This document shows, in pieces, positions 1 to 64,000 of a DNA stretch of 64,000 nucleotides. The position numbers were made by a program, and so were the translations under genes. Numbering within the stretch: the stretch's first letter is position 1; every line of letters starts with the position of its first letter. The notes below the pieces were generated by a model. That model made no database searches, was not told the origin of the DNA, and worked only from the letters and a program-made list of their open reading frames with translations. Origin of the DNA: Chitinophagales bacterium (GTDB lineage Bacteria > Bacteroidota > Bacteroidia > Chitinophagales > CAIODY01); NCBI GenBank assembly GCA_947452995.1, contig CANGEV010000013.1, positions 2,033 through 66,032 on the forward strand, given 5' to 3'.

Positions 1-328
1 CATTTTTCGCATCTTCTGGTTCTTTAGGAATCACTAAGAAACGTAGTTTATCCTCTAGCTCTTTCTTCTGCACTTCCATTATCTCCATTTCTTCTTTCGC
101 CATCTGACGCATCTCATCATCTTTCTCCGTCTGCAAAAGTGTCTTGGCGGAGTCGTAATTGGCCGTCGCATTTTTATAGGCGCGGAAAACACCCACTAGC
201 GTTTCAAGATCTTTATATTCTTTGCTAAGCTGTGCAAATTTCTTACGGTCGTTCACCATATTAGGGTCTGTCAATAGACGACCTACTTCTTCAAAACGGT
301 GTTCTGCTATTTCTAATTTATCTAACAT
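1..328 (-). CDS. prfA: Peptide chain release factor 1 (5' part; runs off window start)
   Basis: Manual translation from ATG at 328: MLDKLEIAEHRFEEVGRLLTDPNMVNDRKKFAQLSKEYKDL...PKEPEDAKN, a typical RF1 N-terminus. TACCTTTG -7 box at 349-356. Confidence 0.9.
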   Translation of the reverse strand, partial: MLDKLEIAEHRFEEVGRLLTDPNMVNDRKKFAQLSKEYKDLETLVGVFRAYKNATANYDSAKTLLQTEKDDEMRQMAKEEMEIMEVQKKELEDKLRFLVIPKEPEDAKN

Positions 329-371
329 AATTATCGCGTATCAAGGCGCAAAGGTAGCATTTTTCAGCCAC

Positions 372-1151
372 TCAAAGTTGACGAATCTCTAAAGTTCCTT
401 GTCGTAAGATATAGAGGTTATCCTGTTCTACTCGAACGGCTTTCACGCTAGCGCTATCGGGCAAGGAGATGGTCATTTCATTAAAATTCACCAGGTCGAA
501 ACTATGTAGCTGTTTGCGTTTGAGGAAGAAGATTTGATCCTTTAAAATTTCAAAACGGGTGATGCCTTTCAGAAAAAACTGCTTTTGGAAAGTGCCGTAT
601 TTATCGAACACATAGACGCCAGAGCTAGGGTCGGTGGCATAGAGCTGTTGTTTGAAGAATAGCAATTGCGTAAACTGTACGGGATGTCCGAGTACTACGG
701 AGAGATCTTCCGACTGTCGCTGTTGTATTTTGGCGAAATCATATTCGCGGAGACGCATCGCTTTGCTATCAAAGATCCAGAGCATATTGTCGGTTGTCAT
801 GGCTACCGTCTTCAGTGGCACAAAGCCTTCTGGGCGGAAGTCGAGGCTCCGTAAGGGACTTAGGTTTTGATCCAATAATTGTAGCGTGCCGTAGTTGGGA
901 TAGAGCAATACCATTTGCAAGGCGTTTTCCGCTTCGAGATAGGTAGGGCGACCCCAACGATTATCGCTGAACTCACGGAGACGGGTGCCATCATTCGACC
1001 ATTGCGAAAGTACATTGCCTTCGATAAAATAGATCCGGTTGAAGTGGTCGGTGGTGAAATACGTCGCCTTCGTTTCGATATTACGAATGCCATCGATCAC
1101 CTGTCCGAAAAAGCTCAGGAGCGCATAAAAGTATATCAGCAACAGATGCAT
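372..1151 (-). CDS. Hypothetical exported protein, probable beta-propeller-like fold
   Basis: ORF 372..1241; likely start ATG 1151 (MHLLLIYFYALLSFFGQ, signal-like). Repeated beta-strand motifs such as LYATDPSSGVYVFDKYG. Confidence 0.65.
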   Translation of the reverse strand: MHLLLIYFYALLSFFGQVIDGIRNIETKATYFTTDHFNRIYFIEGNVLSQWSNDGTRLREFSDNRWGRPTYLEAENALQMVLLYPNYGTLQLLDQNLSPLRSLDFRPEGFVPLKTVAMTTDNMLWIFDSKAMRLREYDFAKIQQRQSEDLSVVLGHPVQFTQLLFFKQQLYATDPSSGVYVFDKYGTFQKQFFLKGITRFEILKDQIFFLKRKQLHSFDLVNFNEMTISLPDSASVKAVRVEQDNLYILRQGTLEIRQL

Positions 1152-1250
1152 ATGACACAAAAGTACATTTTTTGAGAAAGGAATGGCAATTTCGACGAAA
1201 AAGCTGCGAAAAAGCGACAAAATTACCGACAAAAGGGTCAAAAAATGGAT

Positions 1251-1266
1251 TGGCGAAAGATTTGAT
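1251..1266 (+). promoter_or_regulatory. Putative sigma54 -24/-12 promoter of grpE-dnaJ
   Basis: TGGCGA-AAGAT-TTGAT has the TGGCAC-N5-TTGC spacing (GA instead of GC at -12). A similar element precedes clpB. Confidence 0.5.
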
Positions 1267-1348
1267 AGTAAAATTCACGAAAACCCCAATTGTCCTTAGG
1301 CTTGAGGGGGAATTTCGTATTTTTGCAAACTTTAGAAAAATCAAGAAC

Positions 1349-1876
1349 ATGGAAGAGAATACACAGCAGCACGAAGAATCGTTGAATCAGCCAGAAGGAG
1401 CTTCGGAAGAGAACCAAGCGCCAGAGGCAGCTGCACCAACTACAGAGGAGTTGTTAGCGCAAGAGAAAGACAAGTATATGCGTTTGATGGCCGACTTTGA
1501 AAACTTCCGTCGTCAGCAACGTAATATGCAGAGCGACTTAATCAAAACTGCAACGAAGGATTTGATGATAGAACTTTTGACGGTGGTCGACAATTTCGAA
1601 CGTGCGTTACAGACGATGGAGAACGCGAGTGATTTGAATGCCGTGAAAGAAGGCGTACAACTTATCCATAGTGGCTTCAAGAGCACCTTGGAAAGAAAAG
1701 GCTTGAAAGAAATGGAAGCCAAAAACACAGCCTTCGATGCCGACAAACACGAGGCGATTACAGAGATCCCAGCTCCGACAGAAGAGCAAAAAGGACAAGT
1801 CATTGATGTAGTTACTAAAGGATATTACTTAAACGATAAAATCATCCGCTTCGCGCAAGTGGTCGTTGGAAAATAA
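1349..1876 (+). CDS. grpE: Nucleotide exchange factor GrpE
   Basis: RLMADFENFRR, FDADKHEAI and KGYYLNDKIIRFAQVVVG motifs. ATG 1349 follows a TATTTTTG box at 1318-1325. Confidence 0.97.
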   Translation: MEENTQQHEESLNQPEGASEENQAPEAAAPTTEELLAQEKDKYMRLMADFENFRRQQRNMQSDLIKTATKDLMIELLTVVDNFERALQTMENASDLNAVKEGVQLIHSGFKSTLERKGLKEMEAKNTAFDADKHEAITEIPAPTEEQKGQVIDVVTKGYYLNDKIIRFAQVVVGK

Positions 1877-1882
1877 TTTATT

Positions 1883-3046
1883 ATGTCGAAAAGAGATTAC
1901 TACGAGATATTAGGCGTCACTAAAAACGCATCTGCTGACGAGATTAAGAAGTCGTACCGTAAGGTTGCGATGCAATATCATCCTGACAAAAATCCGGATA
2001 ATAAAGAGGCGGAAGAAAAGTTCAAAGAGGCTGCTGAAGCGTATGAAGTATTGAGTGATGCACAGAAGCGCGCGCAGTACGACCAGTTTGGGCATAACGG
2101 TCCGCAAGGCTTTGGTGGCGGCGGTGGCTGGCAAGGTGGCGGCATGGATATGAATGATATCTTCCGCAACTTCGGCGATATCTTCGGCGATGAAAGTCCG
2201 TTCGGTAGCTTCTTTGGTGGCGGCGGACAGAGTCGTGGTGGCCGTAGAGGTGGAGCACGTGGCGGTAATATCCGTGTGAAAGTGAAGTTGTCTTTGCAAG
2301 AGATTGCAGAGGGTGTGAAGAAAACCGTGAAAATTAAAAAGCAAGTCAGCTGTCAACATTGTGGCGGCAATGGCGCGAAAGATAAATCAAGTGTCGCGAC
2401 GTGTAAGACCTGTAATGGTCGGGGCGTTACGATGCGTTTGGTGAACTCTCCATTCGGACAAATGCAAACGCAAACGACTTGCCCTAGCTGTCATGGGGAA
2501 GGACAGACGATCACTTCAAAGTGTTCACATTGTCATGGTGAAGGCAGAATGTATGGTGAAGAAACGATTACAATGGACATTCCTGCCGGTGCTACGGAAG
2601 GTATCCAATTGTCAATGAGTGGTAAAGGAAATGCGGGCGAGCGTGGTGCGGCCGCTGGTGATTTAATCATCAATATCGAAGAGGAAGCACATGAATTTTT
2701 AGAACGCGACGGACAGCATGTGATTTATGATTTACATATCAACTTTGTCGATGCGTGTTTAGGTACGACGGTAGAGGTCCCGACGATTGATGGCAAGGCG
2801 AAGATCAAGTTAGCAGAAGGCACACAAGCCGGTAAGATATTCCGTTTGAAAGGAAAAGGATTACCGTCCTTACAGAGCTATGGTAAAGGCGATCAGCTCG
2901 TCTATGTGAATGTTTGGACGCCGAAGCACTTGAGTGCAGAGGAGAAGAAGATTTTAGAAAAGCTGCGTGAGTCGCCGAATTTCGCACCATCCCCTGACAA
3001 GAACGATCAGTCGTTCTTCAGTAAGATGAAAGACTTCTTTAGCTAA
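1883..3046 (+). CDS. dnaJ: Chaperone DnaJ
   Basis: J domain with HPD, G/F-rich linker and four CxxCxGxG zinc-finger motifs. Confidence 0.98.
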
Positions 3047-3055
3047 TGAATGGTG

Positions 3056-3139
3056 CTCCCGTCCCGACTCGTCGGGAGCGTAGCATCGGGATCACTTTTA
3101 ACCTTTCCCCTTTCCCTCCGATTGCGAAGCAACGGATTC
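3056..3139. repeat. REP-like mini-palindrome cluster overlapping the mscL 3' end
   Basis: TCCCGAC-TC-GTCGGGA at 3062-3077 lies inside an outer CTCCCG...ATCGGGA pair. TCCGATTGCGAAGCAACGGA and purine-rich heptamers are shared with 37074-37162. Confidence 0.7.
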
Positions 3140-3436
3140 TTTATTCATCTTATTCATTGCCTTCACGACCATAAACAACGTGAATGCAACGATGGTGAAA
3201 GAAATTGCTGTACTTACAAAATTGCCGTATTTGATAGCGGTATTTGGTATCGTCAGTTCGGAGAGATTGGTCAATTTTGCGGCACGCAAGGCGGGGGTAA
3301 GTACCGCAGGCGTGATGATATCATCTACGAGTGAGTTAATGATTTTACTGAACTCACTTCCAATTACAACCCCTATTGCGAGGTCGACTACATTGCCTTT
3401 CATGGCAAATTCGCGAAATTCTTTTATGATACCCAC
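3098..3436 (-). CDS. mscL: Large-conductance mechanosensitive channel
   Basis: IKEFREFAMKGNVVDLAIGVVIG and IKYGNFV motifs; GTG start; atypical short C-terminus. Confidence 0.95.
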   Translation of the reverse strand: MGIIKEFREFAMKGNVVDLAIGVVIGSEFSKIINSLVDDIITPAVLTPALRAAKLTNLSELTIPNTAIKYGNFVSTAISFTIVAFTLFMVVKAMNKMNKESVASQSEGKGKG

Positions 3437-3473
3437 TTTGATAATTATGAATTAAAAATGTAGAACGAAAATA

Positions 3474-4481
3474 CTAAATCATTTTTTGCGAAAAAGGAAT
3501 TCGACGCAATAAAACAACGATTAAATAGCTGAGTGGTAAAATCAATAATAATTTCAAACACATGCCGCTAAGACTATGCTGAAAAATTTCATGTGGGTGT
3601 CTGTTCAGATAGCGATTCAAGATATCGAGTGGCATTGCATGCACGAGATAAATACCGAAAGTTAGTGGAGCGAAACTACTAAACCAATTGGCAGTTAGTT
3701 CCACTTGCAAAAAGAGTTTGAAAATAGCGAGGGAAGCGATCACAACGAGCGGCGAAAGATAGTCGTATGGATAAAGGTTACCGCCGTGTAATACACTAAT
3801 GGAAGCAGTTTTAGCAATTGCAATGCTTGCGATAAAATAGATAGCGAACAGCAGGAGCGTAGGAATTTTACGTATGTCTTTTAGGACGAAGGCTGCGAGG
3901 AAATAACCGAGATACTTTACGAAGTTGAGGGCAAAAAATAGTTTATAATGAAAATAGTTTTCGCTAAAATCAATGAGCATACCGAGGCTTAAGAGCACGG
4001 CTGATAGCGTCGCGGCTCGCGTTAGAGACATCAACTTTAAGCGCTTTGCAAAGTAAGGTGCCACAAGATATAGTCCGACAGACATAGTCAGATACCAGAG
4101 ATGATAAAAAGTTTGTCCGCAAGCCGTATAGCTTAACATCGCCTCCCATTGTGGCTTTCCAGCAAAGTAATAATTTGCAGATAACGTATACACGAGATAG
4201 AGCAGGTTCCAAACCAATAGAGGCACAATGATCCGAAAGAATAGGTTGCGTAAGGCATCGCCCCACTCTTCTACCTTTGCTAGTACGAAGCGTCCGCTGA
4301 GCATGACGAATAAGGGCACACAGATACGTGTGAAGGCGTCGACATAATTGGCGAGCTGGAAGTGGCTATCGAAGTTAGCTGTATAGATCCCCTGCAACAC
4401 GTAGCCGGACGCGATATGCAAGATCACAACGAGCAGGGCCGATAAAGTGCGTAAAGTATCTAACGAAGTGTTACGATTCAT
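3474..4481 (-). CDS. Acyltransferase family 3 membrane protein (surface polysaccharide O-acyltransferase-like)
   Basis: SLDTLRTLSALLVVILH, CVPLFVMLSG, YHLWYL and TFGIYLVH motifs; multiple TM helices; likely start ATG 4481. Confidence 0.9.
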   Translation of the reverse strand: MNRNTSLDTLRTLSALLVVILHIASGYVLQGIYTANFDSHFQLANYVDAFTRICVPLFVMLSGRFVLAKVEEWGDALRNLFFRIIVPLLVWNLLYLVYTLSANYYFAGKPQWEAMLSYTACGQTFYHLWYLTMSVGLYLVAPYFAKRLKLMSLTRAATLSAVLLSLGMLIDFSENYFHYKLFFALNFVKYLGYFLAAFVLKDIRKIPTLLLFAIYFIASIAIAKTASISVLHGGNLYPYDYLSPLVVIASLAIFKLFLQVELTANWFSSFAPLTFGIYLVHAMPLDILNRYLNRHPHEIFQHSLSGMCLKLLLILPLSYLIVVLLRRIPFSQKMI

Positions 4482-4505
4482 GTTGAAGAAATTGAAGGTG
4501 ATTAA

Positions 4506-4546
4506 ATTTAGTAACAATCGCTAACATTTCAACTAAACATTAAGGC
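4506..4546 (+). repeat. 41-bp direct repeat, left copy
   Basis: ATTTAGTAACAATCGCTAACATTTCAACTAAACATTAAGGC; 38/41 identical to 6821-6861. Confidence 0.9.
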
Positions 4547-4573
4547 CGAAAATCAATTACCGACATGAGGCTA

Positions 4574-5239
4574 CTACATCTTAACATAAGCGTATGATAC
4601 CCGTTTGATATTACCTAGAGGTTCAAAGCTTTGATTTTCCCTCCAATCACCCCCTTCCTTTTCAATTGATTTTACTTCAACATTAAGTGGCACATCATAT
4701 TTCATGTGCACGGAATAATCACCCAAAAAGCTGTCGAATTCATACGTAAGGGAAATATTGGTCGCTACTATTGGCAACTTTGGTAAAAAATCATTTTGTG
4801 AAATTTCTTGATATTCTCTATTTGTTAAGATACAGGCTATTTTAGTAAGTTCTCCGAAGCGACCTTCCTTAACAAGCTCTAGTTTGCGATTCAATGCGCT
4901 TCTAAAGGTTCGATTTAAAATTTTATTATGGACCAAATGATATGAAAAGTTAACATACAAAAAAGCTGAAACAAGTAAGGTAAGTACTATTGATGCAATG
5001 ATTTTAGTACGAACTGATCCTATTTTTTTTCTTCTGAAATACGCTACAAGTATACGCATACCGATAATAGAAAGTATGGTAACGAGCAAGATATTTAGGA
5101 TGTCGTTTATATGCGAATCGAAGATGTAGGCTAAATCGTCGAAGGAATAACTCATCAAATAAAACAACAGAATCGCATTTAGCAGTGCAATGAGAATATA
5201 TTTGAGTGCTTTAAGTATGGTCTGAATAGTAGTTCGCAT
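4574..5239 (-). CDS. Hypothetical membrane protein (three N-terminal TM helices)
   Basis: 221-aa ORF with three hydrophobic segments followed by a soluble domain; no family recognised. Confidence 0.7.
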   Translation of the reverse strand: MRTTIQTILKALKYILIALLNAILLFYLMSYSFDDLAYIFDSHINDILNILLVTILSIIGMRILVAYFRRKKIGSVRTKIIASIVLTLLVSAFLYVNFSYHLVHNKILNRTFRSALNRKLELVKEGRFGELTKIACILTNREYQEISQNDFLPKLPIVATNISLTYEFDSFLGDYSVHMKYDVPLNVEVKSIEKEGGDWRENQSFEPLGNIKRVSYAYVKM

Positions 5240-5253
5240 GTTAATTATATTAA

Positions 5254-5847
5254 TTATTTAACAATGACTGCATCTACTTGTTGTCGAATAAGTGGCTCGC
5301 CACCGCAATTACAACAAATAGCACCTCCAGCAAATGAATTGGCAAATCCACTTCTTACCTCGGTTGCGGCATAGGCTGTAGTCTTTTTGTTTTTTTTACT
5401 ATCTGTGAAATACATAAGTAATCCAATAAATTTATAATTCGACAGAGTACTCAAGGTATCTTCTTTTTTACAACTTGCTGCCTCTTCTGGAAAATCCGAC
5501 TGCACTTTTCTTATAAGTTTTTTCCATATATCTTCTTGTAACACGAGAAGTTTATCCTGTGCATCATTGGTATATACACCTTCCTGTTCGGTAGCTTTAA
5601 ACTCCTCGCCTGCCACTCCAAGTGTCTTACTTATTTTCACAAGCACCGCATCTGACAATACGCTTTTTACAAGCACTGTATCTTCAATAACATTTGCCGT
5701 AGCTACAACTTCTTTATTGGGATTTTTGATTGGCTTCTCCTTTACCTTTAAAGTGGGATTTTCATTACTCGAGATAATGTAGTAGGTTATAACACATAAT
5801 GTAGAAAGGCCTAGCAGTCCTAAAAGTAGTTTAATGCTATTTTTCAT
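5254..5847 (-). CDS. Hypothetical protein with N-terminal anchor and C-terminal CCNC motif
   Basis: 197-aa ORF; MKNSIKLLLGLLGLSTLCVITYYII anchor; AICCNCGG near the C-terminus. Confidence 0.7.
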   Translation of the reverse strand: MKNSIKLLLGLLGLSTLCVITYYIISSNENPTLKVKEKPIKNPNKEVVATANVIEDTVLVKSVLSDAVLVKISKTLGVAGEEFKATEQEGVYTNDAQDKLLVLQEDIWKKLIRKVQSDFPEEAASCKKEDTLSTLSNYKFIGLLMYFTDSKKNKKTTAYAATEVRSGFANSFAGGAICCNCGGEPLIRQQVDAVIVK

Positions 5848-5917
5848 AGTTGTATATGTTTGAATTAAAATTTAAATTTTATTCGTTTGCTTTGGGTATA
5901 ATTTTAATTCCCCCACT

Positions 5918-5949
5918 TTACGCTGCACGAATTAATTCGTGCAGCGTAA
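5918..5949. repeat. 32-bp perfect palindrome (REP-like)
   Basis: TTACGCTGCACGAATT|AATTCGTGCAGCGTAA is its own reverse complement. Confidence 0.9.
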
Positions 5950-6115
5950 TGAAAAAACGAGCAGTTATACTCTACTAACGCAGAAAAATTAAATTTATTT
6001 CAAACGGAATTCAATCATTCCTAAAGCAAATGTTAATATATGATTTTACGCCTGATTTAAGCGAAATAATCAAAGCAGAAATTGTCAAAACAACATCCAA
6101 TGCGTAAGTCGACGA

Positions 6116-6421
6116 TTAAAATCGAACTATTAATTGAAGTTGACCGCCAAAGCCAAGTTCGACTATTTTTTGAAGCGTAGAAATTCGAGCTTCCTTTAAA
6201 TTATTCTCAATTTTTGAGATATATGACTTAGTCGTACCTACTTTCTCAGCAAGCTCTTCCTGTGTCATTCCCATTTCAAGACGTGTATCGTGTATCAAAG
6301 CACCAATTTTAAATGCGTCATAACCGGCTTCTAATTCCTCTCGTTGTTTTGTACCACGCTTTCCATAGTTCTTATCTTTAAACTGTTCAAGCGTTATCAA
6401 CTTCTTATTTTTCGTTTTCAT
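6116..6421 (-). CDS. HigA-type XRE/HTH antitoxin
   Basis: GMTQEELAEKVGTTKSYISKIEN helix-turn-helix; start overlaps the end of the upstream toxin gene. Confidence 0.9.
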   Translation of the reverse strand: MKTKNKKLITLEQFKDKNYGKRGTKQREELEAGYDAFKIGALIHDTRLEMGMTQEELAEKVGTTKSYISKIENNLKEARISTLQKIVELGFGGQLQLIVRF

Positions 6422-6752
6422 ATTGTGCTTTTATTTTAAGTGCCTTTTCTATTTCCTTTTTCGGTGTTTTCTGGGTTTTCTTTTGAAATCCATTCAGTAG
6501 AACAACTAGTTGTCCTTTATCAAAAAAACAGAATATTCTAAAAACATCACTTCCAACTTGAACCCGAATCTCGTAAAGACCTTCAGTGTTTTCAATATGC
6601 TTAAAATAGGTTTCAGGAACAATTGGCAACTCTTCAATTAATTCGAAGGTCCATACTATTTTAGCCTTTACCTTATCCTTTTGCTGTTCGAAAAAATCCT
6701 GAAAGTAATTTTCATAGAACACAATTCTTCTAAATTTCTGGTTTCTATTCAA
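6405..6752 (-). CDS. RelE/HigB (Gp49-like) type II toxin
   Basis: GLYEIRV...FRIFCFF...LLNGFQKKTQKTPKKEIEKA; toxin-first gene order; TTG start. Confidence 0.9.
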   Translation of the reverse strand: MNRNQKFRRIVFYENYFQDFFEQQKDKVKAKIVWTFELIEELPIVPETYFKHIENTEGLYEIRVQVGSDVFRIFCFFDKGQLVVLLNGFQKKTQKTPKKEIEKALKIKAQYENEK

Positions 6753-6756
6753 GGCA

Positions 6757-6787
6757 CAAAATTAAACAAGTTTCACTAAAGTGAAAC
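6757..6787 (-). promoter_or_regulatory. higBA promoter with inverted-repeat operator
   Basis: -7 box TAATTTTG (6764-6757) lies 4 nt before the TTG start. Perfect inverted repeat GTTTCACT-AA-AGTGAAAC at 6770-6787. Confidence 0.75.
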
Positions 6788-6820
6788 AATATCAGTTAAA
6801 ATTTAAAATTCAATTTCATG

Positions 6821-6861
6821 ATTTAGAAACAATCGCTAACATCTCAACTAAAGATTAAGGC
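6821..6861 (+). repeat. 41-bp direct repeat, right copy
   Basis: ATTTAGAAACAATCGCTAACATCTCAACTAAAGATTAAGGC; three mismatches to 4506-4546. Confidence 0.9.
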
Positions 6862-6933
6862 TATATAGTAAGCACACCAAACACGTTAACGGCTCATTTG
6901 ATACTATTTCGATTCATTATAAACGCGCAAAAG

Positions 6934-7644
6934 CTACCTTTTAGTATCTCCATCCTTCCGCGCACCCAAAATATAACACCAATTCTTACCACACGGTATT
7001 TTCTTCACTTCGGCAAACAAGCTTGCCAGCAGCGTTTCGAAGTATGCTTGCCGTTCACTATCCGGGCTCATATAATTCACGGCCACCTTCGCATTGGGGA
7101 TCATAATCTGCAAAAGCGATTGCCAAAACACCGGATCATAAATAATCGGATGCACTTCCATCCCAACAAACAAATCAACAAAAACCAGGGCCGCCGGCTT
7201 CGTGATCACCCTACTCGCAGATTTACGAATCAAGGCATCTTTCAAATACGCACTAACCTCCATATCCACCAATTCCCATGGTCCGCGATAAATTTCTTGT
7301 TTGTAGTTACGTGCAATATCCGTCGCTGTTTTTTCATAATCAACGCCCACCATATGTATGTCGCGACGATCATGTTTTTTATGTAAAATAGCAGGCACAC
7401 TTCCCAAGCCAAAACCCAATATCAACACCACCTCCCACTGATCAACTGGAAAATCATGCAGCTCTTCCCATGCCGCCACAAAAGGAGGATAATTAATATC
7501 ATTCGAATAAATCGCATCCGGCACCGCCAATTGTAATCGACCATTGCGAACAGACACCTCTATCTGTTCGTGCCTTAGCCCTTTCCCGCTATAAAGTATG
7601 ACGGGCGTGAAATAGCTTATTATTTTTTGCAACCAGGATATCAC
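6934..7644 (-). CDS. Class I SAM-dependent methyltransferase / spermidine-synthase-like protein
   Basis: VLILGFGLGS motif I, acidic VGVD and VFVDLF motifs. Confidence 0.8.
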   Translation of the reverse strand: MISWLQKIISYFTPVILYSGKGLRHEQIEVSVRNGRLQLAVPDAIYSNDINYPPFVAAWEELHDFPVDQWEVVLILGFGLGSVPAILHKKHDRRDIHMVGVDYEKTATDIARNYKQEIYRGPWELVDMEVSAYLKDALIRKSASRVITKPAALVFVDLFVGMEVHPIIYDPVFWQSLLQIMIPNAKVAVNYMSPDSERQAYFETLLASLFAEVKKIPCGKNWCYILGARKDGDTKR

Positions 7645-7740
7645 CCTTTAAAACTACAAAAATAAACACGTAAAAAATGCGCAATTCATTTCCAAATGCC
7701 GTCGAAACGTGTATTTTTGTCGTCCCTGTTAATCACAATT

Positions 7741-8148
7741 ATGGAATTCAGAAACTTACTTCACATCAGCGGCAAAAGCGGCCTTTTTGAAATGGTCGGC
7801 TCGCGCAACAACGGCGTTATCGCACGTTCTCTCGACGACAATCAAACACAATTTTACAGCAGTCGTGTCCACCAGTTTACTCCACTCGATTCTATCGAGA
7901 TGTATACCACCGGCGACAATGTAAGCTTGCGTAAGATTATGCAGAATGCAAAAGATATGCTCGACAAACATCCACTCGTGGCTGCTAACAGCGATAATAA
8001 TTCCCTTAAAAATTATTTCAAGGGTGTATTACCTGATTACGACGAAGAACGTGTAAAAACAAGCGATATCAAGAAGTTCGTAAAATGGTTTGAATACTGC
8101 AAAGACCTCGACCTTAGCGAACCGCAAGAAGAAACGAGTGCTGAATAG
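7741..8148 (+). CDS. DUF5606-family protein
   Basis: LLHISGKSGLF...LPDYDEERVKTSDIKKFVKW resembles a conserved Bacteroidota family. ATG 7741 follows a TATTTTTG box. Confidence 0.8.
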   Translation: MEFRNLLHISGKSGLFEMVGSRNNGVIARSLDDNQTQFYSSRVHQFTPLDSIEMYTTGDNVSLRKIMQNAKDMLDKHPLVAANSDNNSLKNYFKGVLPDYDEERVKTSDIKKFVKWFEYCKDLDLSEPQEETSAE

Positions 8149-8164
8149 TACACTATACAATCCT

Positions 8165-8195
8165 AAACCGGAACCCAATAAGTTCCGGTTTTTTT
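8165..8195 (+). terminator. Rho-independent terminator
   Basis: AAACCGGAAC-CCAATAA-GTTCCGGTTT followed by a T run. Confidence 0.85.
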
Positions 8196-8235
8196 ATGCC
8201 ATTTTCATTCTATATTCAAGTTCTAAAACTCTGTT

Positions 8236-9954
8236 ATGTCGATACTGCCAGCTTCTGTTGCCTTAATACGTCGTTATATTTCCGCCGACTTCAAATTCAC
8301 TGCATGGGATGATCTTGCACCACATTATACTGAACTCTTAAATCGTACTTTGGAAAGTGCTGCTGCAATCGAACAATGGCTTATCGATAAGAGTGAATTA
8401 GATTCTATCGTTGAAGACGAAAGTCGTTGGCGTTATGTTCGTCTTACCTGTTATACCAATGATGAGACGATTAAAAAATCATATACCGACTTTGTCACAG
8501 ACATCAAACCGCATTTAATAGAAGTACGCACCAAGCTAAATGCTAAGTTGCTAAACTGCCCTTCCCTAGCGGATTTGAACAAAGATAAATATGCCACCTT
8601 CTTGGCAGGATTAGAAGCTAGTGTGAAATTACAAGAAGAGAAAAATATCGAACAGCTGCGAAATCTAGAGTTGAAAGAACAAGAATATGGAAGCATCACC
8701 GGCAATCTTAGTATCGAACACGAAGGAAAAGAATTGACTTTACCAGAAGCAGGTAATTTATTATCTGAAAATGATCGCAACTTAAGAGAAACAATCTATC
8801 GTAAGGTACAAGCGGCACGCCTAGCTGTTGCGCCGCAACTCGAAGATTTATTCGACGACTTAGTACAACGCCGTCAAGAGATTGCCGAGCGTGCTGGCTT
8901 CGCCAACTACCGCGATTATCGCATGACGGAGTTAGTACGTGTCGACTATACCCCCGAGGATTGCATGCAATTTCATGAAAGTATCCGTAAAAGCTTTTTG
9001 CCTTTAGTGAATAAGTTGAATCGTACACGCAAAGAGGCATTAGGCTTAGATAAATTACGTCCGTGGGATGGAGAAGTAGATCTGAACAATGCAGCTCCTT
9101 TAAAGCCTTTCATCGATGGTAAAGACCTTACAGACAAAACAATCACTTGTCTGAAGCAGATTGATCCATACTTCGCTGCTTGCTTACAACGTATGCAAGA
9201 AATGAATCACCTTGATCTCGACTCGCGCAAAGGCAAATCACCTGGCGGATATAATATGTCATTGCCTGAATGTAACGTACCCTTCATCTTTATGAATGCA
9301 GCCTCCAGTGTTCGTGATTTAATCACTATGGTACATGAGAGCGGGCACGCCGTACATTCATTCCTATCTGCCGATCTACCACTTCGTGAATACAAAGACT
9401 ATCCGAGTGAAATCGCTGAGGTAGCATCTATGAGTATGGAGCTATTTACGATGGAGCATTGGCAAGTGTTCTTTGAAAATGAAGCGGATTACAAACGCGC
9501 CAAAGAACAACAGTTTCAACGTATCATTACCATCTTCCCTTGGGTAGCTATCATCGATCGCTATCAACAATGGATTTATACGCATCCTGGTCATTCACGT
9601 GACGAACGTCTGGCTGCATGGCAAGAGATTTTCACTTCGTTCAGCTCAGAAGAAGTTGATTATAGTGGCTTAGAAGAGTCTTTAAAGTACCGTTGGCATG
9701 CGCAGATCCACCTTTTTGATTATCCATTCTATTATATCGAATATGCCATTGCACAGCTAGGTGCGATTGCGATGTGGAAGCAATGGAAAGAGAAAGGAAA
9801 CGAAGCCATTGAAAACTACAAAGCAGCGCTTAAATTGGGCTATTCTGTTGGTTTGCCTGCCTTATTTGAACGCGCAGGGATACGCTTTGATTTCTCACCG
9901 GCTTATGTACAAGAGCTGGCGGATTTCTTAGAAGCGGAGATGAATAAATTATAA
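8236..9954 (+). CDS. M3 family oligoendopeptidase (PepF-like)
   Basis: HESGH zinc motif; RKGKSPGGY, EIAEVASMSME and PFYYIEY motifs. Confidence 0.93.
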   Translation: MSILPASVALIRRYISADFKFTAWDDLAPHYTELLNRTLESAAAIEQWLIDKSELDSIVEDESRWRYVRLTCYTNDETIKKSYTDFVTDIKPHLIEVRTKLNAKLLNCPSLADLNKDKYATFLAGLEASVKLQEEKNIEQLRNLELKEQEYGSITGNLSIEHEGKELTLPEAGNLLSENDRNLRETIYRKVQAARLAVAPQLEDLFDDLVQRRQEIAERAGFANYRDYRMTELVRVDYTPEDCMQFHESIRKSFLPLVNKLNRTRKEALGLDKLRPWDGEVDLNNAAPLKPFIDGKDLTDKTITCLKQIDPYFAACLQRMQEMNHLDLDSRKGKSPGGYNMSLPECNVPFIFMNAASSVRDLITMVHESGHAVHSFLSADLPLREYKDYPSEIAEVASMSMELFTMEHWQVFFENEADYKRAKEQQFQRIITIFPWVAIIDRYQQWIYTHPGHSRDERLAAWQEIFTSFSSEEVDYSGLEESLKYRWHAQIHLFDYPFYYIEYAIAQLGAIAMWKQWKEKGNEAIENYKAALKLGYSVGLPALFERAGIRFDFSPAYVQELADFLEAEMNKL

Positions 9955-9961
9955 GTAAATA

Positions 9962-11359
9962 TTATTTATCTTCTGAGATAAGATACACAAGCATAGCCAT
10001 AGCAGCAGCGCCCATGTTCATTTCACGTTGATTTACGTTTTCGAAGACGTCATTCGCCGTATGATGATAATCGAAATAACGTTGCGCATCCACTTCTAGT
10101 CCGAAAAGATTTACATTCAGCTCACGTCCGAGCGGACTAATATCTGTTCCGCCGCCATCGCGTTCGAAGTCGCGCAAACCATATGCTGTGAGTAGTCCAA
10201 ACCAGCGATGTTTCAAAGCTGTTTGATAACGATTTCCCTTGCTACAGCTAAAGCCTGTCGGCGTGAAGCCTCCACCATCCGATTCAATAGCCGCAATATG
10301 CTTCTCCCCTTTTTCCTTTGCGGCAGCAGCATAGGCCTTACCTCCGCGATTCCCATTCTCTTCATTCATGAATGCTACCGCACGGATCGTGCGTTTTGGC
10401 TTAATACCTAATTGTTGAAAGATTCGTATTACCTCCAAAGCTTGTACTACACCAGTTCCATCATCATGCGCACCTTCTGCAAGATCCCAAGAATCTAGAT
10501 GTCCACCGACAGTAATGATTTCTTCCGGATGCTCTGTGCCTTTCATTTCGACAATCACATTATAAGAAAGCACATCCCCCAACATCTGACATTCATCCCA
10601 CAAATACAACTCCAAATTAGGGTTGCCATGCACACAAGCTGCTAAAAGCGCTGCATCAATCGTGCTAAGGGCAAAAGCAGGAATGCGCTTTACAGAATCT
10701 TCATAACCCATGACACCCGTATGCGGAAAGGCATCATAGGCATGTGTTACACTGCGGATAACGCTTGCTACAGCGCCATATTTGGCAGCGCGTGAAGCGC
10801 CTCCCCAACGTTGATCGACCGCATCGCCATAGGCTTCTCCTGGATCCACGAAAGTTGGATTCATCGGACGGTCATAAAAAACGATTTTATCGCGTAGCTT
10901 ACCGGCCTTTCCAAGTGAATCAAGTTGCGACCAGCGAAGGATTTCCACCACTTCCGCACGGATCCCTTTTTGAGGTGTTGCCACGGAATTACCGAGGGCG
11001 CAAGGATGCATAATAATCGGAGACGTTCCTTGACGATAGATAATTGCTTGCTCAGCTCTACCGCGCACCCAGTGCGGTACCATACAAGGCTGCTTCGTCA
11101 CTGTTACACCAGGAATGGTTTTTCCCCATTTTTCAAACATATCAACCGCCTGTGCCGCTTGAGGCGAACCCGCCAAACGACCGCCCACTTCTTTACATAA
11201 TTCTTCCAAATGCAGATAGGCATTGCTGTTCATCATACACTCATTATAAATCTTGCGCAACATAATCGAATCCGTGTTCGACTGCGCACGACTATTTTGG
11301 CTAAAAATTGCAAGTATGAAAATTGCTAAAAAGCTGATTTTTAATCGCTCGAAATGCAT
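9962..11359 (-). CDS. M28 family metallopeptidase (carboxypeptidase Q-like), secreted
   Basis: Signal peptide; GGHLDSWD, GAHDDGTG, NEENG and YFDYHHT motifs. Confidence 0.92.
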   Translation of the reverse strand: MHFERLKISFLAIFILAIFSQNSRAQSNTDSIMLRKIYNECMMNSNAYLHLEELCKEVGGRLAGSPQAAQAVDMFEKWGKTIPGVTVTKQPCMVPHWVRGRAEQAIIYRQGTSPIIMHPCALGNSVATPQKGIRAEVVEILRWSQLDSLGKAGKLRDKIVFYDRPMNPTFVDPGEAYGDAVDQRWGGASRAAKYGAVASVIRSVTHAYDAFPHTGVMGYEDSVKRIPAFALSTIDAALLAACVHGNPNLELYLWDECQMLGDVLSYNVIVEMKGTEHPEEIITVGGHLDSWDLAEGAHDDGTGVVQALEVIRIFQQLGIKPKRTIRAVAFMNEENGNRGGKAYAAAAKEKGEKHIAAIESDGGGFTPTGFSCSKGNRYQTALKHRWFGLLTAYGLRDFERDGGGTDISPLGRELNVNLFGLEVDAQRYFDYHHTANDVFENVNQREMNMGAAAMAMLVYLISEDK

Positions 11360-11481
11360 AATTAAGAATAGTTTTTGTTAAAGATTGGGCAGACTAATAA
11401 ATCCTATCTGCAATATCGAAAAAAAGAGTGAATTATTCGATTTTGTACCGATTTCGGTCATTTTTCTTATCTTTGATAACT

Positions 11482-12564
11482 ATGTCACCTCGCCAACCAC
11501 GACTGTCATTTTTAAAATTTTCATGCCTGTTCATTTTAGCATTGGTCATGAAATTTTCGGCGTTGGCGCAAGATCCAAATTTTACTCAATTTTTTAATCA
11601 GCCTGTTCAATACAACCCAGCTTTTACTGGTATAAACAACGGCTTACGTTTCGGAGCAATTTTTAGAAATCAATGGTCGCGTATCCCTGGTCAATTTAAC
11701 ACCTATAGCATAGCTGTTGATGCAGAAGCTTTGAACCTCGGTGGAGGATTAGGCTTTAGCGCCTCACACGATGTAGAAGGGGAAGGATTATTATCGACCA
11801 CCAACTTCAATGCCCTATACGCTTACCGAGTAGTGCAAAAAGATTGGATGATTCAGGCAGGCTTTTCTGCCGGCGCATATACGCAACGCTTAGACTTCTC
11901 AAAACTTATTTTCACGGATCAGCTGGATGATAAATACGGCTTAGTTCGTCCAACAAGCACCGGTGCTGTTCCTACTCCGGTAGCGAGCAAGACCTTCGTC
12001 GACTTCACGAGCGGTTTTGTTTTCAGAAAAAATATTCGTCATAAAACACAACGTCGAAAAATACTTGCGACCGTGAATGCCGGTTATGCAGCGCATCATA
12101 TCACTCGTCCGGATCAATCCTTGATGTTGTTGGACGCTCGCTTGCCCATACGTCATTCTTTTCAATTAAATGCGGCTATTCCAATCAAAGGATTAAACGA
12201 CCCTAAACATCCAGCGCTTCTTATTCCTGCCCTCTTATTTGAATCGCAAATGTATTTTAAAGAATTGGTGATGGGTGTGAATGCTGTAAAAGAACCTTTA
12301 TTTGGTGGTGTTTTCTATCGCTCGCGTGTTTTCAAAGGCCTACCTCATACCTATGATGTAGACGCACTTGCAGCCAACCTCGGCTTCGAAACACAAGTCA
12401 ATAAAAACGTAGTAATGCGTTTTTGCTATAGCTACGATATTACAGTGAATAACCTTCGTGGTTTCTCTCCGGGAACGCATGAAATCGGTATCCTCTTGTG
12501 GAATAAAAATCTTTATAAAAAAGGAAGAAACGCAAAAAAATCATTGACTTGCTACTCTTTCTAA
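11482..12564 (+). CDS. PorP/SprF family T9SS outer-membrane protein
   Basis: AQDPNFTQFFNQPVQYNPAFTG...RNQW...YSYD...GTHEI. ATG 11482 follows TATCTTTG at 11468-11475. Confidence 0.92.
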   Translation: MSPRQPRLSFLKFSCLFILALVMKFSALAQDPNFTQFFNQPVQYNPAFTGINNGLRFGAIFRNQWSRIPGQFNTYSIAVDAEALNLGGGLGFSASHDVEGEGLLSTTNFNALYAYRVVQKDWMIQAGFSAGAYTQRLDFSKLIFTDQLDDKYGLVRPTSTGAVPTPVASKTFVDFTSGFVFRKNIRHKTQRRKILATVNAGYAAHHITRPDQSLMLLDARLPIRHSFQLNAAIPIKGLNDPKHPALLIPALLFESQMYFKELVMGVNAVKEPLFGGVFYRSRVFKGLPHTYDVDALAANLGFETQVNKNVVMRFCYSYDITVNNLRGFSPGTHEIGILLWNKNLYKKGRNAKKSLTCYSF

Positions 12565-12583
12565 TTCCCTAAATTTTTAGTTT

Positions 12584-13984
12584 ATGTATATAGAACAAAT
12601 TTACACCAGTTGTTTGTCTGAAGCTTCTTATTATGTAGAATCAGAAGGGCAAGCCTTAGTCATTGATCCTTTACGCGATACCGATGTATATCTTAAAATG
12701 GCGAAAGAACGTGGTGCCAAGATTGAATATATTTTGGAAACGCATTTCCACGCAGATTTTGTGAGTGGGCATTTAGAGCTAGCCAACCAAACCGGTGCTG
12801 CTATTGTATATGGTCCCAATGCGAAGACGGGTTTTGAAATCCTAGAAAAGAAAGATGGAGACCTTATTACATTAGGAAAAATCACGATTAAAGTTTTGCA
12901 TACACCGGGTCATACCATGGAAAGCACCTGCTATCTATTGAAAGACGAGATGGGGAACGATCATTGTGTATTCACGGGAGATACCTTGTTTGTAGGCGAT
13001 GTAGGTCGACCCGACTTATTTGGTGCAACGATGAGCAAGGAAGAACTAGCGGGCCATTTATATGAATCGTTAAATACAAAAATAAAAACCTTGGCGGATG
13101 ATGTGATTGTATATCCAGCGCATGGTGCGGGTTCGAGCTGTGGTAAGAGCCTAGGCAAAGAGACCTTCAGCACGATTGGTACACAGAAGAGTATGAACTA
13201 TGCCTTGCAAGATCAAACGAAGGAGCAATTCATCAAAGCAATTACAGAGGGCTTAAATACACCGCCGGTTTATTTCCCTGAAAACGCGCGTATCAATCGC
13301 GAAGGTTATACTTTATTGAAGGAGTTGAAGGCAGAATTCCGTGCAATGAATGTAGAGGATATTGAAGCAGAGAAAGAATTAGGGACGTTGATTTTGGATA
13401 CTCGTCCGGCAGCAGCATTCACCGAAGGTTTCATACCGGAGTCGATGTTTATCGGTATCGACGGACGCTTTGCGGAATGGGCTGGTAGTTTGATTCCATT
13501 AGAAACACCGATTGTTTTAGTGACAGAGCCAGGTAAAGAAGAAGAGAGTATGATTCGCTTGTCGCGTGTCGGCTTCGACCATATACTTGGCTATTTAGAA
13601 GGAGGCTTTAAAGTTTGGCTAGATGCAGATAAAGGCATTGATATGATCATCAATGTAGATGCAGATGAGTTGAAGATGGATATGCAGTTCGACAATAAGC
13701 TCGGTATTATCGACGTTCGCAAGCCAGGAGAATTTGAAGGAGGACATATACAAGGTGCGGAAAATATTTCCTTGGTGAATGTAGAAGACAGCATCTCTGC
13801 TATTCCTGAAGATCACAACTTATATATTCATTGCGCAGGTGGCTACCGGAGCGTGATTGCAGCGTCAATTATGAAACGTCATGGCATCCATAACCTTCGT
13901 AATATTTTAGGCGGCTGGTCGGCTATTAGCGCTGTTCCAGATATGCCAATTGTAGTACCAAGCAAAAATGCGGAGCTCAATTAA
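12584..13984 (+). CDS. MBL-fold hydrolase-rhodanese fusion (persulfide dioxygenase-like)
   Basis: THFHADF, HTPGHT and GDVGRPDL motifs; two rhodanese domains with the HCAGGYRS active loop. Confidence 0.92.
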   Translation: MYIEQIYTSCLSEASYYVESEGQALVIDPLRDTDVYLKMAKERGAKIEYILETHFHADFVSGHLELANQTGAAIVYGPNAKTGFEILEKKDGDLITLGKITIKVLHTPGHTMESTCYLLKDEMGNDHCVFTGDTLFVGDVGRPDLFGATMSKEELAGHLYESLNTKIKTLADDVIVYPAHGAGSSCGKSLGKETFSTIGTQKSMNYALQDQTKEQFIKAITEGLNTPPVYFPENARINREGYTLLKELKAEFRAMNVEDIEAEKELGTLILDTRPAAAFTEGFIPESMFIGIDGRFAEWAGSLIPLETPIVLVTEPGKEEESMIRLSRVGFDHILGYLEGGFKVWLDADKGIDMIINVDADELKMDMQFDNKLGIIDVRKPGEFEGGHIQGAENISLVNVEDSISAIPEDHNLYIHCAGGYRSVIAASIMKRHGIHNLRNILGGWSAISAVPDMPIVVPSKNAELN

Positions 13985-14453
13985 ATTTCTACTTTTTATC
14001 GCGTTGTTGCTTGCATTTAATGGCTTCGCCCAGCAAAAGTCATTTCCACTCGAAAAGCTTTGTGGTAGCTGGAAAGTGTCTGGAAACGTTGTAGGAGAAA
14101 CTTGTTCCAACTTTGATGTAAAGGTATATTACGACACCCTTTTGGAAGAATACGTTATTCCTTTACAAGACGAAAAAAATAGTTGCGGAGGGATTTATAT
14201 CCGCTATTATCTATTCTATAATGCCGCTAAGAAATGTTACGAAGCACTTGCTATTAGCGGTAACAAAACGTACCGCATGCAAGGTAAACTACAAGATGGC
14301 TTTTTGCTTTTTACCTATACAGGGCAGGAAGGGATTTCAGAAGTGGTCATTGGTTTTGATCCGAAAGGAAAGTCGTGGAACCTCGATGCACACCTCATCG
14401 ACCCTAATGTCGGTGTTATACCGATGAATAATTTGCATTTCGAGCAAAACTAA
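13968..14453 (+). CDS. Hypothetical exported protein
   Basis: Signal peptide and LEKLCGSWKVSG motif (small beta-barrel-like); start overlaps the upstream stop. Confidence 0.65.
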   Translation: MRSSIKFLLFIALLLAFNGFAQQKSFPLEKLCGSWKVSGNVVGETCSNFDVKVYYDTLLEEYVIPLQDEKNSCGGIYIRYYLFYNAAKKCYEALAISGNKTYRMQGKLQDGFLLFTYTGQEGISEVVIGFDPKGKSWNLDAHLIDPNVGVIPMNNLHFEQN

Positions 14454-14465
14454 AAACTGTCCTTT

Positions 14466-14484
14466 TTTGGAATTGGATTCCAAA
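14466..14484. terminator. Hairpin between convergent genes
   Basis: TTTGGAAT-TGG-ATTCCAAA followed by a T run. Confidence 0.5.
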
Positions 14485-14500
14485 TTTTTCCAAAGTTAAT

Positions 14501-16951
14501 CTATGCCGGATCTACATCAATCCTAAAAGTAACCGACTTAAATTTCTTCATTGCAACGAGCGCTTCTAAGCCTTGTAATATTTCATTTTTTAGTTCTTGC
14601 ATCACACCTGGTTTACGTTCCACTTTCACTAAAAATTCTCGAATATATAAGCCCTTCAATCGATCAATACCAGGCTTGGAAGGACCGAGTAATCGTTTGC
14701 CCATATTGCCTTCCCAACGCTTTCTTAACCACTCTCCAGCAGCCACTGCCGTTTCAGGCAATTTGTGCTGCACTTGGATATGTATCATCCGCGTAAACGG
14801 CGGATAGGCAAAACGACGGCGTTGATTTATTTCAAAATTATAAAAGCCTTTATAGTCGTGATGAAAAACATAATACAAAACAGGATAATCTGTTTTTCGC
14901 GTTTGAATCAATACCTTTCCACGTCCTTCATGTCGACCACTACGACCACTCACCTGTGTCAACAATTGATAAGCTCGTTCCACCACTCTAAAATCGGGGA
15001 AATTCAATAAGTTGTCTGCGCTCAAAACACCGACTAGCTGAACCTTTTCAAAATCTAGTCCTTTCGTAACCATTTGTGTGCCGATCAAAATATCCACCTC
15101 TCCTTGCTCCATAGCATCAATCAATTGATGATGCGCTTCTTTGTTCTTCACTTGATCCGCATCCATCCTTGCTATACGTGCTTTTGGCAGAAGCTCTTGC
15201 AATTCATCTTCTACACGTTCGGTACCAAAGCCCTGTACTTTCATTTGCAAACTTCCACAAGCACCACAGGCGTTCACTGCTTTATGTGAATAGCCACAAT
15301 AATGACATTTCAACTCCGCAGAGGCTTTGTGGAAGGTTAATTTGACAGAACAGTTATTACATTCTGGCACCCATCCGCAAACCGAACAGTATAAGGAAGG
15401 CGCATAACCTCTTCTATTTTGAAATAGTAAAACTTGCTTTTTATCAGCAATCGTTTTTTTCATTTCTTCCATCAACACACTGCTGAAAGTGCCTTTCATC
15501 AGCTTCATTCGAGTCTCATCCTTCAAATCTACCAACTGAATATCCGGCATCGGCTGTTCCCCAAAACGTTGGTTCATTTCAACCAATGTATACTTATCAT
15601 TTTCTGCGAGATAATAACTTTCCAAAGAAGGTGTTGCCGAACCTAACAATGTTTTTGCTTGATGTTGTTGCGCTAGATACAAGGCCACATCTCGACCTTG
15701 GTACAAAGGAGCGGTATCGCTTTGCTTGTACGAAGCGTCATGCTCTTCATCGACAATTACTAAACCTAACTTTGAAAATGGAAGGAACACTGCTGAACGC
15801 GCACCTAATACAATTGGATAGCGCTGCTCATAAATAGCATTCCACATTTCAACGCGTTGGGAGGCATTCACACGATGATGATAGACTAAAAACTTATCTC
15901 CGAACACTGCATGCAAACGGCGTGTAATCTGTTCTGTGATTGCAACTTCAGGCAATAGATACAATACTTGTTCGCCGCGATCTAAAGCATCTTGGATAAG
16001 CGACATATAGATCTGCGTTTTCCCGCTACCCGTAACCCCATGTAATAGCACAGTCGGCTTCGTTAGCCAAGCCTCTTCAATAGCGGCTTTGGCAACAATT
16101 TGCTCCCCAATTAATTTAAAATGCTTCGCATCACTTTCATCATAAGCCTTCAATCGCGAAACATTCTCTTTCTCTTGAATTAATATTTTCTTTTCTAATA
16201 AAGCGTTTAACGCCGCATCACTACCCTTCAATTTTTCCAAAAGCACAGAACGCTGAATCGCCTCTCCTTTCGGAGCCATACTCATATAAGTCATCAGTAC
16301 GTCGACTTGTTTCGGAGCACGTTTTTCAAGTCGATTAAACGCCTCTTTCAAGGCTTCTTGATCTTCTAGATAATGTTTTACCAAGCGAACGAAATAGGTC
16401 TTTTTTGGGGTATACTTTTCTAATAAGGTCTCCTCCACCAGTACCACCTTGTGCTCCACTAATTGTTGTATCAAAGGCCATACCTTCTCTCTTTGTACGA
16501 TCAATTGCACATCGGCCAAACTAAGGCTCTGCTGATTCGTCAATGCCTCCGCAACGGTAAATAACTCTCCTTCTAATTGATGAATGTATAAGTCGTGCTC
16601 CGGATGTAAAACGATTCGCGTAGAACCGGTTAGCTTCAAACCTGCTGGCATCGCAGCAATCATCACTTCCCCTAAGGTACAACAGTAATATTCCGCTAGC
16701 CAACGCCAAAGCGAAATCTGCATTTCCCCTAAAATGGGTCTTTCATCAATTACAGAAAGTATCGGCTTACATTTATAAGGCAAGACAATGTCTTTCTCCA
16801 CCTTAGCAACCAAGGCGGCATAGACCTTTCGCTGCCCAAGCTGTACTTCTACACGGGTCCCTAGCGCCACCTTAGCCGCCCACTCTTCAGGGACGGAATA
16901 AGTCAACGTTTTAGGCAAAGCCAAGGGTAATATCACCTCAACGAAAGTCAT
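14501..16951 (-). CDS. priA: Primosomal protein N'
   Basis: LHGVTGSGKT Walker A, DEEH, four CxxC pairs and QVSGRSGR. Confidence 0.97.
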   Translation of the reverse strand: MTFVEVILPLALPKTLTYSVPEEWAAKVALGTRVEVQLGQRKVYAALVAKVEKDIVLPYKCKPILSVIDERPILGEMQISLWRWLAEYYCCTLGEVMIAAMPAGLKLTGSTRIVLHPEHDLYIHQLEGELFTVAEALTNQQSLSLADVQLIVQREKVWPLIQQLVEHKVVLVEETLLEKYTPKKTYFVRLVKHYLEDQEALKEAFNRLEKRAPKQVDVLMTYMSMAPKGEAIQRSVLLEKLKGSDAALNALLEKKILIQEKENVSRLKAYDESDAKHFKLIGEQIVAKAAIEEAWLTKPTVLLHGVTGSGKTQIYMSLIQDALDRGEQVLYLLPEVAITEQITRRLHAVFGDKFLVYHHRVNASQRVEMWNAIYEQRYPIVLGARSAVFLPFSKLGLVIVDEEHDASYKQSDTAPLYQGRDVALYLAQQHQAKTLLGSATPSLESYYLAENDKYTLVEMNQRFGEQPMPDIQLVDLKDETRMKLMKGTFSSVLMEEMKKTIADKKQVLLFQNRRGYAPSLYCSVCGWVPECNNCSVKLTFHKASAELKCHYCGYSHKAVNACGACGSLQMKVQGFGTERVEDELQELLPKARIARMDADQVKNKEAHHQLIDAMEQGEVDILIGTQMVTKGLDFEKVQLVGVLSADNLLNFPDFRVVERAYQLLTQVSGRSGRHEGRGKVLIQTRKTDYPVLYYVFHHDYKGFYNFEINQRRRFAYPPFTRMIHIQVQHKLPETAVAAGEWLRKRWEGNMGKRLLGPSKPGIDRLKGLYIREFLVKVERKPGVMQELKNEILQGLEALVAMKKFKSVTFRIDVDPA

Positions 16952-17064
16952 GTTTCAAAGATGGCAATAAATTTCGAATCAAATTTGAACGCTTTGTTCA
17001 AGAATTGCTAAAAAACCTACATTTCTGCTCTTTTGTGGTTAAATTTGAAGCTTATTGTAAAAAT

Positions 17065-19539
17065 ATGAATTCAGCTTTTGTAGGAGAACATAGTTTACCC
17101 GGTCAGATGGGTCACTTTTTTGTCATTTTAGCCTTTGTCTTTTCACTTCTAGGCGCCATAGGATATGCGATTAGCGTTCGTCAAAAGGAGGAACAATTGA
17201 GTAATCCTTATTTCAGAATTGGACGTATGAGCTTCTTCCTCATGAGCATGAGTGTGATAGGGATTATCGTTACGCTTTTTTCAATTATTTATAATCATCA
17301 GTTTGAGTATTATTATGCTTGGCGACATGCTTCGAGAGAATTGCCGACGCATTATATGTTAAGTTGTTTTTGGGAAGGGCAAGAAGGTAGTTTTCTTTTA
17401 TGGATGTTTTGGCAAGTAGTGATGGGCGCTGTAATTGTATGGAAAGACAGAAAGTGGGAAGCTTCGGTAATGGCCATTCTGCTGTTCTCACAATTCTTCA
17501 TGGCGAGTATGTTATTAGGGGTATATGTTAAATTGCCGAACCTCTTTTTCTGGACGCCTGATTTCTTGCATCTGTTCAGCTATAGAATTGGTTCGAATCC
17601 GTTTCAGTTATTACGTTGGGAAATGGCGAATGCGCCTATCTTCCAACAATCGAACTATATGGATTTCGTAAAAGATGGTAACGGCTTAAATCCATTATTA
17701 CAAAACTATTGGATGGTTATACATCCGCCTGTATTGTTCTTAGGCTTCGCATCGACGATTGTACCTGCAGCTTATGCAATGGCTGGCTTTTGGAAGAAAG
17801 AATACGACGCCTGGACGAAGCCTGCCTTCAGCTGGAGCTTGTTTAGTGGAGGGGTTTTAAGTCTTGGTATTATGATGGGCGCAGCATGGGCCTACGAGGC
17901 GTTAACGTTCGGAGGCTATTGGGCATGGGATCCTGTAGAAAACGCTTCTTTAATGCCTTGGCTAACGCTTCTGGCGGGTATTCATACCTTAATCGCTTAT
18001 CGTCATACGAAGCACGCCTTAATGGCAACTTTCTTATTCTTTGTGGGCACCTTTGTTCTAGTGCTTTACGCTTCGTTCTTGACACGCTCTGGCATCTTGG
18101 GAGAAACATCTGTACATGCCTTCACCGACCTTGGCTTAGGCGGTCAGCTTGTGTTCTTCATTCTCGCCTTCTTAATTCCGTATATCTGGATGAGTATTAA
18201 GCATTGGAAAGGCGTAGCGGCTGTCAGCGCACAAAAAGAGGAAGCAATTTGGAGTAGAGAGTTTTGGTTGTTCATCGGCTCTCTAGTATTGTTGGTATCT
18301 GTTATTCAAGTAACCTTCACCACCTCTATTCCAGTATTTAATAAAGTGCTTGGAACGAAGTTAGCGCCTCCGATAAACGCTGTTGAACATTACAACAAGA
18401 TTCAAGTTTGGGTGGGTATTCTCCTAGGAATACTTTCTGCATCTGTACAATTCTTACGTTACAAACAATCGGAATGGAAGCAGTTTTTGAAAAGCCTCAC
18501 TTGGATGAGTTTGTTGAGTGTCTTGATGACGGCTTTTTGCGTTTATGTATTCCGCTTCAATAAGGCTTCCTACTGGGTATTCTTCTTTGCCGGTTTCTTC
18601 GCTATTACAGCCAACTTACAGTATCTAATTACCAAAGTAAAAACCAAATTCATTTCTTGGGGTGGAAGTCTTTCGCATATCGGCTTCGGCATGATGATGG
18701 TAGGCATTCTAATCAGCAGTTTTAACCAAAAGGTCGTTTCAATCAATCAGAGTGGTATTGATCCTGGTGAAGGCTTCGATGAAAAAGCAAAAATGGAAAA
18801 CATCTTGCTTTATAAAAACGTTCCTGTGTTGATGAATGGTTATGAGGTAACTTACCTCGGCGATAGTACAGTTAAGCCAAATATTTACTACAAAGTTCAT
18901 TATGTAAAACGTGATAAGGAGGGCAAAATAAAAGAGGAGTTCTATTTGCATCCGAATGCGCAAATCAACCCTAAAATGGGCTTGATTAGTAGTCCGGATA
19001 CGCGTCATTATATTACTCACGATATCTATACACATATCACTTCTGTGCCAGACAATTCAAAGGACAAGCAAACCTTAGATAGCAAAGACTTCAGCTTCCA
19101 TCAAGTAAAAGTTGGTGATACGATTCACGGGAAAGAGTGTAATGTTGTCTTTAAGGGTATTGCACAAAATGTAGAACGAAAGGATGTGGCTTTGATGAAA
19201 GATGACATTGCGGTGAGTGCGCGTTTTGAAGTAATTGGTAGCAATACGACTTATCCTGCGGAAGCATTATATATCATTCGCAACAAGACATCATTACCGA
19301 TTGCAGGACGGGTAGATGAGTTAGGGGTGCAGTTGTTTGTAAATCAAATCATGCCCGATAAACAAGTTTTTGATATTGCTTTTGGCGAACACAAACCGGC
19401 TCCAGAATATGTGGTGATGAAAGCACTTGATTTTCCATATATCAATGTATTATGGATGGGTGTAATTATTTTGGTGGTTGGCTTCAGCTTTAGCTTGGTA
19501 AAACGCATTCGTAAAAATTCACAAGTGAGCGAAGCATAG
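17065..19539 (+). CDS. ccmF: Cytochrome c biogenesis heme lyase CcmF-type (CcsA family)
   Basis: WEGQEGSFLLW, GLNPLLQNYWMVIHPP, GGYWAWDPVENASL (WWD domain) and SVHAF motifs. Confidence 0.9.
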   Translation: MNSAFVGEHSLPGQMGHFFVILAFVFSLLGAIGYAISVRQKEEQLSNPYFRIGRMSFFLMSMSVIGIIVTLFSIIYNHQFEYYYAWRHASRELPTHYMLSCFWEGQEGSFLLWMFWQVVMGAVIVWKDRKWEASVMAILLFSQFFMASMLLGVYVKLPNLFFWTPDFLHLFSYRIGSNPFQLLRWEMANAPIFQQSNYMDFVKDGNGLNPLLQNYWMVIHPPVLFLGFASTIVPAAYAMAGFWKKEYDAWTKPAFSWSLFSGGVLSLGIMMGAAWAYEALTFGGYWAWDPVENASLMPWLTLLAGIHTLIAYRHTKHALMATFLFFVGTFVLVLYASFLTRSGILGETSVHAFTDLGLGGQLVFFILAFLIPYIWMSIKHWKGVAAVSAQKEEAIWSREFWLFIGSLVLLVSVIQVTFTTSIPVFNKVLGTKLAPPINAVEHYNKIQVWVGILLGILSASVQFLRYKQSEWKQFLKSLTWMSLLSVLMTAFCVYVFRFNKASYWVFFFAGFFAITANLQYLITKVKTKFISWGGSLSHIGFGMMMVGILISSFNQKVVSINQSGIDPGEGFDEKAKMENILLYKNVPVLMNGYEVTYLGDSTVKPNIYYKVHYVKRDKEGKIKEEFYLHPNAQINPKMGLISSPDTRHYITHDIYTHITSVPDNSKDKQTLDSKDFSFHQVKVGDTIHGKECNVVFKGIAQNVERKDVALMKDDIAVSARFEVIGSNTTYPAEALYIIRNKTSLPIAGRVDELGVQLFVNQIMPDKQVFDIAFGEHKPAPEYVVMKALDFPYINVLWMGVIILVVGFSFSLVKRIRKNSQVSEA

Positions 19540-19540
19540 G

Positions 19541-20320
19541 ATGAAACGCATTGTCATTTTAGGTACGGGTAATGTAGCAACACGACTAGCGATCGCCTTT
19601 CACAAAACGGCCTATGAGGTTGTACAGATATACGGGCGTACACCTGCTTCGACCCGTAAGCTCGCTAAGCAAGTAGATGCGAAAGCATGCACCCAACTAG
19701 AAAAATTAGAACCAGCTGATTTATATGTGATAGCAGTAAAAGATGATGCAATTGAGAGTCTGGCAAAAGAATTATCGCTGATACATACCTTGGCACCTAA
19801 AGGAATCATCGTACATACGAGTGGCACAGTAAGCTCGCAAGTATTGCGTAAATTAGGCATTGCTTATGGCGTATTATACCCTTTACAAAGCCTAAAGAAG
19901 CAAGTAGCTATTGATTTCTTTCATGTTCCCTTTGGCGTTACAGGCGATACAATAAAAACGCGAAAAGCGCTTCACGAGCTAGCACGTAACTTATCGAAGC
20001 AGACCTTTATTATTAGTGATGAACAACGAATGGCTTTACACATCGCAGCTATCTTTGCAAATAACTTCACCCATTATATGTTAGTGCAGGCGCAGCAATT
20101 ATGTAAGGAACATAAGCTCGACTGGCGATTATTATTTCCACTGATTGAACACACCTTCAAACAAGCGAAACAAGCTGATCTAGCACAATTACAAACAGGT
20201 CCTGCTAGTAGGAACGACAAGAAAACATTAAAAGCGCACGACACCTTTTTGAAAAAGCAAAACAAGTCGCAAGAAAAAGTTTATCGCTTGATGAGTGAGA
20301 TGATTGGTGTTAAAAACTAA
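19541..20320 (+). CDS. Rossmann-like + DUF2520 protein (PanG-like ketopantoate reductase candidate)
   Basis: GTGNVA, HTSG, YPLQS, LHIAAIFANNF and QTGPASRND motifs. Confidence 0.85.
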   Translation: MKRIVILGTGNVATRLAIAFHKTAYEVVQIYGRTPASTRKLAKQVDAKACTQLEKLEPADLYVIAVKDDAIESLAKELSLIHTLAPKGIIVHTSGTVSSQVLRKLGIAYGVLYPLQSLKKQVAIDFFHVPFGVTGDTIKTRKALHELARNLSKQTFIISDEQRMALHIAAIFANNFTHYMLVQAQQLCKEHKLDWRLLFPLIEHTFKQAKQADLAQLQTGPASRNDKKTLKAHDTFLKKQNKSQEKVYRLMSEMIGVKN

Positions 20321-20802
20321 CGCACATTCTCCGGCAAGAATTGTCTTATATCCCCACCAGATTTTAATATCTCGCGAACAATCGTTGAGGAAATGGCGGC
20401 ATGCTCAGGCTTCGAAAGTAAAAACACTGTTTCCAACTCCGGTACTAATTTGCGATTCATTTCAGCGATCCCGGCTTCGAACTCATAATCCTTACTCGTG
20501 CGAATTCCTCGAATGATATAGTTTGCACATTGTGCCTTACAAAAATCAACTGTCAAACCTTCATACGACATCAAACGCACATTCATCAACATACCCAAAC
20601 TCTGCTGCAGCATCTGCATTCGCTTCGCAAGCGGGTACATGTATTGCTTAGAAGTATTTACTCCCATCGCAACAATTACTTCATCAAACATAGAGGCAGC
20701 ACGACGAATAATATCTACATGACCAATTGTAATTGGATCAAAACTTCCAGGAAAAACTGCAATTCGTTTCTTCAATTGCGTATGAGGTTGCATGCTTATC
20801 AT
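20317..20802 (-). CDS. coaD: Phosphopantetheine adenylyltransferase
   Basis: FPGSFDPITIGHVDII, IIRGIR and ISSTIVRE motifs. Confidence 0.97.
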   Translation of the reverse strand: MISMQPHTQLKKRIAVFPGSFDPITIGHVDIIRRAASMFDEVIVAMGVNTSKQYMYPLAKRMQMLQQSLGMLMNVRLMSYEGLTVDFCKAQCANYIIRGIRTSKDYEFEAGIAEMNRKLVPELETVFLLSKPEHAAISSTIVREILKSGGDIRQFLPENVR

Positions 20803-20811
20803 AAAAATAAT

Positions 20812-21765
20812 TTAGGTAATAGGTAGTCCGTTTTTTAAATCAATTTTATCTTTTACAAATTGCGATAAAGCAGCTATGAAAGGCTTATGCAAGGCCGCAC
20901 TTATAGTATATGGCGTTAAGTTGCAGGAACCATTCAACAACAATTGCTCGACCGGCAAATGCGCCATTTTACTTAATGGTAAGGCTTCGTACGCGCTAGC
21001 AAAACCATCGATCTGTCCTTGGCCTTCATGTATCACAATATGTTGTGTTGCATTACGCAATTCAACCGTGATCGGATGTCCTTCTTCCGTTAAACATTCA
21101 ACACTAAATCTGTTATCTGTACTTTGCAACTTTCCATTGAGTTCAATAAAACCAGCTCGCTTGGACGGAACAATCTGCTCTTCCAAATTGCTCGTATCAA
21201 AACTGCTCAGAGTGTTGTCGGTGAGATAATTATACAAATCAATAAAATGAATCGCATTGCACGCTAGTCCCCAATTTGAGCCACTCACACGCATGGTCCA
21301 ATCTTCCGAAAAGGCCGCTGCATGAAGCTTTTGATAATGCGGAAAATATCTACGCGGACAATTTACAAATGCTTTGACTTGCTTTGATTCTAACAATTGC
21401 GCAGCTTCTTCAAAATCCTCCAAACGCTGGAAGAGCACTTTCTCAAGAATCAAATATCGTATAGATGAAAGCGATAATAATTCACGAAGAACATTCATCC
21501 GAATATCTGCCGCAGTTGCAATAATAGCAATATCTACCGAAGCAGGTATAGCATTTAATGCGCTATGATAAAATACAGTATGATGCCCCATATCTAGAAC
21601 ATCAATATCCTTTTTTGCAGTAGCTAGGCTTTGTGGAAATGGATCCACTACATGAATTGAATAGGAGACATTAGAAAGCATAAGGCCTTGTAAATGCCTT
21701 CTACCAATATTTCCTGCGCCCACTAATACTATCGTAACTTTATTATTCATTTCACTTTTTATCAA
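20812..21765 (-). CDS. Gfo/Idh/MocA family oxidoreductase (PtmF-like)
   Basis: GAGNIGRRH, ILEKV and WGLACNAIHFID motifs; coupled to neuC. Confidence 0.8.
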   Translation of the reverse strand: MIKSEMNNKVTIVLVGAGNIGRRHLQGLMLSNVSYSIHVVDPFPQSLATAKKDIDVLDMGHHTVFYHSALNAIPASVDIAIIATAADIRMNVLRELLSLSSIRYLILEKVLFQRLEDFEEAAQLLESKQVKAFVNCPRRYFPHYQKLHAAAFSEDWTMRVSGSNWGLACNAIHFIDLYNYLTDNTLSSFDTSNLEEQIVPSKRAGFIELNGKLQSTDNRFSVECLTEEGHPITVELRNATQHIVIHEGQGQIDGFASAYEALPLSKMAHLPVEQLLLNGSCNLTPYTISAALHKPFIAALSQFVKDKIDLKNGLPIT

Positions 21766-22933
21766 AAAAGACTTTCTTTAAATCAACCTTTACTAACGCA
21801 CGTTTCATAATCTTCACCATCTCATTGGCGGTATTTCCTTTACCAAATGGGTACTTAGACTTTTTACACTCCTTTGTAAATTCCTTGCTCAAGCCTTTAC
21901 GAATTGCTCGAACAATTGAATTTGTATCATTCGCACAATCAATCACAGTAGAAGGCTTCATACGTCCCTTCTGTCGATCCCCAATATTGATGGTTGGATG
22001 TTTAAAATAAGGCATCTCAATTAAACCTGCTGAAGAATTGCCTATCATCAAATCAACATTAGCTAGTACGGATAAAAACCGTTGGGTTCCTAAGGAAGGT
22101 ACTAGCACGGTGTTTGGCCTATTATTTACAAATTCATGAATCGCATGATTCAAAATATCGCCATCCGTATCCGCATTACTTGTGTTGAATATGACCGACA
22201 ATTCAGGTACTTTATTCAAAGCATCGAAGAGTTGTTTCAGTTGTTGCAAACTTGTTCGTGGTTCAAGCGTCACCGGATGATAAGTCAATAAAGCACTTGC
22301 TTGTGTTAAATCGATTTGCAGCTCACGTGATAAAAATTTCTTATCAAATAATTTAACACGTTTGATATTATCTACAGCTATAGCACCTACATTAAACACA
22401 CGCTTAGGCTGTTCGCCCATTGCAATTAAACGCTGCTTATGTTCTTCGCAAGTGACAAAGTGAAGATGAGATAATTTAGAAATAGAATGGCGAAACCCTT
22501 CATCAAAAGCTCCTGCAGAAGTCTCTCCGCCATGTATATGCATGATTGGAATTTGCATTACATAAGCTGCAATGGCTGCAGCAAATATTTCATAGCGATC
22601 GCCTAATACAAGAATAGCATCGGGCCTATTGGATGCAAACTGTTTAGAGAAGCCTTCTACAGCTCTTGCAATATAGGTATTTATCGAAGTTGGATCTGTT
22701 TGTTTGATATTCAACTTTACCTTTCCAGCAATCTCACATTTCTCTTTTTCAATAAACTGAATCGTATTGCCGAATGCTTTTTCTAAATGCGCGCCTGTAA
22801 TTACAAATCGTGGTTGAAAAGATTTATCGGCCTGCATTGCCAAATAAGCAGGTTGCAATAGCCCGAAGTCAGCTCGACTACCACTTATAATATCAACCGT
22901 GAATTTGCTTTTGATATTATTTTTCATTTTCAT
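21752..22933 (-). CDS. neuC: Hydrolysing NDP-sugar 2-epimerase (NeuC/LegG)
   Basis: SGSRADFGLL, LGDRYE, HIHGGE, RHSISKLSHLHF, GNSSAG and NIGDRQKGR motifs. Confidence 0.92.
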   Translation of the reverse strand: MKMKNNIKSKFTVDIISGSRADFGLLQPAYLAMQADKSFQPRFVITGAHLEKAFGNTIQFIEKEKCEIAGKVKLNIKQTDPTSINTYIARAVEGFSKQFASNRPDAILVLGDRYEIFAAAIAAYVMQIPIMHIHGGETSAGAFDEGFRHSISKLSHLHFVTCEEHKQRLIAMGEQPKRVFNVGAIAVDNIKRVKLFDKKFLSRELQIDLTQASALLTYHPVTLEPRTSLQQLKQLFDALNKVPELSVIFNTSNADTDGDILNHAIHEFVNNRPNTVLVPSLGTQRFLSVLANVDLMIGNSSAGLIEMPYFKHPTINIGDRQKGRMKPSTVIDCANDTNSIVRAIRKGLSKEFTKECKKSKYPFGKGNTANEMVKIMKRALVKVDLKKVFFDKK

Positions 22934-23924
22934 TTATTAAAGCCCCCGCAACATAAGTCTGTTGAGCAGTTTTACCAATTAAATCATCCCAATGCATAGG
23001 ACTAATACCAGTACCTGGTCGACGTACACACAAATTATTTTGCGTAAAAATTTCACCAGCACGAATGGTTGTTCGAGCCATAATACTCTTCTTCGCCACC
23101 TTTGCATTTCGTAAGGCTGCCTCAGAAATCAGTTTGTCAGGGCTTCCCAGGGCTATTTCAATTCCACGTACCTTCTCAACTAATTCTTTCATCTCACGCG
23201 GCTCCAATGAAGCTTTATGATCCGGCCCAGGGAGTTGCTTATCGAGTGTAAAATGTTTTTCGACCACACTTGCTCCTAACGCAACAGCCGCCACGGCCAC
23301 TTCCCAGCCAAGGGTATGATCACTATACCCTACAGCGCACTTAAATTTATCCGCAATACTGCGCATCGCCAACAAATTCACATCCGTCAATGTAGTAGGA
23401 TATTCCGTATTACAATGTAAGATTGTCAATTGCTCGATCGGAACATTTAAAGTCTTCACCGCAAATTCAATTTCAGTCATATCACTCATCCCTGTCGAAA
23501 GGTAATAATGCGAAAACTTTCCAGCAAGATGACGTAAATAAGGCACATTGTTTATTTCCCCGGATGGTATTTTTACCTGTGAAACTTTAAGTCGATATAG
23601 CAAATCAATACTTGGAATATCAAAGGGTGTAGATAAAAAAGCAATCCCCTTCTTCACACAATAATCCATCAATAACACATGCTTTTCTTCATTTAACTCC
23701 AATCGTTTCAACATCGCAAACTGCGATTCATTTGCTTCAGTTGATTCCTTTTGATAAGCCGCCTTCGGTGCATCAATGTCCACTAACTCTTCTGTACAGA
23801 ATGTCTGAAACTTTACCATATCTGCACCAGCTTCCACAGCTGCATCTATCAGCTGATAAGCAAGTTCAATCGAACCATTATGATTAACCCCAGCCTCGGC
23901 AATTAAAATCACTTTCTGCGACAT
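22917..23924 (-). CDS. neuB: Nonulosonic acid synthase (NeuB/LegI)
   Basis: IAEAGVNHNG, KIPSGE, LHCNTEYPT, GYSDHT and EKHFTLD motifs; C-terminal SAF domain RPGTGISPM. Confidence 0.93.
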   Translation of the reverse strand: MSQKVILIAEAGVNHNGSIELAYQLIDAAVEAGADMVKFQTFCTEELVDIDAPKAAYQKESTEANESQFAMLKRLELNEEKHVLLMDYCVKKGIAFLSTPFDIPSIDLLYRLKVSQVKIPSGEINNVPYLRHLAGKFSHYYLSTGMSDMTEIEFAVKTLNVPIEQLTILHCNTEYPTTLTDVNLLAMRSIADKFKCAVGYSDHTLGWEVAVAAVALGASVVEKHFTLDKQLPGPDHKASLEPREMKELVEKVRGIEIALGSPDKLISEAALRNAKVAKKSIMARTTIRAGEIFTQNNLCVRRPGTGISPMHWDDLIGKTAQQTYVAGALINENEK

Positions 23925-24010
23925 ATAGTAAAGATAATAAGCTTGTATCAAAGCTTCACTATCCTTTTATCCTATACTAATTTCAATATCCACCTTTACT
24001 ATTCAAAAAC

Positions 24011-24114
24011 TGACAAATCGTCTATTAAAAAAAGCCAAAAAAGACAATATGTCGAGGAAATCAGCCAAATCAAGCACTTTTGACCAACATTTCAACAATG
24101 GCTCTGAAATTGCT
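24011..24114 (+). promoter_or_regulatory. Putative sigma54 promoter with upstream GACA-N3-TGTC sites for clpB
   Basis: TGGCTC-TGAAA-TTGCT at 24099-24114; GACAATATGTC at 24043-24053; GACAAATCGTC at 24012-24022. Confidence 0.6.
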
Positions 24115-24139
24115 GATGTAGCCTTATAAATCAAACAAT

Positions 24140-26734
24140 ATGAATTTGAATCAATTTACAATTAAGGCGCAAGAGGTCATACAAGCGACGCAACAAATTG
24201 CTTTCAATGCCAACCATCAACAAATGGATACCGCCCATTTGTTAAAAGCGCTCCTTAATGAAAGTGCCGACACGATGGATTATATTTTTAAGAAAAACAA
24301 TGTGAATGCCAACAATATACAGCAGCGCAATGAAACATTACTTAAAAGTATTGCGACGGTTAGCGCTGATCCAGCTCAATACATGTCGCGTGAGTTGAAT
24401 GCGGTTATCTTAAAAGCACAGTCACTACTCAAAACCTTCAAAGATGAATTCGTAAGCGTAGAGCATCTACTGCTTGCCATTCTAGCTGGTAATGACGCGG
24501 TCGCTAAACTTTTAAAAGAAGAAGGACTTACTGAAAACAATGCGAAAATAGCCATCCTAGATCTTCGTAAAGGAACAACGGTGAATTCACAAAATGCAGA
24601 TGCACAATACAACGCATTAAGCAAATATGGTAAAAATCTAAACGAGCTAGCTTCTGCCGGCAAACTAGATCCTGTCATTGGTCGTGATGAAGAAATTCGT
24701 CGCACCTTACATATTCTTTCACGCAGAAGTAAGAATAACCCAATTTTAGTTGGTGAACCAGGTGTCGGTAAAACAGCGATTGCAGAAGGGATTGCACACC
24801 GTATCGTGAATGGTGATGTACCAGAAAATCTAAAAAACAAAACTATCTTCTCCCTTGACATGGGCGCTTTAATGGCTGGAGCAAAATTCCGTGGCGACTT
24901 TGAAGAACGTCTAAAAGCGGTAGTGAAAGAAGTGAGCGAATCGAATGGAGAAATAATTTTATTCATCGACGAGATACATACCCTCGTAGGTGCAGGTGCT
25001 ACCGAAGGCGCGATGGACGCTGCAAATATTTTGAAACCTGCCTTAGCACGCGGTGAATTAAGAGCAGTAGGCGCAACCACCTTAGCAGAATATCAAAAGT
25101 ACTTTGAAAAGGATAAAGCCCTAGAACGTCGTTTCCAAAAGGTAATGATCGACGAACCGACTGTGGAAGACGCTATCTCCATCCTACGTGGATTGAAAGA
25201 GCGTTATGAAACACACCATAAAGTACGTATCAAAGATGAAGCAATTATTGCTGCAGTAGAACTTTCGAATCGTTATATCAGCGATCGTTTCTTGCCGGAT
25301 AAAGCCATCGACTTAATAGATGAAAGCGCCGCTAAGCTTCGTTTGGAAATGGATTCATTACCAGAAGAATTAGATGAATTGGAACGTAAGATCCGTCAGT
25401 TAGAAATCGAAAGAGAGGCGATTAAAAGAGAAAATGATGAAACGAAAGTAAACGAACTGTCTCTTGAAATCGCCGACCTAAGCGACGAACGAAATGCGTT
25501 GAAAGCAAAGTGGCAGCAAGAAAAACAAATCGTCGATGCGATTCAACTTTCGAAAAAACAAATCGAACAATATAAGCTAGAGGCCGAACAGGCCGAACGT
25601 AGCGGTGATTACGGTAAAGTAGCCGAACTACGTTACGGTAAGATCAAAGAGGCAGAAAATGAGCAAATACATTTACATGCTGAGCTCTTGCGCAAAAGTG
25701 AAGATGGAAACCGTATGTTGAAAGAAGAAGTCGATGCGGAGGATATTGCAGAGTCCATCGCGAAAGCAACAGGTATTCCAGTAACGAAGATGTTACAAGG
25801 AGAAAAGGAAAAACTATTACATCTCGAAGACGAATTACATAAGCGTGTCATCGGTCAGGATGAAGCTATCATCGCTGTTTCAGATGCCATCCGTAGAAGT
25901 CGCGCTGGTTTAGGGGACGCGAAACGTCCTATCGGATCGTTCATTTTCTTAGGAACAACAGGTGTTGGTAAAACGGAATTAGCGAAAGCGCTTGCAGAAT
26001 TTTTATTCGACGACGAAACGATGATGACGAGAATTGATATGAGCGAATATCAAGAGAAACATACAGTCAGTCGCTTAGTCGGAGCCCCTCCAGGTTATGT
26101 TGGTTATGATGAAGGCGGTCAATTGACAGAAGCTGTTCGTAGAAAGCCTTACTCAGTGGTACTTCTAGATGAAATTGAAAAAGCACATCCAGATGTGTTC
26201 AATATCTTACTGCAAGTATTAGATGATGGTCGCCTCACAGATAGTAAAGGTCGTGTGGTGAATTTCAAAAACACCATCATCATTATGACCAGTAATTTAG
26301 GCTCGCATATTATAGCCAGTCACTTCGATAAAATAGATGAGAAAGATGTTCCAGCCGCCTATGAGAAATCGAAAGTTGAAGTCATGGAACTCTTGAAACA
26401 TAGCCTACGTCCTGAATTGCTGAATCGTATCGATGAAGTATTAATGTTCAAACCATTGATGCGTTCAGAGATTCACAACATTGTGAAGTTGCAACTGAAG
26501 GAATTGAGTGACAAAGTAGAAGCACTTGGCTTCCAATTAGAATTAACACCATTTGCAGTAGATTATTTGGCTGAACAAGGCTTCGAGCCGCAATATGGTG
26601 CCCGTCCATTGAAAAGATTAATTCAAAAGGAAATCACCAATGCTTTAAGTAGAAAATTATTAGAAGGCAATCTCAACAAAGAAAAGCCTCTATTAATCGA
26701 TGTTTTCGACGATAAGGTGGTAGTGAGAAATTAA
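24140..26734 (+). CDS. clpB: ATP-dependent chaperone ClpB
   Basis: Two AAA+ modules ([16 protein letters not shown]), long coiled-coil middle domain, [12 protein letters not shown]. Confidence 0.97.
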
Positions 26735-28071
26735 TTCGTCTTCGATAGAAAACGCTGAAACCAATAACCCGAGTCTTTCACGATTCGGGTTTGGTCTTCA
26801 TAATCGACATAGATCAGACCAAATCGCGGACGATACGATTCAGCCCATTCGAAGTTGTCGGTGAGCGACCAAACAAAATAACCCTTTACTGGAAGTCCGT
26901 CTAGAACGCAGTTTTGTAATTCCTTCAAATGATTCACAAAATAGGACTGACGTTGTTGATCATCAATTCTTCCGTCAATCACTTGATCAGGGAATGCAGC
27001 TCCGTTCTCCGTTATGATAATATCTTTTACATTGCTATAAGCTGCGAATTTCTCTACCATCTCGCGCATAACAGGAGGATATACTTCCCAATTCATCGCT
27101 GTATGTTGTACAGAACGTTCGTTCGCTGGAATGAGCCTAGCTTGTAAATATGGAATAATAAATCGATGCGATACTACCTCTCTTGTATAAGGTTGAAGCC
27201 CGATAAAGTCGAAGTTACAAGGCAATATTTTTTCATCATTCGGACCAAAATAATCGTATACCTTTCGAAGGACCGGAAGCGATTTAACAGGATAGCCTAA
27301 GCCCATAGCAGGTTCGACAAACAATCGATTTAACATGGCATCCATTCTTTCTGCTGCTTGCACATCCTGCACACTTTGCGAATGCGGATGAATTCCTGTG
27401 CAAGAGTAAGTGGTTCCTACATATGAATTCGGGACATTACTTCTTATGACCATTTCGCCAATTGGCTGGCATAATGCTGCGTGATGCATAGCAGGCAAAA
27501 ACTGACTCAAGCCTCTTTTACCAGGTGCATGTAAGCCCAGAAAATAACCAACTCCAGTGAATGCTGTAGGTTCATTTAAAACCATCCAGTGTTTAACCTT
27601 ATCCCCAAATTCATTAGTCACTAAGTGTACGTAATCTTCAAAATAGTTGATGATATCTCTGTTTGCCCAACCACCTTTATCTTGTAGTGCTTGCGGTAGA
27701 TCCCAATGATATAAAGTACACCAAGGCGTAATACCTTTTAATAAACACAAATCAATGAGTCGATGATAAAAAGAAAGCCCTTTTTGATTTATCCTTCCAT
27801 GTCCGTTAGGAAGTATTCTAGACCAAGAAATAGAAAAACGAAAATTTTTAAAGCCTAATAATCCTAGCAATCGAATATCGTTCGGATATTGATGATAGAA
27901 ATCGCTCCCTTTAGCAGGACCATTATTCCCACTTAGATTTTTCGACTGAGCCGCGAAGGTATCCCAAATAGAAGGTCCTCTCCCATCCTCATTCCATGCC
28001 CCTTCCGACTGCGCAGCAGAAGTCGCCGCACCCCAAATAAAATCATCTCCAAACGCCCTTCGAGTAAGCAT
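26731..28071 (-). CDS. GH1 beta-glucosidase, cytoplasmic
   Basis: FIWGAATSAAQSEG, FRFSISWSRI, LNEP (acid/base), ITENG (nucleophile) and DNFEW; no signal peptide. Confidence 0.95.
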   Translation of the reverse strand: MLTRRAFGDDFIWGAATSAAQSEGAWNEDGRGPSIWDTFAAQSKNLSGNNGPAKGSDFYHQYPNDIRLLGLLGFKNFRFSISWSRILPNGHGRINQKGLSFYHRLIDLCLLKGITPWCTLYHWDLPQALQDKGGWANRDIINYFEDYVHLVTNEFGDKVKHWMVLNEPTAFTGVGYFLGLHAPGKRGLSQFLPAMHHAALCQPIGEMVIRSNVPNSYVGTTYSCTGIHPHSQSVQDVQAAERMDAMLNRLFVEPAMGLGYPVKSLPVLRKVYDYFGPNDEKILPCNFDFIGLQPYTREVVSHRFIIPYLQARLIPANERSVQHTAMNWEVYPPVMREMVEKFAAYSNVKDIIITENGAAFPDQVIDGRIDDQQRQSYFVNHLKELQNCVLDGLPVKGYFVWSLTDNFEWAESYRPRFGLIYVDYEDQTRIVKDSGYWFQRFLSKTN

Positions 28072-28080
28072 CCCTTCAAA

Positions 28081-29118
28081 TTATTGAAATAAAAACTGCT
28101 CTTCACCAATATACTCAGCACTCAAATTTTTACCAGCATGTATAACTATCTTCCCGACAATTAAATTGCGTTGATCCACATAATTCACCTTTGTATTAGT
28201 ACCATTCTCCATCCAATCGGCAATTTTTGGAAGATGTTTACGCTTCAATTTCTTGACAACACTTATTTTCATCTTTTTAAGAAACTCAGCATTGCAAGCT
28301 TGCTCATATTGCCCTTTCATAGGAATCACACATAACTTTTTCCCGAGGTACAGTGCTTCAGAAGTGGTACCAAATCCAGCATTACATAACACACCTTCAC
28401 AAGATGCCATCGCTGCTGTAAACTTTTTATTATCTAAAGGTTGAATATGAATCGTTCCTTCCACACGCTCTACAGTGGTTGTTTTTGAAAAAACTTCCCA
28501 CTTTGCAACGGGCAATCGACTTAATTGCTTAATTATTTTATCATCAGAATAGGATGGCAAATACACGACATAATGACCTTTATTAGTCACTTTAATATTC
28601 CGAACTTCATCACGAATAACTGGCGTAAAAATATTTAGGTCGAAGGCCTTATAATGAAATCCATAATTGATATTTGTGGGCGCATAACGTTTTAAGACCA
28701 TCCACCCTAACAAATCTTTACGCTTAGGACGTGGTGCTGAAGGATGTATCGTAGCAATTTGATTACTCAAGCCTACACAATCACGTTTTGCTAGTAAACA
28801 AGCCCATGCCGACACAGGCTCAAAATCACTAATCACCAGGTCATAGTCGTTGACTGGCAACTTCTTTATATCAGACAATAGCTGTTTGGTATTAGCTTGT
28901 AAATAGGTGCGCCATACATCCACACCGCCCTTCTTTCCGAAGAAAAAAGAAAGCCCTTTGAAACGATATTTCACAGGAAAGGGCAGCGCAATTTCACATT
29001 GCTCGCCACTGATTAATATATCTACATGACCGTGCTTTTGTAATTCGGGTAATAGTGCTATTGCTCGCGTTAAATGGCCATTCCCTGTGCCTTGAATTGC
29101 ATACAATATTTTCATCAT
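28081..29118 (-). CDS. GT-B glycosyltransferase, MJ1255/VC2487-like family
   Basis: MKILYAIQGTGNGHLTRA, ISDFEP, NAGFGTTSEALYLGK and GQYEQ motifs. Confidence 0.9.
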   Translation of the reverse strand: MMKILYAIQGTGNGHLTRAIALLPELQKHGHVDILISGEQCEIALPFPVKYRFKGLSFFFGKKGGVDVWRTYLQANTKQLLSDIKKLPVNDYDLVISDFEPVSAWACLLAKRDCVGLSNQIATIHPSAPRPKRKDLLGWMVLKRYAPTNINYGFHYKAFDLNIFTPVIRDEVRNIKVTNKGHYVVYLPSYSDDKIIKQLSRLPVAKWEVFSKTTTVERVEGTIHIQPLDNKKFTAAMASCEGVLCNAGFGTTSEALYLGKKLCVIPMKGQYEQACNAEFLKKMKISVVKKLKRKHLPKIADWMENGTNTKVNYVDQRNLIVGKIVIHAGKNLSAEYIGEEQFLFQ

Positions 29119-29996
29119 GCTTTCTTTTGTAAAGGAATCACATTAAACTCTTCCATCAATGATTGAAAGATTTCAGCCTGGTCTTTAGTTTCTATTTTTT
29201 CATCTTCCTCCTCTTCAAATTGCTCTAGCTCATATTTATAATGCACAAGTTCCCATTTGCCATCATTATACTCTAGTGCACTGCAATGTTCCACCCAATC
29301 TCCCGAATTCAAATAATCTATGTTATCTCCATTATCTAATGCGATCTTTCGTTTAGTAGGCTGGTGTATATGTCCGCAAACAACGTAATCATACCCTCTT
29401 TCGATAGCTATACTTGCGGCTGCCGATTCGAAATTGTTGATAAACTTCACAGCCGACTTCACACTGTTTTTAATATTCTTCGAAAGAGAAATTTTTTCCT
29501 TGCCGACTTTCGTCAACACCCAATTTATCACTGCATTTAAAACAATTAGAAAGTCGTATCCATGCGCCCCCAACTTCGTTAGCCACTTGGCGTGCTGCAT
29601 CGTAAAATCAAAAATATCACCATGAAAAAACCAATGCTTCTTTCCATCTAGTTCCAAAATCAACTGATTTTCGATCACCAAACCTCCCATATCAAAACCT
29701 ACAAATTTACGTAACAACTCATCATGATTTCCAGTGATATAATGTACGCGAACACCCTTCCCTGCCCACTTTAAAATCTGCTGCACCACCTGCATATGCT
29801 CCTTCGGCCAATATCTTTTACTGAATTGCCACATATCAATGATATCTCCGTTTAAGATCACTGTTTGTGGCTTGATGCTCTTCATGTATTGCAATAACTC
29901 TTTCGCATGACAACCATATGTTCCCAAATGAACATCTGAAATAACTAATACTTCCACCTTACGCTTCTTGCGCTTAATGTTCTCTTTGGTCTCCAT
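29115..29996 (-). CDS. Calcineurin-like metallophosphoesterase, PlcP / LpxH2-like phospholipase C
   Basis: SDVHLG, GDIID, GNHD (His, not the Arg of LpxH GNRD), HGD, GHIH and NSGDWVE motifs. Confidence 0.85.
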   Translation of the reverse strand: METKENIKRKKRKVEVLVISDVHLGTYGCHAKELLQYMKSIKPQTVILNGDIIDMWQFSKRYWPKEHMQVVQQILKWAGKGVRVHYITGNHDELLRKFVGFDMGGLVIENQLILELDGKKHWFFHGDIFDFTMQHAKWLTKLGAHGYDFLIVLNAVINWVLTKVGKEKISLSKNIKNSVKSAVKFINNFESAAASIAIERGYDYVVCGHIHQPTKRKIALDNGDNIDYLNSGDWVEHCSALEYNDGKWELVHYKYELEQFEEEEDEKIETKDQAEIFQSLMEEFNVIPLQKKA

Positions 29997-30096
29997 AAAA
30001 TACGATTGAAAATTGGAGCGTCGATGTGTGCTTCAAAAGGGAAGCATCGCTCTTTAATATATCCTTAAGACCAACGATAGTCTTTAACATCTAATA

Positions 30097-30151
30097 CAAA
30101 TGTATAGACGCTATATGATGTAATCGTTAAGAGTATTTAAAGATTTGTAAA
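30097..30151 (-). promoter_or_regulatory. Promoter with Pho-box-like tandem repeats
   Basis: On the minus strand TTTACA, TTAAAT, TTAACG and ATCATA begin at 30151, 30140, 30130 and 30119. They lie upstream of the -7 box TACATTTG (30104-30097). Confidence 0.45.
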
Positions 30152-30175
30152 AATATAAGCACAGAAACAAGCCGA

Positions 30176-30733
30176 TTACTCTTGTTTCAACTCTAAACCA
30201 TCCAACCAAACATCTACAATATGGTCGACGTTGATTTCAATTCGGAGACGGTCGAAGCCTTTAGGAACAGTATAGGTCTGTTCAAAATAATTCCAATCCG
30301 TCTTCGACTGAAGAAAGATTCGTGTGCTGAGATGTTGGCCATGATGCGCATTGACACCTCCCATCTGAAAAGGAACAGAACTCGCGTCAGCAGATTTTAT
30401 CCAGCCACTTAATTGATAAGTAGCACCCGCTACAGCAGGCATTTCCTTCGCAATACCTGGCGCTTGATTTCCAGTCGCCGACTTACACGCATTCACTTTC
30501 CAGTGCAAACTAAACTGCCCCTCTTTCTTCACAGAAGCGTCCGCACTCGTTGTAAAAGAACCAGGCGTTCCAGTTTCTTCGCTATACACCTGCCAATTAT
30601 AAGGTGTTGCGCCCTGCCAAAATTCAAAGCCTCCATTGAAGCCCTTAGAAGCGTCTTCCACATATAATGAACTAGCACCCCAACCACAGCTCACTAAAAC
30701 TAAAAGTGCGACAGGTAAAAAGTGCTTTTTCAT
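30176..30733 (-). CDS. Lipoprotein with carbohydrate-binding-module-like (CBM4/9-type) domain
   Basis: Lipobox LVSC; FNGGFE, GATYQLSGWIK and VWLDGLEL motifs. Confidence 0.7.
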   Translation of the reverse strand: MKKHFLPVALLVLVSCGWGASSLYVEDASKGFNGGFEFWQGATPYNWQVYSEETGTPGSFTTSADASVKKEGQFSLHWKVNACKSATGNQAPGIAKEMPAVAGATYQLSGWIKSADASSVPFQMGGVNAHHGQHLSTRIFLQSKTDWNYFEQTYTVPKGFDRLRIEINVDHIVDVWLDGLELKQE

Positions 30734-30758
30734 CAATAAAATTTATTCTTTTTAGAAA

Positions 30759-33581
30759 CTACTTACTCAAGTGCATACTACGCTCCTTGTACAACTGACG
30801 GAAGTAAGGATCGCGCAAGTCTTTGATGAAACGAATCGCCTCGCCGGTAGATTTCATTTCTGGACCTAACTCCTTGTTTACATTAGGGAACTTATCAAAA
30901 GAGAAGACAGGTTCCTTAATCGCATAGCCTTTTAACTTAGGCTCGAATTTGAAATCAGTCAACTTCTTCTCTCCTAACATTATCTTAGTCGCTACATTCA
31001 AATAAGGAATTTGATAAGCCTTCGCAATAAATGGCGTCGTACGACTTGCACGCGGATTCGCCTCAATCACAAATACCTTATCATCCTTGATCGCAAATTG
31101 AAAGTTGATTAAGCCTTTAATGTTCAACTTAAACGCAATCTTCTTCGCATAATCCTTCATCTCCTCGATCACTAAAGGAGTCAGATTAAACGGAGGCAAC
31201 ACCGCATTACTATCACCACTGTGAATTCCCGCAGGCTCGATATGCTCCATCACACCCATCACATGGAAATTCTCTCCGTCACATATTCCGTCGATCTCAG
31301 CTTCTTGACAACGATCTAAGAAGTGATCAATCAAAATAGTATTGCCCGGTAAGTGCTTCAACAAGCTCAATACCGCCTTTTCCAACTCTTCATCATTGAT
31401 TACAATTCGCATACGTTGACCGCCCAATACATAGCTCGGACGAACCAAAACCGGATAACCAATTTTCTTCGCCACTTCTAATGCTTCATCTGCTGTATGT
31501 GCTGTACCGTATTGCGGATAAGGGATATTCAATTCCTTCAACATATCGGAGAAACGACCACGATCTTCTGCAATGTCCATATTATCGAAAGAAGTACCTA
31601 TGATGCGGATTCCTTTCTCATGTAGACGTTTAGAAAGCTTCAAAGCTGTTTGCCCACCTAATTGTACGATCACACCGTACGGCTTCTCCAACTCGATAAT
31701 CTCCCAAAGATGTTCCCAGAATACAGGCTCGAAGTAAAGCTTATCCGCCATATCGAAATCCGTACTCACTGTTTCAGGATTACAATTCACCATGATCGCT
31801 TCGTAACCGCATTCTCTAATCGCCTGCAAACCGTGTGTACAACAGTAATCGAATTCGATTCCTTGTCCGATACGATTTGGTCCGCTACCCAACACAATCA
31901 CTTTCTTACGATCACTCGGCTTGCTCTCGTTCTCTGTGTCAAACGTACTATAGAAATAGTTGGTTTTACTTTCAAACTCTGCAGCACAAGTATCTACCAT
32001 TTTATAGGTACGACGGATATTCATCGCAATACGCGCATTGAAAATATCTTCATCGGTACATTTATTATCTAACAACTTCGCAATTTGCAAATCGCTAAAG
32101 CCCGTTTGCTTTGCCTTGCGCATATCATCCACACTGATTTCACTTACTGCATTATGCGTAATCAAATGCTTCTCCATATCAACAATAGCCTGAATCTGAT
32201 TCAAAAACCATTTATCAATCATAGTTAATTTATGAATGGTAGAAACAGAAACACCTGCCATCAAGGCATCCTTAATTCTGAAAACACGATCCCATTTAGG
32301 TGTCTTTAAATACTCCAACAATTCTTCCGTCTTCATCAACGACTTGCCATAGTATCCTAAGCCAATCGCATCATTCTCCAAACTCTGACAAGCCTTCTGA
32401 ATCGCTTCCGGGAAGGTTCTGCCTATCGCCATCACCTCACCTACCGCTTTCATCTGAAAACCTAAAGTATCATTTGCTCCTTTGAACTTGTCGAAGTTCC
32501 AACGAGGTATTTTTACAATCACATAATCTAAAGTAGGCTCGAAGAAGGCAGAAGTAGTTTTGGTGATTTGATTTTTCAACTCATCCAAATTATAACCTAC
32601 AGCCAATTTCGCAGCGATCTTCGCAATCGGATAACCCGTCGCTTTTGAAGCTAATGCCGAAGAACGACTCACACGTGGATTAATTTCAACGACGATGATT
32701 TCTTCCGTGTCAGGATTCATCGCAAATTGCACATTACATCCGCCTGCAAAATTTCCTAAGTTGCGCATCATACTGATAGCAGTATTACGCATCAATTGAA
32801 AGGCTGTATCACTCAAGGTCATAGCCGGTGCTACCGTAATACTATCTCCCGTATGAACGCCCATCGGGTCAAAATTCTCAACCGTACAAATGATCGTTAC
32901 ATTATTATTATTGTCGCGCAACAATTCCAATTCATATTCTTTCCAACCCAATACTGCTTTTTCTACCAACACTTCATGAATTGGACTTGCAGTCAAGGCT
33001 CTGTTTAAGGCCTCATCTAAATCTTCCTTTTTGAAAACAACGCCACCACCTGTTCCACCCAAAGTAAACGAAGGACGCAATACTAATGGAAAACCAATCT
33101 CTTGCGCAAACTCCTTTCCTTCTAAAAATGAATTAGCCACTTTCGCAGGACAAACAGGAATACCCATTTCAATCATCCACTGACGGAACAAATCACGATC
33201 TTCTGCTTTGTCAATCGCCTTGATATCAACGCCAATCATGCGTACTTTATATTCTTCCCACAAGCCAATTTCATCGGCTTCTTTACACAGATTCAAGGCT
33301 GTTTGTCCGCCCATAGTCGGTAGTACCGCATCAATCTCATTTTCTTTTAAGATTTGCTCGATCGATTCAACCGTCAATGGCAATAAATACACCTTATCAG
33401 CGACCAAGTTATCGGTCATGATAGTCGCAGGATTGCTATTGATAAGGATTACTTTGATGCCTTCTTCACGAAGTGAACGAGCGGCTTGAGAGCCAGAATA
33501 GTCGAATTCACAAGCTTGTCCGATGATAATTGGTCCTGACCCGATGATGAGGACGCTGCGGAGGGAGGTATCTTTTGGCAT
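30759..33581 (-). CDS. carB: Carbamoyl-phosphate synthase large subunit (no C-terminal MGS domain)
   Basis: GSGPIIIGQACEFDYSG; two ATP-grasp units; ends shortly after LGPEMKSTGE. Confidence 0.97.
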   Translation of the reverse strand: MPKDTSLRSVLIIGSGPIIIGQACEFDYSGSQAARSLREEGIKVILINSNPATIMTDNLVADKVYLLPLTVESIEQILKENEIDAVLPTMGGQTALNLCKEADEIGLWEEYKVRMIGVDIKAIDKAEDRDLFRQWMIEMGIPVCPAKVANSFLEGKEFAQEIGFPLVLRPSFTLGGTGGGVVFKKEDLDEALNRALTASPIHEVLVEKAVLGWKEYELELLRDNNNNVTIICTVENFDPMGVHTGDSITVAPAMTLSDTAFQLMRNTAISMMRNLGNFAGGCNVQFAMNPDTEEIIVVEINPRVSRSSALASKATGYPIAKIAAKLAVGYNLDELKNQITKTTSAFFEPTLDYVIVKIPRWNFDKFKGANDTLGFQMKAVGEVMAIGRTFPEAIQKACQSLENDAIGLGYYGKSLMKTEELLEYLKTPKWDRVFRIKDALMAGVSVSTIHKLTMIDKWFLNQIQAIVDMEKHLITHNAVSEISVDDMRKAKQTGFSDLQIAKLLDNKCTDEDIFNARIAMNIRRTYKMVDTCAAEFESKTNYFYSTFDTENESKPSDRKKVIVLGSGPNRIGQGIEFDYCCTHGLQAIRECGYEAIMVNCNPETVSTDFDMADKLYFEPVFWEHLWEIIELEKPYGVIVQLGGQTALKLSKRLHEKGIRIIGTSFDNMDIAEDRGRFSDMLKELNIPYPQYGTAHTADEALEVAKKIGYPVLVRPSYVLGGQRMRIVINDEELEKAVLSLLKHLPGNTILIDHFLDRCQEAEIDGICDGENFHVMGVMEHIEPAGIHSGDSNAVLPPFNLTPLVIEEMKDYAKKIAFKLNIKGLINFQFAIKDDKVFVIEANPRASRTTPFIAKAYQIPYLNVATKIMLGEKKLTDFKFEPKLKGYAIKEPVFSFDKFPNVNKELGPEMKSTGEAIRFIKDLRDPYFRQLYKERSMHLSK

Positions 33582-33699
33582 GGCGGAAGGTAAAATAGAT
33601 AAACGCCGCCAGGCGATACGTGAGTTCCCGTCTTGACGGCACGCGAAGATAGCAAAAAGACGTGAGTATTTTTCAAGAATCCTTACTTTTGTAAGGAGA

Positions 33700-36600
33700 A
33701 TGGACTTAGTGGAATTGCTACAACAGTGGCTAAAACGTCCGCAGACGGGACTAATACTTCAACAGTCTGACGCACCGAACCCGCAGGTGACGCACTTACA
33801 AGGAATCGACGCTTCGGCAGAGACCTTGCAAGTCTTGGCCACTTCCTTGCTACAAAGCAATACCTCCAACTGGCTCCTCTACCCCGACAAGGAAAGCGCA
33901 CTCTATGCCTTTACCGATATCGACAACCTACTCAACCACCTTCAAAAGTCGGTTTTTGCCTTACCAAAAGGATTTTTCTTCCCCGACTCTTTCCAGCGTC
34001 CCGGGGAATTTAATTCCGCCGTACAATCGGCACAAGTACTAGAACGTACCGAATTACTCACCGACCTGCTCAAACATCCCGACCGTAAACGAATCATCGT
34101 TAGCTATCCGCAAGCAATGATCGAACAAGTCATTTCTGCAGGAGGCTTACAAAAACATATTCTTCACCTTAAAAAAGGAGAAGCTATCGACCTCGACTTC
34201 GTTACAGAGCTACTCGTAGAACTCCGTTTCGAACGCACCGACTTCGTCTATGAACCCGGTCAGTTTAGTATACGCGGTGGTATCGTAGATATCTTCAGCT
34301 TCGGTAACGACTATCCCTACCGACTCGAACTCTTTGGTCGAGAGGTAGAATCCATTCGTACCTTCGACCCCGCAACACAGCTCAGCGTCGCTAACGTGGC
34401 CTATGTCACGATCATCCCGAATACGCAAGTACTCGATGATCAACAAGCCAACGCACCGCTGCTAGACGTAATTCCAAGCAACAGTATCTTCTGGATTAAA
34501 AACAATGCAGATCAACTGTTAAGTCTTGAAGCACTCGCCACCAAGGATGCGCCAACTGCCGAAAATGCGCCTACACTCCGTCCCGACTTCGAACGCCGTT
34601 GGTCGGACGACCTCGAACGCTTTCCTGTATTTGAATTCGGTACCCGGACGGCCTTTGCACCTTATCTCACGATCAAATACAATATACTTCCACAACCAAG
34701 TTTCAACAAAAACTTCGAGCTGTTGATGGATGAGCTAATAGCCAAACAACACCTCGGCTATCGCAATTATATTTTCGCGGATAACCCGAAACAAATAGAA
34801 CGTTTCAATCATATATTCACCGACCTTGGACAAAATAGAAAAGGAAAAGGAGTCAATGCAAACGTACAGTTTACACCACTCAACCTCTCCCTGCATCAAG
34901 GTTTCATCGATACGGAGTTAAAACAAACACTCTTTACCGATCATCAAATTTTTGAACGCTATCATCGCTTCAAACAAAAGGCGGTCTATTCTAAGTCGAA
35001 CGCCATAACGCTGAAAACGCTGACAGAGCTTCAAGCAGGCGATTTCGTCGTGCACAGCGATCACGGCGTTGGTAGATATTCTGGCTTGCAGAAGCTAGAA
35101 ATAAACGGTGTTACACAAGAAGTAGTTCGCATATTTTACAAAGACAATGATGTGCTCTATGTAAATATCAACTCACTCCATAAGATTTCGAAGTTTAGCG
35201 GGAAAGAAGGCAACGAACCAAAAATCAATAAACTCGGTTCTGATGCCTGGGAACAGCTCAAACGTAAAACGAAGAATAAAGTTAAAGAGCTTGCCTTCGA
35301 CTTAATTCAGCTCTATGCAAAACGTAAAGCAGCGAAAGGTTTTGCTTTTTTACCAGACACCTATTTGCAAAACGAATTAGAAGCAAGTTTTATATATGAA
35401 GATACACCGGATCAGTTGAAAGCAATCAACGACGTGAAAGCGGATATGGAGAAAGCCTATCCAATGGATCGTTTAGTGTGCGGAGACGTAGGATTCGGCA
35501 AAACGGAAGTGGCAATTCGAGCAGCGTTCAAGGCTGTTACAGACGGAAAACAAGTAGCCGTGTTGGTACCAACAACTATCTTGGCGATGCAACATGCAAA
35601 GACCTTCGCCGATCGATTAAAAGAATTTCCTTGTACCATTGAATACCTGAATCGTTTTAAAACAGCGAAGCAGCAAAAGGAAACTATCCAACGACTCACG
35701 GAAGGAAAAGTAGATATTGTTATTGGTACGCATATGTTGCTCAGCAATAAAATCAAGTTCAAAGATCTTGGCTTGATGATTATTGATGAAGAACAAAAAT
35801 TCGGTGTAGCTGCGAAAGATAAATTGAAACTAATCAAGACGAATGTCGATACGCTTACACTCACTGCAACGCCAATTCCTCGTACGCTACAATTTAGTAT
35901 GATGGGCGCGCGCGACTTAAGTGTGATTCATACGCCACCACCGAACAGACAGCCCGTAGAGACGCGTGTTTGTACCTTCGATATCGAACTGATTAAGGGC
36001 GCAATTGAAAATGAAGTATATCGTGGCGGACAAGTATATTTCATCCACAACAAGGTACAAGATATTGGAGAGATGGCAGCGATGATTCGAAAAGCTTGTC
36101 CTGGTTTTGAAATTGGTGTGGCGCACGGACAGATGGATGGAGAGACCTTAGAGCAACGAATGATGAGCTTCATCAACAGAGAGTATGATGTATTAGTTTG
36201 TACGAATATTGTGGAGAGTGGCTTAGATATTAGCAACGCGAATACGATTATTATCAATCATGCGCATCATCATGGATTAAGTGATTTACATCAGCTACGT
36301 GGACGGGTAGGAAGAAATAATAAGAAAGCATATTGCTTTTTGATTGCTCCTCCGATGCATATTTTAACGCCAGAGGGAAGAAGAAGATTACAAACCATCG
36401 AACAGTTTAGTGACCTTGGAAGTGGCTTCCAGATTTCGATGCGCGACTTAGACATTCGTGGAGCCGGAAATTTATTAGGCGGAGAGCAGAGTGGATTCAT
36501 TACAGAGATTGGCTTCGAGATGTATCATAAAATTTTGGATGAAGCGATTCGTGAGTTGAAGGCAGGTGAATTCAAAGAGCTCTTTGAAGATAGCAACAGC

Positions 36601-37086
36601 GATTCTTTGTTAGGTCCATATGTACGAGAGTGTGCGATTGAAACGGATACAGAGATGTTGATTCCGGATGATTATGTGAATTCGATTGCAGAGCGTTTGC
36701 AGCTCTACAGACAGTTAGATGATGTCGCTAACGAAGCCGCATTGCGTGCGTTCGAGGCAGCATTGAAAGATCGTTTCGGACCAATTCCGGCAACAGTATT
36801 TGAGTTATTCGAAGCAGTGCGTGTCCGTTGGAGTGCGACTGCATTGGGCTTTGAGCGCATTCAGCTAAAGGATAATATCATGCGTGGATATTTTGTTTCG
36901 GAGAAAGACAATAAGTTTTTTGAAACGGAGCAGTTCATGAAAACGATGGGCTTCATCCAAAGTGAAGGCAACCGTGCCGGCATGAAGCAAAGCGAACGAC
37001 ACTTGATTATTACGGTGAAGAGCATCGGCAATCTGCAACAAGCAGAGGCGTATTTGCAAAGGATGCTGAAAGCGGTTAAAGGGTAA
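33700..37086 (+). CDS. mfd: Transcription-repair coupling factor
   Basis: UvrB-like region (PGQFSIRGGIVDIF), RID (VVHSDHGVG), GDVGFGKT, DEEQKFG, QLRGRVGR and TRCF domain. TACTTTTG box at 33684-33691. Confidence 0.97.
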   Translation: MDLVELLQQWLKRPQTGLILQQSDAPNPQVTHLQGIDASAETLQVLATSLLQSNTSNWLLYPDKESALYAFTDIDNLLNHLQKSVFALPKGFFFPDSFQRPGEFNSAVQSAQVLERTELLTDLLKHPDRKRIIVSYPQAMIEQVISAGGLQKHILHLKKGEAIDLDFVTELLVELRFERTDFVYEPGQFSIRGGIVDIFSFGNDYPYRLELFGREVESIRTFDPATQLSVANVAYVTIIPNTQVLDDQQANAPLLDVIPSNSIFWIKNNADQLLSLEALATKDAPTAENAPTLRPDFERRWSDDLERFPVFEFGTRTAFAPYLTIKYNILPQPSFNKNFELLMDELIAKQHLGYRNYIFADNPKQIERFNHIFTDLGQNRKGKGVNANVQFTPLNLSLHQGFIDTELKQTLFTDHQIFERYHRFKQKAVYSKSNAITLKTLTELQAGDFVVHSDHGVGRYSGLQKLEINGVTQEVVRIFYKDNDVLYVNINSLHKISKFSGKEGNEPKINKLGSDAWEQLKRKTKNKVKELAFDLIQLYAKRKAAKGFAFLPDTYLQNELEASFIYEDTPDQLKAINDVKADMEKAYPMDRLVCGDVGFGKTEVAIRAAFKAVTDGKQVAVLVPTTILAMQHAKTFADRLKEFPCTIEYLNRFKTAKQQKETIQRLTEGKVDIVIGTHMLLSNKIKFKDLGLMIIDEEQKFGVAAKDKLKLIKTNVDTLTLTATPIPRTLQFSMMGARDLSVIHTPPPNRQPVETRVCTFDIELIKGAIENEVYRGGQVYFIHNKVQDIGEMAAMIRKACPGFEIGVAHGQMDGETLEQRMMSFINREYDVLVCTNIVESGLDISNANTIIINHAHHHGLSDLHQLRGRVGRNNKKAYCFLIAPPMHILTPEGRRRLQTIEQFSDLGSGFQISMRDLDIRGAGNLLGGEQSGFITEIGFEMYHKILDEAIRELKAGEFKELFEDSNSDSLLGPYVRECAIETDTEMLIPDDYVNSIAERLQLYRQLDDVANEAALRAFEAALKDRFGPIPATVFELFEAVRVRWSATALGFERIQLKDNIMRGYFVSEKDNKFFETEQFMKTMGFIQSEGNRAGMKQSERHLIITVKSIGNLQQAEAYLQRMLKAVKG

Positions 37087-37359
37087 AAGGGATCCCGATG
37101 CGAAGCTATCGGGAGGGAAAGGTTAAAGGGTAAAAGGGAATGGTTAAAGGGTAAAAGAGAATTATTCACTATTCACTATTAACCTTAACCCGCTCCGTTT
37201 CGTGTCTTCACGAAACGCACCAAACAAAAATCGGAGTTCGATTACTTTCGCAACCGCACTCCGATTATTCATTATTCATTATTAACTATTCACCATTCAC
37301 TTTTCACTCCCGATTGCTTCGGGATTTTAATTCTTAATTCCTAATTCTCAATTCTCAAT
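37074..37359. repeat. Composite cluster of heptamer tandem arrays and REP-like palindromes
   Basis: GGTTAAA/GGGTAAA/AGGGAAW units 37074-37162; TATTCAC-type units 37163-37183 and 37266-37307; TCTCAAT-type units 37325-37359. Palindromes at 37093-37114, 37196-37217, 37229-37266 and 37308-37324. Confidence 0.9.
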
Positions 37360-37709
37360 CATCCCTCCACCTTCTTCACCACATCCGTATTCTCCCCAAA
37401 CATATTCGCAAACATCTTTATATTATGCGCCGCCTCCGCATTGCCCGTAGCACGCTCCAAAGTATCCGCCATCGAATGTAGGGTTTGATAATACAACAAA
37501 TTCATCTCGTCCACACGCATCTCCTTCGTCCACAAATCTATCTTCATCGACTCCTGCGCATCACCATCCCACATGCCAATCAACAAAGCCTTACACTCCT
37601 TAGTAGTAGGATTTCCAGACGGATCATTCGCCGTCCACTCTATCTTCTCCGGCATTTTCTGATCATCTACATGCACATCAAATTTGATACTATTTACTTT
37701 CTTTTCCAT
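37359..37709 (-). CDS. gldC: Gliding motility-associated protein GldC
   Basis: PEKIEWTA...MKIDLWTKEMRVDEM...HSMADTLERAT. Confidence 0.9.
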   Translation of the reverse strand: MEKKVNSIKFDVHVDDQKMPEKIEWTANDPSGNPTTKECKALLIGMWDGDAQESMKIDLWTKEMRVDEMNLLYYQTLHSMADTLERATGNAEAAHNIKMFANMFGENTDVVKKVEG

Positions 37710-37719
37710 TGTTCTTATT

Positions 37720-38958
37720 TTAATTCGATAACCAAGTTTCTGGATTCAACTTATCGGTATTTTTCCAAATCTCTAAATGTATTTCTGTTTTCCCTTCCTC
37801 TGTATTGGTATAAACTTTGCCGATCACCTGCTTCGTTGTCACCTTATCCCCGATCTTAACATTCACAGATTCTAAGTTTGAATACACCGAAAAATATTCA
37901 CCATGATTAATCAATACCGCTTTCTGGAAGGCCGGGTTGAACAACACTGCTTTTACCGTGCCCTCGAAGATCGTACGCACCGTAGCACCCTGCTGCGTCT
38001 TTATATCAATCCCATTATTGTTCACCTGCACATGATCTAAAATTTCATGCTCATGGCGACCGAAATGACCCGTAATAACCCCACGCTCTACTGGCCATGG
38101 TAAACGTCCCATATTGCCCGCAAAATGCTCGCTCAGGGCCTTTGCCTCTGGCGTTAAGGTAAGCACCTTATTACCATTCGATTCGCTTGTCTTACGCGCT
38201 GCTTCAATTTCCTTCTTGATGATGTCTTCAATCAACTTATTCAACTTCGCGGCTGTCTTCTTCTTCTCCTTAATCTGGTTCATCAGCTCTGCCTCCTTAC
38301 CCTTGAGCGAAGCCACCACTTTATCTTTTTCTTTACGCTCCTTCTCTAAGGTATTTTTCTCCGTTTGCTCCGTTCCTAACAATACTTCCTTCTCTTCCTT
38401 CTGACCTTTCAAAGATTGTAAAGTCTGCAAACGCTCTGTCTTCGTGGATTTGATCAAACGCGCCTGCGCCAACCGATAATCCGAATATTGTTGTAAATAC
38501 TTTAAACGCTGATAGGCATTGTTAAAATCACGCGCAGAGAAAATAAAAAGTATCTTATCCAAAGCACCATGCGTCTTGTAGGCTCGAACCACCAAACGCG
38601 CATATTCCGCTTTCATACTATCTAATCGCATATCCAACATCTTCAAATTCTTCTCCGTCGATTGAATTCCTTCTACGATCTGGCCGAGCTGTGAATTATA
38701 GTTGGCAATCAATTTCTGACGCGCCGCAATCTTTTGCTTCAAGGCCAAAACCTCGCTCACAGAGGCGTTCTTGCTATTACGCGTCTTGCGCAACAAATCC
38801 TCGGCATCTTCAATCTCTTCTAACAAACGTTTCTTCTTTTTTTCCAATTCATCACGCGATTCACTGCTCGCGGTAGATGCAGCGTGCTTCTGCGCCAAGA
38901 CAGGCACAATCACCAAAAAAGAAAGGATAGTTAGAAAACCGAAGAAGACCTTTTTCAT
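37720..38958 (-). CDS. EnvC-like murein hydrolase activator (coiled coil + M23 domain)
   Basis: Signal peptide, long coiled coil, LPWPV and NNGIDI; degenerate M23 zinc ligands. Confidence 0.9.
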   Translation of the reverse strand: MKKVFFGFLTILSFLVIVPVLAQKHAASTASSESRDELEKKKKRLLEEIEDAEDLLRKTRNSKNASVSEVLALKQKIAARQKLIANYNSQLGQIVEGIQSTEKNLKMLDMRLDSMKAEYARLVVRAYKTHGALDKILFIFSARDFNNAYQRLKYLQQYSDYRLAQARLIKSTKTERLQTLQSLKGQKEEKEVLLGTEQTEKNTLEKERKEKDKVVASLKGKEAELMNQIKEKKKTAAKLNKLIEDIIKKEIEAARKTSESNGNKVLTLTPEAKALSEHFAGNMGRLPWPVERGVITGHFGRHEHEILDHVQVNNNGIDIKTQQGATVRTIFEGTVKAVLFNPAFQKAVLINHGEYFSVYSNLESVNVKIGDKVTTKQVIGKVYTNTEEGKTEIHLEIWKNTDKLNPETWLSN

Positions 38959-38969
38959 GCTTTTTGAAT

Positions 38970-39761
38970 TTATTCGCCTTTAAAAACCGGTTTACGCTTC
39001 TCATTGAAGGCAGCGACCCCTTCTGCATTATCAGCACTATTGCCCGCAATCTGCTGACAATACGCTTCGTAATCCAACATCGTATCTAAATCAGAATGGA
39101 ACGACTTGTTCAACATCTTCTTCATCAAGCCAATCGCTTTCGTCGGCGCCGCGGCATAATAATCGGTATAGCCCTTCACTGCGGCATCTAACTCTTCCAT
39201 CGGCACTACTTTATTCACCATACCCCACTCCAACGCCTTTTGCGCTGGCACTTTCGAGCCCATCGTCGATAATTCAAAAGCTCGTGCAGAACCCACCAAG
39301 CGCGGTAAGAAATAAGAAGAACCAGAATCTAATACCAAGCCTACATTCACGAATACTTCTATCAATGACGCTGTATCAGCGGCTACGATTAAATCACAAG
39401 CCAAGGCAATGCTACATCCGGCTCCGGCAGCTACTCCATTCAAACGACAAATAATCGGCTTCGGCAAAGCACGCATCGCACGGATAATCGGATTATAACG
39501 CTTATGTAACGACTCACTCAAATCACGCTTGCCAGCCACCTCCTTTATCGCCTTCAAATCCTGTCCACTACAAAACGCCTTCCCTGCACCTGTCAACACC
39601 ACCACACGCACTTCCTTATCACGATCCATCATCTTCAATGCCTCTTGCATCTCATACGAGATCGTATCGTTAAACGCATTAAACACGTCCGGACGATTCA
39701 ACGTAATCGTGGCAACGCCGTTGCTTTTCTCAATCAACAAGCATTCAAACTGCTTTTCCAT
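38970..39761 (-). CDS. Enoyl-CoA hydratase/isomerase (PaaG-like)
   Basis: GKAFCSGQDL, NGVAAGAGCSIALACD and AFNEKRKPVFKG motifs. Confidence 0.9.
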   Translation of the reverse strand: MEKQFECLLIEKSNGVATITLNRPDVFNAFNDTISYEMQEALKMMDRDKEVRVVVLTGAGKAFCSGQDLKAIKEVAGKRDLSESLHKRYNPIIRAMRALPKPIICRLNGVAAGAGCSIALACDLIVAADTASLIEVFVNVGLVLDSGSSYFLPRLVGSARAFELSTMGSKVPAQKALEWGMVNKVVPMEELDAAVKGYTDYYAAAPTKAIGLMKKMLNKSFHSDLDTMLDYEAYCQQIAGNSADNAEGVAAFNEKRKPVFKGE

Positions 39762-39776
39762 AAAATTTCTTTTTAA

Positions 39777-40514
39777 CTAGAATCCAACGATACCCACGCC
39801 TACGAAGAAGGGATGGATATTGGTTCCTTTTCCACTTGTAAAATACGGTGTCAAGGAATAGGTTGCAACCAAATAGACCCAATCATAACCCACACTAAGC
39901 TGTGCATTGGCGCGTAAACGGTTCATATTCGGCACACTCAAATACTTTACGGCAATATAATTATTGTTCGCATCATTGCCTTTATACTTTTGATGCGTAG
40001 CAGCATGCAAGCCCATACGGATACCCGCATTAAACTTGAACGATCGATTATTACGATCCGCTTTTGTCTTGTATGAAAGCAACAAAGGAACCTCAAAATA
40101 GGTGTTCGCGATTTTGTTGAACTTGTACGACTTCGTAATTGGTGCAAAATAGGTCGCACCTAAAGAGTCCGTTTTTGGCGTTCCATTGCAATAGATATTG
40201 TCCACTGTAATTCCTACACCAACGACAAAATCAAAAGGAGATTTACCCAAGGGCATCGGATACGTGATATAGGTACTAATGCCTCTAGAAAGTGGTTTGA
40301 TATTAATCCCTGTCGGACGGTTCATCCAATTATCATGACCAAATTCAAAATGGAAATAATCCATCTTCTTATAGGTATTATCAATTACGATAGTCTTGGT
40401 GATCGTTTTCTGCGCACCAGTATCCAAAAGGTTGGTGTGCGGCAAAAGACCAGCAGCGTTCACTGAAAAAATAAGGGAAAGGCTAATAGCCAAGGTCGAC
40501 AAGATACGCTTCAT
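39777..40514 (-). CDS. Outer-membrane beta-barrel protein (PorT-like family)
   Basis: Signal peptide, YFEVPLLL motif, C-terminal aromatic strand ending in F. Confidence 0.75.
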   Translation of the reverse strand: MKRILSTLAISLSLIFSVNAAGLLPHTNLLDTGAQKTITKTIVIDNTYKKMDYFHFEFGHDNWMNRPTGINIKPLSRGISTYITYPMPLGKSPFDFVVGVGITVDNIYCNGTPKTDSLGATYFAPITKSYKFNKIANTYFEVPLLLSYKTKADRNNRSFKFNAGIRMGLHAATHQKYKGNDANNNYIAVKYLSVPNMNRLRANAQLSVGYDWVYLVATYSLTPYFTSGKGTNIHPFFVGVGIVGF

Positions 40515-40568
40515 CAGTACAGATTTTGTATCCTGCAAAAGTAAGAGAATTCCGCGAAAAGAGAGGAA

Positions 40569-41507
40569 TTAAACGAGGGCCTTGCGAACTTTTTCTACCA
40601 TGTCAGTACGAACCATTTCGCGTGATTGTAATAACATGTTTTTGAAAGCACGTGCGTTAGAGATACCATGACCAATAACAACCGGCGCGTTGACACCTAA
40701 AATCGGCATGCCGCCATAAATTTCGTAGTTAAAGCGCGCGAAGTAATCGTTCTCGATGCCCTTTTGCAAAAGCATTTCGTAGATATTTTCACACAACTTC
40801 AATACCACGTTACCAACGTATCCATCACAAACGATGACGTCAGCTTTATCATTGAAAAGGTCGCGTCCTTCGATATTACCGATGAAGTTGACACTTTTAT
40901 TTTCTTTCAATAAAGGATAAGCAGCTTGAAGAACGATGGTTCCTTTACCTTCTTCTTCACCGAGGTTAAGAAGTCCTACTTTAGGGCTATTATTATGCAA
41001 AACAGATTCTGCATAAACGCTTCCTAAAATGGCAAACTGATTCAAATGTTCTGGTTTCACATCAGAATTTGCACCCACGTCTAATAAGACGCCTAGCGAA
41101 CCATCTAATTTAGGAACGATCGTAGAGATACAAGGACGAGAAATCCCTTCAATTGCTTTCACACTGAAAAGAGCACCCACCATCATAGCGCCGGTATTAC
41201 CTGCACTCGCAAAGGCATCAATTTTACCTTCTTTCAATAGATGAAAACCGATAGAAATGCTAGAGTGCGGCTTTTGCGTAAGCGCTTTCGTTGGGTGTTC
41301 ACCCATTTCCACCACATCAGGAGCGTGCACGATAGCAAAACGTGCCGGGTCGGCACCTTCCGCTGTAAGTGCAGCCTTGATTTCATCTTCACGACCAATC
41401 AAGACAACATGCTCTTCAGCATTTAATTCAGGCAATGCCAATAAAAGGCCTTTGATGGCTTCTTTTGGGGCGTAATCGCCACCCATTACATCGAATCCTA
41501 TGCGCAT
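40569..41507 (-). CDS. plsX: Phosphate acyltransferase PlsX
   Basis: DVMGGDYAP, SAGNTGA, LDVGAN and LLNLGEEEGKG motifs. Confidence 0.96.
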   Translation of the reverse strand: MRIGFDVMGGDYAPKEAIKGLLLALPELNAEEHVVLIGREDEIKAALTAEGADPARFAIVHAPDVVEMGEHPTKALTQKPHSSISIGFHLLKEGKIDAFASAGNTGAMMVGALFSVKAIEGISRPCISTIVPKLDGSLGVLLDVGANSDVKPEHLNQFAILGSVYAESVLHNNSPKVGLLNLGEEEGKGTIVLQAAYPLLKENKSVNFIGNIEGRDLFNDKADVIVCDGYVGNVVLKLCENIYEMLLQKGIENDYFARFNYEIYGGMPILGVNAPVVIGHGISNARAFKNMLLQSREMVRTDMVEKVRKALV

Positions 41508-41538
41508 TTCTGTGGTTTTATCTGGGTTAGGTTAAATG

Positions 41539-41597
41539 AAAAATTCCAAAACCCTTCGGTATCTCTTTGTAAGATACGTAAGGATTGTGGAATTTTT
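41539..41597 (-). terminator. Long hairpin downstream of rpmF
   Basis: AAAAATTCCA...TGGAATTTTT outer stem with inner CCTT/AAGG and GTATCT/AGATAC stems. Confidence 0.65.
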
Positions 41598-41620
41598 AGA
41601 ATATCAAGTACTAAAACAGC

Positions 41621-41809
41621 TTAGTTGCTGCCTTTTTCAGCCAAAACTTGACCGTTGTACATTAATTTTCCATCCAACTCATAGGCACGGTGAGACATGT
41701 GGTTTTCACCAGTAGCCTTGTCAACCGCTACTGTAGGAGCAACAGCTTTGTAGTGCGTACGGCGTTTATCACGGCGTTGTGCTGAGTGGCGGCGTTTAGG
41801 ATTAGGCAT
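41621..41809 (-). CDS. rpmF: 50S ribosomal protein L32 (Cys-less type)
   Basis: [22 protein letters not shown]...HRAY; lies between yceD and plsX. Confidence 0.96.
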
Positions 41810-41834
41810 GACTTTTAATTTATTTAGTTATCAA

Positions 41835-42389
41835 TTATTTCTTGTCTTTTAGCTTCTTGAGAGCAGCCCAACGTTCGTCAATGACAATGTCATCGGTCGA
41901 ACCTTCCTCTGCTTGATCTTCGTTTTGCAATCGACTTAGGACTTCTTGGTTACAATTTTTGTAACGCTCTTCTAAGTAATCGCAATTCTTAACCATCGGA
42001 ACGCTGAGATGTATATACTCGTAAATATATTGCGCGACGTTAATGCTAGACTCAGAACGAGCGATAAATATCATCTCGTCTGTATCCTCATTCGCATCGG
42101 GCTCTCCGCCTTCAAACTTAACTAACAACTGAAACTGACTGTGAATCGGGTAATGCATGTCTGCCGTACAACGATCACATTCAATCTCAACATGCCCGTC
42201 AAGGGTGAAGTTTAATTCCATGTGAGAGGTCTGCTTATCAAAGAGCAACTGCACGTGGCAGCTTCCTTTTTTTGCTTGAGTATCAGGGAATAATGCAAAG
42301 AATGCATCATCGATTTGATATCGAAAAGTTTGCGGGCCTTGACTTAGTCCGACAAAATGGATGTCATATGGCCGTAATGCTTTTTCCAC
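41835..42389 (-). CDS. yceD: DUF177/YceD family protein
   Basis: CDRC motif, YIYEYIHLSVPM and DERWAALKKL; likely GTG start at 42389. Confidence 0.9.
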   Translation of the reverse strand: MEKALRPYDIHFVGLSQGPQTFRYQIDDAFFALFPDTQAKKGSCHVQLLFDKQTSHMELNFTLDGHVEIECDRCTADMHYPIHSQFQLLVKFEGGEPDANEDTDEMIFIARSESSINVAQYIYEYIHLSVPMVKNCDYLEERYKNCNQEVLSRLQNEDQAEEGSTDDIVIDERWAALKKLKDKK

Positions 42390-42485
42390 GATACCGCAAA
42401 AATTGGAGGGCAAAGATAAGAAATTGTATGAAAAAACAATAAAAAAATGATTTTTTACTGTTAAAATTTCTCACGTGGGTAAAAA

Positions 42486-43772
42486 TTAACGCAAAACCGC
42501 CAAACGATCCGTGTCAAGCTTCACTAAAATGAATAACATCACCGAAAATCCAATCATAGAAGACCCTCCATAACTGATAAAAGGTAAAGGAATACCAATA
42601 ACGGGTAATAAACCGACCGTCATTCCAATATTGATCAAAATATGCATAAAAAAGATACACGCCACACCATAAGCATAGACCCGGCTAAAACGAGAGCGCT
42701 GCCGCTCTGCTATGCTTAAAATCTTCATCAACAAGGCTAGGTAGAGCCCAAGCAAAACCAAGGCCCCCATAAAGCCCCATTCCTCGCCTATCGTGCAAAA
42801 GATAAAATCGGTAGTCTGCTCCGGTACAAAATTGAACTTTGTTTGCGTGCCATGTAAATACCCCTTTCCAAAAAAACCACCCGAACCTATCGCAATTTTC
42901 GACTGTATTACATTATAGCCCGCTCCCTTTGCAATCTTACTATCCTGCCCTTTCACTCCAAACGTAATCAAGATACGCTCGCGCTGATGCGGCTGCAATA
43001 CCTTATTAAACACATAATCCTTCCCAAATAACACAAAGACAGAGCTAATCGTGTAAGCAATAAACATCCACGTAATATAATCCTTCATCCGGCGCCACTT
43101 CTTGCGCCAATTATATAACAGGAACAATACTATTCCAGTAAAAATGCCAAACAAAACGAACTTCGGCAATAATATACTCGTTACCAATAACACAATCGCA
43201 GCAATACCCGCTACCAAAATCTCTCCTGGCAAACCCTCTCTGTATAATACCAACATCAAACCGCCAAATACCAAGGCAGATCCTGTATCCTTCTCCGCAA
43301 TAATAATCAAAGCCGGCAAGGCTATAATCGCTATCGCCTTAATACGCGCCGCATTCGTCTTAAAATTGACATCATTTTGCGATAAATACTTGGCCAAATA
43401 AAGTGCCGTAAAACCCTTCGCAAATTCGGAAGGCTGCAATTTGAAGCCTCCAAACTCCAACCACGCATTCGCACCATTTACACCACGGGCCACCACCGCT
43501 ACAAAAGCTAATACCAATAAGGAAATAATGTACAAGGTCAATGGTAAAGTCGTCAATAGCTTACTATCCACCAACAAAATCATGACCCCCACCATAATAC
43601 TCAAGCCAGCAAACATCAGCTGCTTGCTATAACTCTTACTCATGCTAAACGCTAAACCATGTCCATCCTGATATTCTGCCGCATAGATAGTCACGACACC
43701 TAAGATGATTAAGGCGACGTAAATATATAAGACAGACCAGTCTATCTTCTGTTGTATGGTTTTTTGATACAT
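42486..43772 (-). CDS. rodA: Rod shape-determining protein RodA
   Basis: LQPSEFAK, GYNVIQSKIAIGSGG, PEQTTDFIF and LPFISYGGSS motifs. Confidence 0.95.
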   Translation of the reverse strand: MYQKTIQQKIDWSVLYIYVALIILGVVTIYAAEYQDGHGLAFSMSKSYSKQLMFAGLSIMVGVMILLVDSKLLTTLPLTLYIISLLVLAFVAVVARGVNGANAWLEFGGFKLQPSEFAKGFTALYLAKYLSQNDVNFKTNAARIKAIAIIALPALIIIAEKDTGSALVFGGLMLVLYREGLPGEILVAGIAAIVLLVTSILLPKFVLFGIFTGIVLFLLYNWRKKWRRMKDYITWMFIAYTISSVFVLFGKDYVFNKVLQPHQRERILITFGVKGQDSKIAKGAGYNVIQSKIAIGSGGFFGKGYLHGTQTKFNFVPEQTTDFIFCTIGEEWGFMGALVLLGLYLALLMKILSIAERQRSRFSRVYAYGVACIFFMHILINIGMTVGLLPVIGIPLPFISYGGSSMIGFSVMLFILVKLDTDRLAVLR

Positions 43773-43811
43773 AGCTTTTACTCTAACAATACTAAGTCGT
43801 TTTTATTAACC

Positions 43812-45623
43812 CTAGGCTTTAGGTTGTAAACGTATTCCCAATTCGTTCAGTTGTTTGTCGTCAATACTTGACGGCGCATCCAACATCACATCTCTACCAC
43901 TATTATTTTTAGGGAACGCGATGAAGTCGCGAATTGTTTCACTACCACCCAACAACGCGCATAATCTGTCGAAGCCGAATGCGATACCTCCATGTGGCGG
44001 AGCACCGTATTCAAAGGCGCCTAACAAGAAGCCAAACTTATGATTCGCCTCTTCTTCACTCATGCCCAAGGCCGCAAACATCTTCTGCTGCAAATCTTTT
44101 TGGAATATACGTATAGAACCGCCGCCTATTTCATTTCCGTTCAATACCATATCATAAGCGTTCGCCTTGATATCGGCATACGGATGATTCAAATAATTTG
44201 CAGGATCCGTAATCACCGGACTATTTTCAATCATACGCTGAATATGATCCGGCTTAGGAGAAGTGAATGGGTGATGACGCGCTACCCAACGATTTTCTTC
44301 TTCTGCATATTCAAAAAGCGGGAAGTCCATCACCCATAACAACTGAAAATGATCGCTCTTACGCAGTCCCAAACGATTGCCCATCTCTAAACGTAATTCT
44401 GAAATCGCCTTGCGCGTTTTCTCTTCCGTACCGGCCAAAATCAATATTAAATCATCGGCTTGCGCACCGCATTGCTTTGCCAAGGCTTCAAGCGCCGCTG
44501 CGTCGAAGAATTTATCGAATGACGACTTAAAGGTCCCGTCTGTACCTACTTTCACGAAAGCCATTCCGCCCATGCCTATCTGCGGACGCTTTACCCATTC
44601 TATCAATTCATCTGTTTGCTTACGCGTATAATTCGAACAGCCTGGAACATTAATCGCTAAAACTGTTTCAGCTCCATCAAATACTTGAAAACCGCTATTC
44701 GCCATGGGAGCATATAAGGCCTCCCGTTTCACTTTCAAATTCTGCAACTCCATCCCGAAACGTATATCCGGCTTATCATTCCCATAACGACGCATCGCTT
44801 CATCCCAAGTCATGCGTGGCACTATATCCGTATAGTCAATTCCTTTCACCGCTTTGAAGATATGTTTAATCATGCCTTCGAACGTATTCAAAATATCTTC
44901 TTGCTCTACGAAGGCCATCTCACAGTCGATCTGCGTAAACTCCGGCTGACGATCAGCGCGCAAGTCCTCATCACGGAAGCATTTCACGATCTGATAATAA
45001 CGATCATAGCCACTCACCATCAATAATTGTTTGAAGGTTTGTGGAGATTGTGGTAAGGCATAAAACTCTCCCTCATTCATGCGAGAAGGCACCACAAAAT
45101 CACGCGCACCTTCCGGCGTTGATTTGATTAAGAAAGGTGTTTCGATATCCAAGAAACCTAATTCATGCAAATACTCTCTGGCAGCACGATTCACGGCATA
45201 ACGTAGTTCAATATTTTTTCGAACGGCCGCACGACGTAAATCCAAATAACGATACTTCATACGCAAATCATCCCCAGCATCGGTATCATCTTCGATCGTG
45301 AAAGGCGGTGTGATAGAAGCATTCAAGACTTTCAACTCCGTCACTTCAATTTCGATATCACCAGTAGCCAAGTGTGCATTCTTACTGCTACGTTCAATTA
45401 CATTTCCTTTTGCCTGTAAAACAAATTCCCTTCCTAAACTTGTATTTAATAATTCCGGACGTTTCGATTCATCCAAAGTCAATTGCGTAATACCATAGCG
45501 ATCACGTAGATCTATGAAGGTTAAAGCCCCCATTTTACGTACTTTTTGTACCCATCCACTAAGAACAACTTCTACGCCAATATGCGAAGCACGCAGCTCG
45601 CCACAAGTATGTGATCTATACAT
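43812..45623 (-). CDS. aspS: Aspartate--tRNA ligase
   Basis: [37 protein letters not shown] and APPHGG motifs. Confidence 0.98.
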
Positions 45624-45759
45624 AATTTCTAAAAAAACGATTATCTGCAAAAATAACCAAAAAAAGAAGACCTACACGGCTAAATAAGGTCTTTTTAGGC
45701 CTCAGAAATGAGAATTAGGAAGGAGCGATAAAATGAAATAAAACTAGTACATTTGTTCT

Positions 45760-46509
45760 ATGATGAAGTATAATTCCCAACGGGGAAAGATGAAGATCCG
45801 CGAGTACGGACGATACATTCAAGGAATGGTTGATTTTGCTAAATCCAAAGAAACAAAAGAGGAAAGAACGAAAATTGCGAAAGGGATCATTGAGATGATG
45901 GCTATATTATTTCCGCAGAGTAAATCGGTAGAAGACTATCGTCAAAAACTGTGGAATCATTTATTCGTTTTAGCAGATTACGATTTGGATGTCGATTGTC
46001 CTTATCCAACGCCAGTGGCAGAGGAGAAGGCACAACGTCCGGAACGCATGAAATATCCAAAGCAACCAATACGTTTCCGCCACTATGGTAAAAGCGTTGA
46101 AATCCTTATCAATAAGGCATTGGCGATGGAAGACAAAGAAAAACAAATGGAGTTCGCGCAAGGAATTGCGATCGTAATGAAAATGACCTATCGTAACTTC
46201 AGTAACGACGCGGTGGTAGATGATACGATTAAAGAAGATCTTGCATTTATGAGTAATGGCGTATTACGTCTTGATGAAGAATCGACGATCGACAATATGC
46301 CATTGCGTAATAATACCGATTTAAGTCGCATGAACAATATGCGTGGTGGTCGTCCAAACAATAATCGCAATCGCAATGGTCGTCCAAACAACAATCGCAA
46401 TCGTGGTGGTGACTCCAACGGTGGAAGCAGCAGTGGTAGTGGCAGCAGTTTTGGTAATAATAAACGCCGCTTCAACAATAATAATAACCGCAATAACCGT
46501 CCGCGGTAA
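45760..46509 (+). CDS. DUF4290-family protein with N/R/G-rich tail
   Basis: YNSQR...EYGRYIQGMV...QKLWNHL...RHYGK. ATG lies 4 nt after a TACATTTG box. Confidence 0.85.
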   Translation: MMKYNSQRGKMKIREYGRYIQGMVDFAKSKETKEERTKIAKGIIEMMAILFPQSKSVEDYRQKLWNHLFVLADYDLDVDCPYPTPVAEEKAQRPERMKYPKQPIRFRHYGKSVEILINKALAMEDKEKQMEFAQGIAIVMKMTYRNFSNDAVVDDTIKEDLAFMSNGVLRLDEESTIDNMPLRNNTDLSRMNNMRGGRPNNNRNRNGRPNNNRNRGGDSNGGSSSGSGSSFGNNKRRFNNNNNRNNRPR

Positions 46510-46616
46510 TTTTTTCGACAGTTAACAGTTTATAGTGCATACTTTAAGGCATAGAAATACGCCTTGTACAACTTTGTCTAGTACTTTAGTACTGATGAGA
46601 AGCCATCACTTTTCAT

Positions 46617-46651
46617 CATTCACTATTCACTATTCACCATTCACTATTCAT
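46617..46651 (+). repeat. Heptamer tandem array (YATTCAY)x5
   Basis: CATTCAC TATTCAC TATTCAC CATTCAC TATTCAT, ending 7 nt before the murA ATG. Confidence 0.9.
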
Positions 46652-46658
46652 TTGAATT

Positions 46659-47969
46659 ATGGCAAGTTTTGAAGTTATTGGTGGCCAAGCGCTGAATGGC
46701 ACCATCATCCCACAAGGGGCTAAAAATGAGGCTTTGCAGATTATCTCCGCTGTTTTATTGACAGATCAGGAGATGACTATCAGCAATATCCCGCAGATTG
46801 CCGATGTATTAGCATTAATTGATTTACTTGCATCAATGGGTGTTGAAGTGAAGAAGATCAGTGATGATACCTATAGCTTCAAAGCAGCAAATGTGAATAT
46901 GGATTTCATGACTACGCCGGAATATCGTAAAAGAGCTTCTTCATTACGTGGTTCGGTGATGGTATTAGGACCTTTATTAACGCGCTTCGGACGTGCTTAT
47001 TTACCGAAGCCTGGAGGAGATAAAATCGGACGCCGTCGTATGGATACCCATTTGATCGGATTTCAAAATTTAGGCGCTACATTCAACTTCGACTCCGAAG
47101 AGCATTTCTTCCGCATGGAAGCCAAAAAGTTGAAGGGAACCTACATGTTGTTAGAAGAAACAAGTGTAACAGGAACCGCAAATATCGTGATGGCCGCTGT
47201 TTTGGCAGAAGGTACCACCACGATCTTTAACGCTGCTTGCGAACCTTATTTGCAGCAATTGTGTAATATGCTGAATCGCATGGGTGCGAAAATCAGTGGC
47301 ATCGGTTCTAACTTACTTACCATTGAAGGCGTAAATACGTTAGGAGGCACCACGCATCGTATGTTACCAGATATGATCGAAGTAGGAAGCTTTATTGGCT
47401 TAGCGGCCATGACGAAGTCGAACATCCGCATTCAAGGAGTGGGCTACGAACATCTTGGTCAAATTCCAAATACCTTTAGAAAGCTCGGTATTCAACTGAA
47501 TATAGAAGGCGATGATATTATCATTCCAGCGCAAGAACATTACGAAATACAAAACTTCATCGACGGTAGTATTCTAACGATTGATGACGCTCCATGGCCT
47601 GGTTTCACTCCCGACTTGATTAGCATCGTTTTAGTTACTGCCATACAAGCAAAAGGCAACGTATTGATTCACCAAAAAATGTTCGAGAGTCGTCTATTCT
47701 TCGTTGATAAATTGATCGATATGGGCGCGCAGATCATCCTTTGCGATCCTCATAGAGCAAGCATCATGGGCTTAAATCGTGAACATCAATTGAAAGGAAT
47801 TTCAATGACTTCTCCTGACATACGCGCGGGTGTAGCTTTGTTAATTGCTGCCTTGTCTGCGAATGGAAAATCAACGATTCACAATATCGAACAAATTGAT
47901 CGTGGATATCAGTTCATTGATCAACGATTAAATGCAATCGGAGCCAATATCAAACGTTTGAATAACTAA
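46659..47969 (+). CDS. murA: UDP-N-acetylglucosamine 1-carboxyvinyltransferase
   Basis: QGAKNEAL, PGGDKIGRR (Asp at the Cys115 position), HQKMFESR and SPDIRAG motifs. Confidence 0.97.
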   Translation: MASFEVIGGQALNGTIIPQGAKNEALQIISAVLLTDQEMTISNIPQIADVLALIDLLASMGVEVKKISDDTYSFKAANVNMDFMTTPEYRKRASSLRGSVMVLGPLLTRFGRAYLPKPGGDKIGRRRMDTHLIGFQNLGATFNFDSEEHFFRMEAKKLKGTYMLLEETSVTGTANIVMAAVLAEGTTTIFNAACEPYLQQLCNMLNRMGAKISGIGSNLLTIEGVNTLGGTTHRMLPDMIEVGSFIGLAAMTKSNIRIQGVGYEHLGQIPNTFRKLGIQLNIEGDDIIIPAQEHYEIQNFIDGSILTIDDAPWPGFTPDLISIVLVTAIQAKGNVLIHQKMFESRLFFVDKLIDMGAQIILCDPHRASIMGLNREHQLKGISMTSPDIRAGVALLIAALSANGKSTIHNIEQIDRGYQFIDQRLNAIGANIKRLNN

Positions 47970-47990
47970 TAGTAAATTATTCATTATTCA

Positions 47991-48530
47991 TTATTTATCA
48001 ACCTTCACGGTTCCGCGTAATTTCTTGATTTTATAATTTGTAAAATCTTCTTGCGCCTCCATACCCTCACCGAAAAGCTGTTCGCCATCGGTCGTAATTT
48101 TAACAAACTTATCTGTGTAGAGGATATGTTTATTCATATCCCAAATGAGCTCTTCGGTTTCTAACTGTTCACCCTTTACATTTACCACCACCACATTTTT
48201 CCGAACTGTAATTGTATTGTGCAACTCATCATTAAACCCAAATTTCGCACTCAACTTTCCATTCTCGCGCAAGCTATCATCGTAAAATTGTACTTCTAGT
48301 CCGGAAGGCATTTCCTTACCCGGCTTTGGCATGGTAGTAACCACTAATTCAGGTGTACGTAATTTGGCGCGTAAATGACCTTGTACGCTATAGGTCGTAT
48401 AAACATTCTTCACCACCTCTCTACTTGCTTCCTTATCACTCGCAATACGATTCACTTTTGCCATATCATTGACACAAGCTTGAAACAAGCTCAGTAAAAG
48501 CAATACAGCTATAGCATGCGACCATCTCAT
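47991..48530 (-). CDS. lptC: LPS export periplasmic protein LptC (Bacteroidota type)
   Basis: Lipobox FQAC; LETEELIWD...YTDKFVKI...GEGMEA. Confidence 0.85.
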   Translation of the reverse strand: MRWSHAIAVLLLLSLFQACVNDMAKVNRIASDKEASREVVKNVYTTYSVQGHLRAKLRTPELVVTTMPKPGKEMPSGLEVQFYDDSLRENGKLSAKFGFNDELHNTITVRKNVVVVNVKGEQLETEELIWDMNKHILYTDKFVKITTDGEQLFGEGMEAQEDFTNYKIKKLRGTVKVDK

Positions 48531-49318
48531 TTCTTCTCTTCCTTCGTTTCGGGCTTTACTACTAAATACTTGTCTGGAACATTAAACGGAAATTTTTGTG
48601 GCTCATCTAATGTTACCTTCTGGTATTCTATATTCAGATCATAGACTTCTTTCGTAGCCAAACGCACCCTTCTTCTATAGGAGAACAAACGATCGGTCAA
48701 TAAGCGATAGTCATCGTAATCCATTTCGTAGGTCTGATTGATTACCTTATTCTTCAGCTCTTTTTTTGCCATAGTAAAATTCAAAGCATTAATCCAAATC
48801 ACACTCTCTATTTGGTTTTCCTTGCTATTGACTTGATAATTACTATCGGTCTTTACAATTTCAGTTTTAGTTGGATCCATTGCCTGCATATCATTTCCCA
48901 TAATCATTCGTTGCAACTGCGCAAAATTTAAATCTTGTACGCCGGTCATTTGTTGAACATAGCTAAAGGATCGCGCATAATAACGTTTGTTAAATCGATC
49001 CATTAATTTAACGGAGTCGGGGGTTATCAGTATTCTTGAAACTTCGATTCCTACTAATGCATTTAATGAAATCCAAATAACACTATCCTTCTTCATCCGA
49101 ATAACAGCATTCACGGTATTATCGTTATGTGCATCTTCAATTTGAATTTTTGCCTTTGCAAAGAACCATTTGTAAGGAATATCAGGTTGTTCCAACTTCT
49201 TCAAAAGATCCGCGGTAGTGGTCTTTTCACCTTCCACACGCGTTTTCGTCTGATGCACAGTTTTACAAGCAGAAGATACAATTCCAATAAAAACGAATAA
49301 CAAAAATAACTTACGCAT
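48527..49318 (-). CDS. DUF4292-family lipoprotein (LolB-like fold candidate)
   Basis: Lipobox SSAC; IRMKKDSVIWIS...GIEVSRILITPDSV...FPFNVPDKY. Confidence 0.85.
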   Translation of the reverse strand: MRKLFLLFVFIGIVSSACKTVHQTKTRVEGEKTTTADLLKKLEQPDIPYKWFFAKAKIQIEDAHNDNTVNAVIRMKKDSVIWISLNALVGIEVSRILITPDSVKLMDRFNKRYYARSFSYVQQMTGVQDLNFAQLQRMIMGNDMQAMDPTKTEIVKTDSNYQVNSKENQIESVIWINALNFTMAKKELKNKVINQTYEMDYDDYRLLTDRLFSYRRRVRLATKEVYDLNIEYQKVTLDEPQKFPFNVPDKYLVVKPETKEEKK

Positions 49319-49333
49319 GATTAGAATAAGAAA

Positions 49334-49357
49334 GCCCGTCGACAATCGTCAACGGGC
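49334..49357 (-). terminator. Hairpin downstream of the OmpA/PorE-like gene
   Basis: Minus strand GCCCGTTGAC-GATT-GTCGACGGGC followed by TTTCTT. Confidence 0.7.
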
Positions 49358-49376
49358 CTATTTTTAAAAAGTTTAA

Positions 49377-51821
49377 TTAGTCTTCTTCAACCGAACCCTT
49401 TTTCTTGCTACCACTAGTGCTTTTGCTAGAGCTAGGCTTTGTAGTGGTTGTGCTTGTCTTAGACTTACTACTAGATGGCTTTGCTTTGGAGGAAGTGCTT
49501 TCTTCCTCATCGCTCGTACTTGCAGCAGGCTCATCGCTAGAGGATTCATCTGTTGTAGCTTCTTCACTATCTTCTGTTTCAGTTTTCTTCGGAGCAGCCT
49601 TCGTAGGTGTTGTTTTCTTGGTATCTGTTCCTGCCGGAGCTGGCGTTTCAGTAGCAGGCTTATTGTTTGGATTACCAATAAAATTAGCACCTTTACCTTC
49701 TTTCTCACGAGCTTCTACTTCTTGAGTAGTCGTAGCAGAATCTACCGTAATAGGTGCTGCTTGGTCGTAAATGATAGTGGTATTTGCAATCTGACCAATA
49801 ATCTTAAATTCAGTACGACGGTTACGTGCACGACATTCAGGACAGTCGCTACCATCAGGACGTTGGTTGATCGTATCTGGACGAGTTTCACCGTATCCTT
49901 TCGCAACTAATCGTTGTTTGTCGACACCATTTGTAATTAAGTACTTAACAACGCTTTCCGCACGTGCCTGTGAAAGCTTCATATTGTAGGCATCATTACC
50001 GCGGTTATCCGTATGCGAGCTGATTTCAACTTTTATGACAGGATTATCGGTTAGGATACCAAGTAACTGCTTCAGGGCAGGCTCTGATTCTGCTTGTAAT
50101 TCTGCGCGATCGTATGCATAATAAATACCTTCGATACGTACAGATTTCGGCTTAATTTTTTCAATAAAGATATCTACCGTCATGGTATCACTTTCATCTA
50201 AACCTTTAACAGAACAAGTAGCATTATTAGCATAATAACCATCCTTCGTCACGTGTATTTTATACGACTGGTTACGTGCTAAATTGAACATGTAGGTCGC
50301 TTTGTTACGAGAGAACGTAGTATCATAACGCATCGCATCTTTATCCGCGGAGTCGCAAGTGATTTGAACAACTGCCGTTAATAATGGATTCTTTTTCTTC
50401 TTATCATCAGAATCATAGATACGTCCTTTCACTGCAAAGTGAGGGATAATGATATAGTCGAATTGATAGATATCATCGCAACAAGTAGCACTCTTCAATT
50501 CATATCCTCCTGGGCGGTTGGATACGAAGAATCCACCACGGTGATTGGGCCAATGTGTGAAATAGCGATCGTCAACAGAGGAGTTGATAGGATATCCAAC
50601 GTTAGTCGGATCTTCGAATTTCTTAGTATTTCCTTTAACCCTAAAAACGTCAAAACCACCCATTCCAACACGACCGTTTGATGAGAAATATAAGGTCTTT
50701 TCTTTCTCATCATAAAAAGGCGTCACCTCATCACCGGCTGTATTTATCTTCTTTCCTAAATTAACAGGAGCGGTACAAGACCCATCTTTCTTAAAGATTG
50801 TATAGTATAAATCTTGGCCACCAGCACTACCTTCTTCGCGATCTGAGACGAAGTACAATATTATTTCTCCTGGCTTAACACCTTTCGCAGCAGCAGGCTG
50901 CGTGTTGTTTGTTCCTGCCTTATTTACAGTGCTCGACAAACGTGTTGGTGTCGACCATGACTCGCCTTTACGTTCTGCAAAATAGATATCACAGTGCAAA
51001 TGCAAATCAGTTGGAGAAGCTTCACGACAGCGAGAGAAGAAGAAATATTTACCATCCGGGCTAAAGCTTCCATTGCCGGTATGATCCATATTACTATTGA
51101 TATTACCATCGCCAAATTCTTTTGGCTTACCCCAAGCTCCATTTTTGTTTTTACGAGAGGTCTCATAAATACGGGATACATAAGAAGATCGATCTGTACC
51201 ACCAATAACTACTACAGTATCGGATTTGATGGAAGAATAGATCATCTTTAAATCAGTAACAGCTGCTGGTCCAAAATCAGAATAATGATTATTCACATTT
51301 TTGCCCAGATGCTTTACAATAAGTTTTAAAGGATTATTAATCATCTTCAAGGCAAGCTCACAACCCTTTGATTCTTCCTTAGCGATTTTTATAACAGCGG
51401 CTTTAGGATCTTCTTCATCGCCTTTGTACGACTTAGCAAGCTTATCGAACAAGGCTTTAGCTTGATCATATTTTCCGTTATACTTCATCATGAGTGCGTA
51501 GAAAAACTGCGCGTTCATGTTTTCTGTTTTATTCATAGCAAACGCCTTCTTATACCACTCTTCCGCGCTTATATAATCACGTGCATTACGATATGCGTCT
51601 GCTAATTTGAAGGCAACATCTGCATCATCTTTTTCATCTTTCATATACGACTTGTAATAATCGATCGCATTGTAGAAGCTTCCGATTTTTGCCAAGTTAT
51701 CTGCGATTTCCAATTTACGTTTGGTAGGAATATCCATTGGATCTTGCACTTCCTGTGCGAATATTGGCGTTGAGGCCAACATCACAAAAAACAAAAGCGC
51801 AATAGTATATATTCGATTCAT
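49377..51821 (-). CDS. PorE-like OmpA-family protein (TPR, PD40 propeller, OmpA_C) with low-complexity tail
   Basis: TPR region, PVNLGKKINTAGDE/GMGGFD repeats, SHTDNRG...LSQARA...GYGE...NRRTEF. Confidence 0.9.
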   Translation of the reverse strand: MNRIYTIALLFFVMLASTPIFAQEVQDPMDIPTKRKLEIADNLAKIGSFYNAIDYYKSYMKDEKDDADVAFKLADAYRNARDYISAEEWYKKAFAMNKTENMNAQFFYALMMKYNGKYDQAKALFDKLAKSYKGDEEDPKAAVIKIAKEESKGCELALKMINNPLKLIVKHLGKNVNNHYSDFGPAAVTDLKMIYSSIKSDTVVVIGGTDRSSYVSRIYETSRKNKNGAWGKPKEFGDGNINSNMDHTGNGSFSPDGKYFFFSRCREASPTDLHLHCDIYFAERKGESWSTPTRLSSTVNKAGTNNTQPAAAKGVKPGEIILYFVSDREEGSAGGQDLYYTIFKKDGSCTAPVNLGKKINTAGDEVTPFYDEKEKTLYFSSNGRVGMGGFDVFRVKGNTKKFEDPTNVGYPINSSVDDRYFTHWPNHRGGFFVSNRPGGYELKSATCCDDIYQFDYIIIPHFAVKGRIYDSDDKKKKNPLLTAVVQITCDSADKDAMRYDTTFSRNKATYMFNLARNQSYKIHVTKDGYYANNATCSVKGLDESDTMTVDIFIEKIKPKSVRIEGIYYAYDRAELQAESEPALKQLLGILTDNPVIKVEISSHTDNRGNDAYNMKLSQARAESVVKYLITNGVDKQRLVAKGYGETRPDTINQRPDGSDCPECRARNRRTEFKIIGQIANTTIIYDQAAPITVDSATTTQEVEAREKEGKGANFIGNPNNKPATETPAPAGTDTKKTTPTKAAPKKTETEDSEEATTDESSSDEPAASTSDEEESTSSKAKPSSSKSKTSTTTTKPSSSKSTSGSKKKGSVEED

Positions 51822-51857
51822 ATTAGGCGAATTCGATTGATTGAAAAATAGAAAAAA

Positions 51858-52898
51858 TTAGAAACGAGGACAAACAAAAAGCGGTGGCGGCGGCGGCGGC
51901 GGCGTTGAATAACACGGTGCCTTATACATGATTGCGAACTCGAAACCGCCACGATATTTCGAAGCTGAACGCAGTCCTGACATATTCACATCATATGAAA
52001 TTGCTGCGCGGAAACGATTCATCTCACCTCCAAACATTAATTGCGTAGCATCTTTCATACGATAATACAAACCGCCAAAATAAGCTAGTCCGTCTTCATC
52101 ATTACTGACGTTATAATTTACTTCACCTCCGAAATTAAACTCGCTCGCAGAAGACTGCCCCATATAAAGGATATTCGGAATAATACTTAAATTATCATTC
52201 ATCTTATAACGAACGGTCGCATGAAACACTTTACGCGAACTCAATTCATTCTTTGAACCTGTGTAAAATGATTCCAACGGGCTCATCACATGGAATAAGG
52301 CAAGTCCTGAATAGAAACTCATCTTTTCGTTAATGACACCTGAGAATTGCAAGCCTCCATTCATATCAAACACTGTTGATGTACCGGTTGTAAGATTCGT
52401 TTCAAAGGAGTTACGATATGGATCAATATAGTTTCCATCCCATTGTGTTTCCCATGTCAAAGCCCCCACATCTACTTTCTTTTGACGAAACGCAGGTTGC
52501 ATACCGAAGGATAATTTGTATTGCTGGTAATTTTCTCCAAAGCCTAAATGCAAGGCAAACGTTGGAGATACTTCCATCGTAGAAATAACATTAGAAGCGA
52601 CGTCATTGAAAATGCCGACACCCAATCCTAAAGCCGCTGAACGTTTACGATTTAGGTACACAGGAATATCATAATATGCCGCAGTAGTCTTGTAAGGAGA
52701 TGTTACACTCCCCCACTGACTACGATAGTTGACACCTGCGCGCCAGTTACATGCCAAGCCTGCTTGAGCAGGATTCAGCAAAATAGGGTTATGATAAAAC
52801 TGCGTGAGATGTATATCCTGAGCTGTTGTAGCATAGCCACTTAGCAACAAGAAAAACACAACAACGCATCGAAATATATTGGTTCGATTCATGGTCAT
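51858..52898 (-). CDS. PorP/SprF family T9SS outer-membrane protein
   Basis: AQDIHLTQFYHNPILLNPAQAG...YRSQW...SYD...GGFE; C-terminal poly-Pro then CPRF. Confidence 0.92.
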   Translation of the reverse strand: MTMNRTNIFRCVVVFFLLLSGYATTAQDIHLTQFYHNPILLNPAQAGLACNWRAGVNYRSQWGSVTSPYKTTAAYYDIPVYLNRKRSAALGLGVGIFNDVASNVISTMEVSPTFALHLGFGENYQQYKLSFGMQPAFRQKKVDVGALTWETQWDGNYIDPYRNSFETNLTTGTSTVFDMNGGLQFSGVINEKMSFYSGLALFHVMSPLESFYTGSKNELSSRKVFHATVRYKMNDNLSIIPNILYMGQSSASEFNFGGEVNYNVSNDEDGLAYFGGLYYRMKDATQLMFGGEMNRFRAAISYDVNMSGLRSASKYRGGFEFAIMYKAPCYSTPPPPPPPLFVCPRF

Positions 52899-53042
52899 AG
52901 GATACAGAGGTCTAAACGGATTTTACTCCACTAACAAAAATAAAAATTTATCCCATAAGTTAAGGTCTTTGCCCCATCTTTTTTTACCGGATAAAAAGGC
53001 CGATTTTTCTTATTTTTGTCGGTTACGACCCCAACTATAGGT

Positions 53043-54539
53043 ATGCAAGCAAATTACCAAGAATACAAAAGACAGTTACAAAAGATAGCAGATGTCAGAA
53101 TGGCAGCTGCCGTACTCAACTGGGACCAAGAAACCTATTTGCCATCAAAAGCGGCAGGTATTCGCGCCCAACAGCTCTCTACCTTAAGTGGTATCGCGCA
53201 TGAAATGTTTACTGAGAAGGCATTGGGAGAAATTCTTCTAACGCTGATTAAAAAAAACGCTGAACTGTCTGAGAGAGAGCTAAGTAATGTTAAACACAGC
53301 TTGGAGGATTATCAGCGTGAGCAAAAATACCCGACAGAATGGGTGGTTCGTTTATCACAAACGATCGCCGAAGCCTATCACAACTGGGTAGGAGCGCGTG
53401 AAAACAACGATTTTAACCAATTCGCACCTTCTTTAGCAAAGCTTGTTGAGATGAAGCGCGAAGAAGCCAAAATGCTTGGCTATAAGGAACATCCTTATGA
53501 TGCACTCCTCCACTTATACGAACCGGGATTAACAACTGCGGAAATGACACGCGTTTTCGACTCCGTAAAAGAGCCCTTGAAAGCGCTGTTGGCGAAAATA
53601 AAAAGCCAAACACAAGTGAATGACGACTTCATGCGTGAACAATACGACAAAGACAAACAGTGGGAGTTTGGTTTAAAATTGCTTAAAAATATTGGCTTCG
53701 ACTTTGAAGCAGGTCGCCAAGATTTATCGATACATCCATTCACAACAAACTTTGCTGCAAGTGATGTCCGTCTAACCACAAAAGTAGATGAAGAAGATTT
53801 TAATGCCATGACCTGGTCGTGCTTGCACGAAGGTGGGCATGGGCTTTATGAGCAAGGTTTGCCTGAAGATGAATATGGCTTACCTGGCGGCGAAGCTGTT
53901 TCTCTAGGAATTCATGAATCGCAGAGTCGATTATGGGAGAATATGGTGGGAAGAAGTTTTACGTATTGGAAATGCCATTACAGTTCCTTGCAAGAGCAGT
54001 TCCCAGAAGCGCTTAAACGCGTTAGTTTGGAAGAATTCTATGCAGCCATTAACAAAGTTGAGCCTTCGCTCATTCGTATCGAAGCGGATGAATTAACGTA
54101 TCACTTTCATGTTTTAATTCGTTTCGAAATAGAAAAAGCGCTTATTGAAGGAAGTTTGGAGGTAGCACAAATTCCAGAAACATGGAATGCTAAATACAAA
54201 GAATATCTTGGCGTAGAAATCCCAAATGACGTCAAAGGATGTATGCAAGACATCCATTGGTCGCACGGTAGCTTTGGCTATTTCCCAACCTATAGCATCG
54301 GTTCATTTTATGCGGCTCAATTTTTTTATTATGCTGAACAGGCAATCCCTGAACTAGCCTCACAGCTGGAGAGCGGACATTGCGCGACGCTTTTAGGATG
54401 GCTACGTGAAAATATTCATCAGTATGGCCGTCAATATACTGCCGATCAACTCTGTCAACGTATAGGAGGCGAATCACTCAACCCTGCTTATTTCTTAAAA
54501 TATGCAGAAGCAAAGTATAAAGCTATCTACCATTTCTAA
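53043..54539 (+). CDS. M32 carboxypeptidase (Taq-type)
   Basis: HPF, HEGGH, HESQSRLWEN, IRIEADE and QDIHWSHGSFGYFPTY motifs. Confidence 0.95.
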   Translation: MQANYQEYKRQLQKIADVRMAAAVLNWDQETYLPSKAAGIRAQQLSTLSGIAHEMFTEKALGEILLTLIKKNAELSERELSNVKHSLEDYQREQKYPTEWVVRLSQTIAEAYHNWVGARENNDFNQFAPSLAKLVEMKREEAKMLGYKEHPYDALLHLYEPGLTTAEMTRVFDSVKEPLKALLAKIKSQTQVNDDFMREQYDKDKQWEFGLKLLKNIGFDFEAGRQDLSIHPFTTNFAASDVRLTTKVDEEDFNAMTWSCLHEGGHGLYEQGLPEDEYGLPGGEAVSLGIHESQSRLWENMVGRSFTYWKCHYSSLQEQFPEALKRVSLEEFYAAINKVEPSLIRIEADELTYHFHVLIRFEIEKALIEGSLEVAQIPETWNAKYKEYLGVEIPNDVKGCMQDIHWSHGSFGYFPTYSIGSFYAAQFFYYAEQAIPELASQLESGHCATLLGWLRENIHQYGRQYTADQLCQRIGGESLNPAYFLKYAEAKYKAIYHF

Positions 54540-54571
54540 TTTAACACTCGAACACTAACGATACTATCCGT

Positions 54572-56911
54572 ATGAAAATCTGGAGCTATTTCGCGAAATT
54601 AATTTTGAATAATAAATGGACATGGATCAGCATTATTACTGCTGCAACCATTTTCATGGGCTATCACGCCACTAAAATTCATATTAGTAACGAATTCAAT
54701 AGAAGTATACCGACTGACAACCCTAAATTTGTTGAATACCAAAAGTTCAAACAAAAGTTTGGCGAAGACGGAAATGCTTTGGTAATCGGCTTTAAAGAGG
54801 ACACCAAAAAGTTATTCACTGCGAATTACTTCAACGCCTATCAGCAATGGATTGCAGATTTGAAGAAAATAAAAGGCGTAGAAAGTGTGCTTGGCGTTGG
54901 CAACAGTATCACCGTTATTTATGACACGGCAACTGCTGATTATAAGGTAAAACCAATCTTTGTCAATCATTACACTTCACAAGTTGCCTTAGACTCCGCA
55001 AGAGATTTGTTTATGTCATTACCATTCTATGGCGATCGTCTTTACAATACACAAACACATGCAACATTACTTGCGGTAAAGATTCGTAAAGAATTAATGA
55101 ATACGGATGAACGTAAGAGAATTGTCGCTGAAATTAAAACAGTCAGCGATTCTTTCAGCGCCAAAAATGGTACAGAACTCCATTTTAGCGGATTACCTTA
55201 TATCAGAACACAGATTGCAAAGAAACTTGCAGCTGAAGGAACACTCTTCACGATTCTTTCTTTGATACTGACAGCAATCATTCTTTATCTTTTCTTTCGC
55301 TCTATTTCTGCTACTTTATTTTCGCTGGTAGTCGTTTTAGTGGGTGTTGTTTTCACCTTGGGTAGTATCCATTTAATGGGCTATCAAGTCACCATTTTAA
55401 CAGCATTGGTTCCAACATTAATTGTCGTAATAGGAATTCCAAATTGTATATACCTGATTAATAAGTATCACTTAGAGTATGCACATCTTGGCGATCGTCG
55501 ACTTGCACTAGAAGGTGTTGTAGAAAAAATGGGGATTGTAACATTGTTTACGAATTTAACAGCAGCCATTGGTTTCTTCGTTTTCATATTTACCAAATCA
55601 GCTTTGCTGACGGAGTTTGGATGGATTGCGAGTATTAATATTCTGGTCATATTTGTTTTATCACTTATCCTAATTCCAATCCTATTTTCATTTATTGCGC
55701 CGCCGCATAAAGAAGATACCAACTACCTAGAGATGGGATTCTTACAGCGTATTATTCAATGGTTAGAACATATTGTTTTGCATAAACGCAAAGCCATTTA
55801 CCTAAGCTCCTTAATCGTCGGTTTAATCGGTATTGCAGGTATGTACCGTTTACAATCACAAGCATATATCGTAGACGACTTACCGCGAAAGGATCCTATC
55901 TATTTAGATCTTAAATGGTTTGAAAGCCAGTTTCATGGTATCATGCCTTTTGAAGTAATCATTGATGCACACAAGAAAAACAGAGCTACGAATCCGAAGA
56001 TGTTTGCAAAGATTGAAGAGTTGGAAACTGCTTTACATCAATACCCTGAATTCTCCCCTACATTAAGTATCACAGAAGGTCTGAAATTCGCTACGCAAGC
56101 TTATTTCGGAGGCGATCCAGAAAACTATCGTTTGCCAGAAGGATTCGAACAAGCCTTCGTTTACGATCCATTAATCAAGAAAAAAGACAAGAATACGAAG
56201 GGCGCAAATATGCTAACGGCTTTCTTAGATAGCAACAAACAAACAGCTCGCGTAAGTTTAACAATGAAGGATGTGGGTAGTCAGAAATTGCCGCAACTTT
56301 TAGATAGTATCCGTCCGCAAGTGAACGCTATCTTCGATACTTCGAAATATACCGTCACACTTACCGGAGCATCGGTCATCTTCTTAGAAGGAAGTAAATT
56401 TATCATCAACGGTTTAAGAGAAAGTTTGATTTACGCATTCATTACAATCATTTTCTGTATGCTATGGCTTTTCCGTTCTATGCGAATCCTATTAGTTTCA
56501 ATACTTCCCAATATATTACCAATGATAATGACAGCAGGTATCATGGGTTGGATGGGCATTCCACTCAAACCATCTACCGTACTTATCTTCAGCATATCGC
56601 TTGGTATTGCTATAGACGTCACCATTCGATTCTTGGTTAATTACAAACAAGAATTACCATTCCATGGCGGACATATTAAACCTACAGTTATCCGTACAAT
56701 TCAAGAAACAGGTGTAAGTATTATTTACACATCCCTTGTTTTGTTCGCAGGCTTCTTCATCTTCGTTGTATCTGATTTCGGTGGAACAAAAGCGCTTGGC
56801 TTGCTGACATCCTTAACATTGGTATTTTCTATGATTGCCAATTTAACCTTATTGCCAGCATTGCTCCTTTGGGTAGATAAACGCGTTACGAAGAAAGAGC
56901 AGAAAGCCTAA
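54572..56911 (+). CDS. MMPL/RND-family membrane transporter
   Basis: Two repeats of TM + periplasmic domain + TM bundle; SGLPYIR and SISLGIAIDVTIRF motifs. Confidence 0.88.
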   Translation: MKIWSYFAKLILNNKWTWISIITAATIFMGYHATKIHISNEFNRSIPTDNPKFVEYQKFKQKFGEDGNALVIGFKEDTKKLFTANYFNAYQQWIADLKKIKGVESVLGVGNSITVIYDTATADYKVKPIFVNHYTSQVALDSARDLFMSLPFYGDRLYNTQTHATLLAVKIRKELMNTDERKRIVAEIKTVSDSFSAKNGTELHFSGLPYIRTQIAKKLAAEGTLFTILSLILTAIILYLFFRSISATLFSLVVVLVGVVFTLGSIHLMGYQVTILTALVPTLIVVIGIPNCIYLINKYHLEYAHLGDRRLALEGVVEKMGIVTLFTNLTAAIGFFVFIFTKSALLTEFGWIASINILVIFVLSLILIPILFSFIAPPHKEDTNYLEMGFLQRIIQWLEHIVLHKRKAIYLSSLIVGLIGIAGMYRLQSQAYIVDDLPRKDPIYLDLKWFESQFHGIMPFEVIIDAHKKNRATNPKMFAKIEELETALHQYPEFSPTLSITEGLKFATQAYFGGDPENYRLPEGFEQAFVYDPLIKKKDKNTKGANMLTAFLDSNKQTARVSLTMKDVGSQKLPQLLDSIRPQVNAIFDTSKYTVTLTGASVIFLEGSKFIINGLRESLIYAFITIIFCMLWLFRSMRILLVSILPNILPMIMTAGIMGWMGIPLKPSTVLIFSISLGIAIDVTIRFLVNYKQELPFHGGHIKPTVIRTIQETGVSIIYTSLVLFAGFFIFVVSDFGGTKALGLLTSLTLVFSMIANLTLLPALLLWVDKRVTKKEQKA

Positions 56912-58533
56912 TCAGGTAATTTTATTTCTTGAACTACTTCCCAATTTCCTTTTACCTGGATATTGATAGGAAGACTAACTAATTTTTCAGGCTGACGATG
57001 TTGGAAATAATTTCCAGTGTCCCAATCTCCATTACCATTGGCATCTTGCAAACATTTCACCTTGTAGGTACCAGGCCAAATATGCTTCAAAGCAACATCT
57101 GTAGTGGTAGCAGGAAAACGATAAACAACTTGGTCGTTTAACATTAGATAGACAATTGTGCTCGAAGCAACTTTGTCTAAGTGCAATTGAAGTGAAGCTC
57201 GCTCTTCTTCCGTAGCACGATGTAAATTAAACTTCAGCGTATCATAATAATTAGTGGGTAATAATACCAGTTTAAAGTCATTCCAATTCGCAAATCGAGC
57301 ATTGTCAATTTGCAAGACTAGGCCATCATCAGACAGCATCGAACTATCAATCTGAATTCTGGTGGATGAGCTTGAATCCTTTACTAAATAAACACCGCTC
57401 GCATTCAATACATTTGCCTTCAAAGGACGGTTGAAGCGAAGACATAAATTTTGATTCGGCAAGAAGGATTGTAGTATGGCATTCGATTTAGACATGCGTG
57501 ATCCTGACTGCGTATTTAAGACCGCACTTGCTAAAAATTTCTTTTTCCATTGCAAACTATCTTCGTCGGCTTTTATTTCCCATACAATGGTATCCTTTAA
57601 TAGTTTACTGCTAACCTCAAGTATTATTGAGTCGCGTGCGGCGGGATTAGTATATACATAGGCCGTGTCATTGTTACGCGTCAAATGGAAGGCACAAGGC
57701 TGATTAGCACGTAGTACACGTATGTTCGGTCTTGTATTGCTTAATGGTTTCGACCATATCAACTGCTGAATTCCTGCTGCAATTGTTTTATTCGATATTA
57801 ATTGCGCTTTATCATTTTCATTCTTAAAAGCCAATAAAGGAATAATTGATCCGGTTGCCTTAGCTACAATCAGCGTATCTGAAAAGGCGATATTTTCTGT
57901 CACTTGATCAAAAAGGTAATTACTGTTTTCATCTTTCACAGCAAATAAACGATACTTCGTTTCCTTGATATTATTAATTCGCCAACGTCCGTCTGCATCC
58001 GACTTTGTAAAATAATAGGGCATTCGCTTTGCAGGGACAGAATCATTCAGATCTGTATAAAGCATCACCAAATAATCCTTTAATGGTTTTCCTGTATAAG
58101 CGTCCTTCAAGGTGCCCGCAACAAAAGCAGTATCTAAAAAATTCCCAGTACTAAATACATATGAAAAATTCTTGACAGGGTTTCGTTCAGTGATATCTGT
58201 AATTACGTCTCCGAAATTTACACTATAGGTTGTATTGGGTAACAAGCTATCTTTTATTTCAATGCGAATAGTTTTGTTCTTCGCTTTAATCGAAGGAGTA
58301 TTACCTAGTGGAGGAGATATGATTACAGCATCCGAATTCAAAAGCTGCACATATTCATCAAACTGAAGGCGAATATCTTTCGATAACATGGCTGTAGAAC
58401 CATTTGCTGGTAATGCTTTCACCAAGGTGGGAGCTTTAGTGTCTTTTGCACCGCCATCCGGATTTACCACATGCGCACAGGAGACTACTATAGCCAAGCA
58501 AAGAATCCATAAAAACGTTCGCAAAATACGCAT
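56908..58533 (-). CDS. Ig-like (Big_5) domain lipoprotein
   Basis: Lipobox VVSC followed by PDGGAKDTKAP; FDEYV, PNTTYSVNFG and DANGNGDWDTG motifs. TACCTTTG box 4 nt before ATG. Confidence 0.85.
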   Translation of the reverse strand: MRILRTFLWILCLAIVVSCAHVVNPDGGAKDTKAPTLVKALPANGSTAMLSKDIRLQFDEYVQLLNSDAVIISPPLGNTPSIKAKNKTIRIEIKDSLLPNTTYSVNFGDVITDITERNPVKNFSYVFSTGNFLDTAFVAGTLKDAYTGKPLKDYLVMLYTDLNDSVPAKRMPYYFTKSDADGRWRINNIKETKYRLFAVKDENSNYLFDQVTENIAFSDTLIVAKATGSIIPLLAFKNENDKAQLISNKTIAAGIQQLIWSKPLSNTRPNIRVLRANQPCAFHLTRNNDTAYVYTNPAARDSIILEVSSKLLKDTIVWEIKADEDSLQWKKKFLASAVLNTQSGSRMSKSNAILQSFLPNQNLCLRFNRPLKANVLNASGVYLVKDSSSSTRIQIDSSMLSDDGLVLQIDNARFANWNDFKLVLLPTNYYDTLKFNLHRATEEERASLQLHLDKVASSTIVYLMLNDQVVYRFPATTTDVALKHIWPGTYKVKCLQDANGNGDWDTGNYFQHRQPEKLVSLPINIQVKGNWEVVQEIKLPD

Positions 58534-58548
58534 GTCGCAAAGGTACGA

Positions 58549-60984
58549 TTAACGTTTAAACATCGGTTCTAAAATTGCCTGTTCACGTTCTGTCCACTTC
58601 GTTGCATGATAAACAGATTCAATATAGGTACGTCCTTCTGTTGTTTCCAAATAATGCTTCAGTACTGCATCCACAGGACCGCTCAAGCGCGTATTAAACG
58701 AACATTTGGCATCCAACAGATAAAGGAAATAATCAGCATCAAATACATGCAGACGCTTCAATGCTTCTGCTGCATTTCTTCTTGTTTGAAATTCATGAGC
58801 CGGGGAACAAAGACTGATCAAGGTATCACGGCACGCTGGGAATTCTTTTTCATTTGCAGCCAAACGCTCTAGCACTTTAATACGCAAACTATTCCCTACC
58901 CCACAAACACCTTCCTTACGGAGTTCTTGTAATACCTTTATAGTAGAATGCACATTTTCAACTTCCTGCAAACGATCTAGGGCAACACTTATTACAACAT
59001 AGGAAGAGTCCTTGCACATCGATTCAATTAAATCGATATTCTTCATAAGCGAAGGTCCGCTTAAATCAATATTTCGTATAGCTGCTTGACGAACTTCGCT
59101 GTATTGATCATGCATATAAAATGCTAAAGCTTCATTTGTCGCACGACTTGTATCCCCTTTCAACTGATTCATGATTTCTACTTTCACCGCATGGAAATGC
59201 TCGGCCTTTAACTGTGCCAAATAAGTAGCTCGTTTGAAAGATAAAGACGTGCTGCGCAAAGCAACAACCGCGTCATAACGATCGATCATATGCTGAGCCA
59301 ACATTACTTGTAAAAGCCATTCTTCATCAGTATTGTGAATGATTGTCTTCTTTAAAATGTAAGAGCCTGGATCAAATAAAACGAAGGACACTTGTTTGTT
59401 TTTCAGATTAGGAATCTCAAATATTTCACGTGCTTCATCAATCCATACTATAACGGAGTCGTAGCTCTTATCAGCATACACCACTTCAACATCAATTGGC
59501 ATTTTAAATAAACCTACTCCGTCTTTGAGTTCCTGTTTTTGTTCGACAGTAACTTGCGTTGTATAACGGCCATCGAGCTGCACCATTTGCTTGTGACTCA
59601 CTTCATATTTAGGTTCGCCACCATTATAAAGCCACTCATTGAAAAACCAATCAGGCACAATACCTAAAGTATCTTGAAAGGCTTGATACAAATCGTTCGT
59701 TTCAACATTACTATACGGATGATGCGCGAGATAATAATGAATGACACGTTTCCACGACTCTTCTCCGTAAACATAATTCAGCATATCAATTACAGCAGAA
59801 CCCTTTTGATAAATGCGTGCAGTACCAGGACTAGGATGCACAACCGGTAGCTGATTATTTTCTGCAAGTGAAAGTGCGGCACGATGCTCGTTACGACGAT
59901 TCCATTCATAATAATCCCGTCCGTATAATTGACGGGTGAAAATTTTTGGATAATAGGTTGCATAACTTTCCTGCAACCAAATTTGCTTCCAACTCCGACC
60001 AGTTACATAATCCCCAAACCACTGATGGGTTAGTTCGTGTGCATCCACACCGATATAGGTATTATCAATGGCACCCCGCGCATCATTTTGTATAAAGTCG
60101 CCAAATATCGTCGCAGTAGTATTTTCCATCGCACCATACATAAAATCCTGCACAGGTATCTGACTATAACTTTCCCATGGATAATGCATACCTGTTTGTT
60201 CTTCCATAAAATCGATAGCTTCGGTCGCATATTGATAGGTAGGCTTCACACGATCCGCTTGATCAGGATAATAATACAAATGCACTGGCACACCTGATTT
60301 GGTATAGCGATGTTCGATTTTATATTCTCCAATACCCAACATAATTAAATAGGTACTATGGGGATGTTGCATGCGATAGTGCCAATGTCTCATTCCCGAT
60401 TTATCTGTTTTAGCAGAGAGTAATGTACCATTTGATAATACTTCATAGGCTGCTGGAAAATGAATGATCGTCTCCGTTATCATCTTATCGTTGAGGCCAT
60501 CATACATCGGTATCCAATGGCGATTGTCTTCACCTTCACCTTGCGTCCAAATCTGCTTACGCCCACCCTGCTTAGGTTTCCAGCCGATGAAATAAATTCC
60601 TTTGCGTGGCGTGCAATGATATTGAATGAAGATAGAGTCTTTACAGCCCACACGAAGTTTCGCAGGGAATTGCAATACAATGCCTGTTGCGGAGGCGATG
60701 TATGGTAGTGCCTTGCCATGATACAACACCTTTTCATACTGCATATCTATCCCATGAAGAAACAGCGTATCTGTTGCTTGTAAGGTTGTAAAATAGTGTG
60801 TCACCTCACCATTGACAATGCCTTCTGCCAATTGAAACGACACTTCGAGTTTTAGTCGTGTAAAATCTACTGGATGTGCATAGGGTTCGCCAATGGTAGT
60901 TTGGATGAATGATTGTGCGTAAGTAGTAGAAGTTGCCAATGCCAAAAAAGCAACAACGAGGATTCGGTGTAGGTACGTTTGCAT
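58549..60984 (-). CDS. M1 family aminopeptidase with HEAT-like C-terminus
   Basis: GAMEN, HELTH-X18-E, IYQKGS; signal peptide. Confidence 0.93.
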   Translation of the reverse strand: MQTYLHRILVVAFLALATSTTYAQSFIQTTIGEPYAHPVDFTRLKLEVSFQLAEGIVNGEVTHYFTTLQATDTLFLHGIDMQYEKVLYHGKALPYIASATGIVLQFPAKLRVGCKDSIFIQYHCTPRKGIYFIGWKPKQGGRKQIWTQGEGEDNRHWIPMYDGLNDKMITETIIHFPAAYEVLSNGTLLSAKTDKSGMRHWHYRMQHPHSTYLIMLGIGEYKIEHRYTKSGVPVHLYYYPDQADRVKPTYQYATEAIDFMEEQTGMHYPWESYSQIPVQDFMYGAMENTTATIFGDFIQNDARGAIDNTYIGVDAHELTHQWFGDYVTGRSWKQIWLQESYATYYPKIFTRQLYGRDYYEWNRRNEHRAALSLAENNQLPVVHPSPGTARIYQKGSAVIDMLNYVYGEESWKRVIHYYLAHHPYSNVETNDLYQAFQDTLGIVPDWFFNEWLYNGGEPKYEVSHKQMVQLDGRYTTQVTVEQKQELKDGVGLFKMPIDVEVVYADKSYDSVIVWIDEAREIFEIPNLKNKQVSFVLFDPGSYILKKTIIHNTDEEWLLQVMLAQHMIDRYDAVVALRSTSLSFKRATYLAQLKAEHFHAVKVEIMNQLKGDTSRATNEALAFYMHDQYSEVRQAAIRNIDLSGPSLMKNIDLIESMCKDSSYVVISVALDRLQEVENVHSTIKVLQELRKEGVCGVGNSLRIKVLERLAANEKEFPACRDTLISLCSPAHEFQTRRNAAEALKRLHVFDADYFLYLLDAKCSFNTRLSGPVDAVLKHYLETTEGRTYIESVYHATKWTEREQAILEPMFKR

Positions 60985-61010
60985 CTCTTAAAGATAATAA
61001 GCTAGTGGAA

Positions 61011-63821
61011 TTAATTAAGCTTGAAGACCTGAGATTTAAATTGAAGTTTTTTGTTGCGGTCGAAAATCAGCACACAATATACCCCGCTTTGAAATTCACT
61101 TAAATCAATATTCAAGGTAGGTTCATTCAAGCGGCCACTCAGAACGACATTTCCAACAACATCCTGCACCACATAATACCACGCATGCTTGTCACATTCT
61201 ACTCGAATTTTTCCGTTGGTTAGATTTGGAAATAGGCGACAACTCTGCGGTTCATTCAAGCGGTTTATTTCAGTGGAGATGCTATAAACCGATGATGTAT
61301 CAATACAATGATGAAGCGTATCCTGAATAATCAGAAAATAAGGGTGAGCAGAATTTACGATTGCATTATAGTGTAGCGTATCATTTGTACTTAATACAAT
61401 ACCACTTACTGCATCTTGCCATTGATAGGTACAAAAGGCTTGCAAATTAGTTATTGCGAAACTAGAATATCGATAAATAATTGTATCTCTGGGCGATAGG
61501 GCGACTTGGTAAACAGTGGTAACAATTGAATCACAGCCAAAAGTATTGCGTAATGTATCACTATAATTATTTATTGGAGCACCAAAGCAAACATATTCTT
61601 GAATTTGCAATCCCATAGCTGAATCAACTTTCAAATTAATCGTGATAAGCGAATCACAGCCCCATTTAGAATATAAAGTATCGAAATAAACACCGGCATA
61701 CGTATAGTTTTTTGAATGATAGACAAAACTATTACCAGCGCAAATCCGTGCATTTATAGATGTATTCGTGTGTGGATGAATAGTCAAATTGGTAATTACA
61801 ATTGAATCACAACCCAGATAGCTAGAAAGCGTATCATGATAAATGCCCGTCTGCGTATAATAATGTTGCCCTACTATGACATAAGCTCCATTACATAAAT
61901 CGATTACTTGACTAACAATTTGCGGTACAGCATTCACGAAAAGTTGTAAGGTCAGAAAAGAATCACAACCATGATAATTTACGAGCGTATCATAATAGGT
62001 ACCGGAATTATGGAGATTCATGCCATTAAACCAATAATTCTGATTCGCACAAATGCTTATGCTGAAGGCATGGGAGGAGGAAGGAAGCGCATTATAGCTT
62101 AGAGAGAGAATTGAATCGCAGCCTACATAGTTTTGTAAAGTATCTTTAAAAACACCAGATTGATGATATAAAATGCCATTAAAGAAAACACCTTGCGAAG
62201 CACAATTTTGGTAATAGATAGTGTGTGAGGAGGTCGGAAGAATAGTCAGGTAAAGTGTTTCAAGAGAATCACAACCTACATAGTTTACACCATAATAATA
62301 ATACGTTCCTGAGGTGGTGTAATTGGTTGCATGCCAAAGATATCTTCCACAGGCTGTTTGAGTGGTATTGGAGGTAGAAGGATTACAAGGTGATAATTTT
62401 TCTAAGAATGCGTCATCATTTAATGCCATTAGATTATATACGCCGGCCCCGGCATTAAAGTCGACCAGCTGTTCAAAAAAACCGCCCACGAAAATATTTC
62501 CACTATTATCTGCTGCAATGCTATTGCCCCAATCATCAGCTGCTCCGCCGAACGACTTAACCCACTGCACATTTCCAGAAGTATCTGCACTGAAAAAGAA
62601 AACATCGCGACTACCATTTGATATGCGTTTCAATGAAGGATTTTGCGAATTAAACAAAACAGTATCTTGAAAATACCCCGTTACGAGCAAGCTATTTCCC
62701 GACGTCGTGAGAAGGTTATTAATTAATTCTTGACCAGTACCACCATATCTTTGGTACCAATTCAAATTACCGTATTTACTTATATTAACTAACAATGCGT
62801 CATTATTTCCCAACGACGAGATAGTACTATTGCCTATACTCAGGTTGCTTTGAAAAAAGCCACCACTTAATACTTCATCCTTCGCATTCACAGTTATGGA
62901 TAATGCGCTTTCAAATGAAGGGCTACCACAAGTTTGTATCCATTGAAATTGCGCATTTGAATCCAAACCTAAAACAAACCAATCACTGTTTCCATGATTC
63001 GTTGCTAGTGAGGTTGAAGCGCCTGGGTCGAAGTCGACATTATTTTCAAAATATCCAGCGATGCGGATATTGTTTTTACTATCACATATTATAGAGTTCC
63101 CATCCTGCTGCCCACTTGCACCAATCGATATTGCCCAGTCACAATTACTATTTGCACTATTCCATTTTAACACAAAGATATCGTCCCCACCGAGCGATGT
63201 CAGATTCTTTAAATTAGGGATACTCCCGCCATACGTCATCGTTTGTTGAAAATAACCAGTAGCAACTAATTTAGCAGATTGATCGACCGTGATACCATTT
63301 ACAGCATCGTCATTTATTCCTCCAAGATGTAATGCATTCAAATAGTTCGCATTCAAATCCATTGCAATGATATAAAGATCTGTGCTACCCTTGCTTACTT
63401 GTTTATTAATGCCAGCACCCGGATCTAAATCAATAGAATCTGAAAAACAACCGCCCACAAACAAGCGATTATTGACTTTGTCTAAAGCACAACAATAAGC
63501 GACATCATCGCCAGGACCAGAAAGTTGTCGAGCCCAAACAAAGCCACCATTTGCTGAAAGCTTTAGGATGAAAGCATCATTGATACCTTGAGCAGTTAGC
63601 ATATACACCCCAACACCAGGATCAAAGTCGACACTACCAGAAAAATAGCCGCAAGCATAGGTATTGCCTGCATTATCAACTTGAATCGACTGTATATATT
63701 CATTAAGACTACCTGTGGTATGTTTTGCCCAATTAAACTTTGCGTTCGTTTGACAAAAAGATTGGTTGAAATGGCATAGCCAAAAGAGAACTATAAAAAC
63801 GTATAATTTTAATAAACGCAT
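61011..63821 (-). CDS. T9SS type A cargo: SBBP-like propeller + six GCDS repeats + CTD
   Basis: Signal peptide from ATG 63821; VDNAGNTYACGYF / DFDPG repeats; six GCDS motifs; C-terminal LFPN...IDLSEFQSGVYCV. Confidence 0.85.
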   Translation of the reverse strand: MRLLKLYVFIVLFWLCHFNQSFCQTNAKFNWAKHTTGSLNEYIQSIQVDNAGNTYACGYFSGSVDFDPGVGVYMLTAQGINDAFILKLSANGGFVWARQLSGPGDDVAYCCALDKVNNRLFVGGCFSDSIDLDPGAGINKQVSKGSTDLYIIAMDLNANYLNALHLGGINDDAVNGITVDQSAKLVATGYFQQTMTYGGSIPNLKNLTSLGGDDIFVLKWNSANSNCDWAISIGASGQQDGNSIICDSKNNIRIAGYFENNVDFDPGASTSLATNHGNSDWFVLGLDSNAQFQWIQTCGSPSFESALSITVNAKDEVLSGGFFQSNLSIGNSTISSLGNNDALLVNISKYGNLNWYQRYGGTGQELINNLLTTSGNSLLVTGYFQDTVLFNSQNPSLKRISNGSRDVFFFSADTSGNVQWVKSFGGAADDWGNSIAADNSGNIFVGGFFEQLVDFNAGAGVYNLMALNDDAFLEKLSPCNPSTSNTTQTACGRYLWHATNYTTSGTYYYYGVNYVGCDSLETLYLTILPTSSHTIYYQNCASQGVFFNGILYHQSGVFKDTLQNYVGCDSILSLSYNALPSSSHAFSISICANQNYWFNGMNLHNSGTYYDTLVNYHGCDSFLTLQLFVNAVPQIVSQVIDLCNGAYVIVGQHYYTQTGIYHDTLSSYLGCDSIVITNLTIHPHTNTSINARICAGNSFVYHSKNYTYAGVYFDTLYSKWGCDSLITINLKVDSAMGLQIQEYVCFGAPINNYSDTLRNTFGCDSIVTTVYQVALSPRDTIIYRYSSFAITNLQAFCTYQWQDAVSGIVLSTNDTLHYNAIVNSAHPYFLIIQDTLHHCIDTSSVYSISTEINRLNEPQSCRLFPNLTNGKIRVECDKHAWYYVVQDVVGNVVLSGRLNEPTLNIDLSEFQSGVYCVLIFDRNKKLQFKSQVFKLN

Positions 63822-63876
63822 AATTTTACCAAGTTTGAATACATTAAAAATAATAAATATTCTTTGGGGTAAAGGC

Positions 63877-63961
63877 AAAAAAAATCCGTCTGTACAACCA
63901 CATACGGACGGATTTCTAACTTGGGTTTTGTTTCGGCGGTTAGCCTCAGGGTGCAAAGATA
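63877..63961 (-). ncRNA. Candidate ~70-nt small RNA or attenuator leader
   Basis: -7 box TATCTTTG (63961-63954), CTAAC/GTTAG stem, then a 13-bp terminator stem with one mismatch and a U tract. Confidence 0.45.
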
Positions 63962-64000
63962 ATACTTTTTCTCGTTTTTAGAATAATTCCACTTAAAATA

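Follow-up and report, generated by a model that had tools for sequence, protein, structure and literature searches.

A conserved PlcP-family phosphoesterase, glycosyltransferase and GH1 gene triad in Bacteroidota: a candidate operon for converting phospholipid to glycolipid

Results

A three-gene locus and its proposed pathway

The 64,000-nt stretch of DNA analysed here (the window) comes from a freshwater Bacteroidota bacterium and carries three co-oriented, translationally coupled genes, for which we put the probability that they form one operon converting phospholipid to glycolipid at roughly 0.55. [quoted passage not shown] The sequence also bears out the junctions described earlier, with the phosphoesterase stop overlapping the GT start in an ATGA at 29118-29115 and a 9-nt spacer (28072-28080) between GT and GH1. 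On visual inspection, no hydrophobic signal sequence is apparent at any of the three N-termini, and the GH1 translation contains both catalytic motifs, NEP and TENG, in line with the earlier description of a GH1 with both catalytic Glu motifs and no signal peptide.

In the pathway that we propose, the phosphoesterase would cleave a glycerophospholipid (mainly phosphatidylethanolamine in Bacteroidota) at its phosphodiester, an activity predicted from the enzyme's demonstrated family membership. The products would be diacylglycerol and a phospho-head group with recyclable phosphate. The GT, an inverting enzyme of GT1/GT28 type, may then use a UDP-sugar to attach glucose or galactose to diacylglycerol, giving a beta-monoglycosyl-diacylglycerol. 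The third step is the least certain: the GH1, a retaining beta-glycosidase, would work on this beta-glycolipid, either by a hydrolysis that regenerates diacylglycerol and would render the swap reversible, or by passing the sugar to another glycolipid molecule in the manner of plant SFR2. A point against the pathway is that a synthase co-transcribed with a hydrolase of its own product would be a futile cycle.

Conservation of gene order

In a neighbourhood survey of 80 related loci, the GT gene directly follows plcP in 76, with overlapping or nearly overlapping stop and start codons, and is no more than 1.6 kb away in another 3; the sequence of the remaining locus ends too early. The GT is thus tightly linked to PlcP across Bacteroidota. 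Across the phylum sample, a strong GT adjoins PlcP in 49 of the 52 genomes that have one, and in P. distasonis, too, a PF13528 GT comes after a PlcP-like gene; 20 of the 72 PlcP-positive genomes gave no match to this GT family at E <= 1e-20.

The GH1 gene is placed directly after GT in 42 of the 80 loci (42 of the 70 with enough sequence to judge), spanning Chitinophagaceae, Flavobacteriaceae, Hymenobacteraceae and other groups; it is absent from the other 28. With 76/80 PlcP-GT and 42 GT-GH1 adjacencies, the arrangement is far from chance. Co-conservation of GH1 stands in part: it holds in most informative loci and extends to GTs without a linked PlcP, and it fails in 28/70 and in Pedobacter zeae, where a 50%-identical GH1 sits among housekeeping genes, unlinked to the plcP locus. 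A search of five genomes for GH1 found none in two.

The phosphoesterase groups with PlcP, not LpxH

Automatic annotation would make the phosphoesterase the lipid A enzyme LpxH (UDP-2,3-diacylglucosamine diphosphatase). Homologues carry that name in public sources, the fold family (calcineurin-like, with an inserted cap region) is shared, and LpxH structures are its only solved relatives (E 3.8e-8). Yet the protein, which matches the Pfam profiles PF12850 and PF00149, falls well under the cut-offs of both LpxH equivalogs among the NCBIfam profiles (54.5 bits against 134 for NF003743). Its identity to E. coli LpxH and the host genome's own LpxH-like paralogue is no more than 23-24% (45-49 bits), versus 39-46% for proteobacterial homologues (tblastn, plasmid records). 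These include an S. meliloti gene (39%, 165 bits) beside sinR/sinI-type genes, a position that we take to be that of SMc00171, and a P. aeruginosa gene (41%, 183 bits) followed by a family-1 GT and then an adenylate cyclase. The neighbours of the latter fit the PA3219-PA3218 operon as described in PMC8528852.

In an IQ-TREE phylogeny of 38 sequences, in which E. coli LpxH is the sole characterised LpxH and sits on a very long branch, the window protein, 24 Bacteroidota relatives and the characterised PlcPs form one clade (support 98/93), with E. coli LpxH and the LpxH-like paralogues of Bacteroidota outside it. Across 13 homologues there is no variation in the metal-binding motifs DxH, GD, GNHD, H and GHxH. 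The GNHD motif had been proposed to separate PlcP from GNRD-bearing LpxH; it does not, being present in every Bacteroidota LpxH-like protein examined, of both paralogue types. The assignment itself agrees with the phylogeny.

The host genome encodes a second LpxH-like gene, which scores better as LpxH (92.5 bits versus 54.4 for the plcP-like gene), and a canonical LpxB; no LpxI was found there. PlcP-type orthologues occur in 72 of the 201 phylum genomes sampled, and some LpxH-like match in 194 of them. From the better-scoring paralogue, the LpxB and this accessory rather than universal distribution, it follows that the plcP-like gene is not needed for lipid A. By sequence, then, the phosphoesterase is a PlcP-family member, and we consider the LpxH reading very improbable.

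The glycosyltransferase

The GT passes PF13528 easily (116.8 bits, cut-off 25) and scores under the cut-off of TIGR00661, the MJ1255 model (153.9 against 195.9). Its AlphaFold2 model (pLDDT 91.2) best matches inverting GT-B enzymes with lipophilic acceptors, with VIA Z-scores of 22.8 for YojK (GT1), 21.4 for the sterol glucosyltransferase UGT51, 20.2 for MurG and 16.7 for MGD1, and a GTGNGH loop is invariant across 39 homologues. No similarity to Agt1 was detectable, consistent with the earlier view that this GT is unrelated to Agt. We predict it to be a UDP-hexose:diacylglycerol beta-glycosyltransferase.

A homologue at 31-36% identity is present in 39 of 39 sampled genomes of one group (f19), which we identify as green sulfur bacteria because the FMO protein occurs in all three genomes tested. 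The PF13528/TIGR00661 protein of Chlorobaculum tepidum, presumably CT0344, is 33% identical to the window GT (E 5e-42). In three green sulfur genomes, a PF00201 search gave no match and a PF04101 search gave a single MurG-like match in each, with no second one. The monogalactosyldiacylglycerol (MGDG) synthase of C. tepidum is described as GT1-type in PMC3276260. By homology, the green sulfur protein is a candidate for this synthase, MgdA. The PlcP and GH1 partners are absent from green sulfur bacteria; this, together with one genome holding GT-GH1 without a PlcP orthologue (G062), indicates that the GT does not depend on PlcP.

The GH1 enzyme and the acceptor lipid

Inverting GTs yield beta-linkages and GH1 enzymes cleave them, and we predict that the window GH1 acts on the GT-made beta-glycolipid, by hydrolysis or transglycosylation. 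It may instead be a general-purpose beta-glucosidase of the cytoplasm that acts on cellobiose or aryl-glucosides, with only PlcP and GT coupled and the shared transcription unit incidental in some lineages. The protein (PF00232) does pass the generic beta-glucosidase equivalog TIGR03356 (514.6 bits, cut-off 478.5), and its closest solved relatives are ordinary GH1 beta-glucosidases of the cellobiose type; it is the sole GH1 found in the 2.5-Mb host genome, so any sugar catabolism would have to rely on it too. The 28 loci without GH1 and the unlinked P. zeae gene point the same way. Against this, GH1 directly follows GT in 42 loci across several families, and the order outlasts rearrangement: one locus has the pair in inverted orientation to PlcP (L078), two have it separated from PlcP (L022, L036), and the two genes are still adjacent in a genome with PlcP elsewhere (G158) and in G062. 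Nor do transporter or sugar-utilisation genes recur beside GH1 among related loci. We regard the general beta-glucosidase as unlikely.

The acceptor could also be another lipophilic molecule (ceramide, carotenoid, polyprenol or a small metabolite) that GT and GH1 glycosylate and deglycosylate, PlcP being linked for some other reason such as phosphate salvage. The nearest structural relatives of the GT are GT1 enzymes with sterol, macrolide and flavonoid acceptors, G062 has the pair without PlcP, and 20 PlcP-positive genomes lack this GT. PMC4796936 has lipid data for a single flavobacterium, Dokdonia; its section on that organism describes a distinctive aminolipid-rich membrane and names no glycolipids. 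This alternative is nevertheless quite unlikely, given PlcP-GT adjacency in 76/80 loci with codons overlapping or nearly so. In G062, moreover, a different phosphodiesterase (PF01663/PF01676) stands in PlcP's place just upstream of GT-GH1, beside a GDPD, a head-group context that we count in favour of the phospholipid-to-glycolipid pathway. Around the G158 pair are lipid genes, a desaturase and a member of the lipid A acyltransferase family. All green sulfur bacteria sampled have the GT homologue, and PMC3276260 reports their diacylglycerol galactosyltransferase to be GT1-type.

Upstream region and phosphate control

The 179-nt intergenic region upstream of plcP (29997..30175, minus strand) is a probable promoter; within it, TACATTTG at 30104-30097 fits TAnnTTTG, which we take to be the Bacteroidota -7 consensus. 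A 38-aa candidate mini-ORF (29974..30090, minus strand) runs 23 nt into the start of plcP. Mini-ORFs of 30-46 aa likewise end at the plcP start in loci of Flavobacteriaceae, Chitinophagaceae, Hymenobacteraceae and Pedobacter and share a core like F-x-S-P-[LF]-K-[FY]; the window copy is divergent, with STLQF where others have SPLKF. A Pfam search with two representatives gave no match, and we treat the mini-ORF as a conserved candidate ORF.

By analogy with other PlcP systems, phosphate shortage is the most likely inducer of the operon. The case is drawn from the literature on those systems and from the neighbours of related loci: response regulators with PhoB as best hit, scoring below PhoB cut-offs, flank 8 of 80 loci, and a PhoB/PhoR-like pair lies directly upstream of one (L033). 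The PlcP systems of S. meliloti, Phaeobacter, SAR11, P. aeruginosa, Dokdonia and F. johnsoniae are reported in PMC4796936, PMC8528852 and PMC8115612 to be phosphate-starvation systems. Phosphorus starvation induces a flavobacterial plcP homologue (PMC4796936), and for F. johnsoniae 'PlcP' Fjoh_4577 and the GT Fjoh_0541 of its PhoBR operon the figures under Pi depletion are 8.59 and 5.42, which we read as log2 fold changes (PMC8115612). Set against this is the possibility that the same pathway runs constitutively or answers a different cue, for instance temperature, envelope stress or growth phase. A Pho box could not be identified in the upstream region of the window operon, and the locus is not near pst/pho genes (pstS is on contig C8 and a PhoB/PhoR-like pair on C4). 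Green sulfur bacteria would use the GT family constitutively, for the MGDG of their chlorosomes. Weighed against the reported starvation systems and the PhoB-like neighbours, we think constitutive expression or control by a signal other than phosphate unlikely.

Comparison with known systems

The closest known arrangement is the PlcP-Agt lipid-renovation operon (S. meliloti SMc00171, Phaeobacter MED193, SAR11 HTCC7211, P. aeruginosa PA3219-PA3218). The window locus shares its phospholipase family and clade at about 40% identity and has a GT gene immediately after plcP with overlapping or close codons, as in P. aeruginosa and Sphingomonas. It differs in its PF13528 transferase, inverting and GT1/GT28-like rather than Agt-like, and in having a GH1 gene and an upstream mini-ORF; phosphate control is reported there, whereas here it is read from analogy. 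The triad had been thought undescribed, which holds only in part: plcP immediately upstream of putative glycosyltransferases is already reported in PMC4796936, and what is new relative to PlcP-glycosyltransferase lipid renovation is the GH1 partner and the conserved upstream mini-ORF. The likeness to the green sulfur MGDG system (PMC3276260, PMC5897459) lies in the GT, whereas its PlcP and GH1 partners are missing there and the lipid is constitutive.

GH1 enzymes known to work on membrane glycolipids, whether cytosolic or at the membrane surface, include plant SFR2, a galactolipid:galactolipid galactosyltransferase, and mammalian KLrP/GBA3, a cytosolic glucosylceramidase. By function alone, both set a precedent for what we propose for the window GH1, whereas in sequence the window enzyme resembles an ordinary bacterial BglA-type GH1.

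Organisation of the locus and its flanks

Three co-oriented minus-strand open reading frames (ORFs) make up the locus, encoding a PlcP-like phosphoesterase (29115–29996, 293 aa), a PF13528 glycosyltransferase (GT; 28081–29118, 345 aa) and a GH1 protein (26731–28071, 446 aa). Reading of the sequence recovered all three genes where the original prediction had placed them, together with the ATGA overlap between phosphoesterase and GT (29118–29115) and the nine bases separating the GT from the GH1. Upstream of the operon lie a CBM_4_9 protein of 186 aa (30176–30736, minus strand; N-terminus lipoprotein-like by eye) and a 940-aa ORF (30759–33581) that by eye appears carB-like, while an 864-aa downstream ORF, clpB-like by the same kind of reading, converges on the GH1 gene. 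The ends of these two convergent ORFs share 4 nt (26731–26734), so that their terminators have no intergenic room. All three flanking proteins gave tblastn matches only in the closest related locus, and the CBM_4_9 gene, being common only to the closest related MAG, was therefore placed outside the conserved unit. No further conserved gene was found around the triad in the related loci, where other neighbour clusters reflected lineage-specific synteny.

The genome carrying the locus is 2.54 Mb in size and 99.96% complete, and its nearest public relative is a Chitinophagales MAG with 93% identity. DNA of the locus was present in lake and other freshwater metagenomes, in full in four of them, all of which are possible sources of this very DNA; no RNA data sets containing the locus were found.

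Many related loci carry a mini-ORF of 30–46 codons whose end coincides with the plcP start or falls slightly within it (including L009, L015, L016, L028, L033, L040, L047, L065, L067, L072, L083, and L026), and a common core resembling F-x-S-P-[LF]-K-[FY] recurs in at least four families. The window holds a divergent version of 38 codons (29974–30090, minus strand), which overlaps the start of plcP. Two representatives searched against Pfam had no match; the predicted product could serve as a leader peptide or as a small subunit.

The phosphoesterase groups with PlcP

Profile searches identified the phosphoesterase as a calcineurin-like metallophosphoesterase (PF12850 and PF00149, both above cut-off), and its metal-binding motifs DxH, GD, GNHD, H, and GHxH were invariant across 13 homologues. 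The best NCBIfam matches were LpxH equivalogs, which would make it an enzyme of lipid A synthesis. Both equivalog scores nevertheless fell far below their cut-offs (NF003743, 54.5 versus 134; TIGR01854, 48.4 versus 190.35), and a second LpxH-like gene of the same genome, on contig C16, scored higher with the LpxH model (92.5 bits). A canonical LpxB was also found in the window's genome, and no LpxI.

Searching with tblastn against a plasmid collection, which includes some mislabelled chromosomes, returned proteobacterial genes 39–46% identical to the phosphoesterase. The S. meliloti match adjoins LuxR- and AHL-synthase genes, a position that we take to be that of SMc00171, the first characterised PlcP. 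The P. aeruginosa match lies directly upstream of a family-1 glycosyltransferase gene, followed by adenylate cyclase, which fits the PA3219–PA3218 operon as it appears in PMC8528852. In a maximum-likelihood tree of 38 rows (arbitrarily rooted), which included E. coli K-12 LpxH and Bacteroidota paralogues, one clade (support 98/93) united the window protein with 24 Bacteroidota relatives, P. distasonis among them, and the PlcPs. Row L081, from a Crocinitomicaceae locus, is a PlcP-type gene and is placed in the PlcP-type clade. Both kinds of Bacteroidota LpxH-like paralogue fell outside the clade with the PlcPs, as did E. coli LpxH, the sole characterised LpxH included and one placed on a very long branch. 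Pairwise scores were split in the same way, at 165–183 bits to the PlcPs versus 45–49 bits to E. coli LpxH and to the genome's own paralogue.

The phylogeny thus bears out the original assignment of the GNHD enzyme to PlcP rather than LpxH. The motif on which that assignment had leaned, GNHD as opposed to GNRD, fared worse: GNHD stands in all extracted Bacteroidota LpxH-like proteins, GNRD in E. coli LpxH alone, and because the paralogues share it, GNHD is no discriminator within this phylum.

Across a sample of 201 genomes of the Bacteroidota phylum, all of 90% completeness or higher, PlcP-type orthologues (E ≤ 2.7e−45; next best match 1.4e−22) occurred in 72, against 194 with any LpxH-like match and 160 with the C16-type paralogue (E ≤ 1e−25). 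Genome family f26 lacked the C16 type at this threshold (0/33), and in the five f26 genomes examined another LpxH-like gene was found in addition to the PlcP type in every case, LpxI in none. This distribution marks the window gene as an accessory paralogue. With equivalog scores below cut-off, a better-scoring paralogue, a patchy distribution and membership of the PlcP clade, the LpxH reading was dropped.

In Bacteroidota PlcP-type proteins, the last ~40 residues (window 29115–29240) hold an acidic stretch and, after it, a conserved amphipathic segment, EIFxxMLxEF, whose F277 is invariant. This part is missing from the proteobacterial PlcPs, which are shorter. Other proteobacterial plasmid matches have different partners: a Fuscovulum blasticum PlcP-like gene (L104) is accompanied by a VTT-domain protein and two GTs, one of them ceramide-glucosyltransferase-like, and the partners of a Mitsuaria one (L102) are ppk1 and ppx.

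A PF13528 glycosyltransferase is linked to plcP

The GT matched PF13528 with 116.8 bits (cut-off 25) and scored below the cut-off for TIGR00661 'MJ1255/VC2487' (153.9 versus 195.9). We compared the best 80 related loci, one genome per species. The GT followed PlcP directly on the same strand in 76 of them (median gap 5 nt), placing a gene for predicted phosphorus-free-lipid synthesis next to plcP; it lay 0.8–1.6 kb away in three, and the remaining locus ends too early. P. distasonis likewise pairs its PlcP-like gene with a PF13528 GT. Within the phylum sample, the GT was matched at E ≤ 1e−20 in 93/201 genomes, and strongly (E ≤ 6.5e−66) in 52; a comparison of coordinates showed that 49 of these 52 adjoin PlcP, two lie elsewhere (genomes G158 and G186), and one belongs to a genome without a PlcP orthologue (G062). 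Conversely, 20 of the 72 PlcP-positive genomes had no GT at E ≤ 1e−20.

The original prediction held the GT to be unrelated to Agt and poorly characterised, and both statements stood. BLASTP against the protein at the Agt1 position of P. aeruginosa reached only E 0.15, and a literature search on the family names returned no functional study. Agt, entered in the record as 'glycosyltransferase family 1', belongs to CAZy GT4. A protein atlas search with the GT retrieved unnamed PF13528 clusters only, and no relative was found by sequence among solved structures. An AlphaFold2 model built from 39 homologues (pLDDT 91.2) had its best structural matches among inverting GT-B enzymes for lipophilic acceptors, namely B. 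subtilis YojK (Z 22.8), the yeast sterol glucosyltransferase UGT51 (Z 21.4), MurG (Z 20.2), and plant MGD1 (Z 16.7). The GT is accordingly modelled as a predicted two-Rossmann GT-B fold, an inverting transferase of GT1/GT28 type with a glycine-rich loop and a histidine. Its N-terminal GTGNGH loop is invariant among homologues; we assume for it the role familiar from MurG and GT1 enzymes. We also considered that the GT might stand in for the disaccharide synthase of lipid A, and dropped this reading because the window's genome carries a canonical LpxB.

A homologue 31–36% identical to the GT was present in all 39 genomes of family f19 (including G157, G069, and G097; loci L116–L118), in the absence of both the PlcP type and the GH1. 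The FMO bacteriochlorophyll protein is encoded in 3/3 f19 genomes examined, and we therefore read f19 as green sulfur bacteria. By exact look-up, the homologue is a protein known from Chlorobaculum tepidum and Chlorobium limicola and named 'glycosyltransferase', of the TIGR00661 family; the window GT aligns with the C. tepidum PF13528 protein (AAM71590.1/Q8KFI2) at 33% identity (E 5e−42). According to PMC3276260, the MGDG synthase of C. tepidum was assigned to the GT1 family. Of the two GT1-like models searched in three green sulfur genomes, PF00201 had no match, and PF04101 had one match per genome, of MurG-like strength. Because the synthase is of GT1 type and these searches gave no other GT1-like gene, the green sulfur homologue may be MgdA, the UDP-galactose:diacylglycerol transferase.

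A recurrent but not universal GH1 partner

The window GH1 passes the beta-glucosidase equivalog TIGR03356 (514.6 versus 478.5), and both predicted catalytic glutamate motifs, NEP and TENG, were seen in its translation. It is the sole GH1 of its genome and resembles ordinary beta-glucosidases. The idea that the GH1 is co-conserved with PlcP–GT survives in part. In its favour, a GH1 directly followed the GT in 42 of the 70 loci, from the best 80, that extend at least 1.6 kb beyond the GT. These GT-adjacent proteins are 47–57% identical to the window's (98% in a near-identical MAG) and occur in Chitinophagaceae, many Flavobacteriaceae, Hymenobacteraceae, Vicingaceae, and others. Moreover, the GT–GH1 order outlasts rearrangement, being kept despite inversion relative to PlcP (L078), despite insertions between PlcP and GT (L022, L036), and where PlcP is unlinked (G158) or lost (G062). 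Against it, no GT-adjacent GH1 was found in Pedobacter, Cyclobacteriaceae, Lutibacter, Yeosuana, or Tenacibaculum. P. zeae has a 50%-identical GH1 that is unlinked and sits among housekeeping genes, and no GH1 match was found in the genome for two of five GH1-less loci searched or in five f26 genomes; these cases speak against a strict tie to the operon.

In G158, the neighbours of GT–GH1 include a desaturase of fatty acids and a member of the lipid A acyltransferase family. In G062 (locus L113, G062:C1:4322000-4333500), a PF01663/PF01676 phosphodiesterase (3765–4931, plus strand) lies just upstream of GT–GH1 and is adjoined by a divergent GDPD (2084–3058, minus strand). In this single case, a different enzyme that removes head groups may have taken the place of PlcP without being its orthologue.

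A predicted variant of PlcP–glycosyltransferase lipid renovation

The order PlcP, inverting transferase, beta-glycosidase makes chemical sense and shows strong conservation, and the operon is best read as a predicted variant of the known PlcP–glycosyltransferase lipid-renovation pathway. The original suggestion that such a module had not been described needs narrowing, as plcP immediately upstream of putative glycosyltransferases is reported for some marine bacteria in PMC4796936. The new and testable elements are a transferase drawn from PF13528, which may be MgdA-like, together with the mini-ORF and the GH1 partner.

For the GH1, a dedicated role in glycoglycerolipid metabolism seems unlikely to us, and it could take either of two forms. 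In one, the GH1 would be a bacterial counterpart of plant SFR2 and would use transglycosylation to turn the monoglycosyl lipid of the MgdA-like transferase into di- and oligo-glycosyl-diacylglycerols. In the other, it would act as a built-in reverse gear that gives back diacylglycerol once phosphate returns. A literature search on PlcP together with GH1 yielded nothing relevant, only an unrelated plant protease paper, and we know of no bacterial enzyme for extending or removing glycoglycerolipids; the recurring GH1 partner raises the new question of the means by which bacteria extend or remove such lipids. If a dedicated role were true, PlcP, GT, GH1, and the conserved mini-protein would form a self-contained, reversible membrane-swap module, widespread in environmental Bacteroidota, that would explain many 'unidentified glycolipids'.

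Replacing phospholipids with phosphorus-free lipids is a major phosphorus saving for aquatic and soil bacteria, and Bacteroidota are key degraders in lakes, oceans, and the rhizosphere. For the so far undefined enzymes that act after PlcP in this phylum, the locus indicates a specific, testable transferase family and links PF13528 to a protein that may be related to the green sulfur bacterial MGDG synthase. The complete triad is present in several species that can be cultured, such as Croceitalea dokdonensis, Aurantibacter crassamenti, Rufibacter hautae, Pontibacter qinzhouensis, and Mariniflexile soesokkakense, which makes the hypothesis directly testable.

Possible phosphate control

Phosphate may control the operon, and the support for this is indirect. 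Induction by phosphorus starvation has been reported for a flavobacterial plcP homologue (PMC4796936), and in F. johnsoniae a 'PlcP' is reported as strongly induced, as is a pf04101 glycosyltransferase that belongs to the PhoBR operon (PMC8115612). OmpR-type regulators, whose best family match is PhoB, albeit below cut-off, adjoin 8 of the best 80 loci. They lie just after the GT in L027, L032, L037, L046, and L075, and just before plcP in L033 (4982–6782), with L025 and L045 as further loci. In L033, the PhoB-like regulator and a PhoR/PnpS-like kinase stand directly upstream of plcP on the same strand; their orthologues in the window's genome are located elsewhere, away from the operon.

No Pho box could be defined upstream of the operon, either by reading the upstream region or by comparing 78 related upstream regions by eye. 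A TTAAC-N2-TTACA word that looked shared was rejected as evidence: it has 20 exact matches in the genome, against ~13 expected by our own arithmetic from base composition, and 6 of the 20 fall inside a single repeat ORF of 6965 codons (G000:C1:278473-299370, in the window's own genome). The upstream regions of pstS and of the operon had no clearly common site. At G000:C8:83646-83860, a hydrophobic-looking ORF of ~70 codons lies between a terminator-like hairpin and a pstS-pstCAB-like gene row.
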